Below are positions 1 through 64,000 of a stretch of DNA of 64,000 nt, one piece after another. Source of the stretch: Octopus bimaculoides (taxonomy: Eukaryota). Location of the stretch: the NCBI RefSeq assembly GCF_001194135.2, contig NC_068984.1, forward strand, positions 44,518,166-44,582,165, in the 5' to 3' direction. The notes under the pieces are model-generated. The model was not told the DNA's origin. It did no database searches and saw only the letters and a list, made by a program, of their open reading frames with translations. The translations under genes and the position numbers were made by a program. Within the stretch, counting starts at the first letter, position 1. The number at the start of each line of letters is the position of its first letter.

Positions 1-99
1 ATCAGTTTTTAAACTTAAGGAAGTTTTCTGAAAGTTACATACATGCATGTATATTTGTTTACATGTTTGAAGGGTCCAGCAGTCACTGTTTTTTTTTTT

Positions 100-486
100 A
101 AGACCTGTTGAGGCAAGCGAAAGCGAAATGGTCATGGCACCTGTGCCCAGCATCGCCTTCCTGGCACTTGTGCCGGATGGCATCTGTAAAGACATTCAAG
201 TGAGATCGTTGCCAGTGCCGCCGAACTGGCTCCTGTGCAGGTGGCCCATAAAATACACCATTTTGAGCGTGACCGTTGCCAGTACTGCCTGACTGGCCTT
301 CGTGCCGGTGGCACATAAAAGCACCCACTACATTCTTGGAGTGGTTGGCGTTAGGAAGGGCATCCAGCTGTAGAAACTCTGCCAAATCAGATTGGAGCCT
401 GGTGTAGCCATCTGGTTTCACCAGTCCTCAGTCAAATCGTCCAACCCATGCTAGCATGGAAAGCGGACGTTAAACGACGATGATAT
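100..486 (+). mobile_element. RTE 3'-UTR-derived repeat with a GAT tail
   Basis: Shares gtggttggcgttaggaagggcatccagctgtagaaactctgcc...aaacgatgat with 7908-8279. Further copies at 38538-38698 (+), 51065-51370 (-), 53938-54140 (-) and 54142-54280 (+). Confidence 0.85.
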
Positions 487-807
487 CTAACCCTTGTATA
501 GTTACAAAATCACAGTCATAATGTCATAATATTACTGAATGTTATTTGAACCAACAAAGAAATCACAAGGTTATTCAACATGTTTGAAATAGCAACTAAA
601 TCTCCCACAAATAACACCTTTTTATTTTAATAAAAAAAAGCACTTTGTGAAAGTAATCCTGCATGCACTATGTGAGTATAATATATGGGACTGTCACTGC
701 TAGAATGTCTTCATCCTAAGTTTGCTTGATCGGAGCAGACATGGTACTAAAGAACAACAAGGAAGACTCAAGGCTATTGTTACACACACAAACAAATCAT
801 ATGGTAC

Positions 808-987
808 CTTCTGGTGTATCAATCTTTGATGGTAATTGAACAGTGAAACTGAGCCAGTCGACAGAGTCTAATGATGCCAAAGTTGGAGGAGCATTGCCGG
901 AATAGAACAACGATGATGTCACAGTTGTTGTTTGTGATGGTCCGGAAATTAAAGGGATGATGTATCCTTTGCCACCACCACCTCCAC
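808..987 (-). CDS. VPS13B: VPS13B coding exon 11; gene continues beyond the left edge
   Basis: SGGGGGKGYIIPLISGPSQT...DWLSFTVQLPS resembles VPS13B KLIPLLQGPSDT...DLMAFTIQVPQ. Acceptor tttatacag, donor G|GTACCA; 180 nt, phases 1/1. Confidence 0.88.
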
Positions 988-1279
988 CTGTATAAACAAA
1001 ACAAAAACAATACATTTAATGTTTCCACAAAATAACAACTACAGGACAGACAAAATAAACCTGAAGCTTAGTTATAAGTACTGTAGTATTAAAGAAATTA
1101 ATGATAAAACACCTAATATTGGAAGGGATACAAGTTTAATAACGGATAACATTTCCAAAAAGTAAAACAAAATCTGGTACCTTAGTATTTATGTGAGCTA
1201 AACTATATTAAATTCAGTTTCCTGTACATGGTCACAAACAAAATATTTACAAAAGGCCCTGATGTATTCTTTTCTACTC

Positions 1280-1470
1280 TAGGCACAAGGCCTGAAATTT
1301 TGGGGGACGGGGCCCGTTGATTAGATCGACCCCAGTACACAACTTAATTTATCAACCCCGAAAGGATGAAAGGCAAAGTCGACCTCGGCGGAATTTGAAC
1401 TCAGAACGTAAAGACAGACAAAATACCGCTAAGCATATTGCCCAGCATACTAATGTTCCTACCAGCTAAT
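1280..1470 (-). mobile_element. tRNA-derived SINE of the GGCGAGCTGGCAGAA / GTTCAAATTCC family, uninterrupted copy
   Basis: Contains the continuous gcttagcggtattttgtctg junction. Relatives at about 14287-14500, 51690-51905, 42980-43190 (-) and 60025-60215 (+). Confidence 0.85.
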
Positions 1471-2236
1471 GTCCTCAAGACTGCAACCCTCCTGAATACA
1501 CTCCCATCCATTGTTATACAAACATTCAAATAGAGCATCAACTACCTCAATATCAATTGTCTAGGATGGCCAACAAAGACCATGGATATTACCCTCCTCT
1601 TTTAATTTATTGAATTTTTAAAGAGTAGGATTTTTGTTTTTTGTGTGTCAGTCTAAGAAAGAAGGGTAACACCCATATTTTTAGGGCCTCCTTTAAGTAA
1701 AATTAGGGAGACTGATGTTGAGTTTGAAGATGAAAGATAGTTGGTTTATGACAATATATCTAAATGTCTAAAGAAAATGTTGCTAATAAGATTGTAATAT
1801 TTTAAACTAGTAATTCCATCTCAAGAGATGAATCTTTTTCTAATATTCATAAAAACAGTTTCCATTGGTCTGATTTCTAAATGTCATCCTTGTTTCATTC
1901 TTGAATGTGCACAGAATATCAGACTGATGGATAAGAATGTTTTCACCCTCAATTTCCTAATTCCAGTCCAGTCAGCAAATTTGAACACATAAGATAACTA
2001 ATGGTGAACAGAAATCAAACTGATTGAAACATAGAGCAAATGAAAATATCAAACAACATGTCATCTCTTAGGATGTGACTGACAAATTATAATACATAAA
2101 GTTATAAATCTGTTTCTTTTTATTTATATATTTTAGCATTAATTCAAGGCTTGAACTGCTGACCATTGGTATTTAACTAATGCACTCTAATTGCTCAATG
2201 ATTGCACCACTCAAAAGTTTAATTACAATTACTTAC

Positions 2237-2383
2237 TGTTAACATACATGACAGCTTGGATACTAGTTAGTGTTCCTGTGAAAGCATTTGCAGACGGCGT
2301 GAGGCAACATCTCATTTCAAATGTACCCAACGTCAGTTCAAATAATGGCAGGAATTTATAGGAACTGCTACTGCTATCATGCT
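2237..2383 (-). CDS. VPS13B: VPS13B coding exon 10 (too short for the ORF track)
   Basis: EHDSSSSSYKFLPLFELTLGTFEMRCCLTPSANAFTGTLTSIQAVMYVN. Acceptor tgattgcag, donor A|GTAAGT; 147 nt, phases 1/1. Confidence 0.85.
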
Positions 2384-2790
2384 CTGCAATCAAATACATT
2401 TCAAATTTCAGTTTGTTGATGAATTACCATTGAATATTACAAAATGTAAGCTGAGTCACACACACAAAGTTGCATTAGAGTAAAATCATGGAGAAAACTA
2501 CTTTCAGAATAAAGAGCTCTCAAAAATAAAATTCATCCACACAAAATAAAAACCAGCTAAGTGCTCCCCTAGGCACAAAAATCATGTTCTCTTCAATGAA
2601 GGGCTATGTTTGAAATGTCAGTAATTATATCGCTGCGTAGCATACTGACCTACAAAAACTTGACCTACAAACAACTTTCTCTCAAAGCAACTTGACCGAC
2701 AAACAACTTTCTCTCAAAACAAAAAGGACAATTTTACTGCCTACTAGTCAAGAAGAACATCAGAAAGCTTTGGGTGTTGCCCTGCTTTCA

Positions 2791-3016
2791 GTTTACTCTT
2801 TTACTCTTTTACTTGTTTCAGTCTTTTGACTGTGGCCATACTGGAGCACTGCCTTTAGTCGAGCAAATCGACACCAGGACTTATTCTTTGGAAGCCTAGT
2901 ACTTATTCTATCGGTCTCTTTTGCCGAACCGCTAAGTTATGGGGACGTAAACACACCAGAATCGGTTGTCAAGCGATGTTGGGGGGGTGGGACAAACACA
3001 GACACACAAACACATG

Positions 3017-3060
<44 letters not shown>

Positions 3061-3180
3061 TACGACAGGCATCTTTCAGTTTCCGTCTACCAAATCCACT
3101 CACAAGGCTTTGGTCGGCCCGAGGCCATAGTAGAAGACACTTGCCCAAGATGCCATGGTTGGTAAGCAAGCTACTCCTAC
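2791..3180 (-). mobile_element. Abundant tRNA-derived SINE with an internal (CA/TA)n tract
   Basis: Shared body ...ctaccaaatccactcacaaggctttggtcggcccgagg... Other copies at about 4991-5365, 9281-9745, 37190-37420, 50584-51001, 55216-55635 (+) and 63683-64000 (-). Confidence 0.85.
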
Positions 3181-3983
3181 GTCTAATTTGACAATGATAT
3201 TAACAGAAAAGATACCAGGATACACCAACCTACATGATATTGTTTAATATACATTTTATATCCCTACTACATTCATTAAGATCTATTTTTATCAGCCAAC
3301 AAATAAGTTTCCATAAATATTTCACAACTTGAATTCAAAACAATGTGTAAACCTGGACCATCATAAGTGCTAGATTCATGTATTATTTTCCCTGAGGATA
3401 CAAAATAACCTGGTGATTCAACTGCATCATAACTTAGAGAGATTCCCAATATCTTAACAGTAAGCCAAATTTCATTCAGGTTCTGTACAAAATCTTACAA
3501 CATCAGCTGAATGTTGCACAGAAGAGAGTATTATAAAAATTGTCAGCTAAAAACAATAAGCTACATTCAAACAAAAGTATGACTCTAAAATTCTAAAAAA
3601 AAGTCTACTGTATGGAAAACTGACAGATGACAACTGAAATAACAGGAACTCAAGAAAATACTAAACATTCTAAATGATACACTAAGGAGTCACTTAAATA
3701 ATCTCTACTTTGAAAATATAGTTATGAATCATATAATGCATCTTAACAGAGAATTATATACATCTCAAGGTGACATCATTTTTGAAAAAGTAAAATCACA
3801 GTATTCTACAAGCAAAGTTGCATAAGACATAGAAAGAGCTGTGCCAAAAAATTCTAAATACATGCCCCATAGTAGACTTTATGAGCGGCTAAGGCTGACT
3901 TTGTCGCACATATTTAAAGATGGAAAAACAAAGTTCTAAAAAAAAAAACAGGTGTTAAAACATAAATGATAAAAGCAAAAAAC

Positions 3984-4165
3984 CTTTGTATTGTGCCATA
4001 TCTTGGAACAAAGTGTCAGAAGCTTCTGAAGAGGCTGCATTTGGTTTCTTCTCAAGCCACGTCTTCCAGATGTTGAAAACAAAATGTACATGTGCCTTCT
4101 TAATGCTGAGACTAAATTGAGGAACTTCAACCATATATTCAACAGATGGTAAATAAGGATTCTTC
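3984..4165 (-). CDS. VPS13B: VPS13B coding exon 9
   Basis: KNPYLPSVEYMVEVPQFSLSIKKAHVHFVFNIWKTW. Acceptor cattttcag; weak donor G|GTTTTT; 182 nt, phases 2/1, which fit both neighbours. Confidence 0.83.
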
Positions 4166-4329
4166 CTGAAAATGGATAAAATGGACAAGTAAATAAATCT
4201 GGAAGCACATATCATATTCCTAGTAATCCAACCTCTTAAAAGGTTACACAAATTACAAAAACTAAATTTGTGATTTCTAGATAAAAAAAAATTGAAGTCT
4301 TGAAATTAGTTATCTTTCCAATTTCAAAA

Positions 4330-4373
<44 letters not shown>

Positions 4374-4394
4374 CCTTTCTCTCTCTCTTTCCCA

Positions 4395-4426
<32 letters not shown>

Positions 4427-4806
4427 TTCTCTCTCATTACCATTTCTGATTTAAAAACTTGATTTGCATAAATAATTTAATATTCAGACCCACTGTGAAG
4501 AGTTCCAACTAAGATCAAAATACATATAATTGGAATTTTATGATTTTAACTATCTTCATTACTTTGAGATGATAGATTAGACACAATTAAATACCTGAAT
4601 CTTAAAAATTACAGCTCTGAAGTAACTATGTTTAACGTATCTCTTCACAAAATAGTAAAAGGGACAGACCAATTAAAATAACACTCACAGAAAGAAGTTT
4701 TGGAAGTTTTAAAAGAAATGAAACAGAAAATAACATTTATAACTTTATTGGGTAGAGAAATGGAGACAGAGAAGAAAAAGCAGAAAGAATTAAAAAAAGA
4801 ACAAAC

Positions 4807-4931
4807 CAGTTTTCTGGAAAAAGCAGTGACTTCTTGTAAACAGATCCACTACAAGGGGAAATAATTGTTTCAGTATGAGATGGCTTGCCAGTTTTGTCAA
4901 TGTTCAAAAGACCCACAGATAAACCAAACAA
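4807..4931 (-). CDS. VPS13B: VPS13B coding exon 8
   Basis: LFGLSVGLLNIDKTGKPSHTETIISPCSGSVYKKSLLFPENW resembles VPS13B IFGFQAGLTSLD...LYGKLLKLPTCW. Acceptor ctgttttag, donor TG|GTTTGT; 125 nt, phases 0/2. Confidence 0.87.
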
Positions 4932-5920
4932 CTAAAACAGAAAAAGAAACATTATAAAGTAAAGTTTTAAAGAAAATTTTGTATTTGCAAACATGAATGT
5001 GTGATTAAGATGTTTGCTTCCCAACTCCATGGTTTAGAGTTCAGTGCCCCTGTGTGGGCAAATGTCTTTACCTCAGGCATTGTCTTCTAAAGCCCCATGC
5101 CAGCCAAAGCCTTGTGAGTGGATTTGGTAGACAGAAACTGAAAGGAGCCCATTGTATATGTGAGTATGTGTTTGTCCTTGTCTTGACTTTGTGCAATAAT
5201 TGTAAGCAAGCATCAATGCTACAGAACAAGTGTCTTTTGTTTCTAATCTTCCATGGAACACGATTGGTTACAGGAAAACATTACCTTACTTGGTAACAGA
5301 TAAATATTGGCAACAGAAAAGACAAATTCCATTGGATCCATGCAAGCATAAAAAGTGAGCATCAAAATGCTGCTGTTACTGATAAGATAAGTTGCAACAC
5401 ACTCACTTGCAACACACCTTGAATCAAACAACAAAATGCACAGATTAACGCACACATTCTTTCTTTTTGTATTCTTCCCTTTTCCTGCAGTACATGCTCT
5501 TTTTGTATGGAAGTAAGAGATTATTCAATTACAGGAGCAAATGTTTTTTCTTTGGAATATACCACTTCACCACAAAAACGGGTTAAGGGCTTGTTTTCCT
5601 TTTGTTTAGTATAACAACTGGAGCACAATGGGTTATTCATGCACCTTGCTCAAAAACTTAACACAATGACAATAGTAAGATATGAACTTATGACTAAGTA
5701 GTCAATAGTCCAGCAGCCTAACTGCAGTCATTGTGCCTCAGATTTTACATATATTAATCCATGTGGATCACAAACAGCACTTCAGTAATATACCTCATTA
5801 AAAGGAATAAGAAACCTAATGTTAAATCTCCACTTAAAATTGCTGCATAACTAAATAACTGCACATAAAGAATGGTAGAAGATGTTAGCAATTAACAAAT
5901 AAAAAGTTTATCATATTTAC

Positions 5921-6112
5921 CCTTAGTTGCATGTGTGTGTAACAATTATGCATGAGCTGACTAGAAGGTCCAGCTAGTTTACTGACCAGTCGGACAACGT
6001 GCTGAGGATACATAGCTTGATAAAACTGTAACTCAAAACGGGAAGCTGACACTACTACAGCTGGCAGTGAACATGGAGTTGATGACATCTCAGTAGACCG
6101 TTTGGTGCTAGT
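5921..6112 (-). CDS. VPS13B: VPS13B coding exon 7
   Basis: ...AMYPQHVVRLVSKLAGPSSQLMHNCYTHMQLR resembles VPS13B PMYAEQLVHVVSSLTQPSDNLLHYCYVH. Acceptor aattacag, donor AGG|GTAAAT; 192 nt, phases 0/0. Confidence 0.9.
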
Positions 6113-7629
6113 CTGTAATTCAGAATCAAAATATTAAGTTGAAAACAACACAGGAAAAGAGACGATATATAAGGCTATAATTTTTGAGAATATTAACCTC
6201 ATCCTAGAGTTGAAAAATGTTTCCAAAACTTACATTTGCACTAGGTCTAAATCATGAAACATGCGTTTACACAAGATGCACTTGATAAATGAAATTAGTT
6301 GACTGCAGGGACTGGTCTTCTCAGTCATAAAAAATACCAGCATTACCCAAAAAAAATAGGAAAAGAAGAACAAAATACTTGGATCTCAGAATAGATTACA
6401 ACGTTTCAGCTAGAGATGAAACTCATCGAAATGTAGTGTAAATGTAAACATTTTTTTAAATGTTTATTTCTAATAGATGAGGTTAATAGCTTGAAAATAT
6501 AATTGTTTTAAAAAACAACTCATCCCACACAGTTAGACATTTAAAAACATGTATTTGAGAAAATGACTGGATATCAAAAGCACTTATAGCACAGGTATGT
6601 CATGCTAGAGTGCAAAGTGAGATATAAAGCACACATGGTAAAGATGTAACAGACATATGGTAAGTATTTGCTTTATGCACATGATAACACAGATTCGATA
6701 GAAATGAAAATATTCTGTTTCTGACCAATCTAATATATACCATGATGTGCATGTGGTAGAGTATCAGATAAAATGTTTCACAGATAAAATGTTTCATCAG
6801 ATAAAATGTTTACTTGTCAACATTCTCACTAGGGTCTACTTCTGCTTTTCCATTCATTCCTAGTCCATTAAAATTTTGTAACCTTTTACCAAATGAAAAG
6901 AAATTACTACTAATATTTCTTGCATAGTAGGAGGAAATTTTGCATCCTTCACACTTGTTCTTGAAGACCTCCTCTTTGTCATGGCCTGTTGCTGATCTGA
7001 TCAGTGGTGATCAACTTCATTACTGATTCATGATTGACCCTGATGGATGAAAGGTCAAGCTGACCTCAGGGGTATTGAACTCAGAATGCTAAACAGTATG
7101 ACTAAATAGATACAAGATATTTTGTCCAACATTTTAAAATTCTGCTAATGAATATATTTATAGTTATTATGGATGACAGAATTAATGTTGCAACTCACTT
7201 GCCACATGAAATACTTTGATATTTAACATGAGACATATAGAAATATCTTAACTAAACTTTTCTTTTAAATCAACATACATATATAAATACTAATACATAT
7301 TAAATCACAATTTATTTTGCATTAAATTAAATATATATATATAACAATAAAAGAAGTGCATAAATTTCCTGTTCAAATTTTTTCAGGGCTTTGAATCTTA
7401 TTTTTTAATGTAGATGCAAGTTTTCTATAAAAATAATAAAGATAATAAGGCTAAACAAATGAAAGTGAGATGCTTAAAACTATGAATATATTATATTTGA
7501 ATGTAAGCTTTTGTTCAGTGGTGTTCAACCATCCCATCTTTGTTAACGATATAAATGCATCCAGACTATATTAACCTAGATATATACATACACATATGTA
7601 TACACCCGCAGTACAAATGGGGTGGATCT

Positions 7630-8279
7630 ATAGAGAGAGGGAAGCTGAACATTAGAAGCATCAGTTGTGGCGTGCAAGAGAGACGATTGCGCTGGTATGG
7701 ACATGTGGTGAGAATGGAGGAGGATAGCTGCGTGAAAAAGTGCCACACCCTAACAGTTGAGGGAACCCGTGGAAGAGGTAGGCCCAGGAAGACCTGGGCT
7801 GAGGTGGTGAGGCAAGACCTTCGTACATTGGGCCTCACCGAGGCGATGACTACTGACCGAGACCTTTGGAAATGTGCTGTGCGTGAGAAGACCCGGCAAG
7901 CCAAGTAAGATCGTTGCCAGTGCCCCTGGACTGGTTCTTGTGCGGGTGGCACATGAGATNNNNNNNNNNNNNNNNNNNNNNNNNNNNNNNNNNNNNNNNN
8001 NNNNNNNNNNNNNNNNNNNNNNNNNNNNNNNNNNNNNNNNNNNNNNNNNNNNNNNNNNNNNNNTCGAGCGTGGCCGTTTTCGTGCGGGTGACACGCAAAA
8101 GCACCCACTACACTCTGAGTGGTTGGCGTTAGAAAGGGCATCCAGCTGTAGAAACTCTGCCAAATCAGACTGGAGCCTGGTGTTGCCATCCGGTTTCACC
8201 AGTCCTCAGTCAAATCGTCCAACCCATGCTGGCGTGGAAAGCGGACGTTAAACGATGATGATGATGATGATGATGATGA
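7630..8279 (+). mobile_element. RTE-clade LINE 3' end (5'-truncated) with 3' UTR and (GAT)n tail
   Basis: RRLRWYGHVVRME...VEGTRGRGRPRKTW...DRDLW..AV motif, stop at 7908, and a tail ending aaacgatgatgat. Confidence 0.92.
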
Positions 8280-9016
8280 TGTATATTTATATATATATAT
8301 ATATATATATGTCTGTGTCTCATTCTTTTTCTAAGGTTGAGGGTGTGTGATTTGAAAGAGACCATCATTATTGTTCTCATCATCATTTAACAAATGTTTT
8401 CTATGCATGAGTTAGATGGTTTGACAGTATCTGATGAGCTGTAAGGTTACATTGATCTCCAATGTCAGCTTTGGCATGGTTCCTACTGCTGGATGCCTTT
8501 CCAAATGTCTACCACTTTCCAGTGTGGGCTAGGTGCCTTTTGCCTGCTGTCAGTACTAGTGAGGTCACCATGTAACATGCAAGACAAAATAGTAGAGTAG
8601 AAGGAAAAGAAAAATAATAAAGGGAAAGAAGTCTCCTAGACTAAGCAGGAGGAAAGGATATTGAGGTGGTTGTATGTAAGATGGTGAGGCCCTAAAAAGT
8701 ATGATAGCGGACAGCGCTGGTGCCTTGCTATAGAAGAGATACATGGCTATCCCATATTATATAAGAGTAGGTGGGAGTAGCTGGAAAGAAGACAAGGTGG
8801 TGACTTGATGCCAGAGCATCTCTAGATACAAGGTAGAGTGAAAGGAGAATAGCAGATGGTCAGAAATGGGGGTTGAAGTGTGAGTGACCATGTTGTGGCC
8901 TCTAGTGTAGTGTGTGTTGTGAAGAGAAGACTAAAGATATATGTTAGTATATTTAGTTACATCTCTTACATTAACTGTGCACACAGATGTTTTATTACAA
9001 AAATACTTCTACTCAC

Positions 9017-9195
9017 CCGGCTACTTCTTGTCGTTTGACGTTTGTGCTTTTGGATAGTTTTCTGGGGGTGCTCAGCTGCAAAAATATATATCTTTGGCTC
9101 CAACACAGTTACATTGTATGTTCTGATAGGTGTATACTCCTCAAGGTGCTTTACTTGGTCCACCGTCGGCAAAGGACTGTTGTCATTGAGCAATT
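9017..9195 (-). CDS. VPS13B: VPS13B coding exon 6
   Basis: ...VKHLEEYTPIRTYNVTVL resembles VPS13B VALLEEYIPTRHTSVTLL. Acceptor tttgatcag, donor CGG|GTGAGT; 179 nt, phases 1/0. Confidence 0.9.
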
Positions 9196-11504
9196 CTGAT
9201 CAAAGTGAGCAAGATAAATTTAAACCAATAAAAAAAATGCAGAGATATTTTCAGTACATATAAAGTATACAATAGACAAGGCAAAGACATGGCTGTGTAG
9301 TTAAAAAGTTTGTTTCCCAACTATATGGTTTCAGGTTCAGTCCTTCTGCACAGGCCTTTAAACCTTAGGTGTAGATTTGTTCGATGGAAATTGAAAGAAG
9401 CCATATATATAACATGTGTGGTATTTTATGCATTATAAAACATACATGCATTTCATCAAATTACTTTGAAGATAACATAATTTCATATATACATATATAC
9501 ATATATTTATATATATATACGGTGTGGTGGAGTTTGTGTGTCCTCTTGTGTTGACATCATTTGATGATTGTAAATGAGTGCTATTGTCACACAAGTGATG
9601 TCATTCATTTCCATTCGTCTGTGAAAAACATGTATGGCCATGGGAAAATAGAACCTTACTTGGAAACAGGTGATGGTTAGTAACAGGAAGGGCATCTGGT
9701 CATAGAAAATCTATCTCAACTCAAACCATGCAAATATGGAAAAGTGGACAGTAACTGATGATGATGAGGAGGACAATGATGATGATTGAAAAGTACAATG
9801 AGTGGCAAGCCTAACACACCACCTGGTACTTGAGTGTGTTTAGAAGAGTTTATTTTGTTGCAATAATTTCAAATATACACTTGGTTCTCTTCCTGCTCAT
9901 GTTTTTCAGTGAATATTGACTTGCTAATGAGCACAGTCACACTAATCTCGGGAGCCTGGAAGGGCTTGAAAAAATACAACCATGACAAATATATGAAAAC
10001 AAATAATGGCTGTAAATTTAAGATTCTAGACATGTTGATCAAAAGGTTATGGATTCAAACTACAGTTAGTGTGCTATGTCCCTAAACAAGATAAATTTAT
10101 CAGCCTTATGACAGACAAACAAATTCCATGCATACTTCCCAAATAAACGATTAGTGCTAAGAACGACATCTTATTGTAAAAAATAATTGCTTCCACAATA
10201 TGCAATGCCCAAATTTTCAAAAACAAAAAATGTTTCATTTATACTGTCTAGAAGAAATATAACAGAAACTGTAAAAAGAAAATGTTATCTACAGTAGATA
10301 TTACAGAGTTTGTAATTCTAAAACAAAATTTTCAAAATGGAAAAAAAGTTGGTTGATTTTTCTGGACAGGCAAACATATATTCCTTATTAAAATAGTTAT
10401 GAGAAAGCAAAAGGTCCCAAGGGTAGGATGAGAGAATAAAACTGTAATTCTGCAAAAAGATTGGGAGATGGTTGTGACTGAAATGTTTTTCAAAATGTTG
10501 AGCATTAAGGAACACAGACAGCATGTCTTCCTTTAAGAAATAGCAGCTAAACCCCAATTTGAAATTAAATTTTTTGTTAATTCATACTACGCTATCTCCA
10601 TGAAAAGATCATTCATAGTTATTGGTATATTTTTGAGGGATAAAATGTTATTAAATTTCATTAACATAATTGTAACTATAACTTAAAACTTAATTCTAAC
10701 CAATATCCCTAAATTCTAACTCTAAACCCCAATCCTAAATCCAAACTTCTAAATACTAACCCTAACTCTCATAACTTTATTTACTCATAATTTATTTAAT
10801 AATGCATATTTTAGAACAAAGAAGTCAACCAATTTATTTCCCAATCTGAAAATTTTATGTTTTACAGCTTAAACCCCCATATATTTATATGCAACTACAA
10901 GACTTTATAACCTAAACACTTCAGTTTCAAATAGTTCTTTCTACCTGACTGTAAATAATTCAAAAGAATAGAAACAGTTCACTCTTGCAAGCATTGTAAA
11001 ACTGACTCTTCCACAAGGTATAGCTTGCAGTAGTATGAACTCCATTAAATTGAACTGACTGAATATTTCATGTGAATTCTTCAAAGGTTATTTTATGACT
11101 GATCGGATAATGAGAATTACCACAGAGTTTATAAATGTGCAATAAAAGTATATTTGTAATCCATTGTATCTGTGAAACTGTGCAGAGCAATAACTAAGAC
11201 TTCAATCATTTATACATAACAAATAACCACAAGCAATTGAAGAGAGCCTCTGCATAGTCAATCAACTTGCCAGAAATATCACATAACTCATAATCTATCA
11301 TCTTAAAAATAGCTCACACTGAATAAAGTAGTCTTAAATACACTATACTTGAATAAAAGACATAGCAGTCATGGCTGGAGTCTTTAATCATAAGTCTGGA
11401 CAATCTAAGTTGAATTAGAGTTAAACAATAACAAGCAGTAGTCTAATCTTTTATGGAAATAAAACAGAATGATGAAGAACTGAAGCAAACAATTGTTAAA
11501 GTAC

Positions 11505-11696
11505 CTGTTTTCGGAAGACTGTAAGGCTCGTATTCATGGTCAGTGGCACAATAAAACACTTTCTGTAAACGATGGACAAAAGAACTGGATACATTGACAA
11601 TAACAGAACCCAACAGAAATGTCAGCAGGGCATTCTCACGGATGTTGGCTACATTTTCTGTACTGTTGGCATCACTAGATGTTGAAGATTTGCTAC
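11505..11696 (-). CDS. VPS13B: VPS13B coding exon 5
   Basis: ...SSSFVHRLQKVFYCATDHEYEPYS resembles VPS13B SSAVHRILKMIVCALEHEYEPYS. Acceptor ttattgtag, donor G|GTACTT; 192 nt, phases 1/1. Confidence 0.93.
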
Positions 11697-12129
11697 CTAC
11701 AATAACAATGAAAGAAATCAATGCTTGATGAATCCATTAACAGTTATTTTATTATATTTTATAATTATATAACATATATCAGCAAAAACATGAAAACATC
11801 AGCAAGACAACTCATAAACCAATGCTTTCAGCCAAAAATACCTTATGATATTTATCTGCATGAGATGCACAGATATTCCCTTCTCACTTTTGCTCTCAGA
11901 AATACAGTGAATTAGTGGATGAAACTTCTAACAAACAAAATGAGACATAAACTAATCAAATAACTATTACCAGCTTAATGTTGATCTAACAGCTAATTCC
12001 TGTGTTTTCCTTGAAATATGTACGTATATTGGGTCATCCCATAAATAATGAGGTTTTTTTTTATATTTCTTTTATTTTTCAAAACTAAAATAAACAATGT
12101 TCTTTTTTAATCTGAAATATACTCTCCTT

Positions 12130-12720
12130 CATTTTCTACAATGCTTTTCCATCTATGTGGTAGACTTGCAAGGCCTCTCTTCCAAAATTCACTTATCCGT
12201 GACGAAAAATATTCTTCCGGTACCATTCTGACCAGCAGAGGTATGAGCTTTCTGAACTTTCCCCAGGCTATTCTTATTCTAGCAGCTATGCTCTCAGAAC
12301 CCCCACCACCACCACAAATGACTTGGTCACCTAGGTAACGGAAGCCATCAACTACTTCTAGTTTTTACCCCTGGCATGTGATTTAATGTTTTCTGAACAT
12401 CTTCAGTGTTTATTGCCCCTGTGTATCTGCCACACAAAAAAACTATCTTCCCAGTTAGTCTTCCTTTGATATTACTGCACCTCTTATGTGTCCATAGCTT
12501 ACACTGTGTACATCTTATGGAGTTTCTACATACACCTTTTCTACAGATCAAGCAGGGCCATCTACCTGTGATTTGTCTGCCTTCCTACTTAGTAAGATTT
12601 TGGCTTTTGCTAGATTGACTTTAAATTCCTTCAATTCCAGATCTTGCTTTCACACCTGATACTTCTCTAGTTCTGGTAGTAACTCAGCTACCAGAGCAAG
12701 GTCATCAGCATAGAGGAGCT
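12130..12720 (-). mobile_element. RTE-clade LINE RT fragment, decayed
   Basis: ELLYADDLAL, a Cys-rich C..CKLWTHKRCS insert and DGFRYLGD; frameshifted. Confidence 0.85.
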
Positions 12721-13149
12721 ACTTACCACACAGCCACTCCTACGCCAGTGTCGTCTGTAATTTCTATAGAAAATCTGTAGAGATAACCCTAACAAGTGAT
12801 TTAATAGCACTGCTAACACAGCATGACATGGTATTGACTTATAAAAATGTTTAATATACTTTGTGGTATATTATGGTTGCATAACAAAATACTATGTCCC
12901 TACAAGTCATTAATCTTTCTTTACTGGGATTCTGTAGACCTGTTTTTTATCTGTGCTCACTGATAACATGAATTAACACCGAAGAATAATAGTCGTTAAC
13001 CGTTCACTGATAGTGTGAAGCAACATTCAGTAATTGTAGGTTGTTCACTGATAACACATGGAAGAACATTTTCACAAACAAAAAGTTTGGTTTCAGTCAG
13101 TTAATGGTTTAGACAATAAAGCTGTTCCCTAATACTATATAGACTCACA

Positions 13150-13505
13150 GTGGAGGCGCAATGGCCCAGTGGTTAGGGCAGCGGACTCGCGGTTTCGATT
13201 CCCAGACCGGGTGTTGTGAGTGTTTATTGAGTGAAAACACCTAAAGCTCCACGATGGTGGCGAACCCTGCTGTACTCTTTCACCACAACTTTCTCTCACT
13301 CTTACTTCCTGTTTCTGTTGTGCCTGTAATTCAAAGGGTCAGCCTTGTCACACTGTGTCACGCTGAATATCCTCAAGAACTACATTAAGGGTACACATGT
13401 CTGTGGAGTGCTCAGCCACTTGCACGTTAATTTCATGAGCAGGCTGTTCCGTTGATCGGATCAACTGGAACCCTCGACGTCGTAAAGCGACGGAGTGCCA
13501 ACAAC
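13150..13505 (+). mobile_element. tRNA-headed SINE with an 11-bp TSD
   Basis: Head GGCCCAGTGGTTAG...GTTTCGATTCC. TSD ATAGACTCACA at 13139-13149 and 13506-13516. Confidence 0.9.
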
Positions 13506-13932
13506 ATAGACTCACAATGAAATACAGCTCCTGCATCTGAGACAGTGCAGCTGCTAACACAAACAAATATGCAAAAGAAAGCCTCCCAAACCATTGACAT
13601 GGAATCACTATCAACACACTTCAATCATTTAACATCACAGATGTGCAGTCTCCTCATTTTGCCCTTTCTACCACTACTATAATAGCACATCTCACATCTG
13701 CTAGTACTTATATTCATATCATTTCCCTACCACCCACACCTGTGCCACACTAATCACTTTAACCAATCCTTCCTTCCCAGAGCATCATCCTTCTAGAATT
13801 CCCTACTCATCCTATTCCTTTTCTAACATGACCATCCCCAGCAGTCTTGAGAAACCTGCAAAAGTTACAGGCTCAGACACTTACTCCTGAATAAATCATT
13901 AAAATAAAACGAAAAAAGTTCAATTTACTGAC

Positions 13933-14164
13933 CTGCTTTCCGTTCTGGTTCAATTACAGTATAAAGGTAGTCGAACCAAAAGAGACCAAACTTTTGCATT
14001 CCATACTGTTCCGTGTAGACTTCAACATGTTTATCAAAATCAGTTATAAAGGATGGTGTTTGAAGAACATTCTCAGCACAGGCGATATCAAACAATGAAT
14101 TGGTTAGGTAACAAAGGGATCCATCGTTATCAATAGATTCACCTCCTTTCATGAGCGTTAGAGA
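13933..14164 (-). CDS. VPS13B: VPS13B coding exon 4
   Basis: ...YLTNSLFD...YTEQYGMQKFGLFWFDYLYT resembles VPS13B YLTNSLFD...YTEIAGMQRFGAFYMDYLYT. Acceptor cttctgtag, donor G|GTCAGT; 232 nt, phases 0/1. Confidence 0.93.
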
Positions 14165-14177
14165 CTACAGAAGAAGA

Positions 14178-14179
14178 TG

Positions 14180-14255
<76 letters not shown>

Positions 14256-14286
14256 CAACAACAACAATAACAATAATAATAATAAT
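14178..14286. repeat. (AAT)n/(AAC)n microsatellite
   Basis: Read directly; it begins about 15 nt upstream of the acceptor of VPS13B coding exon 4. Other microsatellites include (CT)n 4335-4435, (CAA/CAG/CTA)n 49135-49220 and many (TA)n and (GT)n tracts. Confidence 0.95.
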
Positions 14287-14521
14287 ACTTTCTACTATGG
14301 GTACAAAGCCTGAAATTTTGGAGTAAGGGGACTAGTCAATTACATCAACCCTAGTACTCAACTGGTATTCATTTTAATGACTCGAAAGGATGAAAGACAA
14401 AGTGGACCTAGTTGGAATTTGAACTAAGAATGGAAGGACAGATGAAATGCCGCTAAGCATTTCCCCTGGTTTGCTAATGATTCTGCCAGCTTGCCACCTT
14501 AATTAATAAGTGTCTCCACTG

Positions 14522-15056
14522 TGCTGCATCTGTAATAGAGTGGATGAAACCATTGCCCATATCACAAATGAATACCCTACACTTGCCCAAAATGACAACA
14601 AGTTGTGGCAACATGAACAGGTAGCGAAAGTGTTATATTGAAAACTGAGCAAACAGTGGGGGCTAGAGAGAGGCAAAACGTGGTATGAGCACAAACCGCA
14701 GAGAGCGGTGGAGTTGGAGACTTGCAAAATCCTCTGAGATTTCCCAATCCAAACAGATTAGGTGTTAGAGCATAACAGACTGGACCTAGTGGTGGTGGAC
14801 AATGTGCACCACATATGTTATATATGTTGCATGTCCCTTTGACACACAAATAGTCAAGAAGGAAGGCAAAGAAATAGATAAATACAACCCTCTGAAGTAC
14901 GATATAGCCCAGCTATGGAAAATGAAGAAGGTGAAGATAGTACCAATTACTGTTGGGTCCTTGGGGATAGTATCAGAAGACATCAAGAGGAATATAAAGG
15001 AAATTGGAATAGAGTGCCAGTAGAACTGTTACAAAAAGTTTGCCTCCTTGGCACTA
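14522..15056 (+). mobile_element. Restriction-like-endonuclease (REL) non-LTR retrotransposon 3' fragment (R4/Dong/NeSL/HERO-like)
   Basis: C..C...ETIAHI zinc motif, WYEHKP, KIL*DFPIQTD, HNRLDLVVVD, ACPFD, KY..L..., IVPITVGSLG and LQKVCLLGT; several W-to-stop changes. Confidence 0.88.
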
Positions 15057-15869
15057 TATATATATATATATATATATACATGGGTGGGATGGATAGAGTG
15101 GAGCCAGAAAGAGAAGTAAAGATGATAGTGATGAGGAGCAAGAGTGTACCCTCAAGGTAACATATCCAAGAAGATAAACAGAAGAGAGTTTAATGACAGA
15201 AGGATCAAGAAAGGTGGGTAGAGATTGTAAGAGTATGGGGGTGGTACAAGTGAATGGGGGAGGGGGAGGATATAGTTTATGATGAAGTTATAAACTGCAG
15301 AAACTGGAAGCTGAAACAAAAATCATTTCTCTTTACATGAGTGTTATTAAAAGTGTTCTAATTAAATGTTATTTCATATAGTATCTCCTCATACCTCTAA
15401 ACTGAACAACATGCGTGATAATGTGAAGGATATACAAAGGTTGGAAACAAATGAAGCAAGCATGCTTCAGTGGATGTGTAATGTGAGCCCAAATAAATGA
15501 CAGCACTCATCAGAGGTCTTAGTCAATGTGTATAGAGATGAAGACCGCAATGATACAGATATGTGGTGCATACAAAGAATGATATGTGGGTGAAACATAT
15601 CAAATGATACAAGAAGAAGGAGCCTGCAGGGAGGGAGAATCAAAAAAGACATTGGCACAAGTGGTGAGACAGGTATCAGAATGAGGAACTACACAATGGA
15701 GAATAATGAAGGACTGCAACATATGAAGACACACAGTATTGAAATTGACCCATCCAACCCTTGCTGGTATGGAAAGCAAACATAAAGATGATGAGAATGT
15801 TGAAAACAATGATGGGGATGGTGACAATGATGCTCTGAATGCAATAAGATAAACACAGGTATGACTTAC

Positions 15870-16076
15870 ACTGATGTTTTCATTACACACTGAAGTACAC
15901 ACACACGGACCCTGACTTGTCATACAAATATGTGTTATTCCACACTGAACATCCAGGTAGGAATGGCCATAAAGAACCACACTGACAGCAAGGCCACCTG
16001 CCTCCACAAAGATGAAAGGTCGAAACAAGACCCGACTTGGACCAAAATGCACAGCCTCTCTTACAGTTTCTGTCAA
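15870..16076 (-). CDS. VPS13B: VPS13B coding exon 3
   Basis: LTETVREAVHFGPSRVLFRPFIFVEAGG...YLDVQCG. Acceptor ctttttcag, donor AGT|GTAAGT; 207 nt, phases 0/0; joins the neighbouring exons in frame. Confidence 0.88.
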
Positions 16077-16962
16077 CTGAAAAAGAAAATAGAAACCTTA
16101 ATTTTCAATCTTAATCATCTTAATATTTACAAACATAAAATACTTTAACAATTTCATTTACATGAGACAGATATCATTCTTTTATTCTTTAACTTGTTCC
16201 ATTTGACTGTGGCCATGTTGGGGCACCACCGTGAGAGGTTTACTTGGTCAGATCAACTCCAGTACTTATTTTTAAGACTGGTACAAAGCAATGTCTTTAT
16301 TAGCTTTGCATAATTAACAGTTATCCATTGACCAGCAGCGAAATGGAAGAAAATGGCTACAACTGGGTATTAAACTATGTCATGGACTGAACTAGCTGGG
16401 AGTTAATCTCTACTCTGCTGTGTTTGCAAACTATAAGAATAATAGGGACCACCATAAGATGGTCCCTGTTAGTACATGACTTCTTAAAAGAGGCCACATA
16501 GAATCTATCACTCTGAGCTAATAAAACATTTATCAATAATACAGTGACAACCTTACAATAAGGAGTAATGAAGTATAATAGCATCTATTTACAGCCAAAT
16601 TATTGTTGTTTATTCTCTGCTCAGCCTCCAGATTGAGCAGATGTATAATCAAAGGTATTGCAGCCATGACCATCACATCAGTTTTCCGTTTTTTTCTTTA
16701 AAACTACATTACCTAATATATCTTTGCTTCTTTAAGATCATAGGGTATGATTTGAACCAGGTGTCATTAGTATTTGTAGCATATGTGAACACAGAATGTT
16801 CCTCATTAGCTTGTTTACAGTTGGGTGAATTGAACAAGAAAAAGTGAAGTATATCAGCAAAATGAAGCAACTTTCTTTTCCAAGTAAAACATTAAATAGA
16901 ATTTTAAGAAATTTTTTCAAGAATTCCAATAAAATATAATGGAAAATTAAACTAAGACAAAC

Positions 16963-17174
16963 CTTTAACATGACAGATGCATTTTTTATATAAAATCCTA
17001 TGCACAGGACAGCAGGAGATGGTTTTTTTCGAGGTTTATTTAAGGAGTCTTCCTCCTCCTCTTCTTCTTCATAATCTTCTGGTAATATTTGAGGAACAAA
17101 AGACCATGCCCAAGATGCCCAACCTTGATCATCATATTCTGAAAAGGCAGATTCTTCCTGGCTTTCTGCCAAGA
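16963..17174 (-). CDS. VPS13B: VPS13B coding exon 2
   Basis: ...DQGWASWAWSFVPQ...VLCIGFYIKNASVMLK resembles VPS13B QGWVSWAWSFVP...SIGFY. Acceptor atatttag, donor AAG|GTTTGT; 212 nt, phases 1/0. Confidence 0.93.
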
Positions 17175-17824
17175 CTAAATATAAGAGAAATTGAAATTTT
17201 TAGGATAGTTTCTTGAAATTCTAATAATAACAATTTATGTTGATTATTTTTTAATTGCACATGCACATGTGCAAATATGCACACAAAAATTTGGATACAT
17301 TAAATGTGATGTTGAATACAGGACACATAAAAATTATAGAGAAAGAGCTCACACACAAATTTCTATACATCAAATGTGTTGCTGAATACAGGACATAACA
17401 ATAGAGAAGAAAAATACAAAAGCTACAGGGGAACTAGAACCTACATCTCTTAGTATCTCTGAGCATTTACCAATTTCATCATTGCTTTCCTGCTGTTTGT
17501 CAGCTTCGTAAGTCTATGCAATGTATTCAGATCAATCCATTACAATTGCTTTCACTTACAGTTAAGACAAGAAACTTAACAAAAGCTTGTTTTTGAACAA
17601 AATTTCGTAACTCTTTACATTTACATTACTCCAGAGAGGAAACTTACCAATTCCTTAAAATATAATGTATATGACTTTCAGTTTCATTTGTTTACCATGT
17701 GTGTTGATCTGAGATTGTGGTTTAAGACTCAAACAATTGTATTGGGGTAGAATCATTGTAGGCATTAAAAACAAACATACACCATTATATTCACTTTTGC
17801 ATTATGATTAGTTCATAATAGTAA

Positions 17825-17861
<37 letters not shown>

Positions 17862-18460
17862 TATGCATCAAAATGTTTCATCATTCATTTAGAGGCTGGT
17901 CACTGATGATCTACTTCCCACTGTCACTGGAAGTACAGGAATTCCACTGTTACTGCTGTTTTATACATATTGCAATCCATAAATTAAACAACAAATTACC
18001 TTATTAACAAGCTGGTAATATGACAATGGTGTAGATACATATCAAACAACATAGCACAGTTCAAGAATATGATTCTATGTTCTCCAGAAAGTTTTGGTCA
18101 TTCTTCAGGACCTTTTGATATTAAGTAGAATACCATCTAGCCTAATGCATACTGCTGTACTCAGCACCTTGTAGACACTCTCAGTAATACACAGGAAGGA
18201 GTCAGTGAAAAATAGAAGCACCACAACACAGCAGTCTTACAATGATTTATATGTGGAAATGTTTAGACTTTGATTATCCAAATATAATTTCATTGCAAAT
18301 CCTAGTAAAATTAATGAGGGGGCATATTTAAGTAGTACAGAATGTAGAATATATCAGTGTTATAAGCCTTGGATAAGTAAATAAAGATTATGAAAACGAA
18401 GAAGACTCGCATGTTGATGATTAGATTAGATTATTTCCTCTCTAAAGTCACATAATGTGC

Positions 18461-18833
18461 GTGTTGGCACTCCGTCGCTTACGACGTCGAGGGTTCCAGT
18501 TGATCCGAACAACGGAACAGCCTGCTCGTGAAATTAACGTGCAAGTGGCTGAGCACTCCACTGATACGGGTACCCTTAACGTAGTTCTCGGGGATATTCA
18601 GTGTGACACAGTGTGACAAGGCTGACCCTTTGAATTACAGGCACAACAGGAAGAGTGAGAGAAAGTTGTGGTGAAAGAGTACAGCAGGGTTCGCCACCAT
18701 CCCCTGCCGGAGATTCGTGGAGCTTTAGGTGTTTTCGCTCAATAAACACTCACAACACCCGGTCTGGGAATCGAATCCGTGATCCTATGACAACGAGTCC
18801 GCTGCCCTAACCACTGGGCCATTGTACCTCCAC
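18461..18833 (-). mobile_element. Second copy of the same tRNA-headed SINE, inverted relative to 13150-13505
   Basis: Long exact blocks shared in reverse complement, e.g. ggatcaactggaaccctcgacgtcgtaa and gggtcagccttgtcacactgtgtcac. Confidence 0.9.
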
Positions 18834-19288
18834 GCTTTCATAATACTGTACAACATTTCTACATTATATCATCATAGCTGTCAACATAATCTGCTAAATT
18901 TACAGATAAATGTCTCCAGCTATTATTACAGAAGAATTTGTCATATTTATGATAAATAGGTACTATAACAGCATCAAGTTATTAAGGAATATAGTATTTT
19001 CATTGTAGACAGGGCTGTTTGGGTAGCATGATGGATACAATCTACATCACCATGAGTTTAATTGGATCCACAATAAGTTAAGACCTCAGACGAGGGAAGT
19101 AACTCTACAAGCTTCATTTCTCCTGCAAGGTTGCAGGTGCCATGCACAATTCAGTGGTTAGTAGCAGGAAGAGCATCCTGCTAGAAAAACAATTGCTCCA
19201 ACAAAAATAATTTCAGTTATTCCAATATGGGACAACATTTCTACAAACAGCAAAGAGAAAAAAAAAAAATACAATAAAAACCACTTAC

Positions 19289-20213
19289 CGGCTGACTGCC
19301 GAAAAACTTCTTGCGAGTCAGGCTCCACATTACTGTCACTGTCTTCATTTGGTAATTGCAAGGTTCCATAGTAGAGTGCCAAACACAGCTCAATAAGCCG
19401 GACAACAAGGGGTAGCTGTAGGTCTGTCAGAGACACATCGAGTTTCTCACAAAGGATGTTCACTTTGGTAATTAATGGCAACTTAGAGTGAGGACTTTGG
19501 TAGGTCAGGTGCATACGACAACTGAGGGAACAACGGTACAGTAGTGGCTCCTGGTAAATTTCAATTCGACCACTGCTATCACATTTGTCTAAACAAACTG
19601 TCAAGTCACAAAAATTTATCACTTTTCGTAAAATCAGTTCGGCTGGAGTGACCTCAACGAATGCACGGTTCCAGCCAGGACTGACACTGTAGCACTCTGC
19701 AGACTTGACATTTACAGACAAAACAATGTCATCTTCAACAAACTTCAGTATGAGATTATTAACAATAATATTGACATTGTTGATGACTTTGTTGACAAGG
19801 CTCTGAAGGTACCCAGGTGGAAGCTCTTCCTCTACAGGTTGCTTCTTAGGTTTAATCTTTAAAGTCTGTGGTGTAGACCTGGTAGAGCTCTCTGATTTAG
19901 AACTTCTCTTGTCACTATCCCAAGTGCTATCTTTTAACCTGACAATACATTCAATGGTGTTGACAGTAATCACAACAGGTTCTGATCCAAGCCGTGTCCA
20001 TGGTACATGAAGATGAAGTTCATGGATGTGTCCACTTTTGAAGCTGATAGGTAAATTAATTGCTTGTTCAATGGCATCGAGCCGCAAATTAAGGTTGTTC
20101 AAAACAGCATCCCCACCCCAGAGGGATAGCTGGAAATCTTCAGGACGTAGTTTCACATACTTATCTACATATCCCATCAAGAGTGGGGCAATATAGGATT
20201 CAATCTTGAACAT
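19289..20213 (-). CDS. VPS13B: VPS13B coding exon 1 (chorein N domain); exon extends into 5' UTR to the acceptor at 20250
   Basis: MFKIESYIAPLLMGYVDKYVKLRPEDFQLSLWGGDAVL...GHIHELHLHVPWTRLGSEPVVITVNTIEC...LPPGYLQSL...NLILKFVEDDIVLSVN closely matches the VPS13B N-terminus as I know it. Acceptor tttttcag at 20251-20252; donor G|GTAAGT at 19288, phase 1; 925 nt coding. Confidence 0.97.
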
Positions 20214-20459
20214 AGTGACTCAGTCTTAGGAAAGTTCAAGGTAGATAACACTGAAAAACAAAAAAAAATTATGTTACAAGTAGCATGTACAGGTGTGTGT
20301 GTGTGTCACACAGGTGATATACATGGTAAATAATATAGAATCAGCAGCAGCATTTACTTTTCAATGTCGACACAGTTTAGATGGACTTGTAACAGATTCC
20401 CTCAGAAACTGAACCCCTAAAATTTGCACGCATTTTCAACTCTGTGCTGACTCTTTTAC

Positions 20460-20950
20460 TGTATTTTGTTACTTTTGGAAAGAACCATAGTTCAATTAAT
20501 TAGGAAGAAAGTTAGACAAGATGAGATGCAGTCTGGTTCTGTGCTTAGAAGAAGTATTACTGATGCTCTCTTCTTAGTAAGGCAACTGCAGAAGTATTTG
20601 GCTGAGAGCAAATTGCTGTACCTGGCTTTCATTGACCAGGAGAAAACCATCAACAGGATCCCTCACTCCCTCACTCTGGTTGCAGCTGCAGGAGCTACAA
20701 GTAGGTAAATGACAGGTGAGAGCCTCCTTGGTCGGTAAGGCAAGATATATCAATGAGTACAGTGATGAATTTAATGTGCAGGTAAGTGTTCACCAGGGCT
20801 CAGCTCTCAGTCCCTTCTTACTTATCAATGTCCTTAAACAGGGATGTTTAAAACTAGCTGTTCATGGGAACTCCTCTATGTGAACGACCTTGTTCTTATA
20901 ACTGAATCTGTACTAAAATTAGAAAAGAAATCTCAAATCATGCCAACCCA
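20460..20950 (+). mobile_element. RTE-clade LINE RT fragment, decayed
   Basis: SITDALFLVRQLQ...LYLAFIDQEK, VHQGSALSP and WELLYVNDLVL. Confidence 0.82.
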
Positions 20951-21928
20951 TCAAACGTACACCAACAGGAAATGCAAATATGAAATGATAATACATGTAT
21001 ATACATATACCATCATTCAATGTCCACTTTGTCATGCTAGCATGAGTCAGATTAAATGTGTTGCGGAAGAGTTTTCCATGGCCAGATGCTTTTCTTGTTA
21101 TCAACCCTCAACAGTTTCCAAACAAGAGTACTTGTTTTTAGTAATTGTTATATAAATAAACAACACCCAAATAAGCACAACATTATTTTTAACATATATG
21201 ATTATTTACATAAAAAACTGCATCTTTTCTGTGATACTACCAATTTTCATAGTAATCTGGTTACAAATAAAGACACTGTGGACATTTGAATAAACAGACT
21301 CATGTTTAGGCATTTTCTGTTCAATCATTAGGGGATGAAGCTTTTGACTTAGAGGAAATTATCAGCAGCATGATAAAAGTTAAAGGCAAGTCACAGAAAT
21401 TTGCTTATCCCTGAGCTGTGCTGCTTGGCAAGTCTTACCCATCATACCTATATCTACATACATGTTTGAATGGGCCCTAGCATTAGCCAAAACAACCAGC
21501 CATTAATTTTCAACACTAAATACATCCAACCTAGCAGAAGCTACCTTTTCATACTCAACAAAGACTCCTGTAGAAAACACTGAATGTGACCTGTATTTAC
21601 ATACAAATATGAAACCTAACAATAACATATAAACAATCAATAATCCAATTAGCCACACCAATAGTTTCACCAGAAATGTCTTTAGCATCCCTTTCTTTCT
21701 ACTTGCATCCAATAAAAGTTTACTTTCTTCCTCTCCTTCTTTAACTTCTCTACTGTTGCTTAGTCTAGAGCTTCTTTTTCCCTACAAACTCCTTTACCAC
21801 AAGAATATGCCATTACCCTGCTTTGTAGTGATATTGCTCTGGTGAACCGCAACTAAATATATATAAGACATGAACAATGCAATTTTAGTAAGATGAACGT
21901 TACATAGCCAAACTTCGAAGTGTGTGTG

Positions 21929-21964
<36 letters not shown>

Positions 21965-23109
21965 GTTCGTCTGTCCTTCCATTTGGTCTGTTAAGATTTT
22001 CTATTTTTCCTTTGCGCCAGCTTATTACGTTCATCTGATAGTTGAAAGACCCTTTTTGTTGATAACAGGGCCATATTTGTTGTGCACCTGGTATTCGCCT
22101 CCCTGAGGAGGGTGACGTATTGTATTGTCACACCTTGTTTCCTGAGAGCTTGCAGTACTGTGTTGATTTCAATGCTATCGAAAGTTTTCTCCTAATGAAT
22201 ACAACACACAGAGGCAACCAGTACTCTTTTGCTCGTTCCAGCAATTGCATTAAAGTAAATATACGATCTATAGTGCTGTACTCTCATGGCTTCTGATTTT
22301 AACTGACTGGAAGTGTTTACATAAACATGTTTTGTCTTGGTATAAAAAGATGGGCTACAACAAATATTCTGCTCAATGCATGGATTTGCTTGTCAGTTTC
22401 TTGCCTTAACAAACTGAGCATGTTCCTTAGTGACTGACAACATGTGCATCTCTGAGCATGAGCAGACTGTAGTGTGGGAATATCACTGCCATATGTTGAA
22501 AGGAATTCTTTGGGGTTGAACAATTCACTTTGGGAAACTTGGGTGTTTTGTTCATCATCCTTAAGCAACACTCACTGAGGGACTTTTTAAGTGGGATGGA
22601 CTGAAGAAAATTCCAACTGGGCCCTACTTGCAAGGGCATGCGCTGTTTATCTTGATGAGATCACTATGCCATGCACATATGGTTGTGATACATGTGCCTG
22701 GTGTACCCTTATTAGACGGGTAGTCATGATGGGTATATTGGGTTTGACAACCAGTGTTAGCGTGTTACAGGGACATTTTTATGTCCCTGTAACTCCGTAA
22801 CTTGGTGGTTCGGCAAAAGAGAACGACAGAGTAAGTACCAGACTTACAAAAAATAAGTACAGGGGTCGATTTTTCAAGGTGATGCCCTAGCATGGTCACA
22901 GTCTAACAATTACAAAAAAGACAGAAAAAAAGTACCGTAAAGCATATATCGATCTAGACAGGCAAGCATACTGGACTGTTTTCAGTAAGTTCTTTGTTTA
23001 CATTTAAACAGATCAAGTCATCTGTTTCCGCAGGTGAGGATGAAAAGATGAAAACAAAGAACTTATCAGACGCCAGCTTGTGAAACAGGTGAGCAAGCTA
23101 AGCTGACAC

Positions 23110-23330
23110 ACTCACCTTATGATCAACTGTGAGCGAGAGCGCATGATTGTGAGTGGGGGGAATCGGTGGGGGTAATATTGTTCATCAAAACATCAGCTCT
23201 GACAAGAGCAAATCTATAACCAACGACGTTCCAGTTCTGGCCATCTCATCTCATTTTTTCAGACATGTCGCATTAATGATTGCCAATGTGTTCCTTTTCT
23301 TTCGAGTGGTGGAGTGTGACCTGAGGGAGA
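23110..23330 (-). other. Candidate non-coding 5' exon of VPS13B ending at a consensus donor
   Basis: AAG|GTGAGT with exon end at 23116. The ATG exon has an acceptor, so at least one upstream exon must exist. The upper boundary is unknown. Confidence 0.35.
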
Positions 23331-23517
23331 TCTGGCGAATTGGCTGCTATTTCTAGCAGACTGAATGACAATGTGGACAGAATTGTGTGTGTGTGTGTGT
23401 GTGTGTGCGCGCGCTCACGCGTTGTGTGTGAGTGTGTTATTCACTATTCTCAAAGAGATAAAAATGCTGAATTTGCACCAATACCAATTTAAACATCTAT
23501 AATATACCCATGTTCAG

Positions 23518-23728
23518 GGTACTACTAAAGCAGAGTGGTCCCGAACGCGCACCCGCGCAGTCGCGCGTCTGCGCTAGCTAGTCGTGAGTGGTCGATCCTA
23601 CAAAAAGTGCGCGTGTGCAAATGAATACATATGTTTAGGTTTAGGGATAGGGTTAGGATCGACCACTCACGACTAGCTAGCACGGACGCGCGACTGCGCG
23701 TTCGGGACCACTCTGGTTTAGTAGTACC
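23518..23728. mobile_element. MITE with about 75-bp TIRs and a 9-bp TSD (Mutator/MULE-type geometry)
   Basis: Starts GGTACTACTAAA and ends TTTAGTAGTACC. TSD CATGTTCAG at 23509-23517 and 23729-23737. Internal gtttaggtttagggatagggttagg tract. Confidence 0.88.
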
Positions 23729-26700
23729 CATGTTCAGTTTCAAAAAGATACGTAAATGTATTATGGCGGCAGCAGTGGTGGTAGTGGCGGCGGCGGTAGA
23801 GTAAGAAGAAATTTGTTGTGAACGGATTCACCCGGCACGTGGACGGGACGGCGTTTCCTCTTGATTCAAAAGAAGAGCAGAATCAATGAATGAACGGGCA
23901 CAGATGGTACCGTTGGGATATGATCTCAGAAATGTAGTAGCGTAAAAAAAAATACAGATATTGCTTCCTATGCACCAATGACCATACCTGAACACGGTCT
24001 CTCAGCTTGCTAGAAATGGCAACCAAATTTCAGATAGCACTAAGACACTTTAAGCAACGCAATCCTCGAAATGAGAGGTGTTCAAAACTGGTAGTTATTT
24101 AATAATAACTTAGTGTTATGGTCAGTATTGGTGGTGGAAGTTAAATCATATCCGAGTAAAGTGATCGTACCATCTCTTCTCAGACACAAACTAGAGCAAC
24201 AGGGCGACAGATGACGTTGCCCGCTGGCAACCGGAGAATCAGGGCAGAACTGGGGACTAATATTACAACACCAATAATTTCTTATACAGCCATCAGTCTA
24301 ACGTTTATAGAAGCAAGTAAATGAGATGATATAAAGTTTATGAGACAGATGTAAACTTCATATCATCGTCGCTAATATGACGTAATTTATATTAAAAGGT
24401 TTCAAACAGGAGCGGAACACATCAACAACACTTTATAGCAAGTCCGGTGACGCTACTTGGTCACTGAACCTGCTGTAAATAAATCATAGCCAAATTTCAA
24501 ATGATACCCATCATAAAAAGGGAAATACATAACAAAGGAGCTTCTACGGGGTCGCTGAACTGTCTATGGAAGCCAATTTTTCTTCAGATTACACATTATT
24601 GTCCTGAAAGGGTAGTAGGTACACATAGAATAACGTAGTTCTTAGATATTAAATGTCCGAGAGAAATAAAGTTACAGGTGAAACGGTTTGATCAGGACGC
24701 CTGCTCTGTCAGGTTAACGCGGAGCAAAACAACAGCAGGAATGTAGTACTAGATACACCAGGGCAGGTAAAAAAAAGACGAGATGGTCAAGAATGGAATG
24801 CCTTTGGCCATATAACTAACGGACCAACGTACTTCTATCTCCACTTAATAAAACTGTTTCGTTCACTCAAATAACTAGAATCTAGTTACTAGATGAACAA
24901 TTGCTTGAATATAAATAACTAGATGAACTAAAGTCTGGATACAAGCGAATTTCAGTCAAATGTTAGCCACGACTGAAATAACATTTACATTTATACTTAT
25001 AGTATAGATAAGTAATTATAGCAAAAACAACAGAGACATTTGCGAATAAATACATAAATGAGTCACGATATAATTTTGTCATCAACTTGACTTACATATT
25101 TTCGTGTGTAATCAAGATAAACATTGAAATGCGATCAAAGCATTCGTTACATTTTCTCTTTGTTTTGAATATAAATAAATTCCTTTAACAGTCTTTTCTT
25201 CTGTCCTGGTTAATTAACACCTATGTCTCTACAGTTCATTTATAACCATACGTACCTGAGTATTTGGTTTCAAATCATGTGTATCGTATAAATAAATAGA
25301 CTGGCTCTCTCCGAAGAGACGCCAGCCACATTCTCTCCAACCATGATTCTTAAACACTTATCACCTACTGCCAACTCATGCGGTTACCATATAAAATATG
25401 TCGCTCTTTTAAATTATTTCCGAATCATTAGTTTATTCTCTCTCTTTTTTTTCACCATCAAAATACATGAGATAGATTTCTTGCCAATAAAGAGGATAAA
25501 TGTGCCGGTAAGTATTATTTTTTAATTACATATTCAAATGTTTTCCTCAATCAAAATTCTTTATATAATTTCCATATTTTCTCTTTGGATCCAGACTATT
25601 TTAATTTTCGTAACTTATCTCCCTTACACTTGTAAATATATCCATTTTAAGCATTTCTCTTAAGGAAATGGATAAATTGCATTACTTTACATTGAAAGTA
25701 ATTACAAATCAATAATCGTAATTTTCACTTGTTCTCTATTAAAAATATTAAACTAATCATAATTTTGACTTGTTCTCTATTATATTTTACTTCCAACTTA
25801 CTGGGAGAGTCCAACCGAAATACTAAAGAACAAAAGCAGGAGTTATTCCCCTTTATGATTAACATGATCCAAAGGATGAAGTGTCAAAAGTGCATGTAAA
25901 ATTATGTTAGGTCTTATAACACAACTTTGAGATAGAAAAGAGCTGTAGATCCACAAACAGGAGCCACGTTACCAACCAGTCATTTTTGTAGACATAAATA
26001 AGTACTTTAAACGTAACAGATTTAAGTATCAAATTTGAGAAAAGGAACTAACAGGCGCTCTCGTGCGCTTTTGTAATGTGAATCCCGTCAGGGGATCTAC
26101 TCTTGTTCTATTTCATATTGATACTTACTGATTTCTTACAAATGAACAAAGCCTGAAATTTTGTGAATGGAAAAAGCGATTACACAGGACCCACCACCAC
26201 CAACACTGCTACTTCATCAACCCCTAGAAATATGAAAGGCAAAGCTGACCTTGGCAGGATTTGAACTCAGAACATAAAGCATCGATAATAAAATACTACA
26301 AGGCGTTTTTTTCTTTCCTCCCCACCTTTTATCCATTTGGAGGCGATAAAATAAGTACCAGCAGAGCACCAGAGTCGATGCAATCGATTAGCTCCTTCAC
26401 CCAAAATTTCAGGCCTTGTGCCTATACTAGACAGTATTATAATTTTATTTATTTTTATAGTAGCTAGACAAAATGCCTTATTCAGTATTACTCAGGCGTT
26501 AGAGAAAATTTGTGAAGGGTCAGCAGTAAATAAGAATTTACCGACTATCTCAGTCTCCTTTGCTATTGGTTCAATTTCCTTTTCCTTTTCTGTCTGTCTC
26601 TTTCTCTCTCTCTCTGTTCTCCCATCTTATAAAAGGAAACGTTGGATAATGTCCTCCTGGGTTCAATACCGTCTCAAATCATGAGCATACAGAGCAGATA

Positions 26701-26879
26701 CCCCAGAGATCTTCACCGGTCTAGGTGAAACCAATAGTAATCTGTAGCAGGGGTGATTTACGAGTGAAAAAATTAGAGTGCTTAGAGCGAGCCCCGCCGG
26801 CTTGCATACGAAAAGCATGGAATGATGTATGAGACGTTTTCGTTATGGATTATTTAGGCTTAAATACCCGGATATCGGC

Positions 26880-26970
26880 TCCACAAGCCTTTTCGTTCCA
26901 GCAGGTCACATGACCTTGTGATTAGCTAAAATTGTTGTTTGTATTGGTCGGTTTCCAGCCGTCCAATAGT
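26880..26970. promoter_or_regulatory. Candidate housekeeping promoter (E-box/CLEAR-like element plus two CCAAT boxes), possibly for VPS13B
   Basis: GGTCACATGACC at 26904-26915, ATTGG at 26943-26947 and CCAAT at 26963-26967, in CpG-rich context. Motif evidence only. Confidence 0.4.
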
Positions 26971-29493
26971 GTAGGTGCAACAGTTTGTTTTTCCTTACGC
27001 GGAAAATTAATCATTAGCGCTAGGAACCTACTGATCTCTATAAGAACGACAGTTCTCGACTGCTCATGGTCTTTGGCATACGCCGCTGATCACAAGCAAC
27101 TCGTCTCCGGCAGCGATGTATTTGACAAGCCAGTCTCCGCTTTCACTATCAGACACCTGCGTACATCGTTGCTGTATGAAGATCACACAACCAACAGACC
27201 AACGGCTGCCTCTACACACCATCAAACAACAGTACGTCAATTATGTCTGCAGGATCAACAGTCGAACCTGACCACGAAGTCTCTCACATATCTTTGTTGT
27301 AACCTGTTATGTTAATTTATTTCATGTATGGCAATCATTTTATTTTATAATAAATCGTCGCTAACCAGTTCCTTTTCATCTCATGTCGCATATCCATTTT
27401 CACTTTTCCTCATTTACCCACCTTCGTTATTAATCTATATATACAACACACCCATTGACTGCTTTATCCGGTGGCCTATGATATTGTTATGATGGCCTTG
27501 CCTGAGTTCTGCTTACAGATGGCATGTGATGGCGCCGATAGATAAAATATCTATTCTATGATAAACTCATCGCACACACTGAGTGGGCATAATTTTTGAT
27601 CGTGAAGAATTTCCAAACAGCTGTTCCAGTAATTAAGTTATTCTCCTACAAGGTAAGGGGTTGACAGTGGCTATACTCCTGCCAAAACTATTCATCTTAC
27701 AAACGACTTGATTCATCTCGCTGTGCATACCGTCAAGTGATACTGCTTTACTATTGTAAGAAATGGAAACCTTATATAATCAGAGAGCATTATATTACTC
27801 GTAGCAATGCCTGACATTCGAAACCAGTCAGCTCAGTAATGAGCAAAGTTTCCAGAATTAGTGGCGACTGTTCTTACCAGGTAATATGATCCATATTTCA
27901 GACAATCGTTGATTTTGTGCATTTGTGTGGTGTCAAGATCAATGGAAAATTCCATGTAGTTTTGCGCCAATCATAGTTATAAATCGAGATGAGCGAAGAC
28001 TACAAGGCAGAGGATTCATAGAGGTTTTCTTGGTTAGCTGGTAACTATGCTGCTCTGACCTCGTGTTAAAAAGATTGTGACAGAAGCCTGTTCATAGTTT
28101 GGATCGTTACCTTTAGGTACCCATTTTGGCTCATCACGTGATGGTCCAGTCCTAGCTTTACGCGAGCTGTCCACCCCATCACGTAACAGATTAGTCAAGC
28201 GCGCCACCATCAGCTATACCAGGGGAGTCTTCCTGCAATCTTTTCAGTGAGGTGGGTTACTTCGTATCTTCGATATGGAGCAAGTTTTACTCCACTATGC
28301 ATTACGAGCGAGGAGAGCATTGTCAACAGAGATTTTTGTCGTCATGCTTTGTATTTTTCTGGCGCTGTTCAAGCTGCATGAGGAACCAATGTATTTTTAA
28401 CAGAATTATTCATGTGTACCAGTTTGTTGTATCTTCTATTACTGCTGTATCTTCTATTGTGGCAGTCAACTTTGCAACTTGTGTCTTCGTATTTTCTTTA
28501 TGCTCTTTATTATGACTCGTTTGAAATCAGATTATAATATTACCAGGGCCTTTGCCACATGCACCTTTTTCACCCCATTAAAAGATCACCTCTCGTTAAG
28601 CACGAACACATAATATTTCCACTTTTCGCCAAGCATGCACTCTCACGCACTAGCTACTTGCATTCAGCATAGTAGCTTTTTGTAAAGTAACAACTGTAAC
28701 AGCAGTCTGCAAATAAGCATGTTAATAAAATCTAAACATTGTGATTGGTTTTATTGGGAGTGGCACACAACCAAATGAAATAATCCAGCTCTTAGCTAAC
28801 TACTACCACAAACTGGTGACCCCGACAGCGAAAGTGAGTCGCTCAATCATATCACAAATTGATAACCGTGACGTAGACATTTACACAACAGTTGGTTCTC
28901 CTAACAACGCTGAGTCACAAAATCATTATGACAACCTAATCACAAGCTGTTAACATAGCAGACTGATTTATCACTGCACATCCACAAATTGGCAATCAGA
29001 CCGCTAAAATGGAGACTGACTTGACATTCAAGGAAAACAAATGAGTCATCATGGATAGGCTTTAGGAAGCTTTTGCGAACTCATTACCAGCTCAGTTTTC
29101 TTCGCCATGCACAACACCTGAACACGGCATATTTTCTCATAAAACTTCCATCTCTAAGAAAGATATAAGTTCCAAAAGCCGTCAGAGAGTACATTGGCCA
29201 GCCAAATATGCACTAATATTTTATATATATTCTTTTTCTCTTAATGTTAAACAAAAATTATATAGAAGAGAATTGTACGTAGTATCTTTTTTCTCTTTGT
29301 ATATGCTTAGCATTTCAGCAACAATTGTCATTCATGAACTCTCTGATTATGGACAATTCATTTTGTCTTCATTTTCAGTTGAATGTCATTTGCTTTTGTG
29401 TTTTGTATTTTAATTCCATGCCTTTTTTGCTTTGTTCCCAGGTTGCGTTTTAAAATTTAGGCTTCATTTACATACGCACGTACTTTTTCCTCT

Positions 29494-31361
29494 TATTTCT
29501 TTACTGTCCACTAGGGGCTACACACAGAGGGGACAAACAAGGACAGACAAACAGATTATATCGACCCCAGTGCGTAACTGGTACTTATTTAATCGACCCC
29601 GAAAGGATGAAAGGCAAAGTCGACCTCGGCGGAATTTGAACTCAGACTGTAACGGCAGACGAAATACTGATTTCTTTATTATCCATAACGGGCTATACAA
29701 AGAATTTTTTTAAGACATCACAAAACATAAAGACAGTACAAAACGCAAACATAAAATCGGGGTAATTAAAATAAAATGATAATATGCAAGAATGAAAAAA
29801 AATGAGGCGCAATGTCCACTCGATCCCCGAAGTCGGGTGGTTACATTTATCCAGTTTTTCACTTTTACGTTCAATGTCATGTAAACATTTTAACGGTTTT
29901 GTAACTCAAAAAATTGAAATACTCGCGTTATTTTTCTTCCATTTATCATTGTTACGTCCGTCTTTAACAACTGCAAATAATCAGTTCTAGTGGGTGGTGT
30001 CTCCACCAACCATACCTGTTTCGTTATTATATTTTCCCCAAGTTCTTTTATGTACTCCCAGTAGTTTTCCTCATGTATCAAAATGCATTTCAGCACATTT
30101 CTCAGGCATTTTCACACTTATTATTTCCTCCAACCTCTCGACTTTTCTGTCCATCTGCTCGCAATTCTCGTACTTTATCAAAACCCCCTTGTATTTCACA
30201 TCTTTATCCGTTCTCTCCTCCTCTTCTTGTACATTATTAGTTTCTGCCTTTTTTATCTCTTTTTTGTTTTTGTTTTCTGTTGACCGTTCCTTTGACTTAT
30301 TTTTCCTTCGCTTTTTAGGGCTAGTAGCTCCATTTTCGTTCTTCTTTGTTTTCTCTGTTTCACACTTCTGTCTCTCTTTTATTTCCTCAGTGTGGTCTAC
30401 AATGTTTTCCTCCTCTGCTTGTGCTTTCTCTTGCTGTGGCTGTTTGAACTCATAGGGGGCATTTGGTCTTCATATGACCTCTCTCCCCGCATATGTAGCA
30501 ATTTGGTTTCCTTCCCTCGACTACGACATTTAACGTTTTCTCGTCCTCCACTTCCATCTGGTAGGGAATTCCCTCTATGTCCTCGAATGTGGCAAAAAGC
30601 CACATTTCGAGTTCAAATCCCCACCATTTGCACACTTTTGCTCTCGCCACTGGTCCCAATTCCGGCTCCTCCTTCGTTGCAGCCAGCACTGTTGCAACCA
30701 ACCACTCTGGTTTAATATCTGGTGTAACTCTGGGAATTCGTATTTTTACACTTCTTCCTCCTCCGCAGCTTGGTAGCAATGCTATTTTCTCACTTCTTAA
30801 TATGTTGGTTACATGCTTGGTTGCCTCTTCTATAGTGGCGAACCTCACCTCAACCGTACCGAACCTTCTTCCTCTGTTGATGTACGTGGCCTCATTGACA
30901 ATTTCACCCAGGCACTCCTCGATTTCTTCTTCCGTCACCATTTCAATTTTACCGGTTTCGACAGCCTGTGTACGATACACTACTGTCCTCAGAATCTTAT
31001 TTTCTTAAGTCTCTTTTGGGGGACACAATTTGTACGAGTCTCCTTCAACTTCCATCAAATTCCTGCTTCTGGTCACCTCCTCCGTATCCAACTTGATTAA
31101 CCTGGTTTCCAGCGGCGCTGGCTTCCTCACCGCAGTGGCTCTGGCGCAGCTCTCCATACTGGAGACACTACCGCTTGCCATAGCTGGGAAAAATGCAGCA
31201 GCTCACGTGAAATGCAACCGCAACAATTCCACAAAAATCACAACTATTCACCGAGACAGCCTTCACAAAGTAACACAAGACTATTCACAATAATTCACAG
31301 AGCCGTTATACCGCGAAGCAGTTTGACCGGCGTGCTAACGTTTCTGCCAGCTCGCCGCCTT
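29494..31361 (-). mobile_element. tRNA-derived SINE (head 31308-31361, body and tail 29494-29667) interrupted by an inserted LINE-derived element
   Basis: Perfect 22-bp direct repeat ATACGCACGTACTTTTTCCTCT at 29472-29493 and 31362-31383. A-box-like GGCGAGCTGGCAGAA and B-box GTTCAAATTCC lie on opposite sides of the insert. An uninterrupted relative is at 1280-1470. Confidence 0.9.
29668..31307 (-). mobile_element. Non-autonomous L1/Tx1-like retroelement with ORF1 only; ORF1 pseudogene about 31181 to 29890
   Basis: ATG at 31181 is in frame with the 30450-30980 ORF across one TAA at 31007-31005. Contains RRM-like segments and the knuckle CYICGERGHMKTKC (CX2CX4HX4C, 30459-30500), then a frameshifted K/E-rich tail. 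No RT or endonuclease seen. The 3' end carries AATAAA. Confidence 0.75.
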
Positions 31362-31799
31362 ATACGCACGTACTTTTTCCTCTATCCCGTGTACGTTACT
31401 TTTCGTACACATTTTCCTGCACGCTTTACTCATGTTGACAGCATCTTTGTCCTGCTATTTTATTGTCAATTATTGTGGCACGTTTTAAAACCCACCAGCA
31501 ATTGTTTTATTATCTGCAGATTCCTTACTGCATGACACTTCATTCTGGGCCTGCATTCGAATCCTATGCATATTGAACACGGTGTCATTTCTTTGCCAGT
31601 TTTCAACCCACCATTATGCACGCCTGATACATTGTTCTTTTACCTTAAAATGGTTTTCGCTATCCATTTTTGGAATGAATATTTTTTTTTTTAAGCATTC
31701 AACTTTTCTGCACTTTTTAGTTTCAAACATGCATGCATTCTCCACATCACGTCGTCGTTAATAATAATAATAATAATAATAGTAATAATAATAATAGTC

Positions 31800-33640
31800 A
31801 AGACGAAGAACGCGATTCGTTTGACATAATGACAAACAAAAGCATTTGAATGTTTCCAGTAATCCCCTATGTCAGTACAAATCCGTTTTATCCTCAAAAA
31901 TTGTGATTCCGGATTTGACCGAATAAGATGATGTGGATGATCGGAGCGGCGGTGGAGATAAATGTGAGATGACGTGGGCTTGCAAAATAACTCTGTCACT
32001 ATTCTGCCTCCAGAAAACTTGACTTTTGTGTCCAAAAATTCAACGATAGCTATTGAAAAACTAGACATAAATTTTATGTTGGACTTAAAGCCATAGTTTC
32101 TAGCATAACTGTCACAGAAATGCAAGAAGTCCATTAAACTATCCTGTGATCCTTCCCAGACAAAAAATACGTCGTCAATGAACCGTAACCAGAGTATTGG
32201 TTCATGACCATGAAGGGATTTGAATGTCTTCAGTAACTGTGTCTTGAATTTCGTCATAAAGACATTAGCGAAATTAACTGCCGTGGGTGTACCCATGGCG
32301 CAACCCTTCGTTTGATGGTAAAATCTTTGCCTAAACTTCATTGTGTTACTTTCTAACACAAACCTCAGTAATCTATAGAGTAAATTTGATGGAATACTTT
32401 TGTTTGACCGCTTTTCGAAGGCATCCAGGCATGCTTCTACCCCTTCATTGTGGTCAATATTGGGATATAAGGAAGAAATATCCATGGTTACCAAAAAACA
32501 GTTCTCAATACGGCCTCGGCGCTTAAAAAAGTTGTTGATTTTAGATACAAAATTAAAGGAATCCCGAATATAGGAACTTGATCATTTTGCGACAGGGAGT
32601 AGAAAACAATCCAGCCATTCCGAAATTTTAGCCGTACAACATTCATATCCGCTGCAAATTGGGCGCATTGGAGGAAATCTTTCGAACTTTTTGTGTATTT
32701 AAGGGAGACCATAAAATACAGGTGTTCTTCTTTCTGACCTTAAAATCTTAGATTCNNNNNNNNNNTTGTGTATTTAAGGGAGACCATAAAATACAGGTGT
32801 TCTTCTTTCTGACCTTAAAATCTTAGATTCAGCCTTATTAACGAAATTGTTTTCCTCCATTTCCAGAATTATTTTGTCAAGTTCCTCTTTGTTATTGGAG
32901 TTTGGATCGACAGGTAATTCTTCATATGAAGTTTTGTCATTTAAAACTTCTTCACAAGCCGAAATATACTCACTTTTGTCCATAATTACGATAGCACCTC
33001 CCTTATCCGCCATTTTAATAACAATAAAATTGTTATTAGCTAGACGTCGGAGTGCGTAACGTTGGGAATTTGTGAGGTTATTCCAGGACTTCTTTCCACT
33101 TGTTTTAAGGCTTTCTCTAATGCCTGCCTGACAAGATTCAAGAAATTCCAGTAGTGCTTGTGAACGTCCATTCCGAACTTTATCTGGATACCAATTGAGA
33201 TTCTTTTCAATCCAATTATGCCAGATTCGATCATCACCATTTTTAGTAAACATAGGATTTTCTGACTCCTCCTTACCAGTTTTTTCAAAAAAATATTCTT
33301 TCAGCTTGTGGCGGCGGACAAACTGAAATAGCCCTTGAGCTAGTTTATTCTTGTCGAAATTCTTAGTGCTTGGGCAAAACCTCAGTCCAAGCTCTAAGAC
33401 TGAGACATCGTCGAGCGAAAGTTTTAGTTTAGATAAATTTATAACCGACTTATTCTCTAGTGTGATGGTTTTTCTCGGGCAAGCGGTTTTCAGAGTCTTT
33501 TTCTCATTAGATTCCTGGCTACTTTTTGGGCTTTGCTCGAAATCTTCACTTAAAACGCGGAACCTGTTATTTTGTAATAGAACGACCGTGCGAACCAAAG
33601 GAGAATAGCGACGAGACGGAAAAGGCTCCTTTTAACCATG
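31800..33640 (-). mobile_element. Penelope-like retroelement RT, decayed and 3'-truncated
   Basis: Motifs VINLS..LELGLRFCP, ADKGGAIVIMDK, YGLP*IHK..PMRPICS, DISSLYPNI, GCAMGT, RFIDD, FLD, SDHP and SQFLRIKRIC. In-frame stops are present. It ends at an (AAT)n tract with no GIY-YIG domain seen. Confidence 0.92.
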
Positions 33641-34089
33641 TCGCACGGTCGAACATAAAAACATATTATAAAACATAGAAGGCTCGTCGTGAGAGATATG
33701 AGCCATAGTGCCAGTAAAAGAACAGAGTAGGAAGTCATATAAGCAATAGTGTGTGTACATTATGTGAGAGTACAATTGTGTGTGTGAGTGAGAGGAACAC
33801 AGAACATAGAAAGAGTGTCTGTAACATAGACTGTAAAAGGTCTTCAAACACTGAGATAGAGAAAAACCAGTTCGTATAAGAGTTACACAAGAAGATAGAA
33901 TGTTCATACGCAGGAAGTTGTGGCCAAGGAGCAGAGCTGTGGTATCACAATAGTGAGGAAATGACACTGAAAGATGTGGTGGAATGGAAACTTCATGATG
34001 GCAAAAGAATTGTATAAAGGCCTTGGCTGATATAGCAAAATGTAGAAAGACAACAAAAAAGAGACATTGTGTGGTATAATGGGAAAATG

Positions 34090-34720
34090 ACAAGGAAAGT
34101 GGGCACATCAAATGCCTCTGAATGGAAGTGATATGCGCTTTACAAGCTCAGTGGAACAGAAACTGTTATATTAGTTATAGAAGAAATAGAAAAGAATGAT
34201 GTACTTGTAAAGTAGTAGTTGTGTTTGGTGATTGAATCTTTGCCAGATGGTCAAATACATGGGAAATACTTTAATGTTGACCATTCTTAAGATTTATAGA
34301 GGGTCAGTAACTGACCCATAGCAAGTGTTTTCTGGACTTGAAGTGGAAGTTTAACATTTGGAATGTAGTTATGGTAATGTTGTAGATGTGTTGTCACTAT
34401 GAGACATCAACAGGTATTGTGAAACCTTACATTTGGTGTGAGTTTGAAGGCTCTAACTGCGTTGCTCAATACTAAAGAGGATGGAGTAGTAGGAAGAGGG
34501 AAATGTTGCAACACTGTTTCCTTGCTATGTGCAAGAACTGTGTCTTCTGTTTGTTGAAAGAGGTTATGGTGTCATATTCTCTTTAAATGCTGTTCAAGAA
34601 TCAGTCAAGTTTGGAATAGTGACTTGCATGTAATGATGATGCTTAGAGACAGAAGGCTTAGGCGGAATGTAAGTTGTATTGTCTGCACAAGAGTGTAGGA
34701 GATAAGCAAAGAGACATCAA
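34090..34720 (-). mobile_element. Highly decayed CR1/L2/Jockey-group RT fragment
   Basis: Recognisable remnants HSCADNTT (resembling YADD) and LLTLYKS. The segments near 15380-15720 and 39100-39560 look similar but are weaker. Confidence 0.45.
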
Positions 34721-36819
34721 ATCAAAGGGTAGATATTTACAAGAAGTTTCTTAAGCAATTTTTGAATAATTGCAACAGAGCTTCTACAGATAACTTTCAA
34801 AGCTAATCAATAAAAATAAACAGCAATATATACATCATCTTATAGATACAGTCATTTGTTTTAAAGACAGCTATTTTATAATTGATTTCCTTTGGAAAGT
34901 CATGAAGACCCTGTATTTTGAGAGAGAAGTGAAAAGTTGTGAAGCACAGTAAATAGGTTTTGATCAAGAACCACAGTAAATTTGGGATTTCATTTCACCA
35001 GAAACATATATTATATTTTATGACATTCATGACAGAATAACGAATTATTGTTTAGTTAAGACTGTCCATGATATCAGTAGCTTACTTTTACATTTATTAG
35101 TTATGAATATTGAATGTTTATAGTCTAGGGAAAGTCACAGATGGTTCTGTCATTGATATAATACTGAGCAATAAACTCAGGGTATTGCAGCTTTTCCCAG
35201 TCACTAGTGTTACTTTGTATTCACAGCCAAGACAGCTGCGATCAGTCAAGTCCACCTGAGTCAAAGTAGACTATGTAGGTAGTACAATTTACTGTTGTTA
35301 GCTGCATAACATATCAATATCATGCTGAGTTAAGTTTGACATTTCCCTTCAAGGAAATTTATCTGACTGACCTGACTCTTATCCTGAGCAACATTTATTT
35401 TTCATCCATTTCATGTTATTGATTCTTCTGAGTTAGAAATAATTTTGTTTTATAATCTGACATAATTGGTTTCAAATTTGAAATTCATAAAGAAATCAAA
35501 CATTAGATGGGTAACAACTGTGAATAAATACCATTTTACACAGGTTAAAATGGGGTCTGCCACAGTCAAACTCAACACAATAATGCTCTAGATTGCAAAT
35601 AAGACAGAAAAAAGAAATCTCTCTAATAGGCAGGCCTACACACATAACCAAGCTGTATCTTCTTAGTCTTGGATGGTTTCTTATACTGACTTATCTTCTA
35701 AAATTACTGAACCTAAAACACATCACATAAACCTAATTGATACTTTTACCTTTTCTATTGTTTCTCCTACCACCTTATCCCTACTCCTGTCAGAACTCAT
35801 AATGAATGCTTTACCCAGTCCTTAATCGGGACTGCATTTTCTCTGGAATGCTAATCCCATCTGTTGTCTTTTCATTGTCTAATCTTTAATAATTTCATTA
35901 AGGCACTATCACAAAAATTATATTCTAGTTATTCCAATATACACCTGCCTAGAATAATCAAGAAATGCTATGAACACTGTTCTTCCTCTTTAGACCAAGA
36001 AACAAGAAAACCTCATCATATTTTCAGTCAGAGAAGTAGAAGCAATGACCATGATCTCTCCGTCTCTCTCTGCTGCCAGTCTAGTGAAATTAAAGTGAGT
36101 GATATTCATTTTTAACATGCTTAAGTTGATGTCTACTGGAAAAATAAGGAACAGGAGACAAAAATTAGTATTCCTTTCTTGTCAGGAAGGACTGGTAGTG
36201 TTTAACCCTTTAGCATTTAAATCAGCCATATCTAGCCCAAATATTCTCACTGTTTTATTTTCAAACCAGCCAGATCCAGCCTCTCACACCTACCCTACGA
36301 TGTCATTCTACAAACAATCACATCATCAACATCTCAAACCTACAAGATGATGCATATGAATAAGTAAGTAGTACATTTGAAAGAATAATCTGAATGAAAA
36401 AGGGTTAATGTAGGATTTTCTTTATTATTTGAGTTAGTAAGGGTAACTGGTACAGTAACCTACAGCATTTCTAGGATGCATGGTAAATTGGGCAAGTGTC
36501 TTCTACCATAGCCTGAGGCTGACCAAAGTCTTATGAATGGATTTGGTAGATGGAAACTGAAACTCATCGTATATCTATATATATATATAAAAACAAGGGA
36601 TGTCTGTGTGTAATACGTATGCATTTCTACAGTTTTCAACCAATTTTCACCAAACGTTACACACATATTACTTATGTGCCAAGGATGGTCATGCACTATA
36701 ATTTTTTGCCCAGAGCTCCTGTATAAGACAAGAAACGGGAAAATGTGTTTTACATGGGTTTTTCTCTAAAAACTGCAGTTTCAACCGATTCTCTCCCTTT
36801 TCTCATTGTTTCTCTTTAC

Positions 36820-37075
36820 ATATATTCTCTCTCACCCTCTGTAATAGTTTCTCTCTTTTAATCTGTCTTCTTTCTTTTCTTCTTTTGTTCTTCCTCTCTC
36901 CCTCCTTTCTTACACCTTTTCCTTCTTTCTTTCTCCCATCCTCCCTTTCTTTTCTTCCTTCTCCCCTTCTTTCTTTCTTTCACCTTCCTGCTTTCTTTTT
37001 TTTTTTGTCTTCATCCCACTCTCTTCTTTCTTTCCTTCCCTCCTACCTTCTTTCCTTCTTCCTTTCTTTTTGTTC
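36820..37075. repeat. CT-rich low-complexity tract
   Basis: Almost purely pyrimidine on the plus strand. Confidence 0.9.
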
Positions 37076-40000
37076 AACTAAAAGCAGTGCTCCAGCATGG
37101 CCACAGTGAAATGACTGAAACAAGTAAAAGAATAAAAATCTATGTTATTTTAATCCCGAGCAATGCCAAGTATCTCTGCTAGTATATGTATATATATTTA
37201 TGTGTGAGAGTCTTTGTGTCCGTGTTTGTCCCCCAATACCACTTGACAACTGGTGTTAGCATATTTATGTTCCTGTAACTTAGTGGTTTGGCAAAAGAGA
37301 CCAATTGAATAAGTACCAGGCTATAAAAAAAATATAAATATTGGGGTTGATTTGGCTGACTAAAATTCTTCAAGGCAGTGCCCCAATATCACTGAAACAA
37401 GCAAGAAATCAAAAGTAAAAAGAGACAAAAGACAATGGGTTATATTCTTGAAGAATATAACAAAAAAATCCAAATACTCACTTAAACAACAGTTCTCAAC
37501 TTAATGTCTCCTTAGAAACATGATGAACTCACAGACAAGTGGCAAGTGTTATGATGGTGCTATGAAGGGGTGAGGACTTGAGGAAGTCGTGATATTCCTT
37601 AGAAGTAAAATGTTTAACCCTTTAGCATTCAGATTACTCTGTCAAATTTAATACTGATTAATAGTGCTGTTTTGAATTAACCCTGCATTATCTTCTAACT
37701 TTGACAATGCAATAATGTGATTGTATATTTTTAGTATGACATTGTAAGATAGATGTAAGAAGTCAGATTTTGACAGTTTGAATATAAAACAGGTAGAATA
37801 TTAGAATATTTGGGATGGATATGGCCAGTTCAAATGCTAAAGGTCTAAACCAGGTATATAATACTTCTATTTTAAACACATTTTGAGTATTAGAACATGA
37901 ATGACACATTGCATCAGTGAGGAAGAAACATGGCTTGATGATTCAACAAGGTCCAATTATATGTCTTTGCTGCCACTTATAATTTCCATAAAAATCTAAC
38001 GTAGGGGATAATATAAAAAATATGGATAATAAACTACTGTGCAAAATTAACTTCAATTTAATTAAAATAATTTGTACTTTTTAGTTTTTTTTTTAGGTAA
38101 GTGGTATTTCTAAGACTCCATTTGGCAAAAGGGATGATGAGATACAAAAGTTTCAGAACCACAACCGATTAAGGTACAGGTACATCAAAAGTCATTACTG
38201 CAAGACATATTTGAAAGCAAAGAAATCTTGGGATTGATTAACGGTGGGGGTAGGGGGAAAGAGACATCAACATCAATGTATTTTCCAATGACCTGTGTAG
38301 TTATGGAAGTAATAAATTAATATTTTCAAACATCAAGACATATTCTTCTTTTTGAAATAAGCAAATAAAAATTAGAATGATTATTTATATATTTTAACTT
38401 TATTCTTTATTTAAAAAGATATGTCTTTGTACATATTTATACAAACATAATATATTCACAAATATATTTATACCATTGTCATTTAACATTTGTCTTCCCT
38501 GCTGTATAATATATACATATACACATATATATATATAGTGGTTGGCGTTAGGAAGGGCATCCAGCTGTAGAAACTCTGCCAAATCAGACTGGAGCCTGGT
38601 GTTGCCATCCGGTTTCACCAGTCCTCAGTCAAATCGTCCAACCCATGCTAGCATGGAAAGCGGACGTTAAACGATGATGATGATGATGATGATGATGATA
38701 TTTACAAATACATACACATTATAAGAATATTATACATTCAATATTCATTCATTATTTGGATTTTAGCATTGTTGTATTGTTATTTGTAAAAGATATGTAA
38801 TAATTAAGAAAATTTTTTCTGATGTTTGTTCTGAGAAGCTGTTATTTTTATTATATTTCTTTTTAACTGGGAAAAGGCAAATGAGAGAGTGCATAGGACA
38901 GGAGAGGATTTTTTTTAGTTAATGGGTTTGAAATGTTAAGGAGTCATTGTATTGTGTAAAAGTATACAATGCAGAAGGAAAAGTGTGTAGAACAGCAGTG
39001 GTGGTCTAGATGCTGTATTTTCTGCACTATTCACATGGAATAAACACTGTATCAGTAAAGGGGCGAACAGATCAGTGAGACGAGTATAGGATTAGATAGT
39101 ATCAAGTGTAAGCAAGAATATAGTCAGCAAAATTTTGAAGTTCAGATAATATTTTATTTATTTGATACAGATTGTTTAAGAAGAGAGGGATGGGGCTGAC
39201 TAGTGGAAAGAAGGGCCAAAATAATCCTCAGATCCAAAACCTGGTCTGATTGCTTGTAACTGAGTGAATTCTGCGAAAGGCACCCAAGGATCAGGTGTGA
39301 TGTTAAACTAGATGATAGATTAAGTCAGTTACCCATGAATAATATCAAACCCACCAACAAGCTTTCAAATTTGGTTGAACCCCAGGCTAAAGTAGAAGCC
39401 ATATACCCATGGTATAGTGCAGTGGGATAAAACTTGAAATGATGTAGTGGCAAAATGAACTTCTAAACCATAAAGCCACATCTTATAGTAGCAGCAAAAA
39501 TGAAGGAGATATACAGTAATAATGAGCTGACAGTAGAAGTTTTGTATTGATGGTTGATGTTAGTTAATAGATAGAGAATGTTTATATTTGAAGGAGACAC
39601 ATACTCCCCAATGGAGAAAAGAACTTTTATGGCAAGGAATTTTAGTTAACTATTAATTACTTACAAGTGCAATATTTCTTCACTCCATAAGACAATCTGC
39701 TTCTCTTGATGCAGTTTAATTTCCTAAAAAGAACAGATTCCCCAGGAAAGTTTACGGTAAAAGGTGAGGTGTAACATATGTAAACAAATGATATTTACTA
39801 AATTGGAAAATGTGATGCAGTTTTCTTCATTGAAGGAAAAAGTGAGAAAGAGAGTTATGAAATTTGCTTGATTATCTTATGAAGATAGTATTGAATGGGA
39901 AAATTGGGTTTAAAGACATGAAGAAATAGAGAAGAATTTGTAAAGGTGCGCAGTAGTGATTAATGAGGAGCTATTGGTGAAAAAGAGAGAACTGAGGAGA

Positions 40001-41661
40001 TGAGATATTTTAGGGAAATACTGCAAGATGTGGATAGGGAATTAAGAGGGAGGGTGTTGATATCAGTGGGGATGATATTTTCAGTACAAGTATTTTGTGT
40101 TCAGGTATAATTCATAGGAAGGGAGTTTGGTTTGTATTTGTTGTAATTTTACAACAGACATGTTTTTTGAATGCAAAGGTTAATTTCATCAACCATTTAG
40201 ATTTATCATGATCACAGATATTGTTTTCGTTTCAATAACTATTCTTCAATTACGAGCTACATAACAAAACTCCATGTAAAATGTACCAAAGAATCAATAA
40301 CTGAAAAAAAATTATTTAAGATTAGAGTCTCTTCTTTAGAATCAACTATTTTACATCTAATAACTATTTTAACAGCTTCTAAAAAAGCTAAATAGTTATC
40401 TCAAGATTAAGATTTTTAAACCAAAAGTTATGATTATCTTGCAGTTAATTACAATTAAAGAAACTAATAAAGGTCTGTTATTTTTTGATCATAGTCAATG
40501 GCTTAGACAGGATATCAAAAGTGAAAAATGTAATACCATTATCATAACCTTCCTTTATAGTTTATTTTTTTATAATTCCAAGGACACTGTCTTTGAAACT
40601 TCTAGTTTACGTGAGAACTGGAACATTTAATTAACCTGGACTAGAGTCAGGCTATTAAAACTTCTATACTTTTTTTTTCATATGAGCAATATATCCTAAA
40701 TCAAGCAGAACTGAACAGTTTTACTATAATGTTTAACCATTCTTTCAGGTCATCCACAGACTAAGCCTAAATCCTACCGTATTTTCTCTGTCTCAAGTAA
40801 TGACATTGCTCATCTCTTCATACTGATTGTACATAGAGGAGAATCTTCTCTCTATATGTGGCTACTATGTAAAATAAATGGTAAGTACTTTAAACAACAC
40901 CAGGAACCAAAGTTTCTGATTTTTGACAAAATAAATATTCGATATGTGAAAAAACTAAATAAGTTAAATTTGTATTTAAAATAATGAATTTGACTATTTA
41001 AAAAAATTTTGTTTCTCTCTGGTATCAGTTTGTAATATTTGGAAACAGTATTCCACGCATCTTCATAATTTCCTAGAATTTCATTCGTTGAACTCACAAA
41101 CTTTTTGTGGAATGATAATGTCATAAAAAGAAAGAAAAAGAAAAAGCAATTGTCCATCGAACACAAAATATGACATTAACAGACTAATCAAGGAACAGCT
41201 GGAAGCAACAATTTCTTTGATTTACATAAGTAAGGGTTTATTCAGAATAGAATCAACTGACTTGATATCAATCCAGTGTTGGTTTCTATTTCCTTCCTCA
41301 AACACTCAAAAGATGAAAGTCAAAGTTGGGTTTGGTGGGATTTGAACGCAAAAATAGTGAAACCATAAAATAAATAATTCAGGTATATTGTTTGCGTTAA
41401 CACAACCTTAATTTCTTAAATAATAATAACAAAATAGACAGATTATCCCAACACTGTTCAAGTGCCAACCAGCTAAGTTCCATAGCTGTTACTAAGAATC
41501 TATCATTGAGACATGGTTCTGTTGATCAATAAATAAGTATTTCAGGGCTGGATCAATAAACAACTGTCTTTTGAGAGTACAAAGATAATATGGATGGCAT
41601 CAATGAATTTTAAAAATTTCTTGAAACAGCTAAATTCAAGGTGGTTTCATAGTATTACATA

Positions 41662-41808
41662 TCAAACAGTACAGTTATGTGTTCGAGATAAACCAACTCC
41701 TTGAATGTAGAGGTTACCACAGAGACAGAGAAGAATGATTGAGAAAGTGTTGAAGTATATCATATTCCGAAACACAGGTTGCAAACTGCCTTCTCTATAC
41801 CAGATTAT
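41662..41808 (-). CDS. TMEM243: TMEM243 last coding exon (IIWYREGSLQPVFRNMIYFNTFSIILLCLCGNLYIQGVGLSRTHNCTV*)
   Basis: Resembles human IYWYRQGDLEPKFRKLIYY...MLCICANLYFHDVG. Acceptor tccatttcag; TGA at 41664-41662. The spliced product is 122 aa. Confidence 0.94.
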   Translation of the reverse strand: MIWYREGSLQPVFRNMIYFNTFSIILLCLCGNLYIQGVGLSRTHNCTV

Positions 41809-42355
41809 CTGAAATGGAAATTTAATAATATATGATTTTGAAAGGTGGAAATAAAAATGAATAGGCGTGTGTATGTGTGTGCATGTGTGGATGTATTTAT
41901 ATTTAAATTAAAATGTTCTTCTTCATTATTTTTCCCCACTACTAAAGTTTATAAAGAGTTAAGTGACCTGGTCATGGATACACCACTACACCAGTTTACT
42001 GTAGTAAAACAGCAGGTAATCAAGATACTGAATTATCCTCAGAGAGTGATCTGGTTTGAATGCTCACAATAGAGTTATTCTCAAGACATCCAAAGGTCCA
42101 AGTGGTGGTGATAAATAAAGTGATAGATTAAGACTCTCTCATATTTTTTATTGCTTATTCAGGAAAAAGAAACAAAGTCTATGACACTTCACTTTGTCTC
42201 TGAGATTGGTGGGAGGGATGGAGGGGTGGTAAAGTAAGGTAAAGTTACCTTCTTGAGTCATGGTGACTCATAAGAGACAGTTTCCTAGTTTCCAAGGCAT
42301 ATATATTCTCCACCTGGACCGGACACCAGTCTGATGCAGGATTACTCATTTTTGC

Positions 42356-42745
42356 CAGCTGAGTAGACTGGAGCAATGTGAAATGAAGTGCTTTGTTCAA
42401 GAACACAACGTGCTGCCCAGTCCGAGAATTGAAACCACAATCTTACGATCATGAATCCAATAACCTAACCACTCATATCTACAGCTGAGTGGACTGGAGC
42501 AAGGTGAAATGAAGTGTCTTGCTCAAGAAATATAACATATTGCCCGGTCCAGATATCGAAATCACAATCTTACAATCATGAATCCAACACCCTAACCACT
42601 AGTGGTACTCACTTCTACAGCTGAGTGGACTGGAGCAACGTGAAATGAAGTGTTTTGCTTGAGAACTCAACGTGTTGCCTGGTCCAGGAATTGAAACCAC
42701 AATCTTATGATCATGAGTCCAACATTCCTAACCACTAAGCCATAT
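42356..42745 (-). repeat. Three tandem, diverged SINE-head units of about 120-135 bp
   Basis: The unit cagctgagt(a/g)gactggagcaa...gaaaccacaatctta...taaccact recurs at about 42356, 42480 and 42617. Confidence 0.85.
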
Positions 42746-43042
42746 GCCAAGGGAGAAGGGAAAGCATGCTGAAACCAAAGATCTGCTCTGAGTGTCTGCA
42801 ACAGAGTCGACTTCAATTAAAATATCCAACAATCAGGTGGCAGTATTAAACTGGGCAGCAAATTAAGTCAGTTACCTAATATAGGTCACAGTGGCATTTG
42901 AGTCTAGGATTCACAGAGATGGAACAAACCCTGCAAGGCAACCCATTTGATGTCCTAAGGATTCCACTAGTCCACCATCTTAGACTGGTATTTTATTTAT
43001 CAACTCTAGAAAAATGAAGGCTGAAGCTGACCTCAGTTGGAT

Positions 43043-43179
43043 TTCAATTCAGAATATGAGGGGCCAGAATAAATATTCAATTCAGAATACGAGGGGCCAG
43101 AATAAATATTCAATTCAGAATACGAGGGGCCAGAATAAATATTCAATTCAGAATACGAGGGGCCAGAATAAATATTCAA
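43043..43179. repeat. 33-bp minisatellite, about 4.1 copies
   Basis: Unit TTCAATTCAGAATACGAGGGGCCAGAATAAATA at 43043, 43076, 43109 and 43142; no spacers. Confidence 0.95.
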
Positions 43180-43628
43180 CGTTCTAATATTTCTTTAAAT
43201 TTCCCCCAACCACTTGTGTTTTTCATTTATTTCTCCATCTTACACTGAATGAAATGGATTTTAAAATACTTTATATCTATATATTGGAATTACTCTTAGA
43301 GCTGGATGTCATCCTTACTACAAATAACAAAACAATAGTGATTGCTGTTGTCACCCTTACTGAAGTTAACAGAGTTATCTTTTCTTGACCAAGAGCACAA
43401 GACGACAATCTGTGGTAAAACTTGAACTCAGGAATATGTAGTCACTACTCTAGTATCTTAATCCTAGTTATGATAAAAAAATAAAGCTTTGGTTCCAAAT
43501 CACATGCTTTATAAGGTATTGTCAGTAGAGATTTGTTTGGCTAGTCTATGAATAAATGGATAAAACCTTCAATAAGATTATGAAAGAGAACAGAATTTGG
43601 AATTCTATGAAGCAGTTTATTTACTTAC

Positions 43629-43742
43629 AAGTGTTATATGGGATCCACAGACCATCATAATGATAAACGCAAAAAATATATTAACACCATCATGGTTATT
43701 TGGAGGCCAGCATGGAAAGACAAATGCACAAATGAGAGTTTC
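43629..43742 (-). CDS. TMEM243: TMEM243 coding exon 3 (ETLICAFVFPCWPPNNHDGVNIFFAFIIMMVCGSHITL)
   Basis: Resembles human VTLISAFVFPQLPPKPLNIFFA. Acceptor cttttcacag, donor CTT|GTAAGT; 114 nt, phases 0/0. Confidence 0.94.
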
Positions 43743-45631
43743 CTGTGAAAAGAAATGAAAATAATTACCAAGCAATCAATAGACCTAATAACCTACTTTC
43801 AATTCACAACGATAGACATTTGCTAATTATGTTCCCGAATCACTTAAGAAAGTCGTTGGTTATTTGGCAAGTTCATTGGTAACCTTACATTTATTTGAGT
43901 TGTAATAGGAAGCATGTCAACAATATGAGCAATTAATCATAAGTACTGCTGTGTATGTTAGTGCACAGCTGATACAATGATTCGTTTCTAACATTGGTAA
44001 AAGCTAGCTTGGAAAACAAGAGAAAATTAACACTGAATAATGTAGTCATAAAAATACAATGCCTGGGAAAATAAAGACAGGATGTTTCTGGTCAAAAGTT
44101 TGGCTAATCAGTGACAATTTGGGATTAACTCTTTAGCATTCATACTACCCTGTCAAATGCAGTGGCAGCACCATTTAACATCTGCTTTCCATGTTGGCAT
44201 GGGTTGGACGGTTAGACAGGAGTTGGCCAGGTAGAAGACTACACCAGGCTTCTGTGTCTTACTAATTCACATTATTTTGAAATAATCATGCATTATCTTG
44301 TAGCTTTGAGGTTTTGATGATATGATAGCTTATTCTTGGAATGACATTGTAGGGTAGATGTGACAAGCTAGGACTGGCTGGTTTGAAAATGAAACAAGTT
44401 GGATATTTGGGCTGGATATGGCCTGGTTAAATGCTGAAGGGTTAAAGAATAATCTATTTACAATTAAGTGGACTGAAACGTTTTGCTTGGACATACAGCA
44501 ACATGTTTGTAAAAATGCATGATATTTTTATTATTTACTCATCAAAGTTGGATATATAAAACTAAGGGCATATATTCCGGGTGTGCTAGGTGTGCGCCAC
44601 ACACCCATCGGGAAAGGAAAATTCATTATAAATATTAACCTTACTCATTAATTTAATGACAAATCTGAATGGAAAACTTCTGTTATACCCCAGCTTAAAA
44701 TTTGGTGGAGTTGGGTGTGGCAGCACACCAACTACATCAACCACCATATGCCACTGTATAGAACTGTCTCAGTGATAGTATTAAGCTCTTTGGTTATTTA
44801 GTCATTATGTTAGGATATGAGAATACAAGACTGGTTATATAGTCATCGGGCATGGATATACAGAACTACATATTAAGAATAAATAACAAAAAAATACTAT
44901 GATAAAAGACAGTGTTCAATATTCAATATCATTCATTGATCAGGCTAGAGCATTTACTACCTTGACAGTGAGAGTGCAAGAGTCTTTGATTATTCAGTAA
45001 TAAGAAATAAAAAAGGGCCACATCTGATTAGCAACAATAAGAATTATAAATGGAAAAGTCTGATATAAATTATAAAACAAATTATACAGCAATCAACTAG
45101 TAGAATTGTTAGAACATAGAAGAGATGTCTTGTGGCCATTTTTCTAGTTCTTTGTGCTTTGAGTTAAAATTCTACAAAAGTCAACTTTGCCTGTAATCCT
45201 TTAGGAGTCAATGAAGAACCAGTCAAATTTTGGAGTTGATTCTCTCTCTCTCTCTCTCACACACACACATACACAAAGTCAAATTCAGTTATGCTGCACT
45301 GTGAGAGAATCATGGGGAGGTGGGGCCCTCACAGTGTCCCTCAGCTGAAATGGAGGAGAATTGATCAAGGAACTAACGATCCCTTCTTATTTCACATGCT
45401 ACTAAAACCCTAAAAAATAACCAAGGGACAAGGCGGACATAGAGAGACTGAGGTTTTGTATAGGACAGAAATGATTTGCAACATATGTATAAAACCCACA
45501 AATTTGGGGTTAGAGGAATGTGAATTAAATTGAGTTCAATACCTGGGTCATGCTTAATTTATTGACCCTGAATGGATTAAGAGTAAAGTCATTTATAAAG
45601 ATTATAATAAAAAGCATCTTTAAATACTCAC

Positions 45632-45682
45632 CAATACAAATATGGCAGTAATAATACCAATTACTAAATTTCGCATTCGATC
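45632..45682 (-). CDS. TMEM243: TMEM243 coding exon 2 (DRMRNLVIGIITAIFVL)
   Basis: Resembles human DRIINLVVGSLTSLLIL. Acceptor ctctttacag, donor TTG|GTGAGT; 51 nt, phases 0/0. Confidence 0.92.
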
Positions 45683-46127
45683 CTGTAAAGAGGAGAAAAG
45701 AATTTATTAATACTGACTGCGTCACCTTTAAAATTTTGATATTTACATAGGTAGGTTCTCACACCAACCATTTTAACATTTGTAACTGGTCTTCGTTAAT
45801 TTTTAGAAGACTTCATTCTGCTGTAAGCATAAAAAAAAGAATCTAGTTCTTGCAGATATTCAGGAAGGGCAACAGATACACCAATCTCACCTCAAAGAAG
45901 ATGGGCTTACAAAGGTCATAGATTCATCTTCTCCTCTAACAAACTTATTAAATATGAGTAAAAGGAATGGGGCTGTAAATATTAACATATCTAAATTTTT
46001 AGTGTAAGTATTTTAGTGCAAGGTCATAAGCTCAGTCTATGCTAAAGTCATTGTGACTCCAAGGAAATACATTGCTTTGATTCGCCTCTCACAGACTTGC
46101 TGCTTCTTCTTTTAGTTGTCTCTTATG

Positions 46128-46460
46128 CTGAAAACCCCTTTGGTCATGACTGACCATGGGATTGCACCTAGAAAGTTACCCTCCGTGGTACAAGTCCTGG
46201 CAAGGTTGTTGATGGAAGACCAGCAGTCTCCCATGCATACTGGCCTCCCCTCTCCATGCCACTAGTGTTATCCAAGGGAAAGGCAAAAGCCGATACAGCT
46301 TGGCACCTGTGACGTCGCAACTTATTTCTACAGGTGAGTGAACTGGAGCAACGTGAAATAGAGTGTCTTGCTCAAGAACACAACATGCAGCCCGGTCCAG
46401 GATTCGAACTCACAATCTCACAATTGTAAGCTCGACGCTCTAACCACTGTGCCATGCGTC
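46128..46460 (-). mobile_element. tRNA-headed SINE, a further family
   Basis: Minus-strand head gcatggcacagtggttagagcgtcg...gagttcgaatcc. A partial copy is at 58740-58968; the head is related to the 42356-42745 triplet. Confidence 0.75.
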
Positions 46461-48521
46461 TCTTATACTGCTACTATAACAGCTTCTTCTCATCTGAATT
46501 AACAAGCTGTATCCCATTTTCCATGAGGTTCACTTATCACAATCATCTCTCCTCCTTTCATTATCTCTCTTTGTCTTATTCTGTCTCAACACTTTATTCA
46601 GCCACTCCTCTTTAAGAGCAGCAACTTTCCAGGGTTCTTTGTCTGGTCATCATTTATGAACAAATATCAACAGCATTCATCTAACCAACAAGGGAATGTG
46701 AAACTCATGATTATGACTCAAACTGTCCTGACTAATTAGAAAACAATATACTCATTACATAGTAATGTTTAACTCACTTAGTGGAAACAACAGTCAAATA
46801 ATGAATTAACACTTGTTCCTTTGTTATTTATCTTAATAGGTCATTCTATATTTTGTTATTGTCTGTATATGCATCCAGAAGGGAGGCTTACTGTGATAAA
46901 AGACTATCTTCCAATGGGTGCTTTTGGAAACGGATGACTATAATATATATATTGAAATTTAATGAATGTTGGAATGTAGAAATAATATATTTTACAGGTT
47001 CTTAAATAGATTTTCATAACACCATTTCAATCATGTTGACTCATAGTTAAATACTTCAATCATGTTAACTCATAGCTAAGGTTGTTTAAAGTGTAACATT
47101 TGAACTAGTTTCACTATGTGCAATATTCGGATTATGTCTTCAATTTCATTCCACAGTTAAGGTTCCATAGTTAAGATTGTTTAAAAGGTAACACAGTCCC
47201 CTAAGATATACATGAAGGGCAGTGAGAACGAGTAGAATAATATTATAAATAGACCATCCTAATCACCATTATTATCATCTAATGGTCACTTTACTATATT
47301 TACATGTGTCAGGCAGAATTTGTTGAGATAGTTTCCCTATGGTCAGATGCCCTTCCTTTTGCCAACATTCACATGTAATATTTCCCCATAACCAGACATG
47401 ATTTTCAAAGAAGATCAGAAATGAACAACATTGTTTGTATGATGGTGATACTTGTTTACAACCATTATGTGATGTCAAGATAAGGGTACACACACACACA
47501 CACACACATGACAGGTTAATTCTGGTTCTCAAAGACACAAAAAGCCAGAAACTTGGTGGCTAGGAACAGCCAATTGTATCGCCTACTGTACTTGTTTTAT
47601 CAACTGGAGAAAGGTACTTATTTTATAGATCCATAGAAGGACTCAAAGACAAAGATGACCTCAGCAGATGTTCAGGAACATAACTATATACTACAAAGAA
47701 TTTAGTCTATAACTCTTATAATTCTGCTGTCATTGATTTCTGATTTATGCACATAAAAGAAGTCAATGACGGAGGTGTGGGGGAGAGGAAGAATCCTTAG
47801 AGTTATGCCCAAAGTAGCCTGTAATATTATTTGGTAATATCCTTTTATGTTCTGTCTTCTGCGGGATCTCTACATAGTTATTCAAGCTGTTACAAATAGT
47901 AGTCAACTTTTCCCAGCTTCAAATCATACAGGACACAAGAGACAATGTAGTCTTACATAACTCTAAAAAGATGGTATGGTCTTGTCATTGATCATAGGTT
48001 TGCTTAATTGGATTAACTTGGTGACAAGCAAAAACAACTTAGGTACAAGGGCACTAAATTTTGGAACATTGCTTAGTCATCTAAATACACCTGACACTCA
48101 GCCTATAAAAATGAGAGCCAAATTTGCTCAAAGCAGTATTAGGAGTCTGAATATAAAAGGGCATTCTTACACACTTTGATAAAACAAACAAAAACACACA
48201 CACATACACACACATAAAATGTAAAATGGTGAAATAAAATAAATAATGAAAATTAGTAAAAATTTCTAAAATTAAATCTCATTGCTCTCAGAAACAAAAC
48301 TCTATGAGATTTAATCACAAAACTTGATTGAGAAGAACTTTGATCCATCAACGTTCAATAGTCAAGACAGTATAATAAAATAATAATTCTATATTCTGAA
48401 ATGACATCAAAACAATTGCTGATAATCTAGCCAATGAGGAAGATTGGTTGTGGCTGTTTTTCCTGCTAAGATGTGGCAATATATATACGCATGTGTGTGT
48501 GTGTGTGTGTGTGTCTCACAT

Positions 48522-48557
<36 letters not shown>

Positions 48558-49584
48558 TGTGTTTGCCTCACATTGTTTGAGAACAAATATTGGCTCGTTC
48601 CTGTCCTCATAACTTAGTAGCCAGACAAAAAGTCATTGATAAAATAAGTACCAGACTTAAAAAAAAAAAATACATACTGGAGTCATTGATTAACTAAACC
48701 TTTCAAAATGGTGCTCCAGCATGGCCACTGACCAGTTACAGAAACGAATAAAAGAGTAAAAGAATATTGTTAAAAAAAAAGGGACACATTTGATAATGTG
48801 ATTTGAAGTACACAATAACGAGAAGAAAAATTGATGGATGACCATGAGTGGAATGCCTTTGATCTAATCCTAAACAAGAACTACTACTACTACTACTACT
48901 ATTGGTAATTAAGTCAATGAAAGAGATTGGATATGGTAACTTGATTTGCTAGATATAGTAGGCAAATCTCCCTCAAAACAAAAAGAAAAAGCAAAGTGAA
49001 ATATGTGGTCCCAGACACATTATCTGCAAAATAAAAACGAAAAAAAAAAAAAAAAGGCATACATAGGAAGGGATGGTCACATTTAGAACACCTTTGATCA
49101 TATATCAGCTTAATCAGAGCTGAAATGGAGCTAAACAACAACAACAACAACAACAGCAACAGCAACAGCAACAACAACAACAACAACAACTACTACTACT
49201 ACTACTGCTGCTGCTGCAATAACAATGACTACTGATAATATAGCTATCACCAAATGATCACTCAGGAAATACAGAATGTGTTTAATTTCACATTGTTAAT
49301 AAATGAAGCCAACAAGTACAGCATACATACAGATTGTGTGTGTATGCTGTAATAATAACCAATAATCATATGATTATTACTTTGCATTTTATTATAGTTC
49401 TTTTTAGTGTATTCACTTATTAAATTTTTCTATATGTGACTGGATTTTCATGGATGAGTTCATGAACTTTGGTTCTTTTCTCTAAATTACATATTTATAT
49501 ATATATATTGTGAAACCTAATTTAATTTTAATTTTTGATAAATTGAATTTAATTGAGCTTTTACCTGTAAATTTTACCTGTAAA

Positions 49585-49618
<34 letters not shown>

Positions 49619-51393
49619 TNNNNNNNNNNNNNNNNNNNNNNNNNNNNNNNNNNNNNNNNNNNNNNNNNNNNNNNNNNNNNNNNNNNNNNNNNNNNNNNNN
49701 NNNNNNNNNNNNNNNNNNNNNNNNNNNNNNNNNNNNNNNNNNNNNNNNNNNNNNNNNNNNNNNNNNNNNNNNNNNNNNNNNNNNNNNNNNNNNNNNNNNN
49801 NNNNNNNNNNNNNNNNNNNNNNNNNNNNNNNNNNNNNNNNNNNNNNNNNNNNNNNNNNNNNNNNNNNNNNNNNNNNNNNNNNNNNNNNNNNNNNNNNNNN
49901 NNNNNNNNNNNNNNNNNNNNNNNNNNNNNNNNNNNNNNNNNNNNNNNNNNNNNNNNNNNNNNNNNNNNNNNNNNNNNNNNNNNNNNNNNNNNNNNNNNNN
50001 NNNNNNNNNNNNNNNNNNNNNNNNNNNNNNNNNNNNNNNNNNNNNNNNNNNNNNNNNNNNNNNNNNNNNNNNNNNNNNNNNNNNNNNNNNNNNNNNNNNN
50101 NNNNNNNNNNNNNNNNNNNNNNNNNNNNNNNNNNNNNNNNNNNNNNNNNNNNNNNNNNNNNNNNNNNNNNNNNNNNNNNNNNNNNNNNNNNNNNNNNNNN
50201 NNNNNNTATATATATAGGTAAATGATAGGGTTGCCTCAATCCTTCAGGGGTAGTCTGAAGCATCCAAGCAACCAGGGGATGTTTAAATCCGGAGGCACTC
50301 CTGGGGATCACCTGTACGGGTACCGTCTTGACTATTACATAACATTCACAATGACTCATTACATAACCTCCACACAATAAAACAACGGCTAACTAGCCCA
50401 ACGGAATTGCTTCTTCTTGTATTTGTTGCTCCATTCTCCACATAAATATATATATATATATATATATACATAAGGATAAACATACTAAAAGGGGTCTGTA
50501 GGAAAACTCATTTAAACAAAAGGGGTCCTTGGTAGTGCAAAGGTTGGGAACCACTGATGTACAAGAATTTATTTTTTGTTTTCAGGTGCAGGTGTGGCTG
50601 TGTGGTAAGAAGCTTCCTTCCCTACCACATGATTCAGGGTTCAGTCCCATTGTGTGACACCTTGAGGACGTGTCTTCTACTATAGCCTTTGATTAACCAA
50701 AGTGAATTTGGTAGACGGAAACTGAAAGAAGCCTGCAGTGTATATACATATATAAATATATATATATGTGTGTGTGTGTGTGAGTATGCGTGTGTCATTG
50801 TGCCTGTGTTTATTCTCCCATCATCACTTGACAACTGGTATTGGCATATTTACATCCCCGTAACTTAGCAGTTGGGCAAAACAGACCAAGAGAATAAGTA
50901 CTAGGTTTGAAAAGTAAGTCATGGGGTCGATTTGTTTGACTAAAACCCTTCAAACATGGCCGCAGTCAAATGACTAAAACAAGTAAAAGAGTAAAAGAAT
51001 TAGAAACGGAATAAACCAGGACTGAATCACAAATAAATTTCTATATTTGTATATTATGTATATTTATCATCATCATCATCATCATCGTTTAATGTCCGTT
51101 TTCCATGCTGGCATGGGTTGAACGGTTTGACTGAGGACTGGCGAGCCAGATGGCTGCACCAGGCTCCAATCTGATCTGGCAGAGTTTCTACAGCTGGATG
51201 CCCTTCCTAACGCCAACCACTCCAAGAGTGTAGTGGGTGTGCTTTTACATGCCACCGGCATAAGGGCCAGTCAGGCAGTGGTACTGGCAATGACCATGCT
51301 CAAATGGTGTTTTTTATGTGCCACCTGCACTGGAGCCAGTCCCGCGGCATTAGCAATGACCTTGCTCGAATATTTTTTTTTTATGAAATCCTA

Positions 51394-51527
51394 ATGATAA
51401 TCAAATGTGGGTTCAATTCCTGCTAGGCTCTCACTTTTATTTTTTTTAAATGATTTTTGATGCAAAAATCATGTATAGAAAATGAAAGTGAGAGCTACTG
51501 AGAATTGAACCAACTTTTGATTATCAT
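51394..51527. repeat. Imperfect 134-bp palindrome (hairpin element)
   Basis: Arms ATGATAATCAA...GGTTCAATTC...GCTCTCACTTT and their reverse complement; the core ATGATTTTTG-ATG-CAAAAATCAT pairs perfectly. Confidence 0.85.
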
Positions 51528-52487
51528 TCAGATCTCATTTCTTTTTCTTTTGCAATATATTTTTTAATAGGGTCTGATTTTAAAGAGACTGTCTGCATAT
51601 GTATGAGTAAATTATATGATTGTGAGTGTGTGTGTGTGTGTGTGTTGGTTGGTTGCAATATATAGATGCTTACAATAAATAGATAATATCGGTTTCTAAT
51701 TTTGGCGCAAAACCTGCAATTTGGGGGAGGGGAAAAGCTGATTACACCAACCCCAGTGCTCAGCTGGTAGTTATTTTATTGACTCTGCCAAAGGGAAAAA
51801 AGGCAAAGCCGACCTCAGTGAAACTTGAACTCACAACAAAAAGATGGATGAAATGCTGTTAAGTATTTTCCCCACCATGTTAATTATTCTGCCAGCTCAT
51901 AGCCTTCAACTGATAAATAATATTAATGTGAAAGCAATGTGCTTTAATAAATGTATTTCTTCACCTGTCATCAGAGACTATGATTGTGCAGGGATTTGGG
52001 TTCTTCTATATCATTCCAGTCCAATAAAATATTCTCATTCATGTTGCTCCAGTCCACTCAACTGGCAAAAATGAGTAATCCTGTGACAGACCAGCATCCC
52101 ATCCAGAAAAGAATATATATGCCATGAAACCAGGAAATCCACCCTTATGAGTAGGTATAACTCGAGAAGGTAACTTTATTTTTACTTCACTCATAAGTCT
52201 TTGGTTGGTCTCAAGGTATAGAAGAAGATATTTCCCCAAAGTGCCATGCTATAGGACTAAATCCAAAGCCACATGGTTGGGAAACAACCTTCTTTTAACA
52301 CAGCCATGCCAGTGCCTATCGGCCTCGGCTGACCTGTGGCTAGAGTAGAAGACACTTGCTCAAGGTGTCACACAAAAAGCAGAAAAATTCCTTTTACTAT
52401 AGAATAAAGAGTGTGAGCAAGTATATGACTATACACAAATAGTTAACATGTCTGAAAAATACTTCGCTTATTGAATACTTCCATTCT

Positions 52488-52715
52488 TTAACCCTTTAGA
52501 TTTCAGATTATTCCGTTAAATGTAATGCTTATTTATTCACATTGTTTAGAGTTAATCATGCATTACCTTGTAGCTTCAAGATTCTGATGACATGGTCTGT
52601 TTATTTTAGAATGACATTGTATGGTAGCTGCGAGGGGCCAGATTTGGCCAGTTTGAACATAAAGCAGGTAGAATATTTTGGCTGGATATAGCGGGTTTAA
52701 AAGCTAAAAGGTTAA
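52488..52715. mobile_element. piggyBac-type MITE (TTAA|CCCTTTAG...CTAAAGGG|TTAA family)
   Basis: TTAA at both ends and short TIRs starting CCC. Further copies at 36202-36408, 37614-37848, 44125-44445 (with an insert), 57887-58105, 58448-58667 and about 59600-59790. Confidence 0.8.
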
Positions 52716-53441
52716 TACCTCACACAAGTTACTTGCTTATATATTCCAGTTATATCGTTTGCATCATTTTATTTCCAGATTTAACCTCATTTGAAATGAT
52801 AATAGTGTGTTGCTTGAAAACTTTTCTAAGGTGTCTTATGAAGAAGAATTGAATGTGATTTAAAACAATAAGCCAGCATAAAGGTCTTAAAATAATTACA
52901 TTTCAAGCCATGTGACACAGTACAAAAATGTTATTGTGTGATGTGTGATGAATTATAAAAAATAGACATTTTTTTTCCCTATTCTTCTTATTTTATGTCT
53001 CTGGTGAAAGTGTGTGGGCGAACTAAATATTATGATTTAAATAACTATCCAAAAGCATGAGAAATCTGGTATGCATTGCTTCATGAGTAAAAAAGCCTAT
53101 TGTTGACAATCTACTTCATTAATGCCTCCTGCTTGACATTCTTCACACAGACACACACGTGTGTGTGTGTGTTTCCTTGTTTTGACGTCACATGACAGTT
53201 GTCAACAAACACCACCGTCATACAAGTAGTGTCGTTCATTTGCAATTTTCAGTGAAAGCATGTTTGGCCATTGCACTGTCAACTACTCCATATATATATA
53301 TATATATATATANNNNNNNNNNNNNNNNNNNNNNNNNNNNNNNNNNNNNNNNNNNNNNNNNNNNNNNNNNNNNNNNNNNNNNNNNNNNNNNGTGTGTAAA
53401 ATAGATGTTAAATGATAATGAAATGATGATGGTTATGATGA

Positions 53442-53502
<61 letters not shown>

Positions 53503-55175
53503 CGTGTGTGTGTGAGGATGCATAGCCTAGTGGTTACGGTGTTGCGTTCACGATCACGAGATGGTGGTTTCAGTTTCTAGACCGGGTGGTGTGTTACGTT
53601 CTTGAGCAAAATGCATCATCTCACATTGCTCCACAATCATTTCAACGCATAACATGTGGTACACCGTGCATCTGTTTGGGCAATGCCGATTTAATGGTGG
53701 AAGTGAGCTAATGTAAAGTACATACAATTGATCACTATAAACAAATCATCTGTGCAAGTTGTTTGGCAAAAGCTGAATACCCATAGGTCGTCTCCAACAG
53801 GAGAGTCCATCATGAGGACTGGTGAACCAGGTGGCTACACCAGGCTCCATATATATATATACATATATATATGTCGTTTAACGTCCGCTTTCCATGCTAG
53901 CATGGGTTATATATATGTATGTATGTATGTATGTCATCATCATCATCGTCGTTTAACGTCCGCTTTCCATGCTAGCATGGGTTGGACTATTTGACTGAGG
54001 ACTGGTGAAACCAGATGGCTACACCAGGCTCCAATCTGATTAGGCAGGGTTTCTACAGCTGGATGCTCTTCCTAACGCCAACCACTCCGAGAGTGTAGTG
54101 GGTGCTTTTACGTGCCACCGGCACGAAGGCCAGTCAGGCAGGCATTAGGAAGGGCATCCAGACATAGAAACCATACCACAACAGACAAGAGTCTGGGCAG
54201 TTCCTCAGCTGGCCAACTCCTGTCAAACTGTCCAACCTATGCCAGCATGGAAAACAGGTGCTAAACGATGATGATAATGATGATGATATATGGTGGTGGT
54301 GGTGGTGGTGGTGGAGGACTTCTATTGTTTGATGATGATGTAGATGTTCGATCATCTGTTTCACTTCCTTCAGTGACTGAGTGTTCTACAAATATGTGAA
54401 TTCTGATTGCAATTCTCAAATCAGCATGACACAAAGCATGGCGAAACTGTGCTTTGTGATTTACACGTACAATCTCCCTGGTAGGCTTCTATACAGTTCC
54501 CATCTACCCAATTTCATTAACGAGTAAGGGATCAAGCCAAAGCTACAGAAAATGCCATTTGTCCAAAGATACCCAGTAGGGGGATCAAATTCAGGCAATA
54601 TGTTTGTGAAGCAAGCTTCTTTGCCGTTTAGCTATATTGTGTTTACAGGATATACTAGACAGATATGATGTTCTTACACGTTTTTACCATAAGAGAGAAA
54701 TTTTTTGTCCCATGCTAATTTGTCTTTACACGTTGAAATAGGTCACAAACATATTTCAACTAACCTAAAATGTTTGCTTATGCCTAAACACTGCTTGGTG
54801 CTAATACCAATGAATATGTGTGTGTGCATGCTTGCATGTGTGTATGAATGCATGAACATGATAATACAACAGACTGCACTGTAATCATCCCAGGAATACA
54901 GACAACGATCTTAAGAAACATGTGATTTGTGGAAAGACACATAGCAATGCATTAAAATATTTATATATTCCATCTATGGATTACTATTACTATTATTATT
55001 GTTATTACCATTATTATTATCATTAAAACTATATTTATTCTGAATTATATCAGCACAGTTCGGTGTGACCCAAAAAAACTGGTATCACCAGTTGATATCA
55101 TTAGACTGTAGCTGGCATAATAATATAGGAGCTTTTAAATGTATATTCAAAATATTTCCTGTAAACGAACTTCAA

Positions 55176-55217
<42 letters not shown>

Positions 55218-56019
55218 CTTACCAACCACATGGTTCCGGGTTCAATCCCACTGCGTGGCACCTTGGGCAAGTGTCTTCTACTATAGCCTCGGGCCGACCA
55301 AAGCCTTGTGAGTGGATTTGGTAGACGGAAACTGAAAGAAGCCTGTGGTATATATGTATATNNNNNNNNNNNNNNNNNNNNNNNNNNNNNNNNNNNNNNN
55401 NNNNNNNNNNNNNNNNNNNNTATGCATGTGTGTGTATGTGTTTGTCCTCCCAACATCGCTTGACAACCGATGCTGGTGTGTTTACGTCCCCGTAACTTAG
55501 AGGTTCGGCAAAAGAGACCGATAGAATAAGTACTAGGCATCCAAAGAATAAGTCCTGGGGGCGATTTTCTCAACTAAAGGCAGTGCTCTAGCATGGCCGC
55601 AGTCAAATGACTGAAACAAGTAAAAGAGTAAAGAGTATATATATAAAACTAAGGTACTGCCATTGAAGGTGCCTCTATATTGTTACTTGACTTGCAAGAA
55701 ACAGGAGCTAAATCACCCTCAAATCATACCTTCAAAAATAGGAAAGGTCATACTAGATAATGTAATCTTAGACAACCCCCCCAAAAAAAAAACAGAAAGT
55801 CATATAGGATAATTTTATCCTCTGTCTTAAAAAAAGATCAAAAGGCCACAGTTTGCTCCTAGTCAAATATCAACTTAAACAGATTTCAATGGAACAGGGA
55901 CCAAGTAACAACTGTAAAGACAAGAAGGTTCCCAGTCTGTTTTTCTTGTCTATTTGTTAATTTCCCATTTGAATCTAATCTAAAATAATCTGATACACAA
56001 TCAAAAAAGGTGAACTTAC

Positions 56020-56076
56020 GCTTGGTTTAGGAATCCCAAACAAGGGCTTCATTGCATTATCATCATAGGCATTCAT
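56020..56076 (-). CDS. TMEM243: TMEM243 coding exon 1 (MNAYDDNAMKPLFGIPKPS); exon probably extends into 5' UTR to the acceptor at 56268
   Basis: KPLFG resembles RPLFG of human TMEM243. Donor AGC|GTAAGT, phase 0; strong acceptor ttttgtctttgcag at 56269-56270. Confidence 0.85.
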
Positions 56077-59000
56077 CTTGCAAAGTTAGATTCAACAGAA
56101 AGCTACTGCTTTTTCTTATCCAATTTTGCTTTCCTTTGTAATTATAGCATCAGGGTTCTATCAGGATTTACTGCATGATGTCCAAAATGAAAGCAGCTCC
56201 ACTTGAAACAAGACATCACATTGAAATATTTGTGAATGGCATCAGTACAGCTGTTCTATAATATAGTGCTGCAAAGACAAAAGAAATAACACAGCTAGGT
56301 TATAATACATTAAACCAAAGACTGACAAAAAGCATAAACTAAAATATATGTTCAAATTGGATATAAATTATCATAATAATATAGATATAAATTTAGAAAA
56401 TTCTTTTAAAATCTTGAACAGATGTGCAAGTGTGAAATAAAATATTAAAAGGAATGTCTTGAACCATCGCTGTGTACACAACATTATCAACAACCAGTAA
56501 AATATTTATTGAGAAAAATACAATATAAGACAAAAGATTTTAATGCAACAAATAGCAGTATAATTGCTATAGTTATCCTGTATATTCATCAATTTTTAAG
56601 ATAGTAGGATAAAGTTTGAAGGTCTAGTTATTATTCCTAGGTCAAATGGCAATGTAGACAATCCCTTGTTGGCTCCACAATTGCTGCTGTAATTGTCATT
56701 TAACCCCATATCAGCCCTGACTGAGCACACTTATGATGAAAGATGAACCAGCTATTAACATGCCATTTTTAGCCAAACATAGTATGCCTAGGACAATAGA
56801 ATCAAATGTGTCCTAATTCTTTTTACAGTTGTAGGGGGTTATCTGAGCTAGATTTGGCTGTTATTTGATTGATCACAGAGAAGCTCCTTGTTTTGATTGG
56901 TTATTTCAAAATATAGTTTTCTAAAGGAATGAAAGCTATGAATATACACTAAATTCTCGGCAAAAAAGCCTTGGTAGACCGGTTCATTTACTGCTGCTAA
57001 ACTTCATTTAAACCAGTTATTCTGCTAAGAGATCATGCATAGCATATAAGTAGATAGGTTAACTGATTTGCATGATAGTGTTAGTTTGATAACAGCTACA
57101 AATTACCTTAACATCAGCACAAACTGGGAAATAAAAAGATTATGAATTCTAAAATATCAAAACACAGCCCTTCTGTAGATGGAATCTAAAGAAAATACAC
57201 TTAAGTTACTTAATAATGGTTATTATCAGAAGCAAAATGTCAGAAATTTTAAGGGAAAGAACTTTTGATTAAATTGGCATCTCCAGTATTTGGATTTATT
57301 TCCTTGAATCCGGAAGGAAGAAAGGCAAAGTTGACCTTGAAGCGATTAGTTAGAGGAGGATGTAAAAAGCTGCACTTCAGAATTAGCACTTCAATCCTGT
57401 AATCCATTGCGTTGTTAATAATGAATGACACTAGTGTTATTGAGGGACAAAGAGCTTAAGATAGTTGACTTAGCAGAACATTTTGGATGGGGAACTTAAT
57501 TCCCTGTCTAGTTTAACACCACAACTTGGCCATCAAGGGTACCTTGGATTCTATACTTTTGCAAGTAGTCATGCAAGACCTCTGGTTTGGAGATAACTTC
57601 CTTAATCAGTCAGTCATAGACTCTTTGAAATGAGGTGCTACTTATCTCTTCTTATTAAGCCATAAAAAAATTGAAAGAAAGAAACCAACAAAAGAGATCA
57701 CAGGTTCTAGGTTGTCACTGGCACTGTGCAGTTCTACCACCAAAAATTAAACTCTTAGAAACTTAGTTTCAATTAGGTGTAAGTAGATGCCATTGGCTGG
57801 AATGGTTCAGTACCATAAGCAATGGCAATACTGTAAAATGACCAGCATTTTATTAGTTTACAAAATAAGTTAATGAAGTATCAGGTTTTAGCATTCAGAT
57901 TATTCTGTCAAATATAATGCTTATTTATTCACATTGTTTTGAATTAATCGTAAATTATCCCATAGCATTGAAATTTTGATGATATAATTGTATATTTTAG
58001 TATGACATTGTGGGTAGATGTGAGAGGTCAAATCTGGCCAAATTGAATATAAAACAGGTAGAATATTTGGGTTGGATATGGCCGGTTTAAATGCTAAAGG
58101 GTTAAGGTGAAGAAATGAGTTCCTAAAGCAGTCAGGCTGTTTGTCTTTCTACCATCATTCTCTGCAGTCAAATTAGTAGCAAGTGTAATTTGTACTCTAT
58201 TTGGTAAAGGAATGCACAAGTAAAACCATGACATATGATTTACAGGCAGCCTAGGATTTCTATCCAGTATCCATTTTTATCAAAACTGTGAAGTCAGAGT
58301 TGTGAAGCTGGGGTCACTGAAGTGGTAAAAATGCACCAACTCCAAATCTGCCTAAATATACATATACTGCCATATGATGCATTAAAATTTCTAATTTCAC
58401 AGAAATTAATTTGACAGTTTTCTGCACAGAAAATAATCAAATGAAATTTAACCCTTTAAGCATTTAAAAGCAGCCAGACCAACCCAAATATTCTACCTGT
58501 TTTATATTCAAACATCTAGCTTTTCATACCTACACAACGTCATTCTAGAAATAAATAATCACAATATCAAAATCTCGTAGCTATGAGATAATGCATGATT
58601 AATTCAAAACAATGTGAGATATTAAGCATTTACATTTGATAGAGTAATCTGAATGCTAAAGAGTTAACGGGTTTTTTTTTTTTAAGGAAGACTCTGTAGA
58701 AGCAATTCTAGAAAATTTGGATTTGTATATATATATAAGAGATCCCCTTCGGTCATGAATGAGCATGGGATTGCACCCAGAAAATTACCCTGCAAGGCAC
58801 AGGTCTGGGTAAGGTTCAGCAGTCGTCCATGTATACCAGCCTCTCCTCTCTGCACCACTAATGTTATCCAAAGGAAAGGCAAAGGCCGATATAGCTTGGC
58901 ACCAGTGACATCACAACTCATTTCTACAGCTGAATGAACTGGATCAACGTGAAATAAAGTGCCTTGGATATTTAACTTTTATTCAATAGATACAACGATA

Positions 59001-60856
59001 CATATTTAATATTGTAGGGATAAACTTTTCAGTATTTTACAATATAATTTTATATCACTTGATGTAATTTTTTTGTGCCACACACACACTTGAATTTTAT
59101 ATAAAGACAATGCTTTAATCTAAAAAGGAGGGGTTACATATCTAATTGAGTTGTTTCTTTCAAAAATGGTAATTTGATTAAGTTGTTTTATGAGTTCAAT
59201 ATTTTACTTTTTACTTTTGATGTACTTTAAGAGCCTTTGAACAGGTAAAGGAAAATATTCCTGTTTTTTTTTTTTTTAATAGTATTTCTATTGTTGATTT
59301 CTTTTACTTTTTATATTGCCTTTTGCTAAAAAAAAAAAAAAGCCTCTTTTAAAAAAAATTTCTAAGTTTTGTTTTATGCTTAATTATTTGTAACTTAAGA
59401 AATAATATAAAAATGCCACAATTGCATAGTATATATAGTCTTTAAACTTAAACTTTAATAAGTTAGGCTAAAAACTTAACCTGATAATTCATATTGCTCA
59501 AATTTGTTGTGTGCTTTCAATGAATTTGAGAAATCTTGTAAAAGTTTGTTTGTAAGAAGCTAATGTGTATAATACACATCTTGATTTGGGAGGCTTAATC
59601 TTTGAGCATTTAAATCAGCCATATATGGCCAAAATATTCAAACCGTTTTATGTTCAAACTGGCCATATTCAACATTTCACACCTACCCTATAATATCATT
59701 GCAAAGGAGATAATGAATCCTTAATTTAAAACAATGTGAATAAATAAGTATCACATTAGACAGAGTAATCTGAATGGTAAAAAGTTAAGTTGTCTTAAAA
59801 CCTTTACAATATCCTGTGTAATACGCAGGGTTATACAACAGTAACATGAATAGGTAATCTACTCTAATCCAATATATTGGTTTTTGAAATCTGATTCTAT
59901 ATTAAATAAATTTATATACACAACATGAGTAATCTAAAAAAGTTTTCTTGTGTTATATTCTCAACGAGAATGGATAATCTACACTAACCCAAAATGTTTT
60001 TTTTTAAGTATTTCATTCTATATATAAGGCAGCAAACTGGCAGAATTGTTAGCATACCAGGCGAAATGTTTAGCTGAATTTCATCTGTTTTAACATTCTG
60101 AGTTCAAATTGTACAGAGGTTGATTTTGCCTTTCATCTTGTCAAGTACCAGAGTTGATATAATTGATTTAACTCCTCCCTTGAAATTGCTGGCCTTGTAC
60201 CAAAATTAGAAACCAATGTGTCATTCTACATAAAATAAATTGATTTGCAATAAGAAAGTCATAATAGTTTTATTGCATTCTTTCTCAATAGAAGTGGGTG
60301 GGGGGCTAAAAACTCTGCAGCTAATGCTGCCCTAATTTTAATCTTGATTTTGATGAGTTCCACAGAATATAATTAATGTAATTACAAATGCATGAGTTTG
60401 TGTCAATAATACCAGAAATTGATGACTCAAAGTCAAAGGTGGAGTGTAATGATATCACAACACATAGCCTCATGACCTGGAGGCTATTCGTGTATTAAAA
60501 CGAATCACTGGTTAAGACTGAAATAGACCTGCTCAGAGAAATCAGGACTTTCAGCAGGATTCATGGCAATTGTAGTTAGCTGTTACCAGTAAGTTCTATG
60601 TTATGACTGTTTAACTGACAGAATTTAAAAAGCTATATGTTGATGATTACCAGATAACATAAATGATTAACTACATGAATATAATATTGTACGTTATCTC
60701 TACAGCAAGACAATGTGGTACTTTTCACAGCTTGTCTACAATTTTATCTATCTTTCACTCTATAACATCATATATAGTGGATTTTCCTATATAAGTACAT
60801 ATCAGTGGGAGTTTGTATGCATATCTACATGTATCAATGTCTGTGTGTGAGTTTAT

Positions 60857-60902
<46 letters not shown>

Positions 60903-61377
60903 ATATATATATATATATATATATATATACATGGGTGGGGGTGATGAAAAGCCCTTAGTTTTGGGTAACAGAATATAAAGGAGGATCGGTTAATTATGAT
61001 TTTATTCAACATCTTTCCCTCTCAGATTCACGCACTTATTGCAGTGGTCCTTCAGGTTTCCTAACTCCTCTAAAAGAACACGAAATGTTGGGCTTCCAAC
61101 TTTTTAGCCAACCCGACATATATATATATATAAAATTACAATAAGGGCATTAAATAATTACAACACCAGGCTGCAAGAAGTAGACCCCAAATGGTCTAGG
61201 AACCACTTAGATTATTACTCCATTACCATTACATTATTACTCCATTACATCTCAAAACTCAAAGAATAAAAGTGAAACCTTCAACGGAGTAACAATTATA
61301 GTTTCACTTTTGTATTGTTTCAATATGTATATATATACATACATGTATGGATGTGTGTGTGTGTGTGTCTCTCTCTC

Positions 61378-61420
<43 letters not shown>

Positions 61421-61439
61421 GGAGAATTAAAAAAAAAAA

Positions 61440-63390
61440 AAGACGAAGACAGGTGGTGTAGACAAGAAACAGATGTATCAGTTTAATGCTCGGGAAGTGA
61501 AGAAGTCTTTAACGTTTCAAGCCTATGGTCTTCCACAGAAAGGAACACAGAAAGAAACAAGGAGAGAAAATAAAGAATGTGTAGTGGGTAGCGATCTATC
61601 ATGGCGAATGCCGGACAGAGGGGTCACACAGGAGANNNNNNNNNNGATCTATCATGGCGAATGCCGGACAGAGGGGTCACACAGGAGAGCTAGGAAGAAG
61701 GGGAGATAATAAAGCAGTGGTGATCCCAAAACAAAGGTGTGTGTGTATAAGAGAGCATGTATGTGCGTGTGGAAGAAGGCTCGTGACCTTGACGTGTGCG
61801 TGTGTGCATGTGTAGGTGTGTGGATGATGGTGTGGGTCCTGGGAAGTGGTCAGTGCTAGTGTATGTGTGGTGGTGTGATGTGATGTGGTGTTGTGTGGTA
61901 TGGCAGTGTGTGATGTGGTGGTGTGTNNNNNNNNNNNNNNNNNNNNNNNNNNNNNNNNNNNNNNNNNNNNNNNNNNNNNNNNNNNNNNNNNNNNNNNNNN
62001 NNNNNNNNNNNNNNNNNNNNNNNNNNNNNNNNNNNNNNNNNNNNNNNNNNNNNNNNNNNNNNNNNNNNNNNNNNNNNNNNNNNNNNNNNNNNNNNNNNNN
62101 NNNNNNNNNNNNNNNNNNNNNNNNNNNNNNNNNNNNNNNNNNNNNNNNNNNNNNNNNNNNNNNNNNNNNNNNNNNNNNNNNNNNNNNNNNNNNNNNNNNN
62201 NNNNNNNNNNNNNNNNNNNNNNNNNNNNNNNNNNNNNNNNNNNNNNNNNNNNNNNNNNNNNNNNNNNNNNNNNNNNNNNNNNNNNNNNNNNNNNNNNNNN
62301 NNNNNNNNNNNNNNNNNNNNNNNNNNNNNNNNNNNNNNNNNNNNNNNNNNNNNNNNNNNNNNNNNNNNNNNNNNNNNNNNNNNNNNNNNNNNNNNNNNNN
62401 NNNNNNNNNNNNNNNNNNNNNNNNNNNNNNNNNNNNNNNNNNNNNNNNNNNNNNNNNNNNNNNNNNNNNNNNNNNNNNNNNNNNNNNNNNNNNNNNNNNN
62501 NNNNNNNNNNNNNNNNNNNNNNNNNNNNNNNNNNNNNNNNNNNNNNNNNNNNNNNNNNNNNNNNNNNNNNNNNNNNNNNNNNNNNNNNNNNNNNNNNNNN
62601 NNNNNNNNNNNNNNNNNNNNNNNNNNNNNNNNNNNNNNNNNNNNNNNNNNNNNNNNNNNNNNNNNNNNNNNNNNNNNNNNNNNNNNNNNNNNNNNNNNNN
62701 NNNNNNNNNNNNNNNNNNNNNNNNNNNNNNNNNNNNNNNNNNNNNNNNNNNNNNNNNNNNNNNNNNNNNNNNNNNNNNNNNNNNNNNNNNNNNNNNTGAA
62801 GGAGTGTAGGGGTTGGTTAGGCAAGATGTGCTAAGTGGAGGGATCGGACCGGAGTTGCCAGAAGGCTCGGAGAATGGTGCGTTGGAAAGGTAGGGTGGTA
62901 GGTGAGGGGAAACACGAGATGGAGGGACGGCTGCAGGGGGAGAGAGCAGATGCACGGTCCACAGAATGTGCTCTGGCAAGGGCAGTGTGGATAGTGGTGA
63001 GGGGATATCCATGTAGGATGAAGTGGTGAGCCATCAGTTGAGACTGAGTCTCAAAGTCATGGTCAACACTGCAGAGCCTGTATAGATGGAGGAATTGGGA
63101 ATAAGGGATAGAGGGCTTGGTGTGTTTAGAGTGGGAGGAGGAGAAGCTGAGGTATGAGTGTAAGTCTGTGTGTTTGTAGTGGATGGAGGTGATGAGAGTG
63201 GAGTGATGAATGCTGACCGAAATGTCAAGAAAGGAGACAGAAGTGTCAGAGATAGTGCAGAAGAAGTGGAGGGCAGGGTGGAAAGATTTGACAACAGAGA
63301 GGAAGGAGTCTAGAGGTTCGTGGGAGAGTGAGGTCGCACAGATACAGTCGTCAATATAATGGCCATATAGTTCGGGAGTGGGACCAGTAT
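61440..63390 (-). mobile_element. Second Penelope-like element: RT C-terminal half plus pLTR-like 3' end, spanning an N gap
   Basis: YIDDC, VSFLDI, YKHTDLHSYL..SSH..IPYSQFLHLYRLCS..GYP. A GAAAC-containing terminal motif lies at 61512-61538. Continuity across the 61927-62796 gap is inferred. Confidence 0.8.
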
Positions 63391-64000
63391 GTATATATAT
63401 ATGTAAGTATATATGTGTGTATATATACATGTATATATAACTTTGATAACTTTGGTAGGTTTTGGCCAGTATAGGCCCAAGCCATGGTTGAGGTAAAGTA
63501 ATAGTGACGTAATGTTGCTATATGTACTGAGTTCGATTTTTGTAGTGGGTGGATAGCATGGGGGCCAAGTCTTATATGGATTTTAAAATTGATACCAACA
63601 TCATTTGTGCAATATTGATGGAATATTTTCCACATCACACAAATGATGTAGCGCTCCCGGCGGCATTGGAGAGAGTAGAGATTACTCTCTTTCACTTGTT
63701 TCAGTCATTTGACTGCGGCCATGCTGGAGCACTGCCTTTTAGTCGAATAAATTGACCTCAGGACTTATTCTTTGTAAGCCTAGTACTTATTCTATCGCTC
63801 TCTTTTGCCGAACCACTAAGTTATGGGGATGTAAACACACCCGCATCAGTTGTCAAGCGATGTTGGGGGGACAAACACAGACACACACATACATATGTAT
63901 ATACATAAATACAACGGGCTTCTTTCAGTTTTCGTCTACCAAATCCACTCACAAGGCTTTGGTTGGCCTGAGGCTATAGTAGAAGACACTTGCCCAAGGT

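What the first reader, a model, noticed from the sequence alone, without database searches (positions are those of the whole stretch)
29472..31383. SINE split inside its Pol III promoter by a gag-only LINE that shares the SINE's 3' tail: candidate SINE-targeting LINE and partner pair
Seen: a perfect 22-bp TSD (29472-29493 and 31362-31383) brackets the whole 1.87 kb. Inside, the SINE head stops at ...cttcgcgGTAT and resumes 1.64 kb later at GTATttcgtctg...GTTCAAATTCC. The uninterrupted copy near 1420-1437 reads gcggtattttgtctg, so the insert sits between the A and B boxes with a 4-bp GTAT duplication. The insert's 3' end (TAGCCCGTTATGGATAATAAAGAAAT, 29670-29695) matches the host SINE's 3' end (TAGCCCCTAGTGGACAGTAAAGAAAT, 29495-29520) at 21/26. 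Other copies of this SINE head in the window carry a different tail. Known: SINEs borrow 3' tails from the LINE that mobilises them, and Tx1-clade L1-like elements are often sequence-specific for small RNA genes and repeats. Inference: this LINE family targets the SINE's tRNA-derived region and also mobilises this SINE subfamily. That would let the SINE insert into itself and disable competing Pol III templates. I do not know of a description of this in cephalopods, but cannot search.
Basis: partly seen in the sequence, partly recalled or inferred. Interest (0 to 1): 0.85.

Follow-up and report, generated by a model that had tools for sequence, protein, structure and literature searches.

The report
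Gag-only LINE that targets a SINE
An octopus short repeat (SINE) is split by a 1.6-kb jumping element that keeps only its gag-like gene, and all three copies of that element I could retrieve sit at the same nucleotide of three different SINE copies, so it appears to target that SINE site.

Summary
A perfect 22-bp duplication brackets a 224-bp SINE on the minus strand. The SINE is split after position 54 by a 1,638-bp insert. The insert's last 26 nt match the SINE's last 26 nt at 21/26, the only such match in the window.

The insert is an ORF1-only (RRM-like plus CCHC knuckle), ORF2-less derivative of an L1-superfamily LINE. Its ORF1 is homologous to ORF1s that lie just upstream of endonuclease/RT ORF2s in Octopus sinensis and O. 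vulgaris. The true inner duplication is 6 bp (CGGTAT, blurred by CpG decay).

Two more copies were retrieved from other O. bimaculoides chromosomes. Both join the SINE at the same nucleotide (…AAAGAAAT|CGGTATTTCG), in the same orientation, with unrelated outer flanks. One host SINE belongs to a different tail subfamily. These are therefore independent, site-specific insertions, not one composite that was copied.

Not supported: that this element mobilises the SINE (it has no RT, and the SINE tail is closer to another LINE lineage); SINE-into-SINE insertion at this site; Tx1-clade placement; a tRNA origin of the head.

Limits: three copies, no genome-wide census, and no autonomous partner found. 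It is a new variant of the known target-specific LINEs.

The parts
29472..29493 (-). Outer target-site duplication, copy next to the SINE 3' end (AGAGGAAAAAGTACGTGCGTAT on the minus strand)
   Evidence: 22/22 identical to 31362-31383; longest exact flanking repeat
29494..29669 (-). SINE, 3' part (positions 49-224). It starts with the inner duplication copy CAGTAT (29664-29669), holds a B-box-like GAGTTCAAATTCC, and ends with the long LINE-like tail ...TAGCCCCTAGTGGACAGTAAAGAAATA
29670..29703 (-). 3' tail of the insert (TCTTTGTATAGCCCGTTATGGATAATAAAGAAAT), homologous to the SINE tail and to the 3' end of the O. sinensis/O. vulgaris ORF2-bearing LINE; contains AATAAA; no poly(A)
   Evidence: 21/26 and 27/34 to the SINE tail; unique in the window; multi-family tail alignment
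29670..31307 (-). ORF1-only, ORF2-less L1-superfamily LINE derivative, 1,638 bp: 5' UTR 31182-31307, decayed ORF1, 3' UTR about 29670-29899
31005..31181 (-). ORF1 N-terminal piece (MASGSVSSMES...PPKET) closed by an in-frame TAA at 31005-31007
   Evidence: relatives read through here
30450..30980 (-). ORF1 core: RRM-like motif YINRGRRFGTVEVRF and a CCHC zinc knuckle (CYICGERGHMKTKC, 30459-30500). It is cut off by a 2-bp deletion relative to the L003 copy. The K/E-rich and C-terminal parts continue in other frames down to about 29900
   Evidence: Pfam zf-CCHC E=7e-5; alignment with LINE ORF1s; frames; indels
31308..31361 (-). SINE head (positions 1-54), ending with the inner duplication copy CGGTAT (31308-31313)
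31362..31383 (-). Outer target-site duplication, copy next to the SINE 5' end

Best explanation
This is a nested pair of retrotransposon insertions.

First, a 224-bp SINE of the long-tail subfamily inserted by target-primed reverse transcription and made a 22-bp duplication.

Later, a 1,638-bp non-autonomous LINE inserted into that SINE between positions 48 and 54, in the same orientation, and duplicated CGGTAT. This LINE keeps only its 5' UTR, its gag-like ORF1 (RRM-like domain plus CCHC knuckle) and its 3' UTR.

The family integrates site-specifically. It lands at this one nucleotide position of the SINE head, in SINE copies of at least two subfamilies.

Because it has no endonuclease or reverse transcriptase of its own, it must be mobilised in trans by the ORF2 protein of an autonomous relative that recognises the conserved 3' UTR and tail. 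That ORF2 endonuclease (inferred) supplies the target specificity, as in other target-specific L1/Tx1-type LINEs.

The SINE and the LINE share their tail because the octopus SINE tails were taken from this LINE clade.

Shown: the anatomy, the homologies, and the three identical junctions. Inferred: trans-mobilisation, the endonuclease as the source of specificity, and any effect on SINE transcription.
For: Anatomy and duplications.

The insert is a LINE ORF1.
- Its closest relatives are six O. bimaculoides gag-only proteins, 58-88% identical.
- It is 35-39% identical to P0006/P0007. In L001 and L002 these lie just upstream of a 1,133-aa ORF2 (36 bp upstream in L001) with Exo_endo_phos + RVT_1 + zf-RVT. 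That ORF2's best solved relative is human L1 ORF2p, E=3e-68.
- A third LINE (L005) has the same ORF1-ORF2 layout.
- No ORF2-like sequence occurs in the window, L003 or L006-L009.

Site specificity.
- L003 (CM046603.1) has SINE head ...GCTTCGTGGTAT|AACGGCTCTGTG and ...AAAGAAAT|CGGTATTTCGTCTG.
- L006 (CM046624.1) has ...CAAAGAAAT|CGGTATTTCGTCCG.

Independence of the three events.
- Homology between the window and L003 starts exactly at the SINE 5' end and stops at its 3' end; the outer flanks are unrelated.
- The L006 host SINE has the short-tail subfamily signature: GTCTTTACG, a tail reading CTAGCCCCCTCCGCCAAATTTCAGGCTTTGTGCC, and no 19-nt long-tail block.
- The three long-tail SINEs are star-like. 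The window-to-L003 split pair (25/216 differences) is no closer than either is to an intact copy (22/224 and 20/225).

The insert moves on its own 3' end. Its 3' UTR differs at only 7/227 sites between copies, against synonymous divergence of 0.107 and 17/162 in the SINE part downstream.

ORF1 is under some constraint: pN/pS = 0.53.

Pol III could not transcribe the composite: there are 12 runs of four or more T in the sense strand.

Tail homology across LINEs and SINEs.

Precedent: Tx1-clade LINEs target other transposons, small RNA genes and microsatellites (PMC4494074, PMC3706591). L1-Tx1 families are active in O. vulgaris (PMC13282606).
Against: - Only three copies could be examined. They were reached through annotated proteins, not through an unbiased census.
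- One 5' junction (L006) is hidden in an assembly gap.
- The window and L003 host SINEs share a derived C (GCTTCGCGG, against GCTTAGCGG or similar with A in the 9 other aligned copies that cover that position) 8 nt upstream of the junction. This could mean shared ancestry or co-conversion rather than a target preference.
- SINE-flank divergence (11.4%) equals synonymous divergence in the insert (10.7%). For the window/L003 pair alone, divergence therefore does not exclude a composite that was copied as a unit.
- No autonomous ORF1+ORF2 partner with this tail was found in O. bimaculoides.
- The ORF2-bearing relatives in L001 and L002 are not in SINEs.
- A sister ORF1-only family (L009-L011) has a non-SINE 3' flank. 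Another (L008) meets the SINE about 10 nt further upstream.
Confidence: 0.8

Rival explanations
1. One chance insertion of the LINE into a SINE produced a composite (SINE head + LINE + SINE rest). This composite was then copied as a unit, by read-through transcription and retrotransposition. The repeated junction would then be inherited, not re-created.
For: - The window and L003 composites are co-linear from the SINE 5' end to the SINE 3' end.
- They share a derived C near the junction.
- SINE-flank divergence is about equal to synonymous divergence of the insert.
- Crocodilian Tx1 LINEs that carry target-derived 5' ends are a partial precedent (cited in PMC4758252).
Against: - The L006 copy sits at the same nucleotide of a SINE of a different subfamily.
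- Both readable composites begin exactly at SINE position 1, with no shared leader sequence.
- Pol III cannot read through 12 T-runs, and the A and B boxes would be 1.6 kb apart.
- The insert's own 3' UTR is strongly conserved while the SINE tail downstream is not.
- The two split SINEs are not each other's closest relatives.
Confidence: 0.07
2. The insertion happened once and then spread to other SINE copies by ectopic gene conversion, using the flanking SINE homology.
For: - The SINE sequence next to the junction is more alike between the window and L003 than the distal SINE sequence.
- The derived C lies 8 nt from the junction.
Against: - The near-junction region is equally conserved in intact SINEs, so no special tract is needed to explain it.
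- The left homology arm would be only 54 bp.
- In L006 the subfamily-specific bases begin 12 nt from the junction.
- The three inserts differ by 6-16%, as expected for separate retrotranspositions from diverging sources.
Confidence: 0.05
3. The element has no real sequence specificity. It prefers some broad feature, and three hits at one SINE position are coincidence or sampling bias.
For: - Only three copies were seen.
- Sister ORF1-only families show other flanks (L009) or a shifted junction (L008).
Against: SINEs make up about 4-12% of octopus genomes (PMC12988792, PMC13282606). The chance that one more random insertion hits the same nucleotide and orientation of a roughly 220-bp SINE is about 2e-4. 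Two more such hits give about 5e-8 (my arithmetic).
Confidence: 0.03

Closest known systems
Tx1L in Tx1D (Xenopus), and crocodilian Tx1-Mar with its partner SINEU-3 in Mariner-N4_AMi (Kojima 2015, PMC4494074)
   Same: An L1/Tx1-type LINE with an APE-type endonuclease inserts at one defined position of another multicopy transposable element. The LINE and a SINE share a 3' tail.
   Different: - Here the target is a SINE rather than a DNA transposon, and that SINE carries a tail of the same LINE clade.
- The copies seen lack ORF2.
- The SINE copies do not show the LINE's target preference, unlike SINEU-3.
- Tx1-clade membership is not established here.
Keno, Mutsu and Dewa: Tx1-clade LINEs targeting U2 snRNA genes, 5S rRNA genes and the tRNA-Leu spacer (PMC3706591, PMC4494074); R1 and R2 in 28S rDNA
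   Same: Nucleotide-precise insertion into a conserved multicopy small-RNA-type sequence, with a short constant duplication.
   Different: The target here is a dispersed retroposon, not a host gene array.
HAL1 (half-L1) of mammals and HeT-A of Drosophila (from my own knowledge, not checked here)
   Same: Non-LTR elements that keep only the ORF1/gag gene and depend on a reverse transcriptase supplied in trans. ORF1 is kept under some selection.
   Different: - HAL1 is not known to be site-specific.
- HeT-A targets chromosome ends, not an internal sequence.
- This family ends in a specific non-poly(A) tail.
Classical LINE-SINE tail sharing (Ohshima and Okada; Kajikawa and Okada 2002, as cited in PMC4494074)
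   Same: The last 35-45 nt of the octopus SINEs are homologous to the 3' end of an L1-superfamily LINE clade.
   Different: Nothing unusual in kind. To my knowledge from the papers searched, the pairing with this LINE clade has not been described for octopus.

Membership tests
Non-LTR retrotransposon (LINE), L1 superfamily | ORF1 homologous to the ORF1 of elements that also carry an APE + RT ORF2 | tested here: met
   35-39% identity to P0006/P0007, which lie just upstream of ORF2 in L001/L002 (36 bp in L001). L005 has the same layout. Conserved IEECL, YINRGRRFGTVEVRF and VEGRKPxCxxCGxxGH motifs
Non-LTR retrotransposon (LINE), L1 superfamily | Own ORF2 with endonuclease and reverse transcriptase | tested here: not met
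   No room in 1,638 bp, and no tblastn match to the L001 ORF2 in the window, L003 or L006. It is a non-autonomous derivative
Non-LTR retrotransposon (LINE), L1 superfamily | Target-site duplication and a 3' end shared with autonomous relatives | tested here: met
   6-bp CGGTAT duplication in two copies; tail alignment with the O. sinensis and O. vulgaris LINE 3' ends
Tx1 clade | Placement of the RT (ORF2) within the Tx1 clade by phylogeny | not testable with these tools
   - The element has no ORF2.
- For the ORF2-bearing relative, only L1-superfamily level is shown: Exo_endo_phos + RVT_1 + zf-RVT, and human L1 ORF2p at E=3e-68.
- No Tx1 reference set was available
Target-specific LINE | Independent copies at the same nucleotide of the target, in one orientation | tested here: met
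   3 of 3 3' junctions and 2 of 2 readable 5' junctions. Three loci: two named O. bimaculoides chromosomes (CM046603.1, CM046624.1) and the window, whose position is unknown. Outer flanks are unrelated where they can be read (L006 upstream lies in a gap). Host SINEs belong to two subfamilies
Target-specific LINE | The majority of all genomic copies lie in the target | not testable with these tools
   No octopus genome could be searched by DNA. Only loci reachable through annotated proteins were obtained
tRNA-derived SINE (SINE2) | Head recognisable as a tRNA | tested here: not met
   ARAGORN finds no tRNA in the window. Rfam finds no tRNA match at E<=1 over four SINE copies
tRNA-derived SINE (SINE2) | Internal A and B boxes | tested here: inconclusive
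   GTTCAAATT at position 77 has 1 mismatch to GTTCNANNC. The best A-box matches have 3 mismatches
SINE (general) | Short, non-coding, multicopy, flanked by duplications, with a LINE-derived tail | tested here: met
   11 blast matches to the SINE in the window, including the two halves of the split copy, and more in L003 and L006; duplications of 8-22 bp; tail homology
ORF1-only 'half LINE' (HAL1-like) | Several copies share the ORF2-less architecture, and ORF1 shows purifying selection | tested here: met
   The window, L003 and L006 copies are co-linear and about 1.6 kb long. pN/pS = 0.53. Further ORF1-only relatives lie on Logan contigs L007-L011

The most novel reading that the evidence does not exclude
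A gag-only LINE lineage keeps nucleotide-precise targeting of a SINE family even though it encodes no endonuclease. One reading is that an unseen autonomous partner is itself SINE-specific. That would be a LINE clade that parasitises the retroposons carrying its own tail and knocks out their internal promoter. The more novel reading is that the ORF1 protein (RRM-like domain plus zinc knuckle) helps choose the target, as HeT-A Gag does at telomeres. That would be new for an L1-type element.
Probability: 0.2. Interest if true: 0.8.

Novelty: new variant of a known kind. Interest (0 to 1): 0.62.

Why it matters
Target-specific LINEs are the natural models for programmable, 'safe-harbour' retrotransposition. 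Most known ones target host multicopy genes or DNA transposons.

A lineage aimed at a SINE would add a transposon-on-transposon interaction in a genome where SINEs and LINEs each make up more than 10% (O. vulgaris; PMC13282606) and have been linked to genome reshuffling. It may be significant that the SINE carries the same clade's tail and that the hit falls between its putative promoter boxes.

The family also offers a simple system for asking where specificity resides when the element itself encodes only ORF1.

Tried and rejected
- **Divergence test of 'unit versus independent'.** SINE flanks (11.4%) looked more diverged than the insert (6.3%; Fisher p=0.012). Synonymous divergence of the insert is 10.7%, so this test does not discriminate. 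I dropped it in favour of the L006 host-subfamily evidence and the 3' UTR conservation.
- **AlphaFold2 of the 176-aa ORF with 7 sequences.** Mean pLDDT was 40, which is unusable, so no fold search was run.
- **Looking for more O. bimaculoides DNA.** P0001 and P0005 are not in the contig index. A search with the neighbouring RT ORF returned no O. bimaculoides loci. A metagenome scan for a conserved 27-mer of the insert found nothing.
- **ORF2 relatives P0009 and P0013** led to other organisms, or to a contig that ends before the 3' end.
- **LINE tandem arrays in L001 and L002** first looked like tail-directed self-insertion. The L002 unit includes about 66 bp of flank, and the L001 units share one internal deletion. 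They are therefore DNA-level amplifications.
- **Two SINE fragments broken near the site** (L003 9459-9513, L006 11024-11135) were considered as SINE-into-SINE events. Their breakpoints are uncertain by several nucleotides, so they were not counted.
- **tRNA origin of the head.** No support from ARAGORN or Rfam.
Full report
**1. Observation**

The window carries ATACGCACGTACTTTTTCCTCT twice, at 29472-29493 and 31362-31383, 22/22 identical. The element between them lies on the minus strand.

Read 5'->3' on that strand, the order is:
- a SINE head (31361..31308) ending ...GCTTCGCGGTAT;
- a 1.64-kb insert beginning AACGGCTCTGTGAATT and ending ...TAGCCCGTTATGGATAATAAAGAAAT;
- the rest of the SINE: (CA)GTATTTCGTCTGCC...GAGTTCAAATTCC...TAGCCCCTAGTGGACAGTAAAGAAATA.

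An uninterrupted copy at about 1414-1432 reads GCTTAGCGGTATTTTGTCTG. The insert is unique in the window. The window gives 11 blast matches to this SINE at 70-82% identity, counting the two halves of the split copy.

The terminal 26 nt of the insert and of the SINE match at 21/26. No other 26-mer of the window on either strand reaches 18/26.

**2. What the insert is**

On the minus strand there is one decayed reading frame. It runs MASGSVSS...PPKET, then an in-frame TAA, then ...YINRGRRFGTVEVRF...VVVEGRKPNCYICGERGHMKTKCP. After a 2-bp deletion it continues in other frames through a K/E-rich stretch to ...ETPPTRTDYLQLLKTDVTMINGRK. Pfam recognises only the CCHC knuckle.

The nearest proteins are gag-only Octopus bimaculoides predictions, 58-88% identical. 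Relatives at 35-39% identity occur in O. sinensis and O. vulgaris (P0006, P0007).

At those two loci the homologous ORF is followed (after 36 bp in L001) by a 1,133-aa ORF2. That ORF2 has Exo_endo_phos, RVT_1 and zf-RVT domains, and its best solved relative is human L1 ORF2p at E=3e-68. A third, unidentified organism shows the same ORF1-ORF2 layout.

The insert is therefore an ORF1-only derivative of an L1-superfamily LINE, made of a 126-nt 5' UTR, an ORF1 of about 470 codons, and a 3' UTR of about 230-250 nt. No ORF2-like sequence exists in any of the copies. Clade assignment below the superfamily, such as Tx1, was not possible.

A structure prediction of the ORF1 core was too poor to use.

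**3. The shared tail**

The last 35-45 nt of several sequences align to one motif family, TCT.TGT.TAGCCC.TT.TGG..A..AAAGAAAT. These sequences are:
- the O. sinensis and O. vulgaris ORF2-bearing LINE (...TTGTATTGTCCCCTCTTTGTTGGCCCCTTGTGGGTAATAATAAAACAG);
- the ORF1-only elements;
- both SINE tail subfamilies.

The long-tail SINE is closer to the ORF2-bearing LINE (31/35) than to the insert (27/34). The tail sharing is real. It says only that octopus SINEs took their tails from this LINE clade. It does not show that this particular gag-only element, which has no RT, mobilises the host SINE.

**4. Is the SINE site targeted?**

I obtained two further genomic copies through annotated proteins.

L003 (O. 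bimaculoides CM046603.1) holds a copy 91-92% identical to the window's. It is flanked by ...GCTTCGTGGTAT|AACGGCTCTGTG on the left and ...AATAAAGAAAT|CGGTATTTCGTCTGCC on the right.

L006 (CM046624.1) holds a copy 84% identical. Its 5' junction lies in an assembly gap. Its 3' junction is ...AACAAAGAAAT|CGGTATTTCGTCCGTC.

All three copies are in the same orientation as the SINE. With three junctions aligned, the duplication is 6 bp, CGGTAT, with one CpG-type change in each of the two readable pairs.

**5. Independent events or one copied composite?**

For the window/L003 pair, homology begins exactly at SINE position 1 and ends at the SINE's last base, and the outer flanks are unrelated.

Simple divergence does not decide the question. 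The SINE flanks differ by 11.4% and the insert by 6.3% (p=0.012). But synonymous sites of the insert differ by 10.7%, with pN/pS = 0.53.

Four other results do decide it:
- The L006 host SINE belongs to the other tail subfamily. It has GTCTTTACG and a tail reading CTAGCCCCCTCCGCCAAATTTCAGGCTTTGTGCC, and it lacks the 19-nt long-tail block. It cannot descend from a long-tail composite.
- The two split long-tail SINEs are not each other's closest relatives: 25/216 differences between them, against 22/224 and 20/225 to an intact copy.
- The insert's own 3' UTR is strongly conserved (7/227), while the SINE tail downstream is not (17/162 overall, 7/34 in the tail). The insert's own end is therefore the functional 3' end.
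- A composite could not be transcribed from the SINE's internal promoter. The putative boxes would be 1.6 kb apart, and the sense strand has 12 runs of four or more T.

I conclude that three independent insertions landed at one nucleotide. By my arithmetic the chance expectation is about 5e-8, given a genome that is 4-12% SINE (PMC12988792, PMC13282606).

One caveat remains. The window and L003 hosts share a derived C 8 nt upstream of the junction. It is absent from the 9 other aligned SINE copies that cover that position. It could be part of the recognised sequence, a subfamily marker, or a short donor-derived tract.

**6. Mechanism**

Shown: nested insertion, constant junctions, no ORF2, a conserved 3' UTR, and some constraint on ORF1.

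Inferred:
- The element is mobilised in trans by the ORF2 protein of an autonomous relative that recognises the 3' UTR and tail. There is no poly(A), although AATAAA lies within the last 12 nt of the insert.
- That protein's APE-type endonuclease nicks the SINE at G|CGGTAT on the bottom strand and after GTAT|T on the top strand.

Tx1-clade LINEs are known to target other transposons, snRNA and 5S genes, a tRNA spacer and microsatellites (PMC4494074, PMC3706591). L1-Tx1 families are active in O. vulgaris (PMC13282606). This reading is therefore an extension of a known behaviour to a SINE target.

Against a simple 'one machinery' picture:
- The long-tail SINE copies themselves are not at this site. 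Their flanks are a purine-rich unique site in the window, and SINE position 17 twice in L003.
- The ORF2-bearing relatives seen are not in SINEs.
- Sister ORF1-only families on Logan contigs have a shifted junction (L008, SINE position about 39) or a non-SINE flank (L009-L011).

**7. What was not supported**

- No SINE-SINE junction of the predicted form was seen.
- No tRNA model matches the SINE head, and the A/B-box matches are weak. 'Inside the Pol III promoter' is therefore plausible but unproven.
- 'Disabling competing templates' is speculation.

**8. Novelty and verdict**

The papers searched describe octopus SINE and LINE abundance and activity, and target-specific Tx1 LINEs in other animals. 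None describes a LINE aimed at a SINE, or an ORF1-only site-specific lineage.

I rate this a new variant of a known kind. It is of moderate to high interest to transposon specialists. It is limited by n=3 and by the lack of a genome-wide census and of the autonomous partner.

Noticed in passing
window 19158-20213 (-), also 16738-17172 (-): A 351-aa open exon matches the VPS13-like N-terminal region (Pfam VPS13_N, E=3e-60). The SINE/LINE composite lies about 9-11 kb upstream on the same strand.
   Followed up: partly
window 31691-33598 (-): Two adjacent ORFs (267 and 274 aa) of another retroelement; the first has an RVT_1 match. They lie about 300 bp beyond the composite's right-hand duplication. 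Relatives were found only on unnamed ENA contigs and in one O. sinensis protein.
   Followed up: partly
L001 4509-21353; L002 4515-19184: The ORF1+ORF2 LINE of O. sinensis and O. vulgaris stands in head-to-tail arrays. L001 units (3,573 bp) share one internal ORF2 deletion. L002 units (about 5,280 bp) each include about 66 bp of flanking DNA. The arrays are therefore DNA-level tandem amplifications, not serial insertions.
   Followed up: partly
L003 11113/11114 and 36124/36123 (-): The long-tail SINE is twice followed directly by another SINE starting at position 17 (AAAGAAATA|AGAAACGTTAGCACG). This is either a dimeric SINE or a preferred SINE-into-SINE site where the target resembles the tail.
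   Followed up: partly
L003 35984-36786 (-): Four SINE copies of two tail subfamilies lie head to tail within 800 bp, separated by 0-13 nt.
   Followed up: no
L003 9459-9513; L006 11024-11135: A SINE head fragment ends at about position 55-62, and a SINE body fragment starts at about position 43-53. Each lies next to one of the LINE-bearing SINEs. These may be further breaks near the same site, but the breakpoints are uncertain.
   Followed up: partly
L007, L008, L009-L011 (Logan contigs from runs SRR11869384-394): More diverged ORF1-only relatives of about 1.5-1.8 kb, with no ORF2. The L008 3' end abuts SINE position about 39. The L009 tail (GGGCCACTTGTGGGCATTAACGAAATA) resembles the long SINE tail, but its flank is not the SINE. 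The species is unknown.
   Followed up: partly
L001 180-470: Inverted blocks of (TTAGGG)n-like telomeric repeats surround a short unique core, next to a long-tail-like SINE fragment.
   Followed up: no
window 31182-31195 (-); proteins P0002, P0003, P0008: The sequence just before the ORF1 ATG (TTTTTCCCAG|CT ATG) looks like a splice acceptor. Several public gene models fuse this ORF1 to unrelated exons, which is probably an annotation artefact.
   Followed up: no
window, several places (e.g. 7.7-8.0 kb, 49.6-50.2 kb, 61.9-62.8 kb): There are 1,719 N bases in assembly gaps, often next to simple repeats. L003 and L006 have similar gaps, and one of them hides the 5' junction of the third copy.
   Followed up: no
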